A stretch of DNA of 64,000 bases from Convolutriloba macropyga (lineage: Eukaryota). The stretch is taken from NCBI RefSeq assembly GCF_964194025.1, contig NC_134470.1, forward strand, positions 49,600,001-49,664,000, given 5' to 3'. The position numbers and the translations under genes are program-made. Positions within the stretch are counted from its first letter, which is position 1. Every line of letters starts with the position of its first letter. Positions 1 through 64,000 of the stretch are shown in pieces. The notes beneath the pieces are model-generated. The model searched no databases and had not been told where the DNA came from. It saw nothing but the letters and a program-made list of their open reading frames with translations.

Positions 1-899
1 AGTTCTGCTAAAAAAGGACAAAATTTTTGCAGTTTATTAATCTTATTCCATCAAAATGAATTGCAACCAGATTTTCGTGAATGGCTTGTGTCAGTGACCT
101 GATAGAAAACATGAAAAAGTTAAAAAAAAAGAAATAGTAAAACATAAAGATGATTGAAGGGGTTGGGCTCCAAAGTAAGGTGATCTTAGACTTTCGTGAG
201 AAACAATTTTTTTGTTAGAACATAGAAAAGAAATTATAAAAAATTGTAGACTTTACAAACCTAAACTATGATAACAAACATCATCTGCAGTTCAATTAGT
301 TTATAAACCCAACCGCATCTAACAAATTAGAAAATGTATGCGAATCAATTTTGAGCTGTATGTTTGTTATTTATTGATGTTTATCCATTATCATGGAATA
401 GTAAATGAAATTTTTTGAACCATCCTAACTGAAGTAGCTTTTGAATGTAATTAGGAAACAAAACCACCTTATACGCCCCAAAAATCTCCTGAATTTCCTT
501 ACGTTAATCTTTTAACAAAAGTTAACTGTAAATAGTTTTTTTCAGGACGATGAAAACAAACGATTTTTGTAAAATCCGTCCCTAATCTCCTCTTTCTTGA
601 ATCTCCTAAACTTAATGTGACTAAATCTCTCTAATTTGGATTGAGATTAAACAAGCTTCAATCTCTAATTTGCCAAAAATAAAAAAAATCGTCTTTCCAC
701 ATCTGAGTTGTTTAGCTACCGTGTCCTTAATCCAAGTTATGGGTCCAACCTTCAATCTTTTGATTGGCCAATAGAGTTTTTGTGGATTTGGTAGTGTCAG
801 TGTTGGCAGCTTTTCCTTCTAAAGACTGACGAGATTTTTCTCATTTATATTTTGAGATTTCGTTCCTGTAAAATATCTAAGTTCATGATAAAGAATTTC

Positions 900-1620
900 A
901 AACTTCAAAATGAAGGCATACAACAACAGCATGAAAAGGATGATGTTAGGTACTACTCAACATGGATTACCTGTTTTTCTGCCTTTGCACAAACCAAGTG
1001 CCTCTTCAAAACGCTCACAGTCAGAGTTGAACTACATGACAGGCAAGCACCACTGATGAAAGACGCAAATGTTGAACGAAAACGATAATACGAGCCACAG
1101 AAGCAAGCGAGAGCTACAGCAACACTGGCGAATGATGGCCTCAAAAAGCAGATTTGGTCCTACTTGGCAATGACATCAGACGTCATTGGCCTTATTCCAA
1201 CTCGGCATGAGTGGTTGAACAAGGGTCACGGAATTGGAAAGAAAGCCTGTCAACTTTTGCAGCAGTGATTCAGAAATGATGAGACCTCCAAGGTCTTAAG
1301 TCTGATCAGATAGTTGGCCCAACTACAAATGTGTAAAGAAAGGGGCAATGATTAGTGTTTCATCAGAGTGCAAGAACTGGCCACTCGCTTGCATCATGCT
1401 GATGTGCTGCTCACGAAATTGTTGTTTAATCAAAGTTTTTTGAATAGCCTTCCACAAAAACACGGGCACCTTTGTACTGCAGGAGAACTTCGACCCTGCA
1501 GACAGCTTTTTGCAACTGTGGACGCCTCTCACTAATTTTATGGAGAACAACAGACAGACAGAAGATGTGGAGGAGAATCAGCAGGTTGCCACGTCTGAAT
1601 GCATTTGATCATATTGGTTT
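900..1620 (+). pseudogene. Copia gag remnant with stops/frameshifts
   Basis: Manual translation KKACQLLQQ*FRNDETSKVLSLIR*LAQLQM...FIRVQELATRLHHAD...LFNQSFLNSLPQKH resembles Copia Gag (UBN2/Retrotran_gag_2 type). Confidence 0.65.
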
Positions 1621-1699
1621 ACACCATTGATTCAAATAAAATCCTGGGAAGATGTTTTCCGAACATGGTAGTTTTCAAGATCATAGATTGTATTTTGTT

Positions 1700-3830
1700 T
1701 GTAACGAACCCGGACAATTAGCAGCTAGTTGTTACCAGAAAGACAACTCTTTCTTTGTTATATGCAAGGCTACAGGCCCCCTAGCGAGTGCATGTAAACA
1801 TCAACAAATAGTCCTCAAAAGCAAAATGAATTTTTTCAAACGAAAGCTAAGTCAGCAAAAAAGACTTGGACACTTCAATTTTGAGATATGTTACAAACAA
1901 AAGAGAGGTCTTTCTGAATAATAATCTTTGAGGAAAATTTTTCGAAAAAACACCTTTTTCAAATACAAGCCGTAAAAAACTACTCAAAAAGTAGAAATCG
2001 TTTACTCTGACGTCAATGAACCAGTTAGTGTACCAGGCCTAGGTTGCTCCGGATTAGCAATTATTCTCAAGTATGAATTTAGTGGCTCCCGAGTAGTAAA
2101 AATAAAAAAAAAACACAATTAAAGCAATGCGCTTTTCCTAGGTGCAGATTGCAGGATTGGATTTGAGCTGTAGATATAGCATGTTATGCACAAAATTTAG
2201 CTACAAAAAAACAGCAAATTCTGTTTAAAAAAGCTTTTGGGTAGAAAACGAATAAGCGACCATATAAATATATTTGCCTGTGCAGCCTATTAAAAAGAAT
2301 CGTAGTTCCATTCAAAAAAATCAGAGTTTGAAGCAGAAGCTACAAAATGCCAGACACTCTGATATTCTTTATTTGAGACTCTGATAATACAGTAGCATAA
2401 TGGTTGCAAAACAAAAACCAGGCACATTTTTTTCTAGAAAATTTGTTTCAATAGTAACAACCTGCTGGGATTTCAAACTAAAACTAAGTATTTAGAAAAC
2501 AGCTTCATATACTTGGACTTGGGCGAAGAAAGAGAAAAACTTCAGGATACAAGAAACTCAAGAAAGTAAAACTCATGGTTTGATATCACTCAAACAGAGG
2601 TAATTCAGGAATGTCCAGACAATACGCACACTGAAGTTGAAAAAGAAATTAAACAAGAAGAACCAAGTCCAAGAGTTTACAAAAAAAAGTACTAAGAAAC
2701 TTCACTCCTAAAGTAGGAATAAAAAAATAGCGTACAAAAACAGTCAAGACCACAAATAAAGGTAAACTAATTCGAATAGCATTTTTTTCGGTGACCGAAA
2801 ATTTAAGCAAATTTGATCAGATAACGAGCAAAGGATAAGATTGATAAAAAGAAGCAGCACAAGATGAAGAAGTAAAACGAGTGAAAAGTCTTGATCACCT
2901 TTGGAACAATATGACAGAAGCAAACAACATGCTGTACAAATTACAATAACAAAAGTCTTGATTATGCTCGACACATTTGAAGAAGCTATTACTTCAGAAT
3001 AAAAAGACGATTGGAGAGAAACATTGAAAATGGTCACTGAAAGTTTCAATCAATCTGGAGCTCGGCATTTAGTTCCAGAGAAAAAAAGACAAAAAATATT
3101 AATCTTCTCCGGTAGATATATAAATATGACGCAAACGGAAACAAAGATATGTTTAAAGTTCGTAAAGTATCAAAAAAACATTAAACAAATTGAGGGAAGT
3201 GGATATTTAGATAATCTTGTTGTCACAAACAAAAAAGAAACAATACTACTTTTTTCAATTTCAAAAACTTCTTTATATATCATTGATGTAAAAGCAGATT
3301 GCTTGCATCTTTAAATGGAAAAAGTAGACTATATAGACCAACCAAAAGCTTTTGAAAATAAGACAAAAAGTGCAGCAAGTCAATTTGCAAGCTAAAAACC
3401 AAAAAACAGAATGAGGCTAGCAGCCAAAAATTGTTGTCCACAGCTTCCAAATATTCAATTACAGCAACGTTTTGGGAGAAAGAAACAATATTACTGCCTT
3501 TTTCTACCAACGAAATAAAGATTAAGAAAAACCAGATAAAGAAAAATTGTTTGCTTTAACGTCAACACACAAATAAAAAAATGAAAATGTTATCCGTTGT
3601 AAATTTAAAAAAGATGACAGAGGAAGTATTGAACGGCCTCTTGATGTGGGAATTCTTAAGACAGATAGAATGATAACATGGGATCAAGAAAAATACACTC
3701 AAAAATTTTAGAACAGTTCAATTTGCAGGTTTGTAAATCAGGCAAAACAACAGCAAAACAGAAATTTGAATCTTGAAGTAGTTCAAAAAGATTTAGTAAA
3801 AATAAATATAAACATGCTGAGAAATATAGT
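1700..3830 (+). mobile_element. Unidentified A-rich degenerate insert replacing the Copia protease/integrase region (possibly a nested LTR element)
   Basis: Begins TGTAAC (LTR-like start); TGG-initiated PBS-like tggctcccga near 2083; purine-rich broken ORFs; no diagnostic domain recognised. Confidence 0.25.
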
Positions 3831-3849
3831 TGTTCCTTAGTTTAACTAG

Positions 3850-4440
3850 CTAATAAAACAGACAGGTTATCACGTCGATCAGAAAGATTTTATCACCTCT
3901 CATATATAACCGAACTATTGAAATTTTCATGAACTATTGATGGCAAGTGCTTGTTGAGATAACTACAACATACAAATCGCTTCGACTCATGTTACCATCA
4001 ACCAGCAGCACCACACCAGTATTCAAAACAGATGCAGACTGCATTTGAGACGTCAATGATAGATGATCATACTATTTTAATCTGCCAGTTAGTGGTGGCC
4101 GGTCTTTCCGTTGGCAAGTCAAGAAGCAATAAATAGTGTCACTCGCCAGGGTACGCACTGTGGGGTACGCTCAGTGTGAGCCCAGAGCTAAGGAAGAGGA
4201 CAATCAAAATTGCATAAAACTAGCTTGCAGTTAACCTGGCGTTTTTCAAACTATCAAAACACATTGAGCCGAAGTGTCATTTCATCCGCGATCGTGTTGA
4301 TGACAGCACAATCAAATTGTGCTACACCTCAACATAAGCAAGGGCAGCAGATTTTCTCACGAAATCACTTTTGCATCAAACAGTAGAACAACACTGAGAA
4401 GAACTTTTGGTCGAATCCAGATTCTTACCTAGTGCCAACA
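3850..4440 (+). pseudogene. Copia RT C-terminus/RNase H remnant
   Basis: Degenerate motifs TDADC (for DADW), SGG..WQVKKQ, EDNQNCIKLA, SKHIEPKCHFIRDRV, AADFLTKSL. Confidence 0.8.
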
Positions 4441-5761
4441 ATCTGAAGTGGTAGTTTCTAAAGGATCTCAATTGAAGTATTTGCTTAAACGTAATTTTTA
4501 TATGACACCGCTTTTTACGCCCCAAATTTGATTACGCCTCTAATCTGATATGTCAATCTTATGCTAAAACAGCCTGAAAATATTATCTTTGTTTGTCAAA
4601 CTATAAATACGACCAATTGTTGTTAAATTTGTCACTCTTCTCTTCTCTTTTCAATCTCCTAAAATGAATTTTGCCTGGTTTTCTGTAAACAGGTTTCAAG
4701 CTCTAACATACCAATACTTCTCAGGCCTCATCGGGGTTGTTGCGCTACCGTGTACTTAATCTTCCTAAAAATCTTCTCATCAATAACGTTGTTAGATTCT
4801 ATATCAATAACGTTGTAGATCGGATCCAAACACAAAGTAACACATCAAAAACAACTAGAATCAGTTGTGCATAATTAGCGTTGAAGATGTGAGGAAACCA
4901 TATCCAAACATAACAAAAATTTTTCACTACTGCGAATAACAAAATCATAGCGAGGAACTGGAAGAAATTGTTCGAGGAAAGTTTATTTAAAAGCAGGATA
5001 AGAAGAAACGTGTCAGCTTTTTTTAAACTCTTCGTGTTAAGGAAAAATGCTGAAGCGTAAAGCTTTTAGAACAATAAAATTTTTTGAACGGAACTTTGAC
5101 CAGGTTGTACCTGTGGGTTCTAGCATCTGCAAATCTTGGTAAAGAATTTTATAAATTCACTCTGTAGCACTTATCGTTAATTTGGGCCTTCTCCATTATA
5201 GCCCCCCCCCCACGTTTATCACGGTCCCCCACGTTTATCATAGTACGGGGTGGGTGAAGGGTGCTGTTCGTTAAGCACTTGGCGGGAGACACGTCAAAAA
5301 AGCTGTTAATTTTGTTACCCAGTTTACCCTGTTTGAATGATTTTTTCCTCAATCCCTGGAAAATAATTGCAATCGTCGGTTTTTTGACAAAAAGAACGAA
5401 AACATATATCTTGGGTATCGTCATTTTGTTCAGCTTAAGACTTCACTGCATTCGTTTTGCAATGAAAATAGTTTTTGTTCGTGTCGATTTTTTAAAACAA
5501 CCTACTGAAGTATATTATCATAATAAGTACAAGTCATATTAGTATATTATAAGTATAAGATTTCGTATATTATCAAACGGAACAAAAGACCCAGCGACAA
5601 AAAAAAACAAATTGTATTCTGTTGTCAAGCTTCCACGAAACAGTCCATTTTGGTTAAAACTTTTTCAGAATACAGGGTATCATTCAAGCTGTTTTTGAAG
5701 CCCAAATAATAAAAAAAAATCTTCCCGGTAATAAGTTTTAATCAAAATTTTGTGTACTAAC

Positions 5762-5960
5762 CGATCATATCTGATACGCTGCAGCATCCCCTGTTGGGCC
5801 ACCTGGCTACTCTAGAGTGGACTTTGAAGTAACAGAAGACAGCGAAGGGTTTGAAGAGATTGGAATCGACAAACACCTTGTTGCTCTTCTGCAGAGGGAA
5901 TGAAGAGTTCTCAACCACACTCGCAACTAGAATGTTGTACTCTGGCTTGCCCATCGAGAG
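5762..5960 (-). CDS. Internal exon (LSMGKPEYNILVASVVENSSFPLQKSNKVFVD...), possibly of the FN3-like minus-strand gene
   Basis: GC-richer open frame bounded by acceptor tgttgtag and donor GTTAGT; phase 0 in, phase 1 out. Link to the upstream exons is not shown. Confidence 0.6.
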
Positions 5961-6283
5961 CTACAACACACCAAGATATCTTTAATGGGATCTCGCTTGT
6001 AAATAATCATGCGTCTGCGAAAAAAAATAGTTACTGAAATCTAGTAGTCATAACTACTAAAAATAAATTATACGTAGGTAAAATAGTAAATTTGTTTTTT
6101 TCAACCAAAATAAAACAACAGTGTTTTCTTATTTTCTTGGAGTTTCTCACAGTTAAAAACGTCCATGCGAGACAGTGCATGTGTTTGTTTTAGATATTAA
6201 AATATGCTATATCGTTTTACTGCGAGATATCCTATGAATCTTTTGTAGAGCCACCGACAGGATTACTTCATTAGTTTTATATT

Positions 6284-6306
6284 NNNNNNNNNNNNNNNNN
6301 NNNNNN
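6284..6306. other. Assembly gap (23 N)
   Basis: Run of N. Confidence 1.
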
Positions 6307-6309
6307 TAT

Positions 6310-8435
6310 TAGAGAAAATTGTTCTTAAGTTATTGATGCCGTTTCAGATCCGCCATTTCTGATATGTGTTGTGTGATGTTGTGTGCGGTGTTTGAGTCGG
6401 TTGCGCTTGGTCCCTTTTGTTGTTATTTTTTCTATCTATTTTTTCTGGATTTTTAGGAGGAACCACTCTACCGTGACTGAATGCACACAGAGTTTTGTTT
6501 TTTTTTGTTCCATTGTCTGTTCTTTTGGTGACTGGTCGTTTGGATTAGTTGAAAACTTGTATATCGTTTTAAACATTTTGTTCGCTAAATTTTTGTTTTT
6601 TTTTCGGCACGTTGCTATCTTTTTCACCTCATATTTTAAAGTTTGGATTTCTTGTTCCCATTGTTCTTTCTACCGTTCCAATTCCAGTGTGGAGAAATGG
6701 TTTTATGAGTTCGGAATCCATCAGGTTTTTGTTTAGAAATTATTGCTATATTTTGCATTCAAAACTTCCAGCGGAATCGGTTTCGATGACATATGGGTAT
6801 TTGTTGTCTTTATTAATATCATTTATGAAGTTTATCTTGCAATTGGCACCGACATTATTGGTTATTTCGTTGTTTGTCCATTTAGAGTACCCATTCACTC
6901 AGACTAATAATAGTACTTACTTTATTTGATATTCTTGGTTAACTGTAGGTACATTTTTTCGCTTTCGGTTTTTCGACGCATTCTATTTTCGGTTTTGGGA
7001 ATTTTGGTTGTTGAGTTTTTACCTATCCTAAACATATTAACAATTGGTAATGGTCTCTGATGCCATGTTCGGCCAGTATGCCAATTTCCCGTATGTCTTC
7101 ATTTTTGCTTGTCCCGTACGTGTAAACGTCTGAGAACCGATAGGAACCCTCTTCGTCGTCTTTTTGTATAAATTGATTAGCATGTGCTATCTACACACAC
7201 ATAGTTTTGCCCAAACTGTGTTTCAGCTGTATATATCCTATTGGTAAGTTTTCTGATGGTCTGTCGAGGATAGATTGTCGGAGAGCCAAAGGTTCATTGA
7301 AAGTCTTCTCGATAAAAACCATTTAAAAACCATTGAGAAAATGTCACAAATTATTACAATTAATGTGATTTGGATTTATACACATTTGTCAATTCCTTGG
7401 ATCGTGTCAGATTATCTGGACTGGAAAGCCGTGCATTTAAATCTTAGATCACTTCACCATTTTGACGCTTCCTATCTATGCTGCGCTATTATGAGAATCA
7501 TTTCTTCGCTTTTCCCGTATGATTTATGTTTCCAGTGAAATATGCCTAAAGTACTGGTTGACTGTTGTCGCAAGTGGTTTTGATAGTTCTGAGGCGCGTG
7601 TTTTATGGTACAATACTGGAGCAAGTTGAAATTCGCTGTTATGAAAATTTGGAATTTTTCTTTTTACATTTTTCTGTTTTGGCGGTCTTGTTGTATGTTG
7701 TCGGTTTCTATAAAGTGTATTTAAGCAGATTTGCTCGAGTTGGTTTAGTGCAGAAAGCTATTATTGAATGACCAGTTCAGTGGCTGCTCTCCTACACAAG
7801 TTATGTATTTTGTTATTAATTGCTTGTCTCAAACATTCATGCTCGAGGTTGGCACGCTGGTGTTGTTTGAAAGAGGGTGAGTATTCCAATTTCTTGCGTT
7901 ATAAGTGGTTCAGAAAATTGTTCATCTTAAACATTGTAGTCTGAGATCTTAGTTTGAGAACATCTTAGTCTGAGATATTGACGACAATTTTTTTGGGGAT
8001 AAAGTTTTTTTGCGACAATGTGCCTCCGAGTACTAACGTTCTAGCGCAACCAGCCATTTCGCTTTTCAGTGGCCGTAGTGAGTTAAAAAAACAGTGTTAT
8101 GTTGGGTTTACTTTTAGATGCCAGATGCCTCTTGTTCCCACTCCCTTGTTTTTGGTTGACTTTTCGGACAGTTTTCCCAAAGTTTTTGTTTAAATGATAG
8201 TTTTGGGGTGATTTTACCTAGATATTGGATTGATCTGCTAAATGAACCCAGTTCTTCAAATTTTCCTTTTATCTCTAATCCAAATATTGCGTCTGCTGCT
8301 TCAGTTTTGGGTCCAACTCCAAAATCATAGGAGTTTCATGTTAACCAATTGATGATTCGCATGAAAAACTTTGTTTTCTCGTCTGATGTTCTGTATCCAA
8401 CTTTTTCTAGATTTGTCATAATTTCCCCACATTTT
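6310..8435 (-). mobile_element. Degenerate coding-like element on minus strand, probably the downstream part of the element at 13210-14510
   Basis: Same strong A-rich minus-strand bias and broken ORFs as 13210-14510; no RT/endonuclease motif recognised. Confidence 0.3.
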
Positions 8436-8739
8436 CCCGGGCCGAGGAATTTGGCCAAAATTATGTAAGATCAGCGGCAACTAGCGTTGACCAGTCGGAA
8501 AATTCACCGCAATTTTCTTACATAATTTTGCGTTGAATGCGTTGAATTTAAAGACAAAATTTCAACGCATTCAGCGCAAAATTATGTAAGAAATGGCGGT
8601 GAATTTTCCAACTTGTCAACGCTAGTTGCCGCTGATCTTACATATTTTGTGTTGAAATTTAGCGTAGATCTTACATATTTAGCGTTGAATTTAGCGTAGA
8701 TCTGACATATTTTTGCGTTGAATTTAGCGTTGATCTTAC

Positions 8740-8860
8740 AAAAAATCAACGCGTAGAACTCTGGGTATGGGACTCGAACCACTGACCTCCTGTTTACTTG
8801 TCGCCTACTCTACCATTGCGCCACCGTACCTTGGTTGCCTTAAGAGCCGCAATCCTTATA
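8740..8860 (-). ncRNA. tRNA-like Pol III unit (pseudo-tRNA / SINE head)
   Basis: 5' end at 8830; A box TGGCGCAATGG at +8 (8823-8813); B box GGTTCGAGTCC (8780-8770); acceptor GGTACGG/CCATACC pairs 6/7; TATAA at -30; T6 at 8745-8740. Anticodon arm unpaired and T stem truncated. Confidence 0.7.
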
Positions 8861-9534
8861 AAACGTAGATCTTACATATTTTGCGTTGAATTTAGCGTAG
8901 ATCTTACATATTTTGCGTTGATTTTAGCGTAGACCTTACATATTTTGCATTGAATTTAGCTTAGAACTTGCAAATATTTCGTTGAATTTAGCCTAGCTCT
9001 TACATATTTTTCGTTGAATTTAGCCGAGATCTTACATAATTTCAGCGTATTCAACACATTTATCATGTGAGAAGTACTGGGAAAATTTAAAAAATTTTGA
9101 AAAAATTTGAATTCCTAAAATGGTCTGAAAAGGTTTTCGCACCGTAAGAGAGTAAATGGTTATTTCTTGCTGACTTCATTATTCTCAATTTTGCAGTATA
9201 GGGGTCAGAACAGTAAAAAAATAATTTTTTGAAAAAAAACTTGAAAAGTTTGAAATCTTCAAATGGTCTGAATTGGATTTTGCACTATAAAAGAGCACTA
9301 AAAGAAGATTTTTTCTGACTTTTTGTTACTCACCTTTGGACTATAGGGTTCGAAATAGTGAAAAAATTAATCTTTCGAAAAAAAAACTTGAAAAAGTTTT
9401 GAAATCGTAAATTACTCTGAAACGGATTTTGCACTATAAAAGAGCACTAAAATGTGATTTGTCTCACCTGTGCAGTATAGGGTCGAAACAGTTAAAAAAT
9501 TTTTGGCAATGAATTTTTGGAAAAACGTTGAAGA

Positions 9535-10704
9535 TTGGCAATGAACGCGTTGAATTTACGTAAGATCTACGCTAAATTCAACGCTAAATATGTAAGATCA
9601 ACTCTAAAATTCAAGGCTAAAAATGTAAGATCTAAGCCAAAATTCAACGCAAAATTATGTAAGATTGGCGTTGAATGCGTAGAATTTATGTAAGATCTAG
9701 GCTAAAGTCAACGCTAAATATGTAAGATCTACGCTAAAATTCAACGCTAAAAATGTAAAATCTACACCAAAATTCAACGCAAAATTATGTAAGATTGGCG
9801 TTGAATGCGTTGAATTTATGTAAGATCTACGCTAAATTCAACGCTAATTTTGTAAGATCTACGCTAAAATTCAACGCTAAATATGTAAGATCTACGCCAA
9901 ATTTTAACGCAAAATATGTAAGATTGACGTTGAATGCGTTGAATTTATGTAAGATCTATGCTAAATTCAACGCTAAATATGTAAGATCTACGCTAAAATT
10001 CAACGCTGAATATGTAAGATCTACGCCAAATTTTAACGCACAATATGTAAGATTGGCTTTGAATGCGTTGAATTTATGTAAGATCTACGCTAAATTCAAC
10101 GCTAAATATGTAAGATCTACGCTAAAATTCAACGCTAAATATGTAAGATCTACACCAAAATTCAACGCAAAATTATGTAAGATTGGCGTTGAATGCGTTG
10201 AATTTATGTAAGATCTACGCTAAACTCAACGCTAAATTTGTAAGATCTACGCTAAAATTCAACGCGAAATATGTAAGATCTACGCCAAATTTTAACGCAA
10301 ATCATGTAAGATTGGCGTTGAATGCGTTGAATTTATGTAAGATCTACGCTAAATTCAACGCTAAATATGTAATATCTACGCCAAAATTCAACGCAAAATT
10401 ATGTGAGATTGGCGTTGAATGCGTTGAATTTATGTAAGATCTACGCCAAATTCAACGCTAAATATGTAAGATCTACGCTAAAATTCAACTCTAAATATGT
10501 AAGATATACGCCAAATTTCAACACAAAATATGTAAGATTGGCGTTGAATGCGTTGAATTTATGTAAGATCTACGCTAAATTCAACGCTAAATATGTAAGA
10601 TTTACGCTAAATTTTAACGCTAAATATGTAAGATCTACGCCAAAATTCAACGCAAAATTATGTAAGATTGGCGTTGAATGCGTTGAATTTATATAAGATC
10701 TACG
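9535..10704 (+). repeat. Minisatellite of ~32-bp monomers with ~129-130-bp four-monomer higher-order repeat
   Basis: Monomers begin tgtaagat; consensus tgtaagatctacgctaaattcaacgctaaata, with tgtaagattggcgttgaatgcgttgaattta about every fourth unit. Confidence 0.95.
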
Positions 10705-13205
10705 GGCCAGTAACAGAGGGGGGCAAAAACACAGGCGGAACAACGACCAAAGAATTCTAGAAAGAATTAATCGCTGGAACAGCGGAGACTTTGGAGGGCT
10801 ATGGAACGAAGCTTGCTCTTTGAAACAATCAAAACGATCAAACGATACAAACTCCGAAGAGATTATCAAACGTGCAAAAAATTTATGTTTCCAGGGCCAA
10901 TATGGCAGAGCAGCAAAAGTTTTGGCTTCTGATGGTTTTGCACCAGTCAACAAGGCAACTCTCGATAGTTTGAAAAAATTGCATCCCCCTGAAGAAAAGC
11001 CTATTGTAGTCCAAAATTTTTCATCACAAGCCTATTAATTCAGTGAGGAAAATGTTTCGGAACAGATGAACTCGTTTTCAAGATTTACAGCAGCTGGTCC
11101 TTCAAAAATGTTTCCCGAACATCTTTTGCATGCTGTACAGTGTACCGCTTCAGATCAGTCACAAGTCACCTTGAGAGTACTGACTAAGCTTGTAAACATA
11201 AGCTGCCGTGGGGAACTTCACGAATTCGTTTCACAAGCTCTATGTAGTGCCTCTTTATCAGCCTTGCTGAAAAAGAAAGGCGGTATTCGCCCTATTGCAC
11301 TCGGAGATGTCTTGAGAAGGCCAAAAGCTAATTTTTTAGCCAAGGAAGCAAATTTAGAAGCAAAGGAACTTTTCCAGAGCCTGCAATTGGGTGTGGGAGT
11401 GAAGGGAGGAGTGGAAGCCGTCATACATTCGACTAAGACTTCGTATGAAAAAATACTCACTTCGTCCAGTTCCTCGGGTATTTTGCAAAATGACTTTTGC
11501 AATGCATTCAATTCGATAAAACGCAGTGAAATGCTGAAAGCCGTTGCAAATTCATTGCCAGGCATTGCTGCTTTTACCAATTCCTGTTATTCACAACACA
11601 GCCAATTATTCTATGACAAATTTGTTGTTAGCAGTGAAAGCGGTATCCAACAAGGCGACTCATTAGGCCCTTTGCTTTTCTCTCTGACGCTCTGGCCCAT
11701 TATAATGAAAATTCAGGAAACTGCGCCAGAGCTTCAACAACATTCCTGGTATCTAGATGACGGTGTCTTGGTGGGCTCAGAGGACAATCTCATTAGATCT
11801 TGGGATCTTCTATGCCAGCTCGGACCTGATCGAGGCCTCCACATCAGGGTCAATAAGTGCGAACTGTGGTCCACGGTAGATTTACACAGACTGGATATAA
11901 GAATAAAACGAAATGATATTTCGGGCCTTGAGGTTCTTGGAGCTGCATTAGGAACCCTAGAGTTTGTCTGCATGAAACTTAACGAAAGGATAGGGAAAAT
12001 AGGGGTACTTTTCGGAAAGTTGGACTATCTTGATGACCCTCAGTGCGCCCTAGGTATCCTACCCCACTGTATTGGGTCCCCCAAAATGGTGTATTCTTTG
12101 CGTTGTCAAACGCCCACAGGTCCAGTTATTAAATCCCTAAAAGAATTTGATGCCCAACAGCGCGAAAAACTTGAGAGTATCCTTGGAACTGTTCTTCCAG
12201 AAGAATCCTGGACTCAAGCAACCCTGCTCATAACCCTTTCAGGTTTGGGTGTTCACCAATGCCAAGACCAGTATAAAGCATCCTACGTTGGTTCTGTTCT
12301 CTCCTCTGAAGATCTTGTTTCAAAAATAACCGTTGAAAGCCCAAAAAACTGCCAAGTTTTTCAGGATCTTTATTCCAGTATAGCACACCTGGACATTTCA
12401 AACCTCTCACAAAAGACGATTCAGCATTCTCTTGATAATGAAAAATTTCATGTTCTCAAAGAGAATCTAACTTGTGAGAGAGAATCCGCCCGACTTCTCT
12501 CATTGTCTGTTCGACATGCTGGAGCTTGGTTGTCTGCTCCCCCCATTCCAGCTCCTGGGCTTCATATGGCACCAAATGAGTTTAGAATTAGTGCAAAGTA
12601 CAGGTTGGGTGTCCCTGTCTACGACGCCGAAAGGAAGTGCCCGTTTTGTAAAGCAGGAGTTCTTGACATCTATGGGGATCATGCCATTGCGTGTCACGGT
12701 CGAGGAGACGAAATTGCAAGACATGACCGTATTCGAGATAAATTAGTGTCTGCTTGCTCATCTGCGAATCTCTCACCAGTAGTGGAAAAAAAGAAGCTAA
12801 TTCCAGAGAGCCAGTCACGCCCTGGAGACATCTTTGTCCCGACTTGGAAAGCGGGGAAACCTGCTGCATTTGATGTAACTGTTACTTCGTCGCTGCAATC
12901 CAACTCTCTCACTAATGCGGCTACAAAGGCAGGATACGCACTTGATGCAGCAGATGAAAGAAAATATTGTCTCCACGACAATAACTGCGCATCACATTGG
13001 GAATCACATTTGTTCCCCTTGCAATTGAAGTCCTTGGCGGGATATCGGCAACCTTCAAGAAAACACTCAAGCGGTTGGCTGTGTTAATTGACAATCGTTC
13101 CTTCCAAGCGCAGGGGTTGTCTGTAGCTTTTGTAAACTAATGCAATCCTTGTCAATCACCGCTATTCGGGGATCAGCCGAAATGTTGCTGGCACGGGCTC
13201 CCTAG
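10703..13205 (+). mobile_element. 5'-truncated non-LTR retrotransposon, CRE-like (RT + CCHC + restriction-like endonuclease), disrupted
   Basis: ORF 11066-13087 has GGIRPIALG, QLGVG, AFNSI, GIQQGDSLGPLLF, WYLDD, CPFC..HAIAC, RHD, RPGDI, FDVTV. The same frame extends up to 10703 through TAA 11036-11038. Frameshifts near 12995 and 13130; terminal ...MLLARAP* ends 13205. Confidence 0.9.
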
Positions 13206-13209
13206 TAGA

Positions 13210-14510
13210 CTATTTCGCTTTTTGGGTGCTCGACTGCTCGGAGGGGAGATGGTTGATCCAGTACTGTTGCAATAATTGTCGACAGATATTATCAAGGGGT
13301 CTGCCTCAATGATTTTGATACGCTCTTTTTGGCCAGATTTAACAAATTCAGAATCAGAAGAGTCGAAATTGGTCCTTTAATAAGTCGCCAAAACGATTGC
13401 AACAAACGGGAGACTTATCAATGTGCAGTTCTAGTATTTTTATTCTTACCTGACCAAAGTGGGGAGAATAAAAACATACATTTTACATGTGAAAAATAAA
13501 AAAATGCCGACGAAATGAGATTCATAAACTGTTGATCTGTTGTATTGACAACCACCGTTTTGTTAACCAAGTTAATTTTTATAATCTTGCATTTTATCCT
13601 TTTGTTATCAGTTTTGTTGAATTCATACTCTTGTAACAGAGAAACCATATCTTAATTGTGGTCACAATTATTTGGCTGATTTGTCTTGGCCTCTTTTTGT
13701 CTTTTGATTCATAATCTGAGGTGCTTTCTCTCTCGTAATTGCGTTCTTCCGTCGCTTCTACTCGGCTCACTTTTTGTCGCTTGTAATATTTCTTCCATTG
13801 TTTGTTTTCATTTTTGGTGCTCCTCAAACCTTCTGAGATTGTGTTAATGATTTTTTTCTTTTGTAGATCTTTTTTCGCTATTTATATATTTTTTTGGACT
13901 GAATACTTTTGTACGCAATTGCAGTGGTGCTCGCCTTTCTTGTTTTCTAGTTTCGAGAATATTGCTATTGGTTCTGCTCCTTTTTTGAGAACTAATTTTT
14001 GACTTTTATTGTTGTCCTGGTTGTTTTCGAAAGTCTGCGGTATTCGTCGAAAGTTGTAGTCATTTTTGTTTACTATCTGTTTGGGTTTATACTTTCAGTC
14101 TGGTTAGGAACATTGCCTGTATCAAAATTTTCACGGCTTCCTGTTCTCTTTCTTTTTTCAGCCAGTTTGTTCATGGCTGTTTTCAGCTTGCTGGTAATAG
14201 ACTGTTTTTTGGTCCCAGCCTTTCCCAGTTCGTTAGAGCGTGTTTCTTTCCATTTGCCATTTGTTTGCGAATTTTTTTCCGTTCTCTACCAGGAAATCAG
14301 GATTCCAGTATTTTGGTAGTTGATAGACATCCCACAAAAAAAATGGTTGGAAAGTTACTTTCAATTTACTTTTTCTCGTCCGCATCTGAATTGGGGGATA
14401 AATCAGTGCTTAGATCTGTTTCGCGTAGACAATGCAACCCAGGTTTTCACCTCTGCGACCTTGAACAGCTTTGCTACGATCAAGGACCTCGAAACCACAT
14501 CCTCTGATCA
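13210..14510 (-). mobile_element. Degenerate element 5' region with decayed PHD-finger-like start
   Basis: Minus-strand translation near 14510-14330, MIRGCGFEVLDRSKAVQGRRGENLGCIVYAK...FQPFFCGMS, resembles a decayed PHD finger; followed by K/E-rich broken ORFs. Confidence 0.4.
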
Positions 14511-17500
14511 TAATCAACTTTACCCAAAAATATTGCGTTTTGGTTACTTTTAATTGTCATATATGTGCTATTATATGATGTATTCATCAAGAATACAACT
14601 TAAGTTTAAAAAGTTACTGATTCTCAAAGCTGCGAAAAGAAATTTTATTCAGAAAAAAAATGTTATTTGTTAGAAATTGCATGCGTTTTAGTAGCCACAT
14701 ACGGTGAGGATTTTACTAAAAATGCAGCCGCCTGCAAATATTCGTGCTTCTTATGAGCAAATTGTTTCTCATATTTTCATCTATTATCGGATTATATAGT
14801 TTTGTGTCTTATGACCATGTAATTTGACAATAACTGTAAGAAAAAAATTTTAAATTTGCACAACCAGGTTTTCTTGGAGAACAATAAATTTGGTCGCTTT
14901 TTGGTTAATTTTACGATCGTGCCCAACCCATAACTGTCACATAACTCCAGCCTCTTAACGAAAGAATAGTAACAGAAGAAAAGCTGATCTGCTGAACGTG
15001 ATGAATGAATGCTTCGAATTTTGGAAAGATGCAAGAGCATTCCTAAATGATCGTTCCCATTCAAACATAAATCAGAAAGTTCTGAAATATCAGACGGTGT
15101 CATACAACTGTACCATCAGTTCACCGTTGTTTTTTTGTTCCGATCCACTTTAGTGGGGGAGGAACTATATACTCAACTGGGTTTTTTTGTTCAGACAATT
15201 TTTGCCGATCGATATATTCATCGTAGAAAGTTGTGAGTAGTATAATTAGAAAGCCCATCCAGCGTAGCATATGGAATTGAAAAGATTTTTTCAATTTTCG
15301 CTTTTCGAATGGAGTTATCGAGGTTTAAAATTTTGTGAATATTAGACGTAATTCAGCTGTTTTTTTTCACATTTTCGGTATATGTTAAAATTGTTAACTG
15401 TAGTGTTATTGATTTTATCTCTAAAGATAGAGGAGGTTTGCTCAAATATTCGATTCGAGCTTTTTGACTACAATTTTAGCTAAGTTTATCAAAATTCAGA
15501 CTGTTATTGTCAAAAACGCATTTTTAGCCCAGTTGCCTTAAATTTGCTGGAAGTAGACAACTTAAAATTGCGCCATATTCTTCTTACGCCTGAAAAAGAG
15601 CTAGTTGTACTCCAGCTGGCTTTGAGAGTCTTCTGAAATTATAATTTTGCCTAATTGTTGCAAGTTTAAACTTGATAATTATACAAAATGCATAATTTAT
15701 TTTTGACAACGTGAAAAATTTTGTTTAAAATGATCTCTTTCGCAATTATTTGAACAATTGAGTGTTTTTTGTTAAACGCATGGCAATATCTGGGCTGTTC
15801 TTGATCTCACCATGGTTCCCTACGATAATTTTTTTAAGATTTTAATAGTGCCCGACCTTTGTTCAAAAAATTTCCGCTATGTATTGATTTTTATGTAAAT
15901 TACTGAAAAGAATTACAAACCAGGGCTCAATTAATAACAGAAACTATTTACAACAAATGATGCCCACCAAGTTTATATCTTGTTTCCCGAAATAAGCTCA
16001 TAGTTTTTATTGCTCTGACCTTTTGTAAAAGTTTTTATTACTAAGCGTTTTTTTTTTAATTTTTGAGCATAATTGCATATTTTATTAGTTCATTTTGTTA
16101 ACTTTAGTTTCAAAAAAAGTTTCCGAAATTTAAATGCTATTCAATTTTTGGGTTTTCTTTTGTTGTCATGTCTACGTAGTTCTTTCATAATGAAGACTCG
16201 CTCATGTTAAATTGAGGAAAAATGATGATTTATAGTTCTTGCAAGTAATATCTTATAATTATAGTGTGTTGAACAGTGATTTGTTGTAAAATTGTTTCAA
16301 ATTGTGGCTGCTTTTTGTTTTTGTCATTATTTGTGTAGTTGTAATTTAGTCTCATTTTTAACCGGCCTAATTGGCCTCCGAAAATGATTTCCGTTATGCT
16401 TTTAAAAATAATTGTTTTCGAAAAACATAGTTGGGTTTTTAAGCTTCGTAATTTTTTAAATAGTTTTTCGGCCGATTTGTAGCTCAGTCTTTCTAATCAC
16501 AGGTCACAACCCGTTTTCATTGAGCTATAATTTAATCTTTATAACAGTTTTAGTTTCAAACATTTGTCTCCCGGCTTTGTTACTATTGTTACTACGAGGT
16601 TTCGAAAAACGTTTAAAAGTTTTGTATATTTGTACATTTTAAAAGATTTTTTTTCTTTTTTATTTTATGGCAATAATCACAGGTCCCATGGGCTTTGAAA
16701 TTTTGCGCAATTGAACATTGGATAAAGGTAGCTCTCAATTGCTTCCTATGGAGATATAAATGGTCATTTTAGTGATATCAGTTGAAATCTAACGACATTA
16801 ATAGCTGTGAAATTATTTGTTTTCTAATATGGAAACGTGTTTTTGAACTTCGCACTTCTTTGCTCTTTCTTGTCGACCTGTTAACCAGTCGCATTGAGGA
16901 CAGGTCCCATGTCTTTTCGTATGAATTATAGGTTAAATTGTTTTGTTTAGATTTCATCTGATGCGTGTTTGATTTTGTTGTGGTTTTTTATATCATAGAC
17001 ATCAAGTTTTGGTCGTAAAAAATGTTTGTTGTTTGACTTTTGTTGTTTTCCTTTCTAGTAATCCTATTATCAACAACTTTCATCGGCCGTCTAGCTTGGC
17101 CCTATTCATTCCATTAGGTTTTTTTGAACGATATGTATGTTTTGAAAGCTTTCTATCTCTTCATCATTTGGTAGCCAATTAAGTCAAGAATGTGGATGAG
17201 CTGGGTCGGAGCATTACGTGCGTACGCACATTACAGAGCCTCCTTGTTTAAATTCGAGTCAAACCAACATTAACGTAGTTAGTGAGAATTGAATGGCGGT
17301 GACTGCCTTGACTTTCTTTGTAAAAGAGCGTCGTTTAAAAGAGCGTCGTCTTGACTTTTCTTTGTAAAAGAGCGTCGTTGATACTTCTTCAAAAAAGTGT
17401 TTGTAAAAAAAATCTACAGTATGGGGGAATTTTAATGCAAAACAGGAACCAGGTTTCAAATGAACGCAGGGAAAAAGCTCAGAACAGTTTTCAAAAATTT

Positions 17501-18329
17501 CAAAATTAAATTACAAAGGATTTGAGTAACTTTTAATTTGTTACGTTGATTCATTGCCATCACCTCCATAGTTATAGAAAATTCTGCAACGCTTCTGAGC
17601 TCAAACCTGATAATCGCATAGTTGATTGAATTCCTGTTCTCTCCAGGAACGGACTGGTCTGCTCTGCGATTGTCTTATGATGCTCCCTCTACTATTAGTT
17701 TTAGTCTAATTAAACATTAAACTGAACTATTAGTTGTAGTTCATCAGGGAATAGAAGATTTTTCCCATTAGGATGATAGAATATTTTTGCCGTCATCAAT
17801 TGCAGTAATCAATTAATACTGTGATAGAGGTTACCATTGAAGCAACAGTCAATTCAGACAGTCAATGACTTCACTCCGAACTGAAAAAAATCGAGTGTAA
17901 TTTAGGCTTGTGAGAGAGAGAGAGAGTGTGTGTCGTTTACTAGTTTGGGATTCGCTTAATGACATAAAAGCGAAGAAAAAACAGAGTAATCGAACGCGTG
18001 TGTAAGACAGAGTAATCAACACTCCCGTATGAAACCACATAAGGAGCATTTCCTGGACTGTCATGACTGGTGGATTCTAAAAATAGCTTTATCTCGAACG
18101 ACAGAAAATATCATGGACCTTAGAAATTCATAAGCCGAAAAATTACCACTGAGGTTGCCTTCTGATCAAGCAACAGAAGAACCTATAAAAAAAATTTTTT
18201 AAAAAAAACTAAATTATTTTTTTTCTTATTCCTGATCATTTATATATATATATATATACCTGTTCAGATAATATAGGCGTAAAATGAGGTCCTTTCAAAA
18301 AAGGATAACCCAAAACAAAATGAAACACT

Positions 18330-19005
18330 TCAATCAAAATTGACAGCTCGGGCAGATGTTTCTTTGAAAAAAATATTACGGAATCACTACTATGCTCTAC
18401 TTAAAACATCGAATTTAACAATCTTAAGATATTGCAATAAAAACAAACTGAAATTTACTTAGAATGAAAAAAAATTCAGTCGCAAAAGAAATCACTTTTA
18501 AGATGTCAAAGGAAACGAAAATGCTTGATTTTTTGCACATGTAACTCATAAAAAAGCAATTGAAAATTCTACGGGATAGCAGCGTATTTTTGAAGCATTT
18601 ATTAAATTTTTTACATACAAAATGAGATGCTTTGAAATTGCGCATCGAAAAAACAACAGAATCAAAAATTTCAATCAAAAACGTCAATAAAAATTGAAAG
18701 CTTGGACAGATGTTTCTTTGGAAAAAATTATTACGGAATCAGTACTATGTTCTACTTAAAGCATCGAAATTACCAACCTTGAGATGTTTCAATAAAAACA
18801 AACTGAAGGTTACTTAGAGTGAAAAAAAATCCCTTGCGAAAGAAATAATTTTTAAGGTGTCAAAAGAAAAAAAAGTCTTGTTTTTTGGTACATATGATTC
18901 ATAAAAGAGCAATTGGATATTCTACGCGGAAATCAGCGCATTTTTCACGCATTTATTAATTTTTTTACATACAAAATGAGATGCTTTGAAATTACGCATA
19001 AAAAG
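18330..19005. repeat. Diverged tandem duplication, ~355-bp unit
   Basis: cagatgtttctttg..tattacggaatca..aaatgagatgctttgaaatt occurs twice (from ~18330 and ~18684). Confidence 0.9.
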
Positions 19006-21887
19006 AGATTTTTTTTCTGAAGACCTAATTTTCATTTTAGGCTTTTGAAGCCGTCGGTTCTTGAATTCATTATAACCGTTGGACTCAAATACAAATTGAT
19101 TGGAAAAACTGAATGGTTTTGAAAATTTAACTTTCTATCCTATCAACATCTATATGTATGTTGGCTCAGTTTAGCTCCTGCAGTTCAATGATACAAAAAA
19201 TAAATCGGAACACAGGGGCTATTGAGTACAGTATAGATTTCTAAAATTAGCTTCTATTTAAATTTTAATGTGAAAGAGAAATTTTTGAAATTTAAAAGAA
19301 AAGAAACCACAAAAATTACATATAAACACGGGTTTTTAAAGAAATCATTGAAAAAAGGAAATTTGTTCATGAAAACAACAATTTTGTCGCGTGCAAATCA
19401 ATAAAAAATGCAGTAAGTTTTAATCCAAAATAGATTTAAAAAAATGATATTTTTGAAATATTTTTTGATCGCAAACTTAGGAAATCAGAGTCACTGAAAA
19501 CTGGTCAGCGAGCCAAAACAATTAACAATGATCCAAAAATTTTCTTGTTTCATCGGAAATAATTACAAAAAAAGATGCAACAAAGTACACATAAGTCAAA
19601 AGCGACGAATAAAATTGAATCAATTTAAGACTACTCATTGCAATTTTTGCAATTTTTGCGTCAATAAATCAGAAACTGCTGTTTTTGTTCATTCTTCAAA
19701 GCCGATCAAAATTTCACAGGAAAAAGGTTTGCTGAAAAAGTGAAAAAATGGGATAAGCAATGATTTTGAATTAAATTCGTTTCAAGAAAAATTGATCTCA
19801 AAATTTTTGAATTTCAAAACGAGAGTATTTAGATACGTTTAGCATCGAATTCTGCATTCCGTTTCATTTTTGCACTTTTGCGTTCTTTTTTGTGTTTTAT
19901 GTTTTCTTTTGCTTTTGGTTTTTCATTTATGGTTTCGCATTTATGGTTTCTTCGATCCTGGAAAAACCAAACATATCTTGCAAAAATCTAAGAGATGGAA
20001 AAGAATTCAGCGTTTGTTTCAATTACCTTCTCATATCACGAAGAACATAAACTAGCGTTTGTTTCAGGATGGAAAAAATTTTATTGAAAAAAATTTTCCG
20101 CCTCAATGAATACACAGGTGAAACCAAATATCGTGTTTTCCAGTAATTATGCATTTAAATGTTCCACCATTGCCATTGCTCAGATCTTCGAAAAAAAATT
20201 CTAAAGCGCACTTTTCAATTGAGAGTCCAATCGCTTTTGACGCTGACAATCGTTTTTATGAAGCATATCATTGAGGCAACATTGACATCTATTATACTCT
20301 TTTTCAAGAATGCAGTAAAAGTTTTGCATATTTCTCACAGGAGCTTAAATTAAATAACATCGAGAGAATTTTGAGAATCATACAGAATTTTCTTGTGTTC
20401 ATTTACTAGTGGTCTATGAAAACTAGTGCAAACAAAATAGAACTGTTTTGTATATTGCAGTTGTTTTCCAGTGCAATTAAAATACCTTGGATTGTTCTTT
20501 TTGGAAAACCGCCGTTCCTTCGTTTCATTTATCATAGTTTTTTTCGTTAATGGATTAAGGTACGTACGATGAATGAATAATTGATGACGCTTAATGACAC
20601 TCAGAGATCGAAGTGTTGAATATTTTTTGAACCAATTTAAAGGATGCGATTATTATGAATGGTTAGTTACTCCAGGAGATCTGTGCACTGGCTTGACCCA
20701 TTCTCAAATTAATTCTATTCCGCAGGCAATTGTTCCAAAAACATTGTACGGTTATATCACGGAACGGACTACAAATGTATATTTTCAGCAAAAAAAACAT
20801 CATTGGTTTGATCGAAAATTTTCAACAACTGTCTTCACTAAACGGCAGATAATGCACGGAACTTTTATTCGAGTGCTGAAGTGTATTATTGTACAAGAGT
20901 GTTATTTGGCAGCAAAACGTGTTATTTTTTGGGAATATGTCACACACGTAGCAACTGTCTTGTTAGGCCCAATACAACGGTCTTGTTTATCCCTTTATAA
21001 AATGTGAAAAGTTATACAAACGAGTGTTTTTAATTTTTCCCTCCCCAAACAACAACTTTGTGCTATGCGAAAGGCTCATAATGAATCGTTTCTTACGTTT
21101 TTTTCCGTAAGTTTTAGTTTTTAGTTTTAGTTTTTGAATTACTTTTTACAGATTCCAAATAACCCTTTGTCGCAGACATGAACCTTGAATTATCCTATTT
21201 TAAGAACTTCTGTTACAAAATAAAAACCAGATCACTTTGTGATGACGTAAGAACGGCGTCTTATAAACAGGCAAATTATTTTCCCATCTTTTCTAAACAG
21301 AGCGACGCAGAGAGACATGATTGTTTATTGTGCTGACTAATAAATATTCCTTATCCCTAAAAAACAAAGGAAAACCATCAATAATTGCGCGTCTGAAAGG
21401 AGCGAAGCGCACATGCAACGTTTTTACAATTGCTAATAAGAAGCGTGTTTAAAAATAACAAACGATCGTGGAAAGTGCGCCAACACAAGCGTTCTTAACC
21501 ATAACTGAAATGCTGTGAATACACTAGACAATTTTTAACAAAAGGACCATTATAACACAATATATACTTTTAATATTTCACTTCCACCGACCCACGATTA
21601 GCTGTGCCGAGAAGCTGAAAGGTTTTCTGTTAATTTGAAATTCAAATTATTACCAGCAAAAACAGACAAATTTGGCCTAAGGACATGAAAAAGCATTTAA
21701 ATTTTCATTAGGTTTAGGCCTCCGTTTTATTCATAGTCCCTCCGATAAAGTCGAAACAGGCAAATGTTTCAAAAACACTCGAAAGGTCAAGTTCAATTTA
21801 AGAAAAAACGTAGAAAAAATGCAGATGACATTCAGCTTAAGAAAAGAAGCGTTGACATTTGTTCACAAACGTTCGATTATTTCGACT

Positions 21888-22188
21888 TATAGTCAGTCCC
21901 ATAAAGTTGCAACGCTATCGAACGTCTCAAAGGTCAAAGTTCAAATTTAAAACATGCAGGTATTAGCACTTTGATGTTCATTTGCTTGCCAGGAGTTTTT
22001 CGAACGTTTGCTTGCGTTGCAACTTTATGGGACTTACTATAAACGAACTTTTCAAAAACACTGCCCATGTTGTCATTTGAAAACTCATAATCGAAAGTTC
22101 GAATATTTCAACTTTATGGGACAGACTAAACTCAAAATTTAACCTTTGAAACATTCGATAGCGTTGCATCTTTATGGGACTAACTATA
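21888..22188. mobile_element. TA-flanked MITE (Tc1/mariner-like)
   Basis: TIRs tatagtcagtcccataaagttgcaacgctatcgaa / ttcgatagcgttgcatctttatgggactaactata. Confidence 0.75.
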
Positions 22189-22214
22189 GATCATTTCATC
22201 TTAATTTGGATGAT

Positions 22215-22434
22215 CTATAGTCTGTCCCATAAAGTTGAAATAAGCGAACGTTTGAAAAGCGCCAAAAACGTGCAATTGAGCGTCAATGTGGTCATTTGAA
22301 TGTCAACGTGTTTTCCATTAAGATTTCATTTATCAATTTTTTCTACATCTTTTAAAATTGAACTTTGAACTTTGAGCTCTAACCTGTGGCTTTTGAAACG
22401 TTCGCTTATTTCAACTTTATGGGACACGCTATAG
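22215..22434. mobile_element. MITE of the same cccataaagttg family
   Basis: TIRs ctatagtctgtcccataaagttgaaataagcgaacgttt / aaacgttcgcttatttcaactttatgggacacgctatag; related remnants at ~21730, ~22480 and ~33190-33420. Confidence 0.8.
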
Positions 22435-22688
22435 ATTTCAAATCTTTCCTATGAAATTCATGAAATATATATCACTACCACAACTTTACGGGACTTAATT
22501 TGTTGACATTGTTGGACACATTAATCTGACTTCTAATTGGATATTTCAAAACCAGTTATTTCAAATTAATTCGTTTTCTGCAATTTGATTTGGTTACCTT
22601 TGTTTTGACTCGACATAGAAAATACTTAATCGATAAATTGTTAAACGTCTTGCATATTGTTAACGACAGAAGCGGTGATAAAAACGTG

Positions 22689-23379
22689 ATGAGAAAACGT
22701 AGGAGATATTATTCACAATTATTGAGCCAATCTCTTTCGATGTTCACTTTGCTCACTAGAAAGTTCAGCTGCTCTGTGTTGGTTTTGGTCATTATCGCAT
22801 TGTTTTACTTTTTCCGAAACAGACAAATATTACTCACAGCTTCCGGTGTCTCCGTAAAGGTCAAATCGAAAATAACCAGCCAAGAATTACTACTGCCAAA
22901 ACGGCCACCTTTTGAGGCAAAGTTTGTTCAGAAGTTATCAGAGTCATTATTTTCGCTTATAGTTGACAATCCTTTGAAGCTAAAATGTTCAAATTGCGCT
23001 ATTGTTTTCAGTTCAGGTCATCTCACGAACTCAACTTCGGGTTCAAAAATTGATTCGGCCGATTGCGTCGTTCGGTTTAACGATGCACCCGCCGGAGGGG
23101 TTTACGCAAAAGATGTGGGCGATAAAACGACAGTTCGGTTTGTGGGTAACCACGCAGCCAAAGAAATCGTTTCAAGAAAATTGAAATTGAATGATTCATT
23201 AATCCTAAATGAGATAATCATTCTTAACTCTGTTCACAGTGAAGTTTTGGATTTGATTGAAGCTTTTCCACAAACCGAGTTTTACGTGACCTCCAAGAGT
23301 GCTTTTTCGGCTGTATTCAGTCAAGAACTAGAAAATATAGCTTTGGAAGGAAATGGGAAAAGCGTGAAAGTCAGTTCAG
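22689..23379 (+). CDS. Sialyltransferase (GT29, ST6GalNAc III-VI-like), exon 1
   Basis: Basic N-tail plus TM segment (type II membrane); sialylmotif L CSNCAIVFSSGHL..G.KIDSADCVVRFNDAP..YAKDVGDKTTVR; donor cag|GTGAGA, phase 1. Alternative ATG at 22740. Confidence 0.9.
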
Positions 23380-23871
23380 GTGAGAATATTATCCTTATTG
23401 TGACAACAGATGTGAGTTGATCACGGAAGCATTTTAGTTTTTGTATCTTGCTCTAAATTTTCTCTCCTGTGACATAAAATGTTCATTAATGACTTTACTC
23501 ACAAGTGGCAAAAAAATATTTGAGCATAAGCAACTGAACGTAGAAGATACAAATAGGAACAATTGTTGTTAGGATTTTTGAATGTATTCTGCTTGGATTT
23601 AACATTGGGGTAATATAAAAAGCGGGACCGAAGGGATCATATATCTTTTAATTTTTTCCTTAAAGCAATTTTTAAATATAAGTTGTATGTGTCATATAAT
23701 ACAAATTTTGGTGTCAACAAAGTCAGTATTTCGTCTCATAAATATGAAGAGGGAACTTTCTGGTTAGCTACGTTCTCCTAATATTTTCTTCATATAGTAC
23801 CACCCATTTTAGCAATGCTTAGTGAAAGCAAATCTAAATCGTAGCGACGTTAATATTGATAAAAATTTAAA

Positions 23872-24500
23872 GGCGAACAGACAAAACAGTCCCAGACAAA
23901 ACAGTCTCAGACAAAACAGTCCCAGACAAAACAGTCCCAGACAAAACAGTCCCGGACAAAACAGTCCCGGACAAAACAGTCCCGGACAAAACAGTCCCGG
24001 ACAAAACAGTCCCGGACAAAACAGTCCCGGACAAAACAGTCCCAGACAAAACAGTCCCAGAGAAAACAGTCCCGAATAGCAAAATATTCCCAGACAGAAC
24101 AGTCCCAGACAAAATAGTCCCAAGAAAGCAGACAAAACAGTCCCAGACAAAATAGTCCGGACTAAAGATAAAGTTAAGCATATTCGCAACAATTAACAAC
24201 GAAACCCTTAAGTTATTCATGTGATTATATTTCATTGAACAAATATTAACATATTTGTTGCTAAATAATGTATTTTGTATAACGAGTTTTTGGTTTAATC
24301 CTAATTCATATCAATTAAAAGAAATGCATTCAGAAGCTTATCTCATAGATTATGCTTGATAATTGTTTGTAGATTAGATTTACAATTGTTGCGATACTTA
24401 TTTGGGACTATTTTGTCTGTCTGCTTTCTTGGGACTATTTTGTCTGGGAATATTTTGCAATTTGGGACTGTTTTGTCTGGGACTGTTTTGTTCGGAAACG
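23872..24500. repeat. Foldback/MITE-like element with 15-bp minisatellite arms, in the sialyltransferase intron
   Basis: (acaaaacagtccc[a/g]g)n at ~23879-24160 and inverted gggactgttttgtct copies at ~24400-24500. Confidence 0.85.
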
Positions 24501-24921
24501 AAATTTAAATACTTGTGCTGATAAATACATTACTTGGCCAATGTCCGAAGAATCGACTATGCCTACTCAATTTTGTCTCGATTTTTTACGACCCATGTTA
24601 TAAAATTAAAGTTGTAAGCGTGTATTGAAACAAATGATACTATGCCAATTTAGCTAAATTTGCTTAAAATATCTTTCCCATGGATACAAAATCTTTTTGT
24701 CGAAATGAAAAAAACATCAATTTGGTGATTAATTTCAGAAACGTCCCACTTGACACAAATTGTGGATTGAGAAGACAATTGATGGTTTTGAAGTTACTCA
24801 TATTACTGTTTACAAGAATAATTAAGTATTTGAAGTTCATCTCGAGCAATTGCTAATAAAATGTGATCATTAAAGTTTTAGGCTACACTTAAATGCTCAA
24901 AATCGCTTTGTACCCACCAAA

Positions 24922-26167
24922 CCCGGGAGGAGGTTTCACCCCCATTTCACCCCTAATTAGCGGGGATTAGGGTGTAATCCGTTTTCTACTCTTATTTATC
25001 CGGGAAAAGAGTGTAAGTGTAATATTAGTTACAAAATTACACTGTTTCTTTTGTACATTCTTTTTACACTCTTAGAGAGAGTGTAATTAAGGGTGGAATG
25101 ATAAAAGATTACACCCTTTTTACCACCCTTATGAAAAGAATCAATTATTTTTACACTCTTACAACATTTTTATTTCTAGAGTGTAATTTAAAGTGGACTT
25201 ATAAAAAAATTACTCGTTTTCCCACCGTTATGGCTTCTATGACATATTTTTACACTCTTACACCATTGTTATTGAGAGTGTAATTGGTGTAATTAAAGGT
25301 CGATTGCGATAAAAAAATTCTTCTTTCCACCGTTATCGCTTTGTATCATTTCTTTATACTCTTACTTCCCTCGCGTGCAATTTCTTCACACCCTTCCACC
25401 CTTGTTGTTTATATATATGAGTCAAAACATGATTATATGTGCGTTTTTGTTTATGTGTGTGTTTAAAAGTGACCACTCCAATTGGAAGAAAGCGAAACAC
25501 TAAAAAATGAGCAATTTAACCTATTCAATGTTTTCAGTGAAAAGATTAAGATTTTACTGACTGCGACACCGTTCTCGAATAGTATAATTTTTGATTTTAG
25601 CCCGCAGTATAATTTTTGATTTACTATATGTATGTTAATTTTCAGGTGTAGAAATTTCCCTGAAAACAACGGAGAAAAGAGTGTAAAGAGTGTAAATATA
25701 AAAAATTATACCCATATTTCTCCGCTTAATTAGCGGTGTAAGAGTTTAATTATGAAGAGTGTAATTGTAAAAATGAGAGTGGAAGAGTAAAAATTTTTAA
25801 AAAAATACACTTTTATTCCGTCTATGACGACCGGGGATAAGAGTGTAAAGAGAGTAAAAATTTTAAAAAATTACACCCCTATTTCTCCGCTTGAATAGCG
25901 GTGTAGGAGTGTAATTATGAAGAGTGTAATTTTAAAATTAAGAGTGGAAGAGTGTAAAAATAATTTTAAGGTGTAATAGAAAGAGTGTAAAAGAAAATTA
26001 AAAGTGGATTTACTATTTGAATTTACACTCTTTTAATTAAAATTACACTCTTAAAATTACACTCTTACACCGCTAACTAAGCGGAGAAGTAGGGGGTAAT
26101 TTTTTTATTTTTACACTCTTTTCACTTTTCCCCCCGTTATTTTCCAGGAAAAGCCTCCCCCCCCTGG
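24922..26167. mobile_element. Non-autonomous CCC-terminal element with gagtgtaa/ttacactc internal repeats
   Basis: Left cccgggaggaggtttc; right degenerate gaaaagcctccccccccctgg; many gagtgtaa/ttacactc motifs in both orientations. Confidence 0.65.
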
Positions 26168-28238
26168 AATGCAGAGTTTTTCGAAATTTGTCTTCTCAGA
26201 CATCAGCCACGTAGTCTATTGCTTGTCCCAAATGCATTTTTTCCGTTAACATACGAACCGTCTGGGGGGATGAACACATTAGTGAAGTTGTACGTGCCAA
26301 AAGATGGAAATAAGTCGCAAAAATTGAAGCCTTGACAAAAGGGCTACATTGATGGAAAACGTCGTTACTCTGAAAAATTATTTAAATAGATTGGAATAAA
26401 AAACTTTTGAAATGGTCAATTTGGATAATGTTTTGCAATATAAAGGAAACATAGTAAACAACATCAGTTTAAACTCCACAGCAACTTATTGACTAAAAAT
26501 TTATACCCGAACGAGCAGATTGATCAACATTTCTGGTCTACCAAATCTTATTTTGATGCAGTTGAGTTTGGACTCAACAATTCCTAAAGTGAAAGGCTAA
26601 AATAACCAACAATTGTTTGGATTTTAATAAAAAACATAAAGGCGAAAAATATAATATACTGAGCTAATTCAGTTAACTGTTTTTTATGAAAGCATTTTTT
26701 TAAAAAAAAAACAGATTGATAATTGACGTCTGAAATAATTTAAGTTTTATTGTTTGATCGATTCATAAGAGTTTTTTTACTTATTTTTAGTTAAAGTCGG
26801 AACAGATATTTTAGAAAATTGTGAATGGATATTATTTGTTTAATTATTTGTTTAATCGTGTTTTTTTTTGCATTTATCCTTTAATAGCCCAATCGACAGC
26901 AATCAATTAGTCAAAATTAGTTGTGAATTGCGTTAAGATTTTTCTTGAACTATAAATATTTTTGACAATTTAGCTGTTTGAAAACTATTTTTGATTTATT
27001 ATAATATACATATTTCATTAAAGCTTATTCAAAGTGATGAGTAACTCAATAAGACCTAAAATTAAGCTTCATTTTCTCTTCTGGACAAAAAAAAATTTCA
27101 AAAATAAAAATAAAAAGATTGATTAAATTTAATAGCTTTCATCAAATATAATATTTTAAAGAGTCTCAGAAAAACGTATCGATCTGACAAAATGAGGCTG
27201 CATTAAAGTTGCAAACTCCAAAAAATTAATTAGTTGGAATTTACAAAATTCGACAAATCCGATGGTTTCCTGGGAAATGTATTTATAGCTTTCTTAAAAT
27301 GTCGAATTAGGCAGCACTTTCAAAATCTGAAAAAGTATCAAAAAGTGGCCGTTTATCAGAATTTTTAATGTAGTCAGAGAAAATGAAAAAAAATACAAGC
27401 ATTTTAGCAAAAATTTTCATTTTTTCTTTAAAATAAAAATGCGTCAATTATTTTTGGAGAAGCTAGATGATTTCAGTATTACAATCATAACGGTTGTTTG
27501 AAGTATTCAAATTAGTAGTGAAAAACAATAATATACGACATTTTATCTATGTTTTTATTGTTCTGAATCGATTAAAACCGCTTAGCAATCTGTATGTGTC
27601 AAAAGTGTTTTATTATGGTTGAGTTATTTTCACATTTGAAAATTGTTTGTTCTTACCAGAGTTTTCGGTGGGTTCTTTAACAGTAATTTAGTTTGTTAGT
27701 TTGAGGAGCCCTAGATTTTGCTACTTGTGAAACGAGTCAAGAAAGGCAGCTGAGTTTATGAGAAAAAACTGAGATGGATCAAATTTTTAAATTCTGAGAT
27801 GAACAATTTTCAAAATTTTTTGTCAAATAGTTGAGTTCTTTCAAAAGTAGATGAGCAACAGTATCTCAATTCATGTTAGTCCTGGTAGTTTTCAGGCTAA
27901 ATTTTATGACACACGAATTTCTTTGATTAGGCAATTTCAGTTTTGATCCACCTTAATTGAACTCTTTAGAGAAGCAGCTAATCGTAAATGCACCAGTATA
28001 GTTTTACAACTCAAGCTGTTTAGACGGGCAGAAAAACTCTATTCATCTTCCTTAAAAATTCACCTACTGCTTTTGAACGAGATTTTTGGTGGGAAATGTT
28101 TAAGTTACTAGTCCGAGAAAACCATAAAAAATAGGCAGTAATTTCTCGTGTCTAAAAACTTTGCACTCATTTAGTCTAACTGGTCACACTAATTTTGTAA
28201 TTTTAGTCAGACAACATTAGTTTTGTGTTGTTGTTTAG

Positions 28239-28540
28239 GTTTCTCTGGAGTTTCGACAATGCTCTCATTTTGTCCCTCAACTACAATATACGGTCTATCA
28301 CCTCCAGAGTTCTGTGAGAGAAACCCAAACTCAAATGTTCGTTATCACTACTATTCACACGTTGCTGAACAAGTGACGTCAGGCGAGAAAACGGAGTGCA
28401 GCTTTTACGAGAGTATTATGAGAGGGGAAATGGACAGGAAGAAAGATGGAAAAGTTCACGTGTTCAGTAGTGAACATGAAGTTTACAGGAAGTGGCAATC
28501 TGTTCATAACATTACATTTAGAGCACCCCATTGGGACTGA
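28239..28540 (+). CDS. Sialyltransferase (ST6GalNAc-like), exon 2; spliced product ~330 aa
   Basis: Acceptor ttgtttag, phase 1, completes sialylmotif S (SSG-FSGVSTMLSFC..TTIYGL); motif III YHYY; VS motif HVFSSE; C-terminus KW...NITFRAPHWD* typical of ST6GalNAc III-VI. Confidence 0.9.
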
Positions 28541-29435
28541 ACGCAATCATCTGTGAATAAGGGAGTGTGGAGATTAAAACTTGGTTTATTTAAAACTGAT
28601 TTGCAGAATCTTGTGCCGTGTTCTGGTGCAAAACTACGCATTTTGTGTAATATATAAACTCAAAGTTAAACTCTAAATAAAAACTAACAACGTTTACATT
28701 TTTTTACTACATTGTAGCACTGCTTACTCAAGCATAGTAATATCTCCATTAGATGCTTACTATTTGTATAATTTAGGTCAAGCGTGGTTTTTTTTAGTTA
28801 GTTGACACTTTTATTAATCACAATTTTATCTTTGACACCATGAAATTTTGTGGTTAAAATAAATAGGTCCGATTTTTGACAGGTCTCAAAGACAAATATG
28901 CGTCCTAACACTAGGGCTAATGAAACAAAAACATAGGAATCAAATGCCTGGTTCTAACAAAGACAAGACCAAATTAGCACACAAATTTCCAATAATAGCA
29001 AAATGGGTGTTTTGCAAGGCAAAAAAACCTGATAAGAGGCACAAAAAATTGTGGTGCGGTTTGGGGCAAGGCAAAAAAAGACCAAGATTATTCAAGTTGG
29101 AAAACCTCGAGGTCATTCACATTAACACTTAGCCCGTTGAAACTACAAACAAAGTAAATCAATTTTTTGCCTTAATTATTTTCAGTCAAAAACCACAAAA
29201 TTAGGTAATTGGCATTGCTCCACATTCCCCTTGATCCGTCAAGCTTGAATAAGTTATAACTCACTTGCGTTATGTACAACAAAATTGTAAAAGCGCTACA
29301 CGGAAAAGCTCCAATAAAGCTACCCCCGGTGGCTGGAAAAACACCACGGGCAGAACAGTCGGGTCTCCAAGACCAAAACAAAGAAACGAACAAAGCAGCT
29401 GATCCAACAAGGGAAAAGAATCCCTCGCTGCGATG

Positions 29436-29550
29436 CAAAGCGAGTAAAAGCAGCAGCAAAGCGAGCAACAACAGCAGAAAAGCGAGCAACAACAGCAGCA
29501 AAGCGAACAACAATAGCAGCAAAGCGAGCAACAACAGAGCAACGCGAACA
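29436..29550. repeat. 21-bp minisatellite (aaagcgagcaacaacagcagc)
   Basis: About five tandem copies visible. Confidence 0.85.
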
Positions 29551-29749
29551 ACATTAGCCTCAAAGTGAACGACAACAACATCAACCAACTTATGATAGCG
29601 ATTTGTCAGAAGATGGACAAGTTGAGCTACAAGCGCTAGTGGAAACAAAGAATACAAAATGAGCGTCCCTATGCTGAGTAAATGGTAACTCTGATCTAAT
29701 TTTTATAATTGTCATGAGTGTGATAGTCCTCTTTCACAAAATATATCAA

Positions 29750-30300
29750 AATTGAACAATTACCCCTAATTTTTTGGCTCAACACGAGTAACAAAATAAC
29801 AATGCATTGTTCCACCGGCCATTCCGGCCTTTAATTAATTTTTGCCTCTTTTTGGGCCCATTTTGTTTCCTGTACAACAATCCCAGTGGGCTTGTTCGAA
29901 ACAATTGGTCCCATAAAACATTTAATTACAATTCTCAAATCTGTTGTTGTGACGAAATTAAGATCATCTGGACCATTGATAGCAGGGGCAGCGCCCATCA
30001 GTTTTAATAAATGGCGGTCCAGGCCTTCTTTCCGTAAAGAACGAATAATTTTTTAAAATTTTTCTGCCTTGATTTGGGTTTCCGGTCAAAATTGTGCAAA
30101 GTGCAGCGCACACGCAATTAAAATTAGAGTCAAAAATGTCAACGGTTTTAGGGATAAAGGCTGTAGGATCTAATGAAGAGCGGTCTTGAAGCAATTGCTC
30201 AGCAAAGGCCTTTCGTTAACATCTAGGCCTAATTCGTTAGAAATTCTATCGAGCGTAAGAGAAGTAGCATGAACAAGAAAACCGGTAAAACGCCTATGAA
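29750..30300 (-). pseudogene. Possible very old BEL/Pao integrase C-terminal remnant
   Basis: Minus-strand fragments VNERPL and KLIKGRNGR resemble BEL LNSRPL and GRDG motifs; heavily decayed. Confidence 0.3.
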
Positions 30301-33300
30301 TGATCTCATCACTGCAACTATCACAGTTGCGTACTACTTCCAGAACGATGAGCTGAGCTCCCTGAACATTGTAAGATTGTTGAACAAGCAGTTCGGCTTG
30401 ACTGCTTTAATATGCTCGTAGTCTCGATGTAATTTTCGAATGATAATTTTTGAATTCCTGGAATTCAAGATTGAGGCGATTCTATTTCATCAGTTAGAAT
30501 TGGTTTTCGTTTGTTGTACCGACTGCAATTGTTTAAAATGGTGCCTTTTCTGTTGATTAAGACTGACATCTTGTGATATTGTTCCACAGCGATGTAATTT
30601 GAGAATAGATTGATAAAGTGGGAAATCCAAAATTGTGAATGAATGCTAGTAGGAAATAGGGTTTAAGGAATAGGTGATTTGCTAGTGTCTTGGTGTTTGC
30701 TTAAGTTCATCGGCAAACAAAAAATGGCATGCACACTAATTTTTTGATTGAGTTCTCAGAGCATGAAATATTGATCTGCCACTCTCTGGTCACCCCCCCC
30801 CCCCGCAAGTCCTCAAAACCCTACTCCCCAAGCCCGATTGTCCTGAAATTTTGACTGGTCATTCCTGGGACAATTTTGTAGGCATTGAGAAAAATAACGG
30901 GCTTTTTCGCACTCAAATTTGTTCTTTTGGCCTCTAAATTAAACAAAGAAAAAGATGAAATGCGAATTTTTTTCATCCTTCTTTGAAAGAAACAACACTT
31001 TTTCCAGAGTCAAAACAGTTTACCGAGACCACGTTCAGACATGAAGAGTTCAGAGAAATTGCCTTTCAATCTCAAAGTAATAGCAGTTAAACTATTTTAC
31101 AACGAAAAAAGGACAGAAAGAGTTAATATTTCGTTTTCCATTTTCTGTGATCCTAAGTTAAAAATTTATATAAACTAAACGCTGCGCCAGCCTAAACGGG
31201 AAACATAGGTACCATAGGTGAAATCGGATGCGTATCCGTTACTGGGACTGTAACAAACGAGTGTGCGTAAATTTGCACATTTTGTTGAGCATTAAATATG
31301 GGTAGTGCCATAATCTGAAACCATCAAACCGAGTTAAACACGCAGCTCCCGTCATCTCGAGCAAACATTCACCTAGATAAATTACATCTTGTGACTGAGC
31401 TTTTACACTCACTATTACCCTTAGACGCTAGATCAAAAAGTTTTAAAAGGAACGACATGTTACGTTTTGCGGATATAAGACTGATAAGGTTGAGTACCCT
31501 CATGCGAGAAAAATGCTCAGAGAGAAACTTGCGAATCTGAAAAGCAGAGTGTCCTTGAATAAATTAGTGATAGTTTGACTCACTAATTAGACGAAGTTGA
31601 CACTTGAGTTCAACTTGCTGAGGTAAAAAGAATGTTGGAAAGAAAGTGAATAACCGACATTTGGAATAGATTAAATTACACTGAATTATTGGTATCGGGA
31701 TTTCTCCAACTGATGTAAGTTGAATTTCAATTTTAGTTTTGAATAACAGGATAGTATTTGATTGTGTTCTTTAATTCTCTATTCTTGGGTAATCCTTAGG
31801 CTCAATTCCATCAAAGAACCGATTTTTTCCTTGTTGTTTTAATAGCTATATTTCAGTGAAGTATTACTTTCATTACTTGGAAGAGAAAGTAATTATCTCG
31901 CGCATCAAATATCTTATATATTGAGAGAGAGCAACGGGGACAACAATCTGTACTTAATGGCCAGGCGACTCACTTTTTTCGAAGAACCTTTCAAATTGGA
32001 TAGAGTTTTGGGCGCTAGCCAGTCACCAGTTAGAAGCCTTCTAACGATGGAAATACAAATTTCTATACTATAAAATTTCATGAAGTCGGAATGTGATTGT
32101 GACCTGATTCAGTCAAGATTACAGTAATTGCGCTGCGAGAAGTCACTGGATCTGTAGAAACCTTATACTAGCAAAAAATTTGTTCTAAACAAAAACAAAT
32201 TAAACGAAATCATGGATTATTGTTTGCCCCTATGTGGGGACATTAAGTTTTTTCTCGGGGATCTCAATTTATTTTGATCATGGGACTATGCATATATGGG
32301 TTGCATCATGTAGCCAATTTAGATAGGCACACTGGCACAAGAAGGTCCACTGAGATAGGCGCACTAACACATGAGCAAAAAATACAGTAAATGAAAATGT
32401 CAGTTTAGCCTGACAATTATTTGATTCCAACAAGGGACTGCTGAAAGATTTACTGCTTCCGAAGATTTTGTTAAATGTGAATGTGATGGTAGTATTCCGT
32501 AGCTTGAATTGGAAACGCTAGCAAACGTTTAATGTCAAGGTTCAATTTTTGAAAACTGCACATCGGAATATCGCTGATCATATGCATGCATAGTTTTTTT
32601 GTTTTTGGAGGTTGGCTTGCGTTTCAATTTTATAAGCTCACTGTAACTGTAAAAACAAAATGCTTCAGCACAGCGACGTCTAAGTTACCCTTCTCTCATA
32701 AAACACTTTTTTGGGGTTATGAGCCAAAAGCAAGTTTTAATGGGGAACACCGAACAACTTGACCCAGAGGGTCACATCGCATTTTAAAAATAAGATGGAC
32801 TTATTGAGATACATTCGACAACAGTTCCAAATTTTACGGTATTGAGTTTTTTTCATAGGTACGTTTGAACGAGCATACGCACGCACCGAAACTTTTAACA
32901 AGCAGTCTGGAACATAGAAGATTTCTGTGGGCTGGGTATTTTCATAAACAAAAATGGTCTAATTAAAATTTTCATTCAATTTGAACAATTGCCTCAAACT
33001 CAGTAGCTTAATGTTGAAATCTAGCAAACATTTGACAGATTAATATTCAAACTTAGAACTCGCATATATTACAATATTAATGCTCATATGCATGTCTAAG
33101 AGTTTTTTAAACCTTCACCTGCCTTCCATCTCTCTGAAACTCTGTACAAAATGCCGCAGCACAGAGCTTCGGTTACATGATAGTTTTTCGCATAAAGTTG
33201 CAACGCAAACACGTTCAAAATACTCCTGACATACAAATTGACATCAAATTTTTAAGTAATTTGACATCAATTTGACATCAAATTTTTTGCAATTTTTAAG

Positions 33301-34559
33301 TATGGTCTTTGACTTTTGGGACAATTGATGGCGTTGTAATTTTATGGGACCAAATATATTTGAAACGTTCTATCATAATGATCCAATAGAGGTTTGCATT
33401 TCATCACTTTGTGGGACACACTTTTTTGCCTTTTTAATTGATATTTACATAATCAAGTTAACAACGAAGCGGCAGCCAATCGCATGCCGAACTTAATATA
33501 ATTACATCTTGCCCTCGTCTTCTTGTTATCGAATAGTTCTTTTTTGCAACTTTAGAGGTTTTGATTGTTTTCTAGATTTTGGAAACCATCAGCATTGGTT
33601 AGAATTTTTTTTGAAATACTATTCATCTTTTCATTAAAATTCAGAAATTGATACATACTCTAATTAATTGATCTCAAGACCATTGCTAAGACAGTTTGTT
33701 ACTACATTTTTTTGTAGGAAATTAAAAAAACTTGCTAACGTAGCTAAGCTTCAACCAGAATGTTCAATATGAAAATAAGAATTTATCTAGTGAAGACTAA
33801 GGACAGCCTTATTTTGAACCTATTTAGTCAAATTCTAAAGAATTTCGTACTTTTTCATGGATAATTGACAACTTATAGCATGAAAAACAATTAAAATTGA
33901 TCTTCAGATAATTAATGTGACCCAGGTTTGTACGTTTTTGTGACAGAATTCATAGTTTGCGGTAAATAGTTTGCGACATCCGACAGTAGTATATATTTCC
34001 CGCGAAATTTTCAAAACTAGCTTCATAAATGTGACAATGAAGAAGAAATAAATATTTCCGATCTTGTAATTTGTACTTTGAAAAGAAACCATCAATAAAC
34101 TTTTTTGTAAATCAAAAATAAATAGATTTGTCCTCACTAGTCGTAAAATTTTCTAAGAAAGGCAAATTGTTTACATTAATTGTCGAAAGTTTGCTGCACC
34201 AGAATATGAAGGCTGCAATTGTTGAAAATGACTGACTGTTTTCGTTTGATATCCCCCAGAAAGCAGGCATCAACTGATAGTTGATAAGAAAACGAATAGG
34301 AAATGGCAAAAAAATGTGGAATTTTGGATGTTTTAACCTCATTACATTGAAAATTTGTTAGTTCACGTTCGAGGCTGGCTAACATCAATGAAGAAAGTTG
34401 TCCTTGCACAAACACATAGCTTGTTCAGAGTTAATCAAAATTGAACAATTTTTAGTATTAACAAAATCTTTACTTAATTCCGAGAAAATTTTCCCTATTC
34501 ATTGCAACATTGCCGTCAATAAACTTCCGAGTCCATGAGACACTCAGGGGTCCAAAATA

Positions 34560-36590
34560 AAGCTTGCACTGAGAAACTATTTTTTTTATTTATAACAAAA
34601 AACACAGAATTTGTCGAATGATGTCAGCTCTCAAAACAAATTTCAATGGGTAATTGCTGAACATGGAAAAACTCCAAAAATATAAAAACAATCTGAATTA
34701 CCTCAAAAATTAGGAAAAAAGATGATTTTAATTGTTAAAGGGGAATTTTGGTATCACGTGAATAGTTTTTTAAAATGCAAAATTACAAAATTTGATATAC
34801 TTTGAACAGACTACGTTCTGATTTGAACAAATTACTACTGAAATAAAACAAATTTTTATCAGAGAACCCTCATAATTTTTGCCAAAAACTGAAAACTAAA
34901 CTTGAATGTCAGAAAGATTTTCTTATTTTTATTGAGAAGCACATTTTTTAACGGAGCCATTGACAAGACGTCTGAGCCAAAATGCAAAAAATTAGCAAAC
35001 AATGCAAAAAAAAGATAATTCTTAGAAAAAAACAAGTTAGAACAATAAATTAATACAATAACTTAATACAAAAAAGGTAAAAACAAGTCACTAAGTCACT
35101 AAATCTCATCAACCATAGCTTTCGAATCCTTTCTTGCTAATATTTTGAAATGAGTAAAAAGCATCTTGGAGTCCATATACTATAACAAATTGACCACAAA
35201 ACAAACTTCCTTCGGTCAGGGGTTCAAAAAGTGGTTTCAGTGAGAATATATCTTTTTTAAATATAACTCAAAAAGCTTACATTTAAAGGTTTCTTTATAG
35301 GTTTTTTCTTAAATAAAACTCTCAAAGGTTATATTCAAAGGTTGCACTGAGAATATATTTCTTTAAAATGTAACTCTCAAAGCAAATTTCAATGTTTAAT
35401 TGCTGAAAATGGAAAACACTAAAATATTAAAGCAACCTGAGTTACCACAAAAATTAGGAAAAAAGATATTTATTGTTAATTGGGGTTTGGTTATCACGTT
35501 AATAAATTTTGTAAAAAATTAAAATTAGAACAATTGATGTATTATGAACAGATTATGTTCTGAGTTGAACAAATTGCTACTGAAATAAAACACATTTTTA
35601 TCAGTAAATATTCATAATTAATGCAAAAAAAAATAAAACCTAAAGACAAAAAAGTTTTTCTTATTTTCTAGGTAAAGCAAAACTTTCTTTAAAGAAACAT
35701 TGACAAAACGTCTGAGCCAAAATGTAAAAATTAGCAAAAAAATCCGAAACAAGTTAATACATAGAAAAAAATAGGTTAATGCACTAATTTAAAACAAAAA
35801 AAGATATTAAAAAGTCACTAATTCACTAAATCTCATCAGCCATCATTTTAGAATTCTATAATGCTTATATTTCAAAATGATTGAAAAGCAGCTTCGAGTC
35901 CATATACTATATTAAAACGACCACAAAACAAACTTCCTTAAAACAAACGACCACAAAACAAACTTCCACAAAACAAACTTCCTTTGATCAAATGTTCAAA
36001 AAATGCTTGCTACTGAAAAAATATTATTTAAAAAAATAACAAAAGACACAGAAATTGTCGAAAGATGCCAGTTCTCAAGCAAATTTCAATCTGCAATAGC
36101 TGAAGATGGGAAAACTCCAAAAAGATGAATACAATCTGAGATACCTCAAAAATCAGGAAAAAGATTATTTTTTGGGTATCACAGGGAGTTTGGGTATCAC
36201 ATAATGATTTTTAAAATGCAAAATAAAAAAAAATTAATGTACTTTGAACAGATTATATTCTAATTTGGACAAATTGCTACTGATGCAAAACAAATTTTTA
36301 TCAGAGAACCTTCATAATTTTTGCCAAAAACTGAAAACTAAACTTGAATGTCAGAAAGATTTTTTTATTTTTATTGAGAAGCACATTTTTTTAACGGAGC
36401 CATTGACAAGACGTCTGAGCCAAAAAGCAAAAATAAGCAAACAATGCAAAAACGATAATAAAAATTCACTAAGTCACTAAATCTCATCACCCATTAATTT
36501 CAAATCTTATAATGCTCATAGTTTAAAACGAGTGAAAAACAGCTTCGAGTCCATATACTATACTAAAACAACCACAAAACAAACTCCCTT
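34560..36590. repeat. Three diverged tandem copies of a ~650-780-bp AT-rich unit
   Basis: Repeated landmarks: ttgc(t)actga, caaatttcaat..gctgaa, cgtctgagccaaaa, gagtccatatactata..accacaaaacaaact (copies begin ~34560, ~35340, ~36005). Confidence 0.85.
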
Positions 36591-37247
36591 CGTATTTGGC
36601 ATGAATGATGTCGTTTATAGTTCGCTAGTGACCCTTAACTTAAAGGACGCGTCCTACGCAATTTACCTATTAATATGTCAATTTCGGTCAATTTTTGCAA
36701 AAGAACTAAAATTCTAGTGGGAATCACACATAAATCCACCGCATTCACATTTAGCGTTAAAATTTGTCTCCTTTGCGGCAAGAGAAAAATAACGACTTTC
36801 TGATTATAGTACCGCTCCCAGCTTATGATGGCTAGTATCTAGAGTGTACAGCCGTTCCAATTACCGTAATCAACATAATTTTAGGGTGGGTATAATGGCA
36901 CAGGCTCAAAAAAGATTTTTCACTAATAGTTAGCCCTGATTGCTACGCGTTTGTTTCTGGATTCGGGTTATTCCAGATGTAAAACAAGAGTTTAACTTCA
37001 GTCTGAAAGTTTGACCTAAATGCCAGAAATTGTTCTCTCTGAAGATACCCCTACTTTGAACCATGGAAATCCAAAAGTCAACTGAAATTGAAGAGTTTGT
37101 GCACTAAGAGATAATATACGTTTCAAATATATGTATGGTCAGGTATATGGTTGCCACTTTTGTATGACGTCATATATGGCCTGCATATGGTTGCCAAAAA
37201 TTATCTATGGTGGTCAACCCGGGCTTTAAAGAGACAATAATTGCAAC

Positions 37248-37389
37248 CTTGCATTTGGCTTTAAGAAGGTGAGGGTGATCTCGTTGGTGTCTGTGTCATC
37301 CTCATAGCTCTCCTCCTCACCATCCAACCACCAGTACACTCTATGGTGACTAGCTCGCTTGAAGTGCACTGCGCTCTTCATCATCTTGG
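37248..37389 (-). CDS. FN3-like gene exon F (KMMKSAVHFKRASHHRVYWWLDGEEE..EITLTFLKPNA)
   Basis: Acceptor ctttttcag; phase 1 matches exon E; FN3-like pattern; donor GTTGCA, phase 2. Confidence 0.7.
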
Positions 37390-38607
37390 CTGAAAAAGAC
37401 TAATAATTAATGCAACACAGAAGCGCGAAACGTGAAATATCTCATTAGGATCGTGCTAAAATTCCTAAAATGTATTGTTTCGGACTCAATATGTTATGCC
37501 CCGAACTAGAGTTAATGTATTGTTATATAGCACTTTACTATGTAAAAAGAGCACGTGCGCCTTGGGAGCGTAAAAGTTATATGCCCCAGGATGATGGTGC
37601 GGGAGAGGGAGGGAAAACAGAATAGATCCAACTCCTATCCTGATCAGTGTGAAATTTGGAAGCAACATCCAAGATCGGGGAGTTTTTCGACAATAACTTT
37701 TTTTTCAAAAGGAAGACCGAATCATGAAGTTTCAACATGTATTATAGTTACAATTTAGCAAACCAAGATCTTGCTACGTTACGTATGAAAATTTTTTGGG
37801 AAAATTTTGTCGAATTTTTGCATACTTCCTGTTGACAAAATTGTATTTTTGTAAATATTTGACTCTTTTGTGAACTTTCTCTGTTTTTCAAATAACTATG
37901 TTCGCACTGCTGTCTTCCAAGAGTTGTCCTAAAACTGCTCCTCCTATTTCTTTCCAAGATTATGCAGTTTGCCATACGAGATCTTATATGATCTGCATCA
38001 GCAAAGAGCCGATAAGATAAAAGGTAAGAATGCGCCGAAAAATTCAGCACAGAAAAACCTTTCCTGGTAATTCACTTAAATGTGTAAGAAATGCGCTGAA
38101 CTTTTAGGAATTTTTTTTCAAATTTTTTGTTTATTTGAGCGCCTTTCAGCGCAATTCTACAAAATGATTTAAAAATGTTAAAAATTGTTAAAACGATCAG
38201 GAAGCAACGGCGGATTAATGAAAATATAGCCAACACCCCGAAGAGTGCGATTCAAGACTGTGGCAAGACGAATAAAGAAATTAAAGAAACATTGACGTAG
38301 ATGGGACGAAAAGAGCTTAGCTGTCCAAAACTTTCAGAGAGTTTATAAATAAAACTTCTTTTTTCAAAGCATTGTTGCAAAGTATATGAGCTAAATTTTT
38401 GTGAAAAATGCGGATTTTAGAGCCCTTTTACTATAATTTTCGCAATGTTCTCCGATACGGCTTGCAAAAATTTTCCACATATTACAGTTATCAAAAGTTT
38501 GAAACTGCTAGCCAATCAATTTGCTATGCGAGATTATGCCTCTTCGAGTTTGAACGAGTCTTCAAAAAATAGTTTTAGTTTCTGGACAGTTTCCATCTTT
38601 CAGGTTC

Positions 38608-38843
38608 TGTTAATGCCCAGTATTAACTTCTCCATTATATTGTAAAGTGCATGCCCTGTTTTGTTGATTGTGTATCACTTTGTAATGTGATAAGGTTATT
38701 GAAAGTCATGTAAGAAGAGAATTGAGTTGTAACTTTTGATGTCATGAAACCAAACAAGTAAACGAAGCAATTGAAACTTGAAATAATGAGAACAAAGGAG
38801 ACATGATACGACAAAGAAGGAAGGATAGACAACGTCGTGATCA
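38608..38843 (+). repeat. 5' LTR
   Basis: Matches 49578-49813 except for one substitution (aacaaaggag vs aacaaaagag). Confidence 0.98.
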
Positions 38844-38846
38844 TAT

Positions 38847-38857
38847 TGGCGCTTCGA
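38847..38857 (+). promoter_or_regulatory. Putative primer-binding site TGGCGCTTCGA
   Basis: TGG-initiated motif 3 nt after the 5' LTR; primer tRNA not identified. Confidence 0.65.
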
Positions 38858-39411
38858 TGATTTCCACCAACAAATGAAGCAAGTTTACCTCAAGGAGATG
38901 AGACAGCAAGGAAGTGGTCCTTCATGAATGTGTAATAGGAGTGCTACAACTGTTGGTAACGAGTCAATTTTTTTCTTGGTCAACGTCAACTCTGTGAGTA
39001 CAAAATATTGAAAATAACAGTCGGGAAGTAGTCAAATGGTTTGCTCGTATTCAAGGTCAGGAGGAAGCATCATTTTGAGAGTTGAAAGCCGTTCTCTACG
39101 GAAAACTATCAAATAAGCTTCGGGGCCTATTGTAAGTTGGTAGTGGTTTAAAAAAAACGAATTGACGGATAGACAATTCAAATATTGGGTTGAGGAACTA
39201 TATGCCAAATTGAACACCGTTTTTTAGTTTGAATTTTTGAGAAAAGCTAGGGTACAAAAACAAGCTCTTATTGGTGACATAATTTTGTAGTTGTTGTCAT
39301 TAAAAAATATATATTTGAACTATTCGGTTCCTGTGAAGTTTTTTCAAAGGCTACAATACCAAGACGAGCATGATGTTTCTTTGGAACCAGTCTTGCACCG
39401 CTCCCCTTCGA

Positions 39412-42400
39412 CCCAGCTGCCATCGCAAGCTCCAGTAGGCGCCTCCTACTGACTTCATTGACACTTAGTCGTGTCATAGCTCCATCAGTCGTGCGCCAAC
39501 GCACTCCATCACCCAAGCTGCCATCGCCAGCTCCAGTAGGCGCCTCCTACTGACTTCATTGACACTTAGTCGTGTCATAGCTCCATCATCCGTGCGCCAA
39601 CGCACTCCATCACCCCAGCTGCCATCGCCAGCTCCAGTAGGCGCCTCCTACTAACTTTATTGACATTTAGTCGTGTCATAGCTCCATCAGCCGTGCGCCA
39701 ACGCTCTCCTTCACCCCAGCTGCCATCGCCAGCTCCAGTAGCCACCTCCTACTGACTTCATTGACACTTGGTTGTGTCATAGCTCCATCAGCCGTGCGCC
39801 AACGCACTACATCACCCCAGCTGCCATCGCCAGCTCCAGTAGGCGCCTCCTACTAACTTTATTGACATTTAGTCGTGTCATAGCTCCATCAACCGTGCGC
39901 CAACGCTCTCCTTCACCCCAGTTGCCATCGCCAGCTCCAGTAGCCACCTCCTACTGACTTCATTGACACTTGGTTGTGTCATAGCTCCATCAGCCGTGCG
40001 CCAACGCACTCCATCACCTCAGCTGCCATCGCCAGCTCCAGTAGGCGCCTCCTACTGACTTCATTGACACTTAGTCGTGTCATAGCTCCATCAGTCGTGC
40101 GCCAACGCACTCCATCACCCAAGCTGCCATCGCCAGCTCCAGTAGGCGCCTCCTACTGACTTCATTGACACTTAGTCGTGTCATAGCTCCATCATCCGTG
40201 CGCCAACGCACTCCATCACCCAAGCTGCCATCGCCAGCTCCAGTAGGCGCCTACTACTAACTTCATTGACACTTAGTCGTGTCATAGCTCCATCAGCCGT
40301 GCGCCAACGCACTCCATCACCCCAGCTGCCATCGCCAGCTCCAGTAGGCGCCTCCTACTGACTTCATTGACACTTGGTTGTGTCATAGCTCCATCAGCCG
40401 TGCGCCAACTCACTCCATCACCCCAGCTGCCATCGCCAGCTCCAGTAGGCGCCTCCTACTAACTTTATTGACATTTAGTCGTGTCATAGCTCCATCAGCC
40501 GTGCGCCAACGCTCTCCTTCACCCCAGCTGCCATCGCCAGCTCCAGTAGCCACCTCCTACTGACTTCATTGACACTTGGTTGTGTCATAGCTCCATCAGC
40601 CGTGCGCCAACGCACTCCATCACCCCAGCTGCCATCGCCAGCTCCAGTAGGCGCCTCCTACTAACTTTATTGACATTTAGTCGTGTCATAGCTCCATCAG
40701 CCGTGCGCCAACGCTCTCCTTCACCCCAGCTGCCATCGCCAGCTCCAGTAGCCACCTCCTACTGACTTCATTGACACTTGGTTGTGTCATAGCTCCATCA
40801 GCCGTGCGCCAACGCACTCCATCACCTCAGCTGCCATCGCCAGCTCCAGTAGGCGCCTCCTACTGACTTCATTGACACTTAGTCGTGTCATAGCTCCATC
40901 AGCCGTGCGCCAACGCACTCCATCACTCCAGCTGCCATCGCCAGCTCCAGTAGGCGCCTCCTACTGACTTCATTGACACTTAGTCGTGTCATAGCTCCAT
41001 CAGCCGTGCGCCAACGCACTCCATCACCCCAGCTGCCATCGCCAGCTCCAGTAGGCGCGTCCTACTGACTTCATTGACACTCAACGTGTCATAGCTTCAT
41101 CAGCCGTGCGCCAACGCACTCCATCACCCCAGCTGCCATCGCCAGCTCCAGTAGGCTTCTCCTACTGACTTAATTGACACTTAGTCGTGTCATAGCTCCA
41201 TCAGCCGTTCGCCAACGCACTCCATCACCCAAGCTGCCATCGCCAGCTCCAGTAGGCGCCTCCTACTGACTTCATTGACACTTAGTCGTGTCATAGCTCC
41301 ATCATCCGTGCGCCAACGCACTCCATCACCCAAGCTGCCATCGCCAGCTCCAGTAGGTGCCTCCTACTAAATTCATTGACACTTAGTCGTGTCATAGCTC
41401 CATCAGCCGTGCGCCAACGCACTCCATCACCCCAGCTGCCATCGCCAGCTCCAGTAGGCGCCTCCTACTGACTTCATTGGCACTTAGTCACATCATAGCT
41501 CCATCAGCCGTGCGCCAACGCACTCCATCACCCCAGCTGCCATCGCCAGCTCCAGTAGGCGCCTCCTACTAACTTTATTGACATTTAGTCGTGTCATAGC
41601 TCCATCAGCCGTGCGCCAACGCTCTCCTTCACCCCAGCTGCCATCGCCAGCTCCAGTAGCCACCTCCTACTGACTTCATTTACACTTGGTTGTGTCATAG
41701 CTCCATCAGCCGTGCGCCAACGCACTCCATCACCTCAGCTGCCATCGCCAGCTCCAGTAGGCGCCTCCTACTGACTTCATTGACACTTAGTCGTGTCATA
41801 GCTCCATCAGTCGTGCGCCAACGCACTCCATCACCCAAGCTGCCATCGCCAGCTCCAGTAGGCGCCTCCTACTGACTTCATTGACACTTAGTCGTGTCAT
41901 AGCACCATCATCCGTGCGCCAACACTCTCCTTCACCCCAGCTGCCATCGCCAGCTCCAGTAGCCACCTCCTACTGACTTCATTGACACTTGGTTGTGTCA
42001 TAGCTCCATCAGCCGTGCGCCAACGCACTCCATCACCCCAGCTGCCATCGCCAGCTCCAGTAGGCGCCTCCTACTAACTTTATTGACATTTAGTCGTGTC
42101 ATAGCTCCATCAGCCGTGCGCCAACGCTCTCCTTCACCCCAGCTGCCATCGCCAGCTCCAGTAGCCACCTCCTACTGACTTCATTGACACTTGGTTGTGT
42201 CATAGCTCCATCAGCCGTGCGCCAACGCACTCCATCACCTCAGCTGCCATCGCCAGCTCCAGTAGGCGCCTCCTACTGACTTCATTGACACTTAGTCGTG
42301 TCATAGCTCCATCAGCCGTGCGCCAACGCACTCCATCACTCCAGCTGCCATCGCCAGCTCCAGTAGGCGCCTCCTACTGACTTCATTGACACTTAGTCGT

Positions 42401-43405
42401 GTCATAGCTCCATCAGCCGTGCGCCAACGGACTCCATCACCCCAGCTGCCATCGCCAGCTCCAGTAGGCGCCTCCTACTGATTTCATTGACACTCAGTCG
42501 TGTCATAGCTTCATCAGCCGTGCGCCAACGCAGTCCATCACCCCAGCTGCCATCGCCAGCTCCAGTGGGCTTCTCCTACTGACTTAATTGACACTTAGTC
42601 GTGTCATAGCTCCATCAGCCGTGCGCCAACGCACTCCATCACCCCAGCTGCCATCGCCAGCTCCAGTAGGCGCCTCCTACTGACTTCATTGACACTTAGT
42701 CGTGTCATAGCTCCATCAGCCGTGCGCCAACGCACTCCATCAACCCAGCTGCCACGCCAGCTCCAGTAGGCGGCTCCTACTGACTTCATTGACACTTAGT
42801 CGTGTCATAGCTCCATCAGCCGTGCGCCAACGCACTCCATCACCCCAGCTGCCATCGCCAGCTCCATTGGGCGCCTCCTACTGATTTTATTGACACTTAC
42901 TCGTGTCATAGCTCCATCAGCTGTGCGCCAACGCACTCCTTCACCCCAGCTGCCATCGCCAGCTCCAGTAGGCACCTCTTACTGACTGGATTGACACTTG
43001 GTTGTGTCATAGCTCCATCAGCCGTGCGCCAACGCACTCCATCACCTCAGCTGCCATCGCCAGCCACAGTAGGCGCCTCCTACTGACTTCATTGACACTT
43101 AGTCGTGTCATAGCTCCATCAGCCGTGCGCCAACGCACTCCATCACTCCAGCTGCCATCGCCAGCTCCAGTAGGCGCCTCCTACTGACTTCATTGACATT
43201 TAGTCGTGTCATAGCTCCATCAGCCGTGCGCCAACGCACTCCATCACCCCGGCTGCCATCGCCAGCTCCATTGGGCGCCTCCTACTGACTTTATTGACAT
43301 TTAGTCGTGTTATAGCTCCATCAGCCGTGCGCCAACGCACTCCCACACCACTGCTGCCCTCGCCAGCCCCAGTAGGTACCTCGTATTATACTTTTTCACA
43401 CTTAG
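39412..43405 (+). repeat. Tandem array of 39 complete 101-bp units plus a degenerate partial 40th, in the BEL 5' leader
   Basis: Period 101 (agctgccatcg at 39415, 39516 ... 43251, with two 1-bp deletions). Consensus agctgccatcgccagctccagtaggcgcctcctactgacttcattgacacttagtcgtgtcatagctccatcagccgtgcgccaacgcactccatcacccc. Confidence 0.98.
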
Positions 43406-43510
43406 AAGTACCCTTGCTTACAATACTTGCACTCAAACACATCATCTGTAAGTGCGTGTTCCTATAGTTACCGTCAATTAGCTCGAAAGTCAAAAGCGTT
43501 CAACAGGAAA

Positions 43511-46500
43511 ATGAAAGGACGAAAACAGTCAATCGCCGGCACTATACGGCTCTTCTATAGAAGGCTAAATACGATCGAGGAATTGAAAAATGAGATAGAG
43601 GCTCAAGTAAGTAATAACACTGAAATAGAAATTGTTTCTTTAACGCATGAAGAGTTTAAACGTCTTATGGGAGAAATCGAAAATATAGTTGATGAGTTAA
43701 CGGAATCAGACAATCAGGACGCTGAAGGCCCTTTGGCAGAAGCTGATCAATTCATTCGATTGAAGATGGAAGTAGCCCAAAAAGTGAAGCGACACGAAAT
43801 GCTCCGCCGAACTCTTACTTCTTGTCCAAACAGTGCAGCCTCTACTCAAAGCAATCGAACAACAGCCTCCACAGTAGTTGAGACAAACGCAAGAAAGTCA
43901 AGGGAGCTCACCAATAGCGACAAAACTGGAATTCACATCAGTGAGCCAATTGATGACGAACCTTCAAATACTGAATCATTTTTAGCTGAAAGTTCCGAAA
44001 CTTCTACAGATCAAATTTCAATAACAGCTCCAAATTAGCAGGAAAATTCTGAACCGGTCTTCAGTAGAGACTACACGAACAAAATGTAACTCCAAATATG
44101 GTCCTACAGAGCCCTGCTTCACAGCAAACTGTAATGACCAGTACAATTGTCAATCAGGACGCAACATTACAAAGATCTCTTGAGAGTGGAAACTATTTCT
44201 TTTCTGAAAATACGACGAACATCCACAATTTGCCAACATGCATTACAAGTTTTGTTCATGGATTTGACACAGTTCAAACTACTATGCTACACCCCCAACA
44301 AGGTTCAGTTGCTTGTTCGTCGAGACCTTACTATAACCCTACACCATGGTCAATATCATCATCATGTAATCAATGGCCTACAGCATTCGCCTCCTCGGCA
44401 ATCAGCAATCAATATGTTCAAGCACCTGTTAACTACGAATTACCAGTTTCTGTGTCTCAGCAAAACCATCCAGTCTTTGCAAATCAGTTACCAACTACAT
44501 TAAGTTGGAATTCTAACACAGATCAAGGTCAGTTTAATTACCGGTTTCGAAATCCGCATCGGTCTGTAAAGCTGCCTGACATTCGCATACAAAAGTATGA
44601 TGGTGATCCTTTAAAGTGGAACGAATGGAGCAGCATGTTCACATCTACAATACATAATAACCCTGATATAACAAATACTGAAAGAATGAGCTACCTGCAA
44701 TCCTTCGTCATCGGGCCTGCCAAGGAATGTATATCAGGTTATCTGTGCAATCCAAATTTTTACAAAGATGCGCTAAACGAGTTAAATAGACGCTTTGGGA
44801 ATCCCCAAAACGTGGTTTCTGCACTTACTCAAGAACTAGAAGCCTGGCAGCGTCCCCAAGCCAATGACCATAGAGCTCTAATTAGCTATGCAGCACTCCT
44901 GCGGAAAATAGTTCAAACATTTCTAGCCCATGGCTTCAACGCTGACTTGAGTGCTACATATCTACTTAAATTAGCACGTGATAAACTCCCAAACTCGCTC
45001 AAAATGAAATGGAGCGAGCACACCATTGACAACAATATTCAAAATCCAGGAATTTTGGAGTTCTCGTAATGGATGGACCGACACTCTCGCGCCTGTGAAC
45101 AATTGCAGGAAACCATTCCTCAAAACAGCAACAACAATGGATTTCAAGGAAACATTCGAAGAAACAATTCTACGGTTTCTAACAGCTCACAAAGGAATCA
45201 GTTCTCAGCTAACGTGTACAGCAACTCCAACAATCAACAAAGACCCAATGATCGAAGGAATAATCAAAAGTCATTTCAGACAAGCAATAACTTCAGCAGA
45301 AAACAAAACATTAACAATCAACAACCTGGTTTTTCAGGGAATCAAAACCTAAATGCAGGGAAAAACGCATCAATCGTCACAAAAAATGTCAAAACGAAAT
45401 GCCCCTTTGATCAACAAGAGCATTATATAGGTCGATGCCAACAGTTCAACAAGGTTGATGTAGCTAGACGAAACTTGGAGGTCAAAAAACACTCACTCTG
45501 CTTTAACTGCTTGAGCCCAAGCCACTCTGCTAAAGAATGCGCATCAAAAGTCGTTTGTCGTCATTGTAATGGAAAGCATCATAGTTTATTGCATGACCCC
45601 GACAAACAAAAGAAGAGAACCGAGACAACAAACCTGACAGATGTCGAACTCCCGCTGTGCGAACCGTTGAACAGAAAAATGAATAGTACAGTTGATACAC
45701 CAACCTACAACCCTGGCTTTCCAGCAAAATCTCGCAATCAGCTGCAAGTCATTCCGGTTACACTTTTTGGCGAGAACAAGGAAAAAGTGGAATGCTACGC
45801 CATACTAGACAACGGTAGTACAATCTCTTATGTGCTTGATACAAATGCAAACGGTATCAATGCCCCAAAGGCAATTCAGTTTGATTTCAATGTCATGCAC
45901 GCCTTTGACCATTCAGTTATCAATGCGAATTTGGTCCGCCTTGATATTGGTAGGTATAATGATGATGAACCACTCTTCAGATTGAACTATGTGCATTCAA
46001 TTAACAACTGGAAATTTAGCGACGCACCAGTGCAAGAATTAAATGAGACTTGCGCAACCTACTCTCATTTAAAACATATCAAATTTCCAAATCTGGGCAA
46101 CAACAAAATTCAGCTTTTGTTAGGAGTTGATGCGACACAGTTCATTCTCGAAAGAGAATTTCTTCAAGGACCGACCGGAACTCCTTTCGCTATCAGAAAC
46201 CTTTTAGGCTGGACAATAACGGGACCAATGAAACGCAAAGCAGAGGAATCATATCACGCGGAAACAAACCTTCTGTCACATAGCTACAGACCATTCGATA
46301 AGGCTCTGGAAAATTTGGAAGTTTTGGAAGTTTTTGGAAAATAGACAACGCCGGTACTGAACCAGAAGAACCCAAAAATTTTTCAAAAGACAGCGAATCA
46401 GCTCTCGACATTTTCGAGAAGACAATTCGTCACAACCGTACCAGATATGAAATTGGTCTTTTGTGGAAGAATAACGTCCAGTTACAAAACAATTATCCAG

Positions 46501-49500
46501 TAGCGAAAGCCCAACTAAGCAGCCTGCAACGTCGGCTTTCCAAAGATCATCAGTTGAGTGTTCTATACGATGCAACCCTGCAAACTGATATCGAGAAAGG
46601 TTACGTAAAGCCAGTGGTCTTTGAGAATCCGCAGCCAGAAAGAATATGGTACCTCCCTCACCATCCGGTTAGTAACCCCAACAAACCAGGAAAAGTAAGA
46701 CGAGTAGCCAATGCCGCCTCAATTTTCAAAGGCCAATCGCTAAACACAAATTTATTGTCTGGGCCCGATCTGATAAACAATTTGATTGGTATCTTACTTC
46801 GTTTTCGCGAAAAACCAATAGCCGTAATGGCTGATATAGAGGCTATGTTTATGCAAATTGCCATAATCCCTGAAGATCAATCTTGTCTCCGTTTCTTGTG
46901 GCCAACAGATCAAACTATCAGGCAATATCAGTACACAAGGCTTATATTCGGTGCACGTTGTTCACCAGCAACTGCAATATTTGTCTTACAACGCACTGCT
47001 CAAGACTTTGCCCCAAGACAGGAAATTATTGACCTTGTCAACAAAAGTTTTTATATGGATGATTTCGTTCATTCCTTCCAAAGAACTGAAGATGCTCAGT
47101 TGTGTGTCTCTGATCTAAAGTCGACTCTCCAGAAGGGTGGTTTCAATTTAACAAAGTTTGTAACCAACGAGCCGAAATCTTTGAAAATGCTAGAATCCGA
47201 ACACATCGAAAGTGAAACTGAAGACCACCGAGTTCTTGGACTGCTGTGGAACTCCCCGAGTGATATAATTTTTCATAAAAAATTGTCGAAGATAGATCAA
47301 GACGCTTCCCAGTACACTTTGCGCAAACTGTTGTCCTTAATAGCTTGCCTGTTTGAACCACTGGGGATAATAGCTCCCATCGTAATTACACTGAAAATAA
47401 TCTTGCAAGATACCTGGAAAGAAGGCCTATCATGGGACGACTTGCTTTCTTCGTCAAAACGGCAACAAATCCAGGACTGGATTGACAAATATCTTGATTC
47501 ACCACAAATTCAAATGCCAAGCAGCTTATCACATTTTGATATCAGTAGTGGTACCAATCAGCTACATGTGTTTTGCGACGCATCACAGTTGGCATACGGT
47601 GCCGTTATATACATTAAAACGTCAAATGACAAAGAAACTTCCTCCAACTTTGTCATTGGGCGCTCTAAGGTCGCGCCCCTAAAGCAAATAAGCATTCCAA
47701 AGTTGGAATTACAAGCAGCTGTCCTTGGGTGTCGTCTTTGGCAATTCGTTGCTCAGCACCTATCCGTTCCAGTCAAAGAGACGATCTTCTGGAGTGACAG
47801 TACTGCTGTTCTGGGCTGGATAAATTCAAAAGAAAAACTTAAGACTTTCATCGCCAACCGCGTTCAGGAGATTAGAAACCTTACGGACACCAGCTGTTGG
47901 CGACACATAATTGGTAAAATAAATCCGGCCGATCACATATCTAGAGGATTTTTACCAGAAGACGTTAACTCCTTGTGGTTGTCGCCACCAGAGTTTCTGA
48001 AGCACCCTGAGAAAAATTGGCCTTCCTTCTTTGCTCCTCAAGAAGCAACGCACTCGATGCAACAGACTTCAGCACTGGAACCTGTTTTCAACATTGAGAA
48101 ATTTTCAAAATGGACCAGACTTTTGAGAGCAACAGCCAGAGTTTTCCTGTTCATAGATAACCTAAAGACAAAAGAACGCAAAGCACTAGCCTTGAAAGAC
48201 ATTGATAAAGCCAGAAATCATCTCTTTCAAGTTTCACAGCTCAACTCGTTTTCTGGAACTGTTAAGGATCTTATAAACGGAAAAGATCTGCAGAAGAAAG
48301 ACCGCCTGTTGTGCTTATCACCTTTTGTGAAAGATGGCATATTACGCGTCGGTGGAAGGACAAAAAGAAGCTCTTTGCCTCTTGACGCAAAGCACCCGTT
48401 AATTTTGGACTCAAAAGAAGCAATTGTAAAACTCTTTATTCAGAAATGTCACGAAATTTGCATGCATCTCGGCGTAGAGTATACCAGGAATTACATCCAG
48501 CAAAGATGTCACATCATTGGAGTGCGCGAAAACCTTAGAAGCCTTGCTATCAAATGCTTCGAGTGTCGAAGGTTTCGAGCAGTAGGCCTCCAGCCACCAA
48601 TGGCTGACCTCCCAGAGGTTAGGTTTCAAGACAGTTCTTTGCCTGCAGCCTTCACAAACGTTGGGTTGGATTATCTTGGACCATTTGCAGTAATGCATAG
48701 AGACAAAGAAGTAAAGACATACATCTGCCTCTTTACGTGCCTCGTCACGCGAGCCATTCATCTGGAACTAGCAGAAGACTTGTCAACTGACAAATGCATC
48801 ACAGCAATCAGACGATTTATCTCAAGACGTGGCCAGCCGCGAGTTTTGATGTCTGACAATGCGACAAACTTCTTGGGATCCCGTAAGCAACTACGACGAC
48901 AGCCGCTTCAACTGGACCACGATTTCATCAGAAACAACCTTCTCAACCAGTCCATAGAATGGAGACTCAACCCACCTTCTGCACCTCATTTTGGTGGCGT
49001 GTGGGAGAGACTCGTCCAAGTAGTTAAACGAGTTCTCCTCATCAATCTTGGCTCCGCAAAATTGACACCTGATGTTTTTTCAACCATTGTCACGGAAGCG
49101 GAATGTCTTGTGAACTCCAGGCCATTGACTCACGTGAGGAGCGACAACAAGGACGACGACCCTCTCACGCCTAATCATTTCCTCTTGGGACGACCCTTTG
49201 CGAATGTGCCAACACGTCTCTTTCAAGAGTCAGCCAGTCTGAAGTCGACATCATGGACCCAAGTCAAACAGCGCCTGCAACAGATCTGGAAACGACTGCT
49301 TCAAGAGTACGTCCCCACGCTGAATCAGAGACGAAAGTGGACTTCAAAAGAAGCTGCTCTGGAAGTGGGCGATGTGGTTTGGCTGCTGGAGGAGTGGACT
49401 CCCAGGGGAATTTGTCCACTAGGACGTGTCACCAGGATTTTCACCAGACCCGACAAAACCGCTAGGTCTTGCGAATTAAAAACAGCTTTAGGTTTTTTAA

Positions 49501-49547
49501 CCAGACCAGCCGTTAAGCTGCAACATGTGTACCCCAAACCCCCGTAA
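43511..49547 (+). pseudogene. BEL/Pao gag-pol polyprotein, disrupted (TAG 44036, frameshift ~44080, TAA 45067, frameshift ~46320)
   Basis: DUF1759-like LPDIRIQKYDGDPLKW; three Zn knuckles (e.g. CFNCLSPSHSAKEC); protease LDNGS; RT YLPHHPV/ADIEAMF/YMDD; RNase H FCDAS/IPKLEL/NPAD; integrase GLDYLGP/SDNATNF/GGVWERLV. Confidence 0.95.
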
Positions 49548-49577
49548 GGTTAGGGTTAGGTTTTTGGGCCCCGAGGA

Positions 49578-49813
49578 TGTTAATGCCCAGTATTAACTTC
49601 TCCATTATATTGTAAAGTGCATGCCCTGTTTTGTTGATTGTGTATCACTTTGTAATGTGATAAGGTTATTGAAAGTCATGTAAGAAGAGAATTGAGTTGT
49701 AACTTTTGATGTCATGAAACCAAACAAGTAAACGAAGCAATTGAAACTTGAAATAATGAGAACAAAAGAGACATGATACGACAAAGAAGGAAGGATAGAC
49801 AACGTCGTGATCA
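49578..49813 (+). repeat. 3' LTR
   Basis: Direct repeat of 38608-38843, preceded by gggccccgagga. Confidence 0.98.
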
Positions 49814-50004
49814 GGTTCTTTAAAGTGACTTGTCACAATATTTAGAGGTCAGATATCACATTATAAGCGTTCAGATCATGTTCTTAACGGCTTCGACACT
49901 GATTTCTATCAGCAATTAAAAGATTTTTTCAATGGTCGTTTTTTGTAGTCCTATGGAAAAACTTGGCTGAAGTTCAGGTCTTATCGGCTTCCTATAGAAC
50001 ACAC

Positions 50005-50204
50005 NNNNNNNNNNNNNNNNNNNNNNNNNNNNNNNNNNNNNNNNNNNNNNNNNNNNNNNNNNNNNNNNNNNNNNNNNNNNNNNNNNNNNNNNNNNNNNNN
50101 NNNNNNNNNNNNNNNNNNNNNNNNNNNNNNNNNNNNNNNNNNNNNNNNNNNNNNNNNNNNNNNNNNNNNNNNNNNNNNNNNNNNNNNNNNNNNNNNNNNN
50201 NNNN
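50005..50204. other. Assembly gap (200 N)
   Basis: Run of N. Confidence 1.
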
Positions 50205-51725
50205 TTCCTTTTCTACTACTTACCTAGTCTCATTAATTACAGGTCGCCTATCACAGTTTGGTACTTTTCTGTTCCTTTTCTGGCACTTTTCTGTTCCTTT
50301 TCTACTACTTACCTAGTCTCATTAATTACAGGTCGCTTATCACAGTTTTCAAAGGAAACTTACAATTGAGCATATCCAAGGTATATATTTTCTTCGACAC
50401 CGTTTTTTTGCAAAAAATTAGTTTATTGTTTTTATTTCTGTGTTTATTTGTAATTTTTTTTCGAAGACGTATGACAAATTCTGAATGAAGACAGATCTCA
50501 ATCCTTTTGGAGAAATAATTAAAGCTACTAATAATTTCAGTTTGTAGTTAATATTTTAAAACTTCGAAATTTTTGCTTTTCTAATTCTGAAAAGAAAAAT
50601 AACGTAATTTAAGTTTCAACTTTTCCTTTTTTTGTCTAGTCTTACTTAATATCATTATTCACAGATCATATATCATTGTTTGGTGTTCAACTATGATTTC
50701 CGTATGCTTGTTACGGGGTCTCATTAATTGGAAATATTATGTGCAAAAGCACAGTACCGAGCCTTCTTGTAGATTAATTATTTGCTTTAACACTCACTGA
50801 TACATTTTACTCGACTAAACTATATACTGGATTTTTTGGGTCGGCTTAGACAAGCTTGCTAATTTACTGTTTGGCACAATAGTTTTGCAATTTCCCACAC
50901 AAAGAAAAATTTATGTTTTTGCACAGTTTGTTGTGCTCTAATTTACAGAGTGGAAAAATCAAGGCAGTTTCAAACCTTGAAATCTCTCAACTGCATTTCT
51001 TTGCAAATAGAAAATTTGAAAAACCTATTTTCAGCTTGTCCTAATTTTTTCAGTTTTTTAGTTATAACAATTTTGTTTCCTCCAAATAACAACGCATAAA
51101 TTTTCACAAGAATATCATAATACAGCGGAAGATAATTCCGAAGATTATCATACCAACCGATCATTCCGAAGATTATCATCAATACCACCGAAGAATATCA
51201 TAATACCACCAAAAATAATTTTAACAAAACTGAGTTCTCAGAATCGCTATATGTTTTAAAGAATTGACAAAATTGAGCGGAATTTTGTTGTTGCCTGCTT
51301 CTCTTTAATTTTTTTGCATTAATTGGCGCAAGTTAATTAATATGTCGAAAGACGTATCAAATCAGCCCTGTTTATAATGTTATGAGTGAAACAAATAGGT
51401 ATCCGTTCAAAATCATTCAAAGCAACTCTCGCCATTAAATGAAGCGCAACACAAATGGAATTAATAGAGGATCGGGATTGCATCTGATTTGGGAACATAC
51501 AAACAAACTCACTTAATCTGATTGTTGCTATTTATTGCTCTTATTCAGTCGGAGGGAAGAGCGCATATGTTGGAACTTTCACTCCAACTCACTCTGCGGA
51601 ATTAGAGGGTCGCTACATTTCAATTATCCAAGATACCATGCCATTGATACGAGTTTAGACGAATCCAACCGCATTACCAGCTAGAAGACGCCCCCAAAAA
51701 TTGGGCCAATGTTGAGTCATCCCTA

Positions 51726-52232
51726 CCCGGGTCGAGGTTTCGTCAAAAAATATTGTAAGATTAGCGGTGAATAGCGATGAAAAAAACTTTTTTCAACGCA
51801 AAGCGCCCACATATTTTTGCGATGAATGCGGTGAAAGCGGTAAGATTTGCATTTTATAGCGCAGAAAATTTTATTTTCACCACATTCACCGGATTTCTTA
51901 CGAAAAAGCAACTGGCGTAAACGGGTTCCACCCTTTCACCCTCTATATTTCAACAACTTCTTATTTTGTAAAATTTGCAGTTTTTATTTTCCCCAAGCCG
52001 TGAAAAAAAATAATTTGCCACTTCCAATCGGATGCGGCGAAAAAAATGTCGCTGCAATTTTTAGCGGTGAATTTTTTTTCACCGCATAAGCGTTGGAAAC
52101 ATTTTTTTACCGCTTAAAAACATTTTCATCACTGGATTCATCACATTGAGAGCAAATATTACACTTTTTAATCAAATTCACCGCAAATCTTACATCTTTC
52201 AGGGACTTTTAGCGGTTACGCCTCGACCCGGG
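51726..52232. mobile_element. MITE with perfect 12-bp TIR cccgggtcgagg (EnSpm/CACTA-like)
   Basis: cccgggtcgagg ... cctcgacccggg; internal tgtaagat and gcggtgaa/ttcaccgc motifs; flanks ta/ca. Confidence 0.85.
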
Positions 52233-52596
52233 CAGTGATAAGTGGATTCAAAACATGCAAGTTTCTCGCAAGAAACTTGTAGCAAATGAATCTTGCCCAA
52301 AGCATTGAAAGAACATTGAAAGAAGTTTATAGCTCTGGGTAGTAAATTATAGTCCCGATTATGACGTTAAGACAGGTTTCTTAACTAATAGACGTTCTAG
52401 TGGATTCGAAAATCTTGAAAGATTTTGCATTCCTAAACCTCGTAAAAGCAGTTTCTCTATCATGAAATGTACAAGAACAGAGAAAAAACAGATTATACGA
52501 AGTCAGACAAACCACTTCAGTTCATTTTCGAAAAATTGACTAATTTGGAAGACAAGTTCTGAAAGAATCTTGCAAGATTTCAATTTTTTCAACGGG
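52233..52596. mobile_element. cttgcaag-motif non-autonomous element whose left end (ccct, 51721) appears split by the 51726 MITE; relatives at ~53043-53183 and ~53640-53730
   Basis: Repeated (t)cttgcaag(a) motifs; ends caacggg. Confidence 0.55.
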
Positions 52597-53843
52597 TAAC
52601 TGATCAAAGAAAACACGATCAAAAATGATTTTTATTTCATTTTTTCAACTCAATTGACAATTTGAAAGAAAAATAAACAATTTTTAACTCTAAGCAAAAG
52701 AATGAAATTCTTGAGTTTTCTTTTCTTACGAAACATTATGACGCAGTGAGACAACCTTTTATATATGTATATACTGCGTTTCAATCTTGTTTTATTGTTC
52801 TCTTTGTTACGGAGGGCTGTGCAAGTGCGGAGGTTTTTTTTACTGCACTGTATCATTATTCCTATCGTGTATTCCATTAACTCTGCCACTGCTTGCCCCA
52901 AGGAATGAAAACAGAGGGAGGGAAGAACCACAAAAATCATACTGGAAATCTCAAAAAGTCAGTTTTTAACATGACTTAATTAGATTATCCGAAGATTGAT
53001 TAACCATTTCAGCTAGCCCAACCACCTAGTGCAGCTAGGTAACCGGGAAGAAAGCATCGAAGAAACCTGCAAGATGATTCAAAGCTTGCAAGAATTGTGC
53101 TAGCAGAATGGAAATAGTTGGTATTCCCTTGCAAGATTGCTTGCGAGATTCTGGAAAAGTTTCGAATTTTTCGATTGCTTGGGATTGTTTCCTGAGGATT
53201 TCAATTACAAAAAAGCGGAAAATATTCTAAAGACAGGTCAACAAAATCCGCAAGGTAATGAAGAACATATTTTAAGTTCTATTAGACTTTGTTTAACAAA
53301 TCGAACAAAATTTAACAAAATGGTGCTAGGAGTCTGTACTAGCCAGTAATGCATTAGATACGACAATTCACAAACAAAATTCCATCTGAAACTGATATTT
53401 TCAAATACAGAACAGTATATCACGTCTCATAATTTTTGTCATCTGAGAGCCTCTGGTATTCACGTCGGCTAACCGCTAGGACATTTTTCTAGATTTCAAG
53501 TATGGTGTCTTGGATGTGGTATCAAAAGGTTTTCATTTTTGGCCTCAATTCACGTCTGATTTTTTGCACACACATAGCAGTATAGGTAGTCTGGCCAACA
53601 ATTTCAATGAACACAGCCCTATAATCGAGATGGGACGATAAATTTACAAGATCTTGTACGATTGAAAAAGGTTATCTTGTAAGATCTTGCGAGACGAATT
53701 GATATCTTGAAAGATGTTGCAAGATTTTGAAAGACAAATATTCGAATTCGCTTCTGCCTGCCGTGAGCGTGAAATTTTGTTCAGGTCAGCAGCCATTAAA
53801 CCACAATGATTACTTCAGGTTATGAAGGGGTGTGCAGACTTAC

Positions 53844-53882
53844 CTTTCTCTTCTTCATCTGCGATCTCATTGAGTTTACGTT
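53844..53882 (-). CDS. FN3-like gene small exon E (ERKLNEIADEEEK)
   Basis: ttgcag acceptor, GTAAGT donor, 39 nt, phase 1/1 compatible with exons D and F. Confidence 0.65.
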
Positions 53883-56800
53883 CTGCAATTGATAAACGTA
53901 TATAAGAATTTGTAAGTACTTTAGTAATTCTAGAAAAAAGGTGACTGAAATTAATTACGAATACAGCTAAAACTATGAAGAAACACTCAAGTGCAAGTTT
54001 CTAGTCATTCAAGAACTGCTCACTTACTCGAAGTCTCCGCTGAAAAAAGATTTCAATTGCTTCCAAACAAAAGCCATCAATGTTAAACAAACATACTGCA
54101 AGATTTATGTCAAGCTATGGAATGTTTCAGAACTCTAGAAAGTACCAAAAACAAAGATTTTGCAAAAGCAGCAATGCTAAACATTCACAAATTACAAACA
54201 ATCAGCAGAACATCTTTTGAAACTACAATTTCAGCACTACTTTGAAAATCTTTTCAGAATTTAGTTTCTCTAATTACAAAATACCTATAATTTTAAGTAC
54301 TATAAAAGTAAGAGGTCAAAGCATCGTATAGTGGAAATTTAGGTTACATCGTATAGGTTACAAACACAATAGTTTAAAAAATGTTCAAAAGCAATGAGAC
54401 ATTAGAATAGCAAGTTTCAGAACGCCCAAAGTCAGCAGTTCCAGATGTCAGATTTAACAATGTCAGAAACTGATAAAAGTGAGATCTCAGAAATAAATTG
54501 ACACAATTTATGTTTTGAAATAATTATGTGGCTGACAAGAACTTTCTTCAAACTTCTAGTTAAAATCTGGAGCCACTGTGCGCTTCTCAATTAATGCTGA
54601 AAATTATTTTTTTCGCTGACCGGAAAAAAATTTGAGGCATTGTAATGGCAATGGAATCTTTTTTGCCATAAAAACATAGAGTGAGTTAAAGTTCTAATGC
54701 GAGGTCGAAAAAACACAAATAAATTTTTTATCATATAAATGATATCAAAAAATTGTGAAAAACGATACTTTCTCATCAACAAAATTCAATTGAAGTACTG
54801 AAAAGTACATACCTTATAATATGCATCGGTTCAATCATTTATTTACTTCCTGATAAAAAGAATAGATTTTTAGACATAAAATTTAAAACAAAAACCATTT
54901 GCAGTTGCCTGAATACATTCTATTCAATAAAAGTTCTTTTTAAGTTTTTAGCATATCATCTCAATTTGTCATCATCAAAATTTATTACTTTTTCTCGATG
55001 AGTTTAAAGAATTGCCTGAATACGGGTTCTAAAATTAATTTAATGAAATTAGTACATCGATAGCTCTAACAAGTCTCAAAAAAGTTAACAGATTTAATCC
55101 CAGATTTATCTATTTTTGAAATTTGGCGAATTTAGATCAGAAGTGCAACGGTAGTTTACACTCCATAATGAAAACAAAACATTTTTCGAAAAAAGAAAAT
55201 AAATCTGATTTCGCTCTAATTTTTCCGCAAAAAAGTTTTGGAACTGAATTTTAAAAAAATAACGATGCAATAACCTAATTAAGAAAAGAAGAAAAATGGT
55301 TTTCCCGAATATGATAAAAAATTTTCAGATACCTTGTTTCGAAAATTGGCGCCAGGTGAAAGTTTCCAAAATTGGTGCCAGGTGAAAAAAAAGACACAAA
55401 CAGATACAGGAAAGGGTTGATAAAACTGTCAAATACTTTTCTAAACTACGCAAGAAAACTTTCAGCGATAAACTGATATAACTTGTTTAGTTTCATTCCA
55501 AAAGACCCATTTCATTAGTGAGTTTTTTATGCAATTTAATTTTGCTGACTTCATAGAATTTGAAATATAACTAAAATTTCAAAAAACAAAATGAAATTTC
55601 TTCAGGAATAAGTCTCGTATTTTCAAAATATAATCACGTAAATGACGTAAAAACCCCCGGTAGAGATAGTGAGAAAAACGTGCAAAATTTGTTAGTGCGC
55701 GAAAGATCATTTTCGATTCTTCTTTGTGTACAATTTCAAAACAATCAAAAACATCAGACCAAGAAAAAATTTCATTGACGAAACCCAACCTGGACCTTGG
55801 AGGCTTAAGAAGCTGAAAACAATTTGGCTCATTTAAACAAAAAATTAATGTCCAGAAAAATTACACTCAATTCGTTTTTTCACCTGCAATGAATTTCACA
55901 GAGCTGCATCTTTAATAAAATATGTTTTGCGCTGAAAAACTTTTTTGCTTTTGGTTTCATTAACCACTAATTAACCACTCCAATGTGACCTCAAATTAAA
56001 AAAAAAGTGAGCTTATCCTTAAAAAATCAAGCCTCAACATTTACGATTACGACTTGAAGTAAGAAGCTGATCAAACTAGCTGTTTTTTGCAACATATTTT
56101 TTTGTAATTCTTAAAACATCTTATAGGAGAAATAGGAAACTAATCCACAGATTAAATTACAATAATCTTTAACCTACATTGTTCTACGATAAACAGTAGC
56201 CTAGTTTACAAACAATCCGAGAAATTATATCATATATCAAAAACCTTTCAAAATCAGTCGATCTAGAATGTTAAAAACCCATAGATTATGCATCCGTTTT
56301 ACGCGTCTCATAAGTTCTTCAGTGGAAAGTCAAGTTTTACTGAGAGCGATATATATTTCTTTCCTATTGTACTGACGGTTATGTTGTAGAAACAGTTTGT
56401 AGTTTGCATCTGTCTACGTTTTAGAGCTTTTTTTCAAGAGCTAACAGGAAATAACAAGAATTTTTGTGAGACAAAAAATGGATGCACAGTTGAAACTCGT
56501 AGTGCTGGACAGAGCACAATACCTAAACTGCAAACCAATAATAAAATAGTTCAGATGAATTGCGGAGACAAAGTTTTTGTAAGAGTTTCCGCGGAATTCA
56601 ACTTTTTGCTCAGCTGCAAATGTGAGCTCAAAATGAGGACTAGAGACTAAACGCAACACTACATAAAGTGATATGAACTAGATATATTGTAACCAAAAAC
56701 AAAAGAAATATTGTTTTGTTGAAGCGCATAATTAGGGACTAGTAAGGCGATAGGCTCTAAGAGAACTGCTGAGAAACCTATAGCCCCTGTTTTATATCGT

Positions 56801-57320
56801 ATTTGAGGACGAAGAGTCAAATTATCGGACAAAAAAAACTATCAGAAAAAGCCGATATAAAGTCCTGCACGGTTAATATAATTTGCTACAAATTTCTTTA
56901 GAGAGCATCAAATAATTAAGCAGGATTGAAAATCATTTTTTAAAAAAACTATATCAAATCCTGTAAAATGTGGATAAATTGGAAAAAGAAAATCTGTCGA
57001 AATCAGTATTTTGTTCTCAAAATTTTGTTGCATTCGTGAAATAAATATTTTTGAGTTGTAATCAGACGGCGCTCCAAGTCAATTCAAATTGTTTTGTTAA
57101 AAACCTAGAGTTCAGAAATGTGGCTTCGCTCGGCGTCGAGCTTTGCAGCTATGAAAAATGAAAATCGGGCTTCTAATTGATATGAAGAAGATCGGCAGGT
57201 CATCTTTTGACAATTGAGAGCTTATATACTTACTCGCTTGAGTTCCATTTCCGATAATTTTTCCGCTTAATTTGCAGAAAATTAATACTTGGTAGAAACC
57301 GGTGAGTAATAAATTCTAAC

Positions 57321-57527
57321 CAAGAGACCATAGAGACCACTGGACCACAGCACTGGATCCCTTAACATCCACAATCTTGATATTCTGAGGTGGGTGGACC
57401 AGCCCTCTGTATGGTACCACAACACTGTACCCTGGCAAACATCCCTCGTATCCCGCAATAGGTTTAGTCTGTTGCTGAATTTTCTTTGTCTCAGCCACCA
57501 GGCCCTGAAGTTTTCTCTGCTCAGCAG
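57321..57527 (-). CDS. FN3-like gene exon D (AEQRKLQ..GYEGCLPGYSVVVPYRGLVHPPQNIKIVDVKGSSAVVQWSL)
   Basis: PP-N..V.W FN3 start; atttag acceptor, GTTAGA donor; phase 1/1. Confidence 0.8.
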
Positions 57528-58296
57528 CTAAATAGGTTATAAACAACTGAATTGTAAGGAAATTTAGACTGATCAGCGAATTTTGATATCTGATTAAAGC
57601 TTTCATATGGCATTTTGAGAGTTTTGATTGTCTACCTATTTTTTGGATTTTTATGATTAAGGTGGCTCCAAATAGAGCCACTTTTTAGAGCCACTAATAC
57701 ACAAGAAGATCAGTATTTAGCGCTCAGTATTTAAAATAAGTATTTAAAATCAGTATTTAAAATAAGTTGCATTAGGAATTGAAATCAACAACAACAATGT
57801 ATAAATAATTCAAGTAGGACCATCCTTGTTAGTTAAATTCGGGCGTGCGTTTTTGGTGGTTCGAGTAAAAATCTGTTCATAACCATTTTACGTCAAGCAA
57901 AACCTTTTCATAAGTAGAGTAATCAAAAACTTTTCAGCAGTCGAGCTAAAGTCTTTTATTGTCTCGGATAACAAATTTCTGATCTTTTCCGTTTGTGCCC
58001 CCCAGCTTAGTTATTATTTATATTATTTATAGCTATATTATTTGCACTCCCCAGACGCATGTGCCATATTTTTACATGATGATTCACTATGTAATGGCAC
58101 GTGTTCTGTAACTGGGGGGCGCATAACGTACTGGGGAGGGGGGCACAAAAGGAAAAGATCCCGAATTTCTGAAAAGAAAGCTGATGTAGGTTCATTGAAG
58201 TTTCATGGAAGAACGTCTAAATGTCATAAGTCGAGGTGTAAACCTGGGAACAGGCTTCTGCAGATGGGAATCGTTCGGGACAAAAGGGAAACTAAC

Positions 58297-58510
58297 TCTC
58301 CAATTTGGCACTTGAGTTGACCTTCATGAAGTACTGAGTGCTAGTGAATCCTTGAATGATGAATGGCTTCCGACAGATTTGATGCTCGCACAGGGCCACC
58401 AGCTGGATTCTGTAGAATGATCCTGGAACTGCCTCATCTATGCAGCCAACCCGGGCGGAGGAGGAGAGCACTGGACCATAGGGCTGACCGTCTTTGATCA
58501 GTTGGTAACC
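58297..58510 (-). CDS. FN3-like gene exon C (GYQLIKDGQPYGPVL..PGSFYRIQLVAL)
   Basis: ctgcag acceptor, phase 0; GY and PG..Y.IQLVA FN3 pattern; donor GTTAGT, phase 1 (3' boundary inferred from phase). Confidence 0.8.
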
Positions 58511-58615
58511 CTGCAGTCCATTTCCAGGTATGAATTATCCATTAATTTAACATACATAATGCTTAGCACAAGTCGTTGATTTTTTTTTCTTTTGGGGGGG
58601 GGGGGGGCAACTTAC

Positions 58616-58813
58616 ACTGACGTGTGCGTCTCCAAACTCTTGAGGGTCCTCCCACTGCATTTGGAATCCCCCCTGGTAGAAGCACTTTGCAGTGAGGGTG
58701 CCAGGGATGGGTGGGGCACATGGTGTGAAGTAGACTGAGTTGGACTCCTCTGAGATGATCTCACACACTCCGAATGATCCAGTCCGGCTCACTTCGTTCG
58801 TGCCCGCATGTGT
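58616..58813 (-). CDS. FN3-like gene exon B (THAGTNEV..SEESNSV..PPIPG..MQWEDPQEFGDAHVS)
   Basis: gtacag acceptor, GTAAGT donor, 198 nt, phase 0/0; W..P...G FN3 pattern. Confidence 0.85.
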
Positions 58814-59228
58814 CTGTACAAACAATGGCAATTTGTAAATTAAGATTGCATCACCCATTAGATCCCATCAAACTAAGTTTTGCTTATTTCAATTTTTATG
58901 CTCTAAATTTATATATTGATGTCTTGTAAACAAATTCTTTATCTTGTTTTTCATTAAATTTTATTAAATTATTGAATCTTCAGGTTTTTAAATGCCATTC
59001 TGAATTTGTATCCAGAATTGAGTGCAAGATTTCATTCGTTTGTAATTCAAATTCCATTTTCTCTATGTTTATACATTCATTTTAGTTACCACTGCAAACT
59101 TCAGCACTTTTATCGGATTAACCCCCTTATCCCCCTACTTGATTGTTTGGCTTTAATCTAAATATTAATAAGAGCATGCCCGTTGCCGCGGCTTATGAAA
59201 AACAGGCCCTCCGCAAATAATAGATACA

Positions 59229-60478
59229 CACTAAAACCCTCTCGTGTGAAATCACACGATTTTTTCACGTGTGATCAAAAATCAAGCGATTTTTTGTGTG
59301 AAAGAAGCGTCTCATGTGATTTCACATAAAAAAATTTTCCGCGTGGGATGAAAATTTACATAAAGTAAAATTTTTCATGAACACTCATTCTGGTTTAAGT
59401 GCTGAAAACCAGAAAAAAAAACAGCCTAGATTAGATTTGACCGGCTTCCTCACTTTTGAATATCGGCATTGAATAATTTCCGACTAAACTTGATAAGGTT
59501 GAACCAGACTCAAAAACAGTTGAATATGGAACAAAAAGAAAACTGAACGAAAGAAACCTTACATAAGAATGTTACTTCAATAGAATAATTTTCAATCATA
59601 TCGGTAGTTTGAATCATACGCAGTTTTTCAGTGGATGAATACCAAATTTAACAAGAGCAAATGAATTTGATGAACTTCTAAAAAAATAGGGTCAAGAGTT
59701 TAACCCGACTTCTGTCTCATTATCGTTTGCTCTTCTAGCATCGGCTGATAGTTTGACCTCCCAATTCCATGAACATTGATTTGATTTCGTCGAAAAAAAA
59801 TTGGCTGTTTCCTTGAATGACGGCTTTCACAGCGAAATTATAAAACCAAAACTAAACCTTTTGCTTGCTACATCATTGTTTAATTCATAATTGAAAAAAT
59901 GTTTTAATTAAGAACATTCTTTCGAGAGCGCAGTTTATTCATTGCTTTTATAAAATTTTCTGTCAGAAATCAAGGCTGGGGCTGCTGAGGAACTAGATTA
60001 CGATATTTTCTGTGCACATTATTCGTAGGGTTAGATTACATGAAATATAGTGTGTCGACATACATTTTTCGAGGAAAAAGTGGCACACAATAAATCTGGC
60101 TGTTACTTGTTTGTTCATATAAAATTACATGCGTTCCATGGGCTGCACATTTTTTTTTGATTTACATGAAATTTCATGTAATTTTTCATGCAAAAGCACA
60201 CGAATTTTTGTTTGTTTCCACAAGACTTTTGTGCTATTTCACATGCATAAATTTTCATATGACTAACACATGACATTTCGTTCGGTTTTATTTGAGAATC
60301 ACATGAAATTTCATTTAAATCATACAAAAATTGTGATGCCCAACCCGAGAAATTGATGTAAATTTGTATGAAAAATCATGCAACAGCCAGATTTATCGTG
60401 TCACTTTTTTCCCGAAAAAACGTTTGTCGGTACACGATTTTTCGGGTGATCTCACACGAGTTCTTCCTTGGTTTAGTG
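59229..60478. mobile_element. Non-autonomous CACTA-terminal element with internal palindromes
   Basis: cactaaaacc..ctcgtgtgaaatcac / gtgatctcacacgag..ggtttagtg; additional inverted pair ~60040-60110 vs ~60380-60440; no exact TSD. Confidence 0.7.
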
Positions 60479-60969
60479 AATCAATGTTTAACGAATTCAA
60501 TTCTAGACTTGCACATGATCTTTAACATCGTTACATTTTGACCACCAAAGAAAATATTTGTTAGTTGTAATTTGCACCACCCCAAAATCAAAAATGAGAA
60601 AATAAGTCACCTAGTAGGTTAACTTTCACAAGAGCAAAAAATTTAGAGGCAATTTTTGCAGCTGGTTTCTACAAAGATAACACTTACGTATACATACGTA
60701 TACTTTATACCTACATTTGACAGTAATGATCCCAAAAATACAATAACGCCATCAGCGCTACCCTGTTTTCCTGAAAAGGTAAAACATTACAAATGAGGAT
60801 CAGAATATGTAGTATTTTGCTTATCACAAAAATGGGGGCCAAAAAATTGGATGGAATGAACGCACGACACCCTGATTATCTGTGCTAAAAGATTCGGATG
60901 AGGAGCATTTCGTTTCAATTTCAATTCAGTTATATAGCTTTTTGAGAAAAGTTATGAATCTCAACGCAC

Positions 60970-61150
60970 CTGGACATAGCATCTGTACTCTTGTCCGAGA
61001 TTGAGGTCCTGGAATGTGTACTGCATCTGTCTGGATGCGACAGCTATCTTCTGGAACAAGAATGCCCTGTGTTCTCCATGTGCTATGTAGATGCTGCACC
61101 AGTTGGCTCGCTCAAACTTCTGCTCAGTGCCTGACACGTGCCATTGAATC
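60970..61150 (-). CDS. FN3-like gene exon A (IQWHVSG..YTFQDLNLGQEYRCYVQ)
   Basis: gtgtag acceptor, GTGCGT donor, phase 0 joining exon B; FN3 L..G.EY motif. Confidence 0.85.
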
Positions 61151-61476
61151 CTACACAAAGATCAACAAAATTAAACTGAGCCTTTTCTAATCCTTTTTTA
61201 AAATGTTTTTTGAAATATTTTGTGATTAGGTTGCTTTTTGTGAGTTTTAAAAATCGTTAGCCAGGTCCATGCCATAGAGACCTCTGATCGGACCATCTTC
61301 AGTTGCGCGGGAACGAGAATTGCACTCCAAATAACAGAACCTGGATCTCGTTTTGAACGCACAGAAGTGTGGAACAATTCTCTGACATATGTTTGTATTG
61401 ATTTTTCGAATACACAATGAAGACAATTTCATTTCCTCAGCGCCAGTTTAACTATGTTACTGAATAAATCAACTTA

Positions 61477-61849
61477 CCCTAGTCCAGAAGGCCGAACAAA
61501 AACGACGCAAGAAATGTTCGGCATGCTCGGCTTTCCACGTACTAAATTGTCGGTATGTTCGACTTGTTCGATATGTTTGGTTTCAAACGTAGGGAATCGT
61601 CGGTGTGTTTGGTATGGAACGTAAGAAAGCTGCGGTAAGTTCGGTTTAGCCAGAATCGGTATGTTCGGTTTAGCAATATTCTGTATGTTCGGTCTGGAAC
61701 GTAAGAAAAATTCTGTATATTCGGTTTAGACAGATTCGGTATTTTTGGTTTATAGACGTAAGAAACGTTCGGTATCCTTGGTTTCATATGTAAGAAATTA
61801 TCGGCAAGTTCGGTTAACAACGTAGGAAAACTTCGGTATGTTGTTCGGG
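61477..61849. mobile_element. CCC...GGG element with repeated ttcggt/cggtatg motifs
   Basis: Starts ccctag, ends gttcggg; many gttcggt repeats. Confidence 0.55.
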
Positions 61850-63501
61850 AATTTAATTTAGAAAATGAAGTCCCGGGGTTCTGTTAAGCTTGTTTTCTGA
61901 TTGATTGAGGTTGTTTGATCCTGATATGAAATTATTTTGTTCAAACGTAATTCTAGTTCTAAAACAGTTAAATGTATTTTTTGACAAATTAGTAAAGTAT
62001 TTTTTTATGTTAAAAAACCTCACAAAGCTGAAAAGTAAAAAATGCATTTCACAAAGTATCTTCAATAATTGTTTCCAGTTTGGAAATAGTTTTCTATTTT
62101 TCAGCTGTGCCTTGTTCATGACACAATGAAACCACTCTTAGCAATCCCTATCTTTCTACAAAAAAAATATTAATATTCATTATCTGGAGTGTTTTTCCAC
62201 ACGATAAAATACAGTTTTCCATAATTGATATTAATTTCACACACTTATAACCAAATTTCATTGAATGAAAACTCGTATATGATTAGTAGCGATTACCAGT
62301 TCAAAAAAAAACATTAGTCGATTGATACAAGACTATCAGAACACACTAACAAAAATTGGCTGCAAGAGAAGAAAGAGAAGCAGTCTTGCCTGAATTTTTC
62401 AACTCAAAAGCAACAAAACGGGAGAGCACAGGGGATTTTAAAAAATTTAAAATCAGTAATGTCACGACAATTCAAAAAATCTAAATTTGCAATCTCCCAT
62501 CTCAAAAAGTGAAACGCGCAAAATATGCTTAAAACAAAATTGTTCTGAAAAATAATTGGTAAATTTTTTCTCGAAACAATTAAACAAGGGCAGCTTCCAA
62601 AACGTTCATTGCTAAATCATGTAGCTCAACAACAAAACACTACAAAATCATAACAATCAGTAGTTTTGGTTTTATCTGTTTATAATTTCACAATTTCTTG
62701 ATATAAACAACAAATTGGTAGACAATAAAAGCATAGAGATAGAGTTACCTGTTAATATTTTTTTCGATCATCGCTTTTTGCATTGAATTAAGTAAAAAAA
62801 ATTGATACATTGCTTCCGGTGTAAATTTTTTAAAAAAGCTATCGGTGTTAATTTTCTTTGGATTTTTAAAAACATGATCTGGATTGGTCGCTTTTTGAGA
62901 AAAAATTTATATATCAAATATATATTTTATTTTCATATTAAGTATGTATTTTTATATATTATATTTTAAATGACTATGATTTAATAGGTTTGAAAGTAAA
63001 ACCCAATATATTTCTGTCGTGTTGATACGTTGGCAAATTGAAAGCATGTCAACGTGTCTGCCCTCTATTCATTTTGCTATCTCGGATTGTAGGTGATGAT
63101 ATTTAATAATCGACGCTACAAATTGTATGTTGAAAAGTGCTGAAGTTATTTCCGCGGCTTTTGCCTCTAACTGGCTAGACATTCCGTTCTTTTTATTCTT
63201 CTGCAGGGGCGCCGCGAATTTGGGTCAGTATATCGGTCCACTTGTCTTTTGGTCAAGCCATGTCATCGTCATTTATCGGAATTATGCTCTCATCGTCACT
63301 GCTACTTCGTATTGGGGGCTCTTTATCTGCAAGTTCAGCTGGACTAGGATGTTTTGCGATAGTGGTAGTTGGTAATTGATCACTGGAGTGAGTTCGGTAG
63401 GCGACTTATTTAAGCTATGGTTGTTTGCTGAGAGGATACTGCTCAAACTGTTCTTTACAATATCGGCATTAACTGAATTGATCAAAATCTTAATGTATTA
63501 A

Positions 63502-63572
63502 TGTGTGTGTGCGTGTGTGTGTTTGTGTGTGTGTGCAGGTGTGTGTGTGTGTGTGCGTGTGTGTGTGTGTGT
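63502..63572. repeat. (GT)n microsatellite, interrupted
   Basis: Directly visible. Confidence 0.95.
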
Positions 63573-64000
63573 GATGAATGTGAAAGGAGCGTTGACGCAC
63601 AGATGTTGGAAGAGGTGGGACGGGGTTGGGGGGGGGGGTAGATTGACATTGCCATTATTTCAATTCTGCCGAGTTAAGGAGTCGAGACACCCAAAAAATA
63701 GGTTTCGAAGCTCCTTTGTGTGTATGCGGCGTTTATAAGTGCGTTCGAAAAGAGCATAAACATGAATGAAAGAGAAGTTCTTTTGAAGATGTTCGCCGAT
63801 TTACCATAGCGAAAAAAAAATGTATTTGAGCCATACAGGACTATCAAATGGAGTTCGGCCTTAAGAGAGATTAGAGAAGCAATCTTCCATGAAGTGTTCA
63901 CCGTAAAAGGTCTGAACTGGGTAGACAAAGAGAATTAAAAAATTTTTGCTAGAGGCAGCTTCTTGATTTTCAATCTGCCATCTCAAAGAGTAAAACTCGC

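Follow-up and report, generated by a model that had tools for sequence, protein, structure and literature searches.

Organization of the retrotransposon

The window, a stretch of 64,000 nucleotides from the acoel Convolutriloba macropyga (contig NC_134470.1), contains a BEL/Pao retrotransposon of 11,206 bp on the forward strand (38608-49813), the components of which are listed in Table 1. Its LTRs have the TG..CA ends, and its flanks the short target duplication, of this clade. The coding region specifies the corresponding domain set, that is a Gag with DUF1759 and CCHC domains and a Pol with RT, peptidase_A17 signature, integrase and DUF5641. The Pfam matches of the last gag-pol piece are PF00078, PF05380, PF00665, PF17921 and PF18701, and the closest homologues of this piece contain the same domains. 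A PBS-like sequence, TGGCGCTTCGATGA, begins 3 nt 3' of the 5' LTR; this putative site is assigned by sequence alone, the 64-kb window containing no tRNA gene to which it could be compared. The leader is occupied by a tandem array of 101-nt units, which starts 568 nt past the 5' LTR and PBS-like site and stops 105 nt ahead of the gag ATG. An earlier note on this DNA had placed the array between these landmarks and estimated its share at over a third of the element; the measured share is 35.6%.

Table 1. Components of the BEL/Pao element, numbered from the first position of the window
Feature	Position	Strand	Evidence or remark
Target-site duplication GGTTC, left	38603..38607	+	identical 5-mer at 49814-49818; both abut LTR ends
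5' LTR, 236 bp, TG...CA	38608..38843	+	blastn self-match to 49578-49813, 99.6% identity, 1 mismatch
Pre-array leader, 568 nt, AT-rich, 9 ATG	38844..39411	+	sequence and composition
Array, 39.5 units of 101 nt	39412..43405	+	TRF, composition, hairpin excess, fold, unit-variant map
Unique ATG-free spacer, array to gag start	43406..43510	+	kept in 37 genomic places
gag-pol piece 1, N-terminal Gag	43511..44038	+	ATG in AAAATGA context
gag-pol piece 2, DUF1759 Gag domain	44098..45069	+	Pfam PF03564, E = 5e-19; frame differs from piece 1
gag-pol piece 3, one CCHC zinc knuckle	45073..46344	+	frame of piece 2, past a stop codon
gag-pol piece 4, RT (YMDD), Pao peptidase_A17/RNase H region, integrase, DUF5641	46461..49547	+	Pfam
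3' LTR, 236 bp	49578..49813	+	pairs with the 5' LTR
Target-site duplication GGTTC, right	49814..49818	+	5 bp

The insertion is recent, as had been claimed from the sequence, since a single mismatch separates the two 236-bp LTRs and the 5-bp GGTTC duplication is found on both sides. The gag-pol region of this copy is nevertheless split into four ORFs, the single long frame being absent. Such a frame exists in a sister copy whose two LTRs are identical, where one open gag-pol ORF of 2,020 aa accompanies an array of 25.5 units; a transposition-competent form of the element therefore has the array.

Composition and predicted folding of the repeat unit

TRF describes the array (39412-43376) with a period of 101, 39.3 copies, 92% matches and 0% indels. 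The final unit is degenerate and ends at about 43405, giving some 39.5 units overall, in agreement with the extent first reported. This count is that of the assembled sequence. The units diverge from one another by about 8%, versus 0.4% between the LTRs. The array is non-coding, as previously stated, because no plus-strand ORF within it exceeds 61 aa and 101 cannot be divided by 3; a coding array is thereby ruled out.

The three hairpins named in the earlier note (CAGUAGG-cgccu-CCUACUG, UGACAC-uuaguc-GUGUCA and GUGCG-ccaa-CGCAC) are all present in the consensus unit, to which a fourth stem of at least 5 bp can be added (AGCTG-n7-CAGCT). They are separated by C-rich linkers, and the (U/G)CCAUC linker motif occurs three times per unit, as described. 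Perfect hairpins of at least 5 bp account for 23 stem bp per unit, versus 1.8 +/- 3.0 in 1000 dinucleotide shuffles (P < 0.001), and a fold of three units yields z = -3.5 on the plus strand versus -1.8 on the minus strand. The predicted sense-strand stem-loops thus exceed chance by both measures. No Rfam covariance model matched the interval 38600-40100 at E <= 1.

The sense strand of the array is rich in C (38%) and poor in G (18%), and 14 of the 19 G bases of the unit lie in stems. It is also devoid of ATG: the 3,994 nt of the array contain none, where 34-46 are expected, together with 188 CAT, and the ATG-free span that reaches the gag ATG measures 4,135 nt. Nine arrays taken together contain 3 ATG in 26.5 kb. 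In young arrays, variants creating an ATG number 9 versus about 51 expected (class-matched permutation, P = 0.004). Simple cap-dependent scanning does not account for this desert, given the 9 ATG of the leader that precedes the array.

Constancy and length of the array in other copies

The LTR and leader sequence were found at a minimum of 40 genomic places, with the pre-array leader conserved at 77-100%. In 30 of 30 other family copies fetched, spread over many chromosomes, the 101-nt array directly follows this leader. All of these copies show the organization of a tandemly repeated 5'UTR, located between the LTR/PBS and gag and variable in unit number. The earlier note had asked whether the array always occupies the same position with a variable copy number, and had regarded copies devoid of the unit as the outcome that would undermine its reading; position and variability were borne out and no such copy was encountered. 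A separate ENA assembly contains a contig with at least 58 units ahead of gag, and contigs bearing the unit occur in several public runs under at least three organism labels, none of the runs being recorded as RNA. A joint with splice-like ends that removes the array was not found in the contigs of these runs, which are short, cannot show transcripts and are silent on expression.

Across copies, arrays of as few as 1.5 and as many as about 300 units occur. Young copies contain 5.6-64 units (0.5-6.5 kb), two recent insertions having 5.6 units each, and old ones about 80-300, the longest reaching about 30 kb. The older the insertion, the longer its array tends to be (Spearman 0.80, P = 2e-5, n = 20). 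The long lengths were deduced from coordinates backed by short interior probes, and all 20 probes of the 10-30 kb intervals returned units in the correct orientation. Every verified expanded array is still bounded by the leader and gag. This range, with its longest values in decayed copies, implies that most of the array length is dispensable.

The unit-variant map reveals blocks common to several copies (an A-D-H start, K-E-F-A and a terminal M) as well as local multi-unit duplications. The first and last units are fixed, the rest of the array in a new copy is a mosaic of older unit variants, and copy-number changes concern whole blocks of units. The shared blocks indicate that the array moves with retrotransposition and that its make-up is altered by duplication or deletion of several units at a time. 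Since it is enclosed by the LTR pair, it would be transcribed within the genomic RNA and reverse-transcribed, and since heterogeneous units and variant blocks pass between copies, the array must, on these sequence comparisons, be a constituent of the genomic RNA of the element.

Covariation and sister families

Conservation of the structure, which the earlier note had asked about, was examined on 386 units of the family, representing about 10,000 pair cells. Only 4 compensatory changes were counted, approximately the chance level. Stem mismatches comprise 227 G.U versus 173 A.C, in addition to 326 others, a weak bias in favor of G.U. Variability is mildly lower in the stems (3.7%) than in the rest of the unit (6.0%).

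A different picture emerges from two sister families carrying 112-nt units, 93.9% of which is paired. Three compensatory pairs were identified in these units, G.U changes are the only polymorphisms at appreciable frequency, and the CCAA and CCAG/CCAA loops are invariant; this covariation amounts to three events in two lineages. A constraint on the sense-strand RNA is supported in part: ATG depletion, the confinement of G largely to stems and the compensatory and G.U changes of the sister families speak for it, whereas the units of the 101-nt family itself provide no compensatory excess.

Homology between the 101-nt and 112-nt units could not be established, MAFFT, a covariance model and pairwise alignment giving three registers with scores not above those of shuffles. 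The 8-9-mers common to both units (CTCCATCAG, GACTTCAT, CAGCTGC and CAGTAG..CTACTG) may, in sequences of such biased composition, be due to chance. The sister-family arrays also repeat TGACCT-n5-AGGTCA and CAAGGTCA, which resemble nuclear-receptor sites. Related families have unrelated types of arrays at the same leader position, and no hairpins were found in the other leader arrays of the clade (30-, 21- and 24-nt units and one 43-nt unit). The CRE-like repeats of element L066 were rejected as a leader array because they are located outside its LTRs.

Comparison with known repeated leaders

Leader arrays in Drosophila elements measure a few hundred bp. Repeated LTR-retrotransposon leaders are known mostly from Drosophila and plants, and are usually interpreted as sites of regulation at the DNA level or as a source from which satellites form. 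Tandemly repeated 5'UTRs have been described in 19 of 49 Drosophila LTR retrotransposon families, i.e. 39% (PMC8872304, PMC7168160), and the UTR repeats of retrotransposons are a recognised source of satellites (PMC7004042). The designation of the array as a candidate for an undescribed system, proposed in the earlier note, is therefore not supported: since such repeated UTRs are well known, the array is a large, structured example of an established phenomenon.

The Drosophila repeats (the Su(Hw) array of gypsy, ZAM, Tirant, accord and the copia leader) are likewise minisatellites of variable copy number, situated between the PBS and gag and transmitted with the element. They belong mostly to Ty3/gypsy or copia elements, whereas the present one is BEL/Pao and resides in an acoel; moreover, they are documented DNA-binding sites, whereas the 101-nt unit displays features of the sense strand (hairpins, AUG-free, G-poor). 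The Ogre/Tat repeats of plants (Macas 2009; Vondrak 2020, PMC7004042) are similar in being hypervariable, in having family-specific units and in passing from short to long arrays. They differ in lying in the 3'UTR of plant Ty3/gypsy elements instead of a BEL/Pao 5' leader, and in forming long free-standing arrays near centromeres, whereas the verified 101-nt expansions are flanked by leader and gag. The Psi/DIS leaders, which ensure packaging and dimerisation, share the location between PBS and gag, several short stem-loops and the presence of an encoded CCHC Gag. Psi regions are, however, single-copy, whereas the 101-nt module is present 5-65 times in young copies, with a predicted structure and no covariation within the family. 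A more remote resemblance is offered by the DICE of 15-lipoxygenase, a 19-nt C-rich repeat without hairpins, found in a 3'UTR and bound by KH-domain proteins. Tandem C-rich motifs lie in an untranslated region in both cases, the 101-nt array differing by its hairpins.

Origin and possible role of the array

Taken together, these observations are best described, with a confidence slightly above even, as a hypervariable minisatellite borne by the leader, subject to block turnover and to growth after insertion, and possibly acting as a cis-acting RNA module. Blocks of units would come and go through unequal exchange and through switches of template from one repeat to another in the course of reverse transcription, and the array would continue to grow in a satellite-like manner once integrated. 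The unit itself appears constrained to remain AUG-free and G-poor and to keep its short hairpins on the sense strand, separated by linkers rich in C. A role at the RNA level is plausible; if functional, the array would most likely be a multimerised cis-acting module of the leader RNA, compatible with gag translation, for which the CCHC Gag of the element or a host RNA-binding protein are candidate partners, in packaging, export or ribosome entry.

The reality of the array is hardly in question. Assemblies are error-prone at long tandem arrays, and the array might have been suspected of being an assembly artefact, or else a satellite acquired by this copy after its insertion. Such an explanation has next to no chance. 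As regards the existence and origin of the array, it is refuted by the presence of the array at the same position in each of the 30 other copies, which lie on many chromosomes and differ in array length and variant order, and by its recovery in the separate ENA assembly and in the public runs with at least three organism labels. A more serious competitor, possible if on the doubtful side, is that the array is a functionless by-product of replication: hairpins would stall the reverse transcriptase and favor template switching, so that hairpin-bearing leader segments become tandemly duplicated, and the leader would tolerate an array whose size drifts upward. An abnormal strand transfer of this kind was proposed for the Ogre repeats (PMC7004042). 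The span of 1.5 to about 300 units, the two recent insertions with just 5.6 units, the growth in decayed copies and the lack of a compensatory excess in the family all agree with it, and the unrelated units, some hairpin-free, at the same leader site of sister families point to a repeat-prone site instead of a conserved signal. The same growth with age in decaying copies is behaviour of a satellite-like DNA and not the function of an RNA scaffold, as suggested in the earlier note, and nothing was found to support its suggestions of a decoy or of unit-length RNA products. In opposition to a by-product, array-less copies are 0 of 30, variants creating an ATG are too few in young arrays (P = 0.004), the sister families have conserved loops and stems with compensatory or G.U changes, and G is mostly restricted to stems, none of which would be expected if the sequence were simply tolerated. 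Avoidance of ATG by itself could nevertheless be a passive constraint of a 5'UTR location.

A role at the DNA level, as a multimerised series of palindromic sites for transcription factors or chromatin proteins serving as enhancer, insulator or silencing target, is judged quite improbable. The unit does consist of short palindromes whose spacers measure 4-7 bp, with a CAGCTG in addition, the motifs of the sister arrays (TGACCT-n5-AGGTCA and CAAGGTCA) are nuclear-receptor-like, the 236-bp LTR leaves scant space for enhancers, and conservation within the family falls on the stem sequence and not on pairing. The strand asymmetries (C 38% versus G 18%, G in stems, better folding of the plus strand) are left unexplained by such a role, as are the conserved spacers of the sister families with changed yet complementary arms and polymorphisms limited to G.U. 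Direct precedents exist in the UTR minisatellites of Drosophila, protein-binding arrays with enhancer or insulator activity (PMC7168160, PMC8872304), and the repeated 5'UTRs of gypsy, copia, ZAM, Tirant and accord would provide the parallels. Of the TERM/RpL22 motif known from the last three (consensus in PMC8872304), however, the unit matches by eye the 7-nt core only, which is not convincing.

It is unlikely, if worth considering, that the repeated module of three to four hairpins represents a hitherto undescribed leader RNA device of a BEL/Pao clade, either a multivalent one that recruits many copies of Gag or of a host RNA-binding protein to a single genomic RNA for packaging or condensation, or an AUG-free landing pad for ribosomes. 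An internal landing pad would let ribosomes skip the first 570 nt of the leader with their many AUGs, and copy number would become a tunable dose, reshuffled at each cycle of reverse transcription. The AUG desert of 4.1 kb, the stem-confined G and the loop conservation of the sister families raise the question of the route of gag translation and of the partners of the hairpins. Should the RNA reading fail, the array would still be a clean and unusually large instance of a known phenomenon. The dated series available within a single genome, from fresh arrays of 5 units to old ones of about 30 kb, allows direct measurement of how a satellite arises from the leader of a transposon. It does so in an under-studied lineage, the BEL/Pao elements of an acoel, several families of which have leader arrays of unrelated types in the same place.

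A tandem array in the leader of a young BEL/Pao element

Self-comparison of the window with the array masked yields a single pair of direct repeats in the element, with one mismatch and the five bases GGTTC on both outer sides. The element, 11,206 bp long, belongs to BEL/Pao because of the domain set of the ORFs behind the array. The array starts 568 nt past the 5' LTR, stops 105 nt short of the gag ATG and represents 35.6% of the element; its + strand ORFs do not exceed 61 aa. The earlier note was therefore right in describing a non-coding array of 101-nt units, located in a BEL/Pao leader ahead of gag and making up more than one third of the element. Its claim of a recent insertion holds with one amendment: the copy is young, but its gag-pol is split into four ORFs despite LTRs that differ by one base. 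One uninterrupted 2,020-aa frame is present in a sister copy whose LTRs are identical, where it begins just behind that copy's own array. The observation of the earlier note is confirmed, and its interpretation is partly supported.

Features of the window element and leader arrays of related elements (L063, L064, L065, L107, L108: retrieved element sequences)
Feature	Position	Strand	Description
5' LTR	38608-38843	+	236 bp, TG start, CA end
Array	39412-43376		period 101 nt, 39.3 copies, 92% matches, 0 indels (Tandem Repeats Finder)
Degenerate final unit	to ~43405		
gag ATG	43511		
Gag	ORFs 3' of array	+	DUF1759 and CCHC knuckle
Reverse transcriptase	ORFs 3' of array	+	RVT_1 with YMDD
Peptidase	ORFs 3' of array	+	Pao peptidase_A17 signature
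Integrase	ORFs 3' of array	+	integrase domains and DUF5641
gag-pol break 1	44038-44098		frame change
gag-pol break 2	45067-45069		in-frame stop
gag-pol break 3	46344-46461		frame change
3' LTR	49578-49813	+	236 bp, TG start, CA end
112-nt units	sister-family leaders		~7-9 copies
43-nt units	sister-family leaders		31-38 copies
24- to 43-nt units	sister-family leaders		with TGACCT-n5-AGGTCA
30-nt unit	L064:3494-6531, L107:1333-4645		100-110 repeats, sister-family leader
21-nt repeats	sister-family leaders		CAAGGTCA
Gag-proximal leader arrays	L063:7198-7814, L065:6199-6764, L064:6615-7111, L108:4177-5814		repeats of TGACCT-n5-AGGTCA or CAAGGTCA

Occurrence, inheritance and growth of the arrays

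The LTR followed by the pre-array leader occurs in at least 40 places of the 1.18-Gb genome, at 77-100% identity, and the 101-nt unit lies directly behind this leader in 30 of the 30 loci retrieved. In a separate ENA assembly, a contig with a pol 89% identical contains at least 58 units ahead of gag. The array is a family feature rather than a peculiarity of the window locus and, on the question raised in the earlier note, it keeps its place across copies with a variable number of units. Array lengths, taken from the coordinates as gag start minus leader end, range from 5.6 units to leader-to-gag distances of 10-30 kb. Twenty 210-bp probes were taken inside four of these long intervals, and all of them correspond to units in the correct orientation, with 90-97% identity to the unit consensus.

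The array/gag junction is duplicated in an old copy (C7:12562656-12578263, - strand), where the leader, a ~10.5-kb array and a gag start are followed by another array of ~2.5 kb with its own gag start. In a young copy (C1:26463576-26464024), the match runs ~210 nt into the pre-array leader beyond the 3' LTR, which suggests two elements with a common LTR or a truncated second copy. A fragment of the window element's family comprising the pol end and LTR (C3:49573289-49574131, - strand) is located ~26 kb before the window begins.

Nine arrays were transcribed into strings of unit variants. Different copies have in common the start block A-D-H, the internal blocks K-E-F-A and A-J-I and the terminal unit M, and they differ by duplications or deletions of whole blocks, a seven-unit block being present three times within one copy. 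The closest match of a unit is found equally often in another copy and in its own array. Since units diverge by ~8%, compared with 0.4% for the LTRs of the window copy, and the closest units are often in other copies, the heterogeneous array is passed on whole via RNA copying. Growth from a single unit after insertion was rejected on the same grounds.

Among 20 copies, array length increases with LTR-LTR divergence (Spearman 0.80, P = 2e-5), arrays being 5.6-64 units long for a divergence K up to 0.005 and 80-300 units long above 0.03. Because elements with leaders of 20-30 kb are unlikely as transposition intermediates, we infer that the arrays continue to lengthen once inserted. Alternatively, the older lineages may have been longer already at the start.

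Constraints on the sense strand

The window array (3,994 nt) is devoid of ATG for 34-46 expected and contains 188 CAT; nine arrays totaling 26.5 kb contain 3 ATG and 1,138 CAT. The last ATG of the pre-array leader is separated from the gag ATG by 4,135 nt. An ATG-free consensus unit is by itself not improbable. Among 260 young units, however, 9 ATG-creating substitutions were seen versus ~51 expected, a deficit with a class-matched permutation P of 0.004, and this is a translation-type constraint on the sense strand. Since the pre-array leader contains 9 ATG, which matches chance expectation, ribosomes might reach gag by entering internally, by shunting, from a start site further downstream or after splicing. 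None of the public runs searched is registered as RNA. The contigs of four public runs were placed on a short-array sister copy (L033:1501-3804); these contigs, which cannot reveal transcripts, contain no splice-like joint across the array.

The hairpins described in the earlier note were recovered. Perfect hairpins with stems of 5 bp or more provide 23 stem bp per unit, compared with 1.8 +/- 3.0 for dinucleotide shuffles (P < 0.001), 14 of the 19 G residues of the unit lie within their stems, and a three-unit fold gives z = -3.5 on the + strand versus -1.8 on the - strand. Covariation within the 101-nt family was not borne out. In 386 in-register units from ~30 copies and for 26 putative pairs, 9,304 cells have the consensus pair, 227 a G.U pair, 173 an A.C pair, 326 another mismatch and 4, about the chance number, a compensatory pair. 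These units give no signal of selection on pairing, in a test whose power is low because they are ~95% alike. Variability is only slightly lower in stems (3.7%) than in the remainder (6.0%). The unit has no match in Rfam. Additional unit subfamilies exist, since diverged units at loose contig ends of host runs retain GTGCGCCAACGCA and GACAC..GTGTC-like hairpins but are joined by other linkers.

Leader arrays of sister families

Relatives with a pol 56-68% identical, from the same ENA assembly, carry large arrays of other units at the same leader position, and LTR pairs place these arrays within elements. In most of them C is abundant (0.27-0.45) and G scarce (0.14-0.26) on the sense strand, and, one copy of the 30-nt array excepted, they contain almost no ATG. 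In the shuffle test, hairpins significantly exceed chance in the 112-nt units and in two 43-nt units, and show no excess in the 30-, 21- and 24-nt units and one 43-nt unit. The 30-nt array has a period that is a multiple of three, is T-poor and hairpin-free, and gene callers put long ORFs on both its strands.

The 112-nt units of two families give a gap-free alignment. Their three hairpins are paired in 93.9% of cells, a value reached by 0 of 500 shuffles, with three compensatory pairs (A-U to C-G, U-A to C-G and G-C to A-U). The CCAA and CCAG/CCAA loops do not vary, the polymorphisms that recur in several units are all G.U wobbles, and one family has lost four outer pairs. Within these two lineages, such sequence comparisons provide real support for a sense-strand structure. 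The 101- and 112-nt units have a common architecture, a CCAA-loop hairpin and several 8-9-mers. Their homology is unproven because MAFFT, a covariance model and pairwise alignment disagree on the register, with scores not above shuffles; the 112-nt covariation is therefore not simply transferable to the 101-nt unit.

Known counterparts and possible explanations

Tandem repetition of the 5'UTR is a frequent feature of LTR retrotransposons in Drosophila, where 19 of 49 families show it; in gypsy, ZAM, Tirant, accord and copia the repeats serve as sets of binding sites for proteins (PMC7168160, PMC8872304). In plants, satellites were seeded by Ogre 3'UTR repeats, whose proposed origin is abnormal strand transfer (PMC7004042). 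The window array is an object of this same kind, and the undescribed system proposed in the earlier note is not retained. It differs from these counterparts by its host lineage, BEL/Pao in an acoel, by arrays of kilobases in mobile-capable copies and tens of kilobases later, and by a unit bearing sense-strand signatures. RpL22 is bound in vitro by TERM, a motif of the 5'UTR repeats of ZAM, accord and Tirant (PMC8872304); the unit linkers, such as GCCATCGCCAGC at 39419-39432, have only the 7-nt core CCATCGC in common with this motif, a weak resemblance.

The explanation that we narrowly favor is that of a leader minisatellite. The array would be carried within the genomic RNA, altered in size by template switching and unequal exchange, and expanded further after insertion, its unit being under constraint as a leader RNA module that lacks AUG, forms hairpins and has a putative partner. 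The sense-strand ATG deficit and the paired 112-nt units can be set beside the absence of a pairing signal among the 101-nt units when weighing the idea that the array is a functionless by-product of replication, promoted by hairpins, which we consider rather unlikely. A set of binding sites acting at the DNA level is more doubtful still. Such a role would be consistent with the gag-proximal repeats of sister families, TGACCT-n5-AGGTCA and CAAGGTCA, which we take to resemble nuclear-receptor half-sites and which constitute a possible lead.

Other observations

Run contigs under a second organism label contain LTR, leader, unit and gag pieces with up to 98-99% identity, and those under a third label almost only the 101-nt unit (best piece, 4 differences in 126). 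Close relatives, horizontal transfer or sample cross-talk are possible sources. The window, which includes 223 N, also contains a complex tandem array, unrelated to the element, of many copies with a period of ~130 bp (8634-10704), accompanied by inverted partial copies (8634-9055), and self-comparison reveals more direct, tandem and inverted repeats at 34550-36592, 18319-18999 and 23878-24495.
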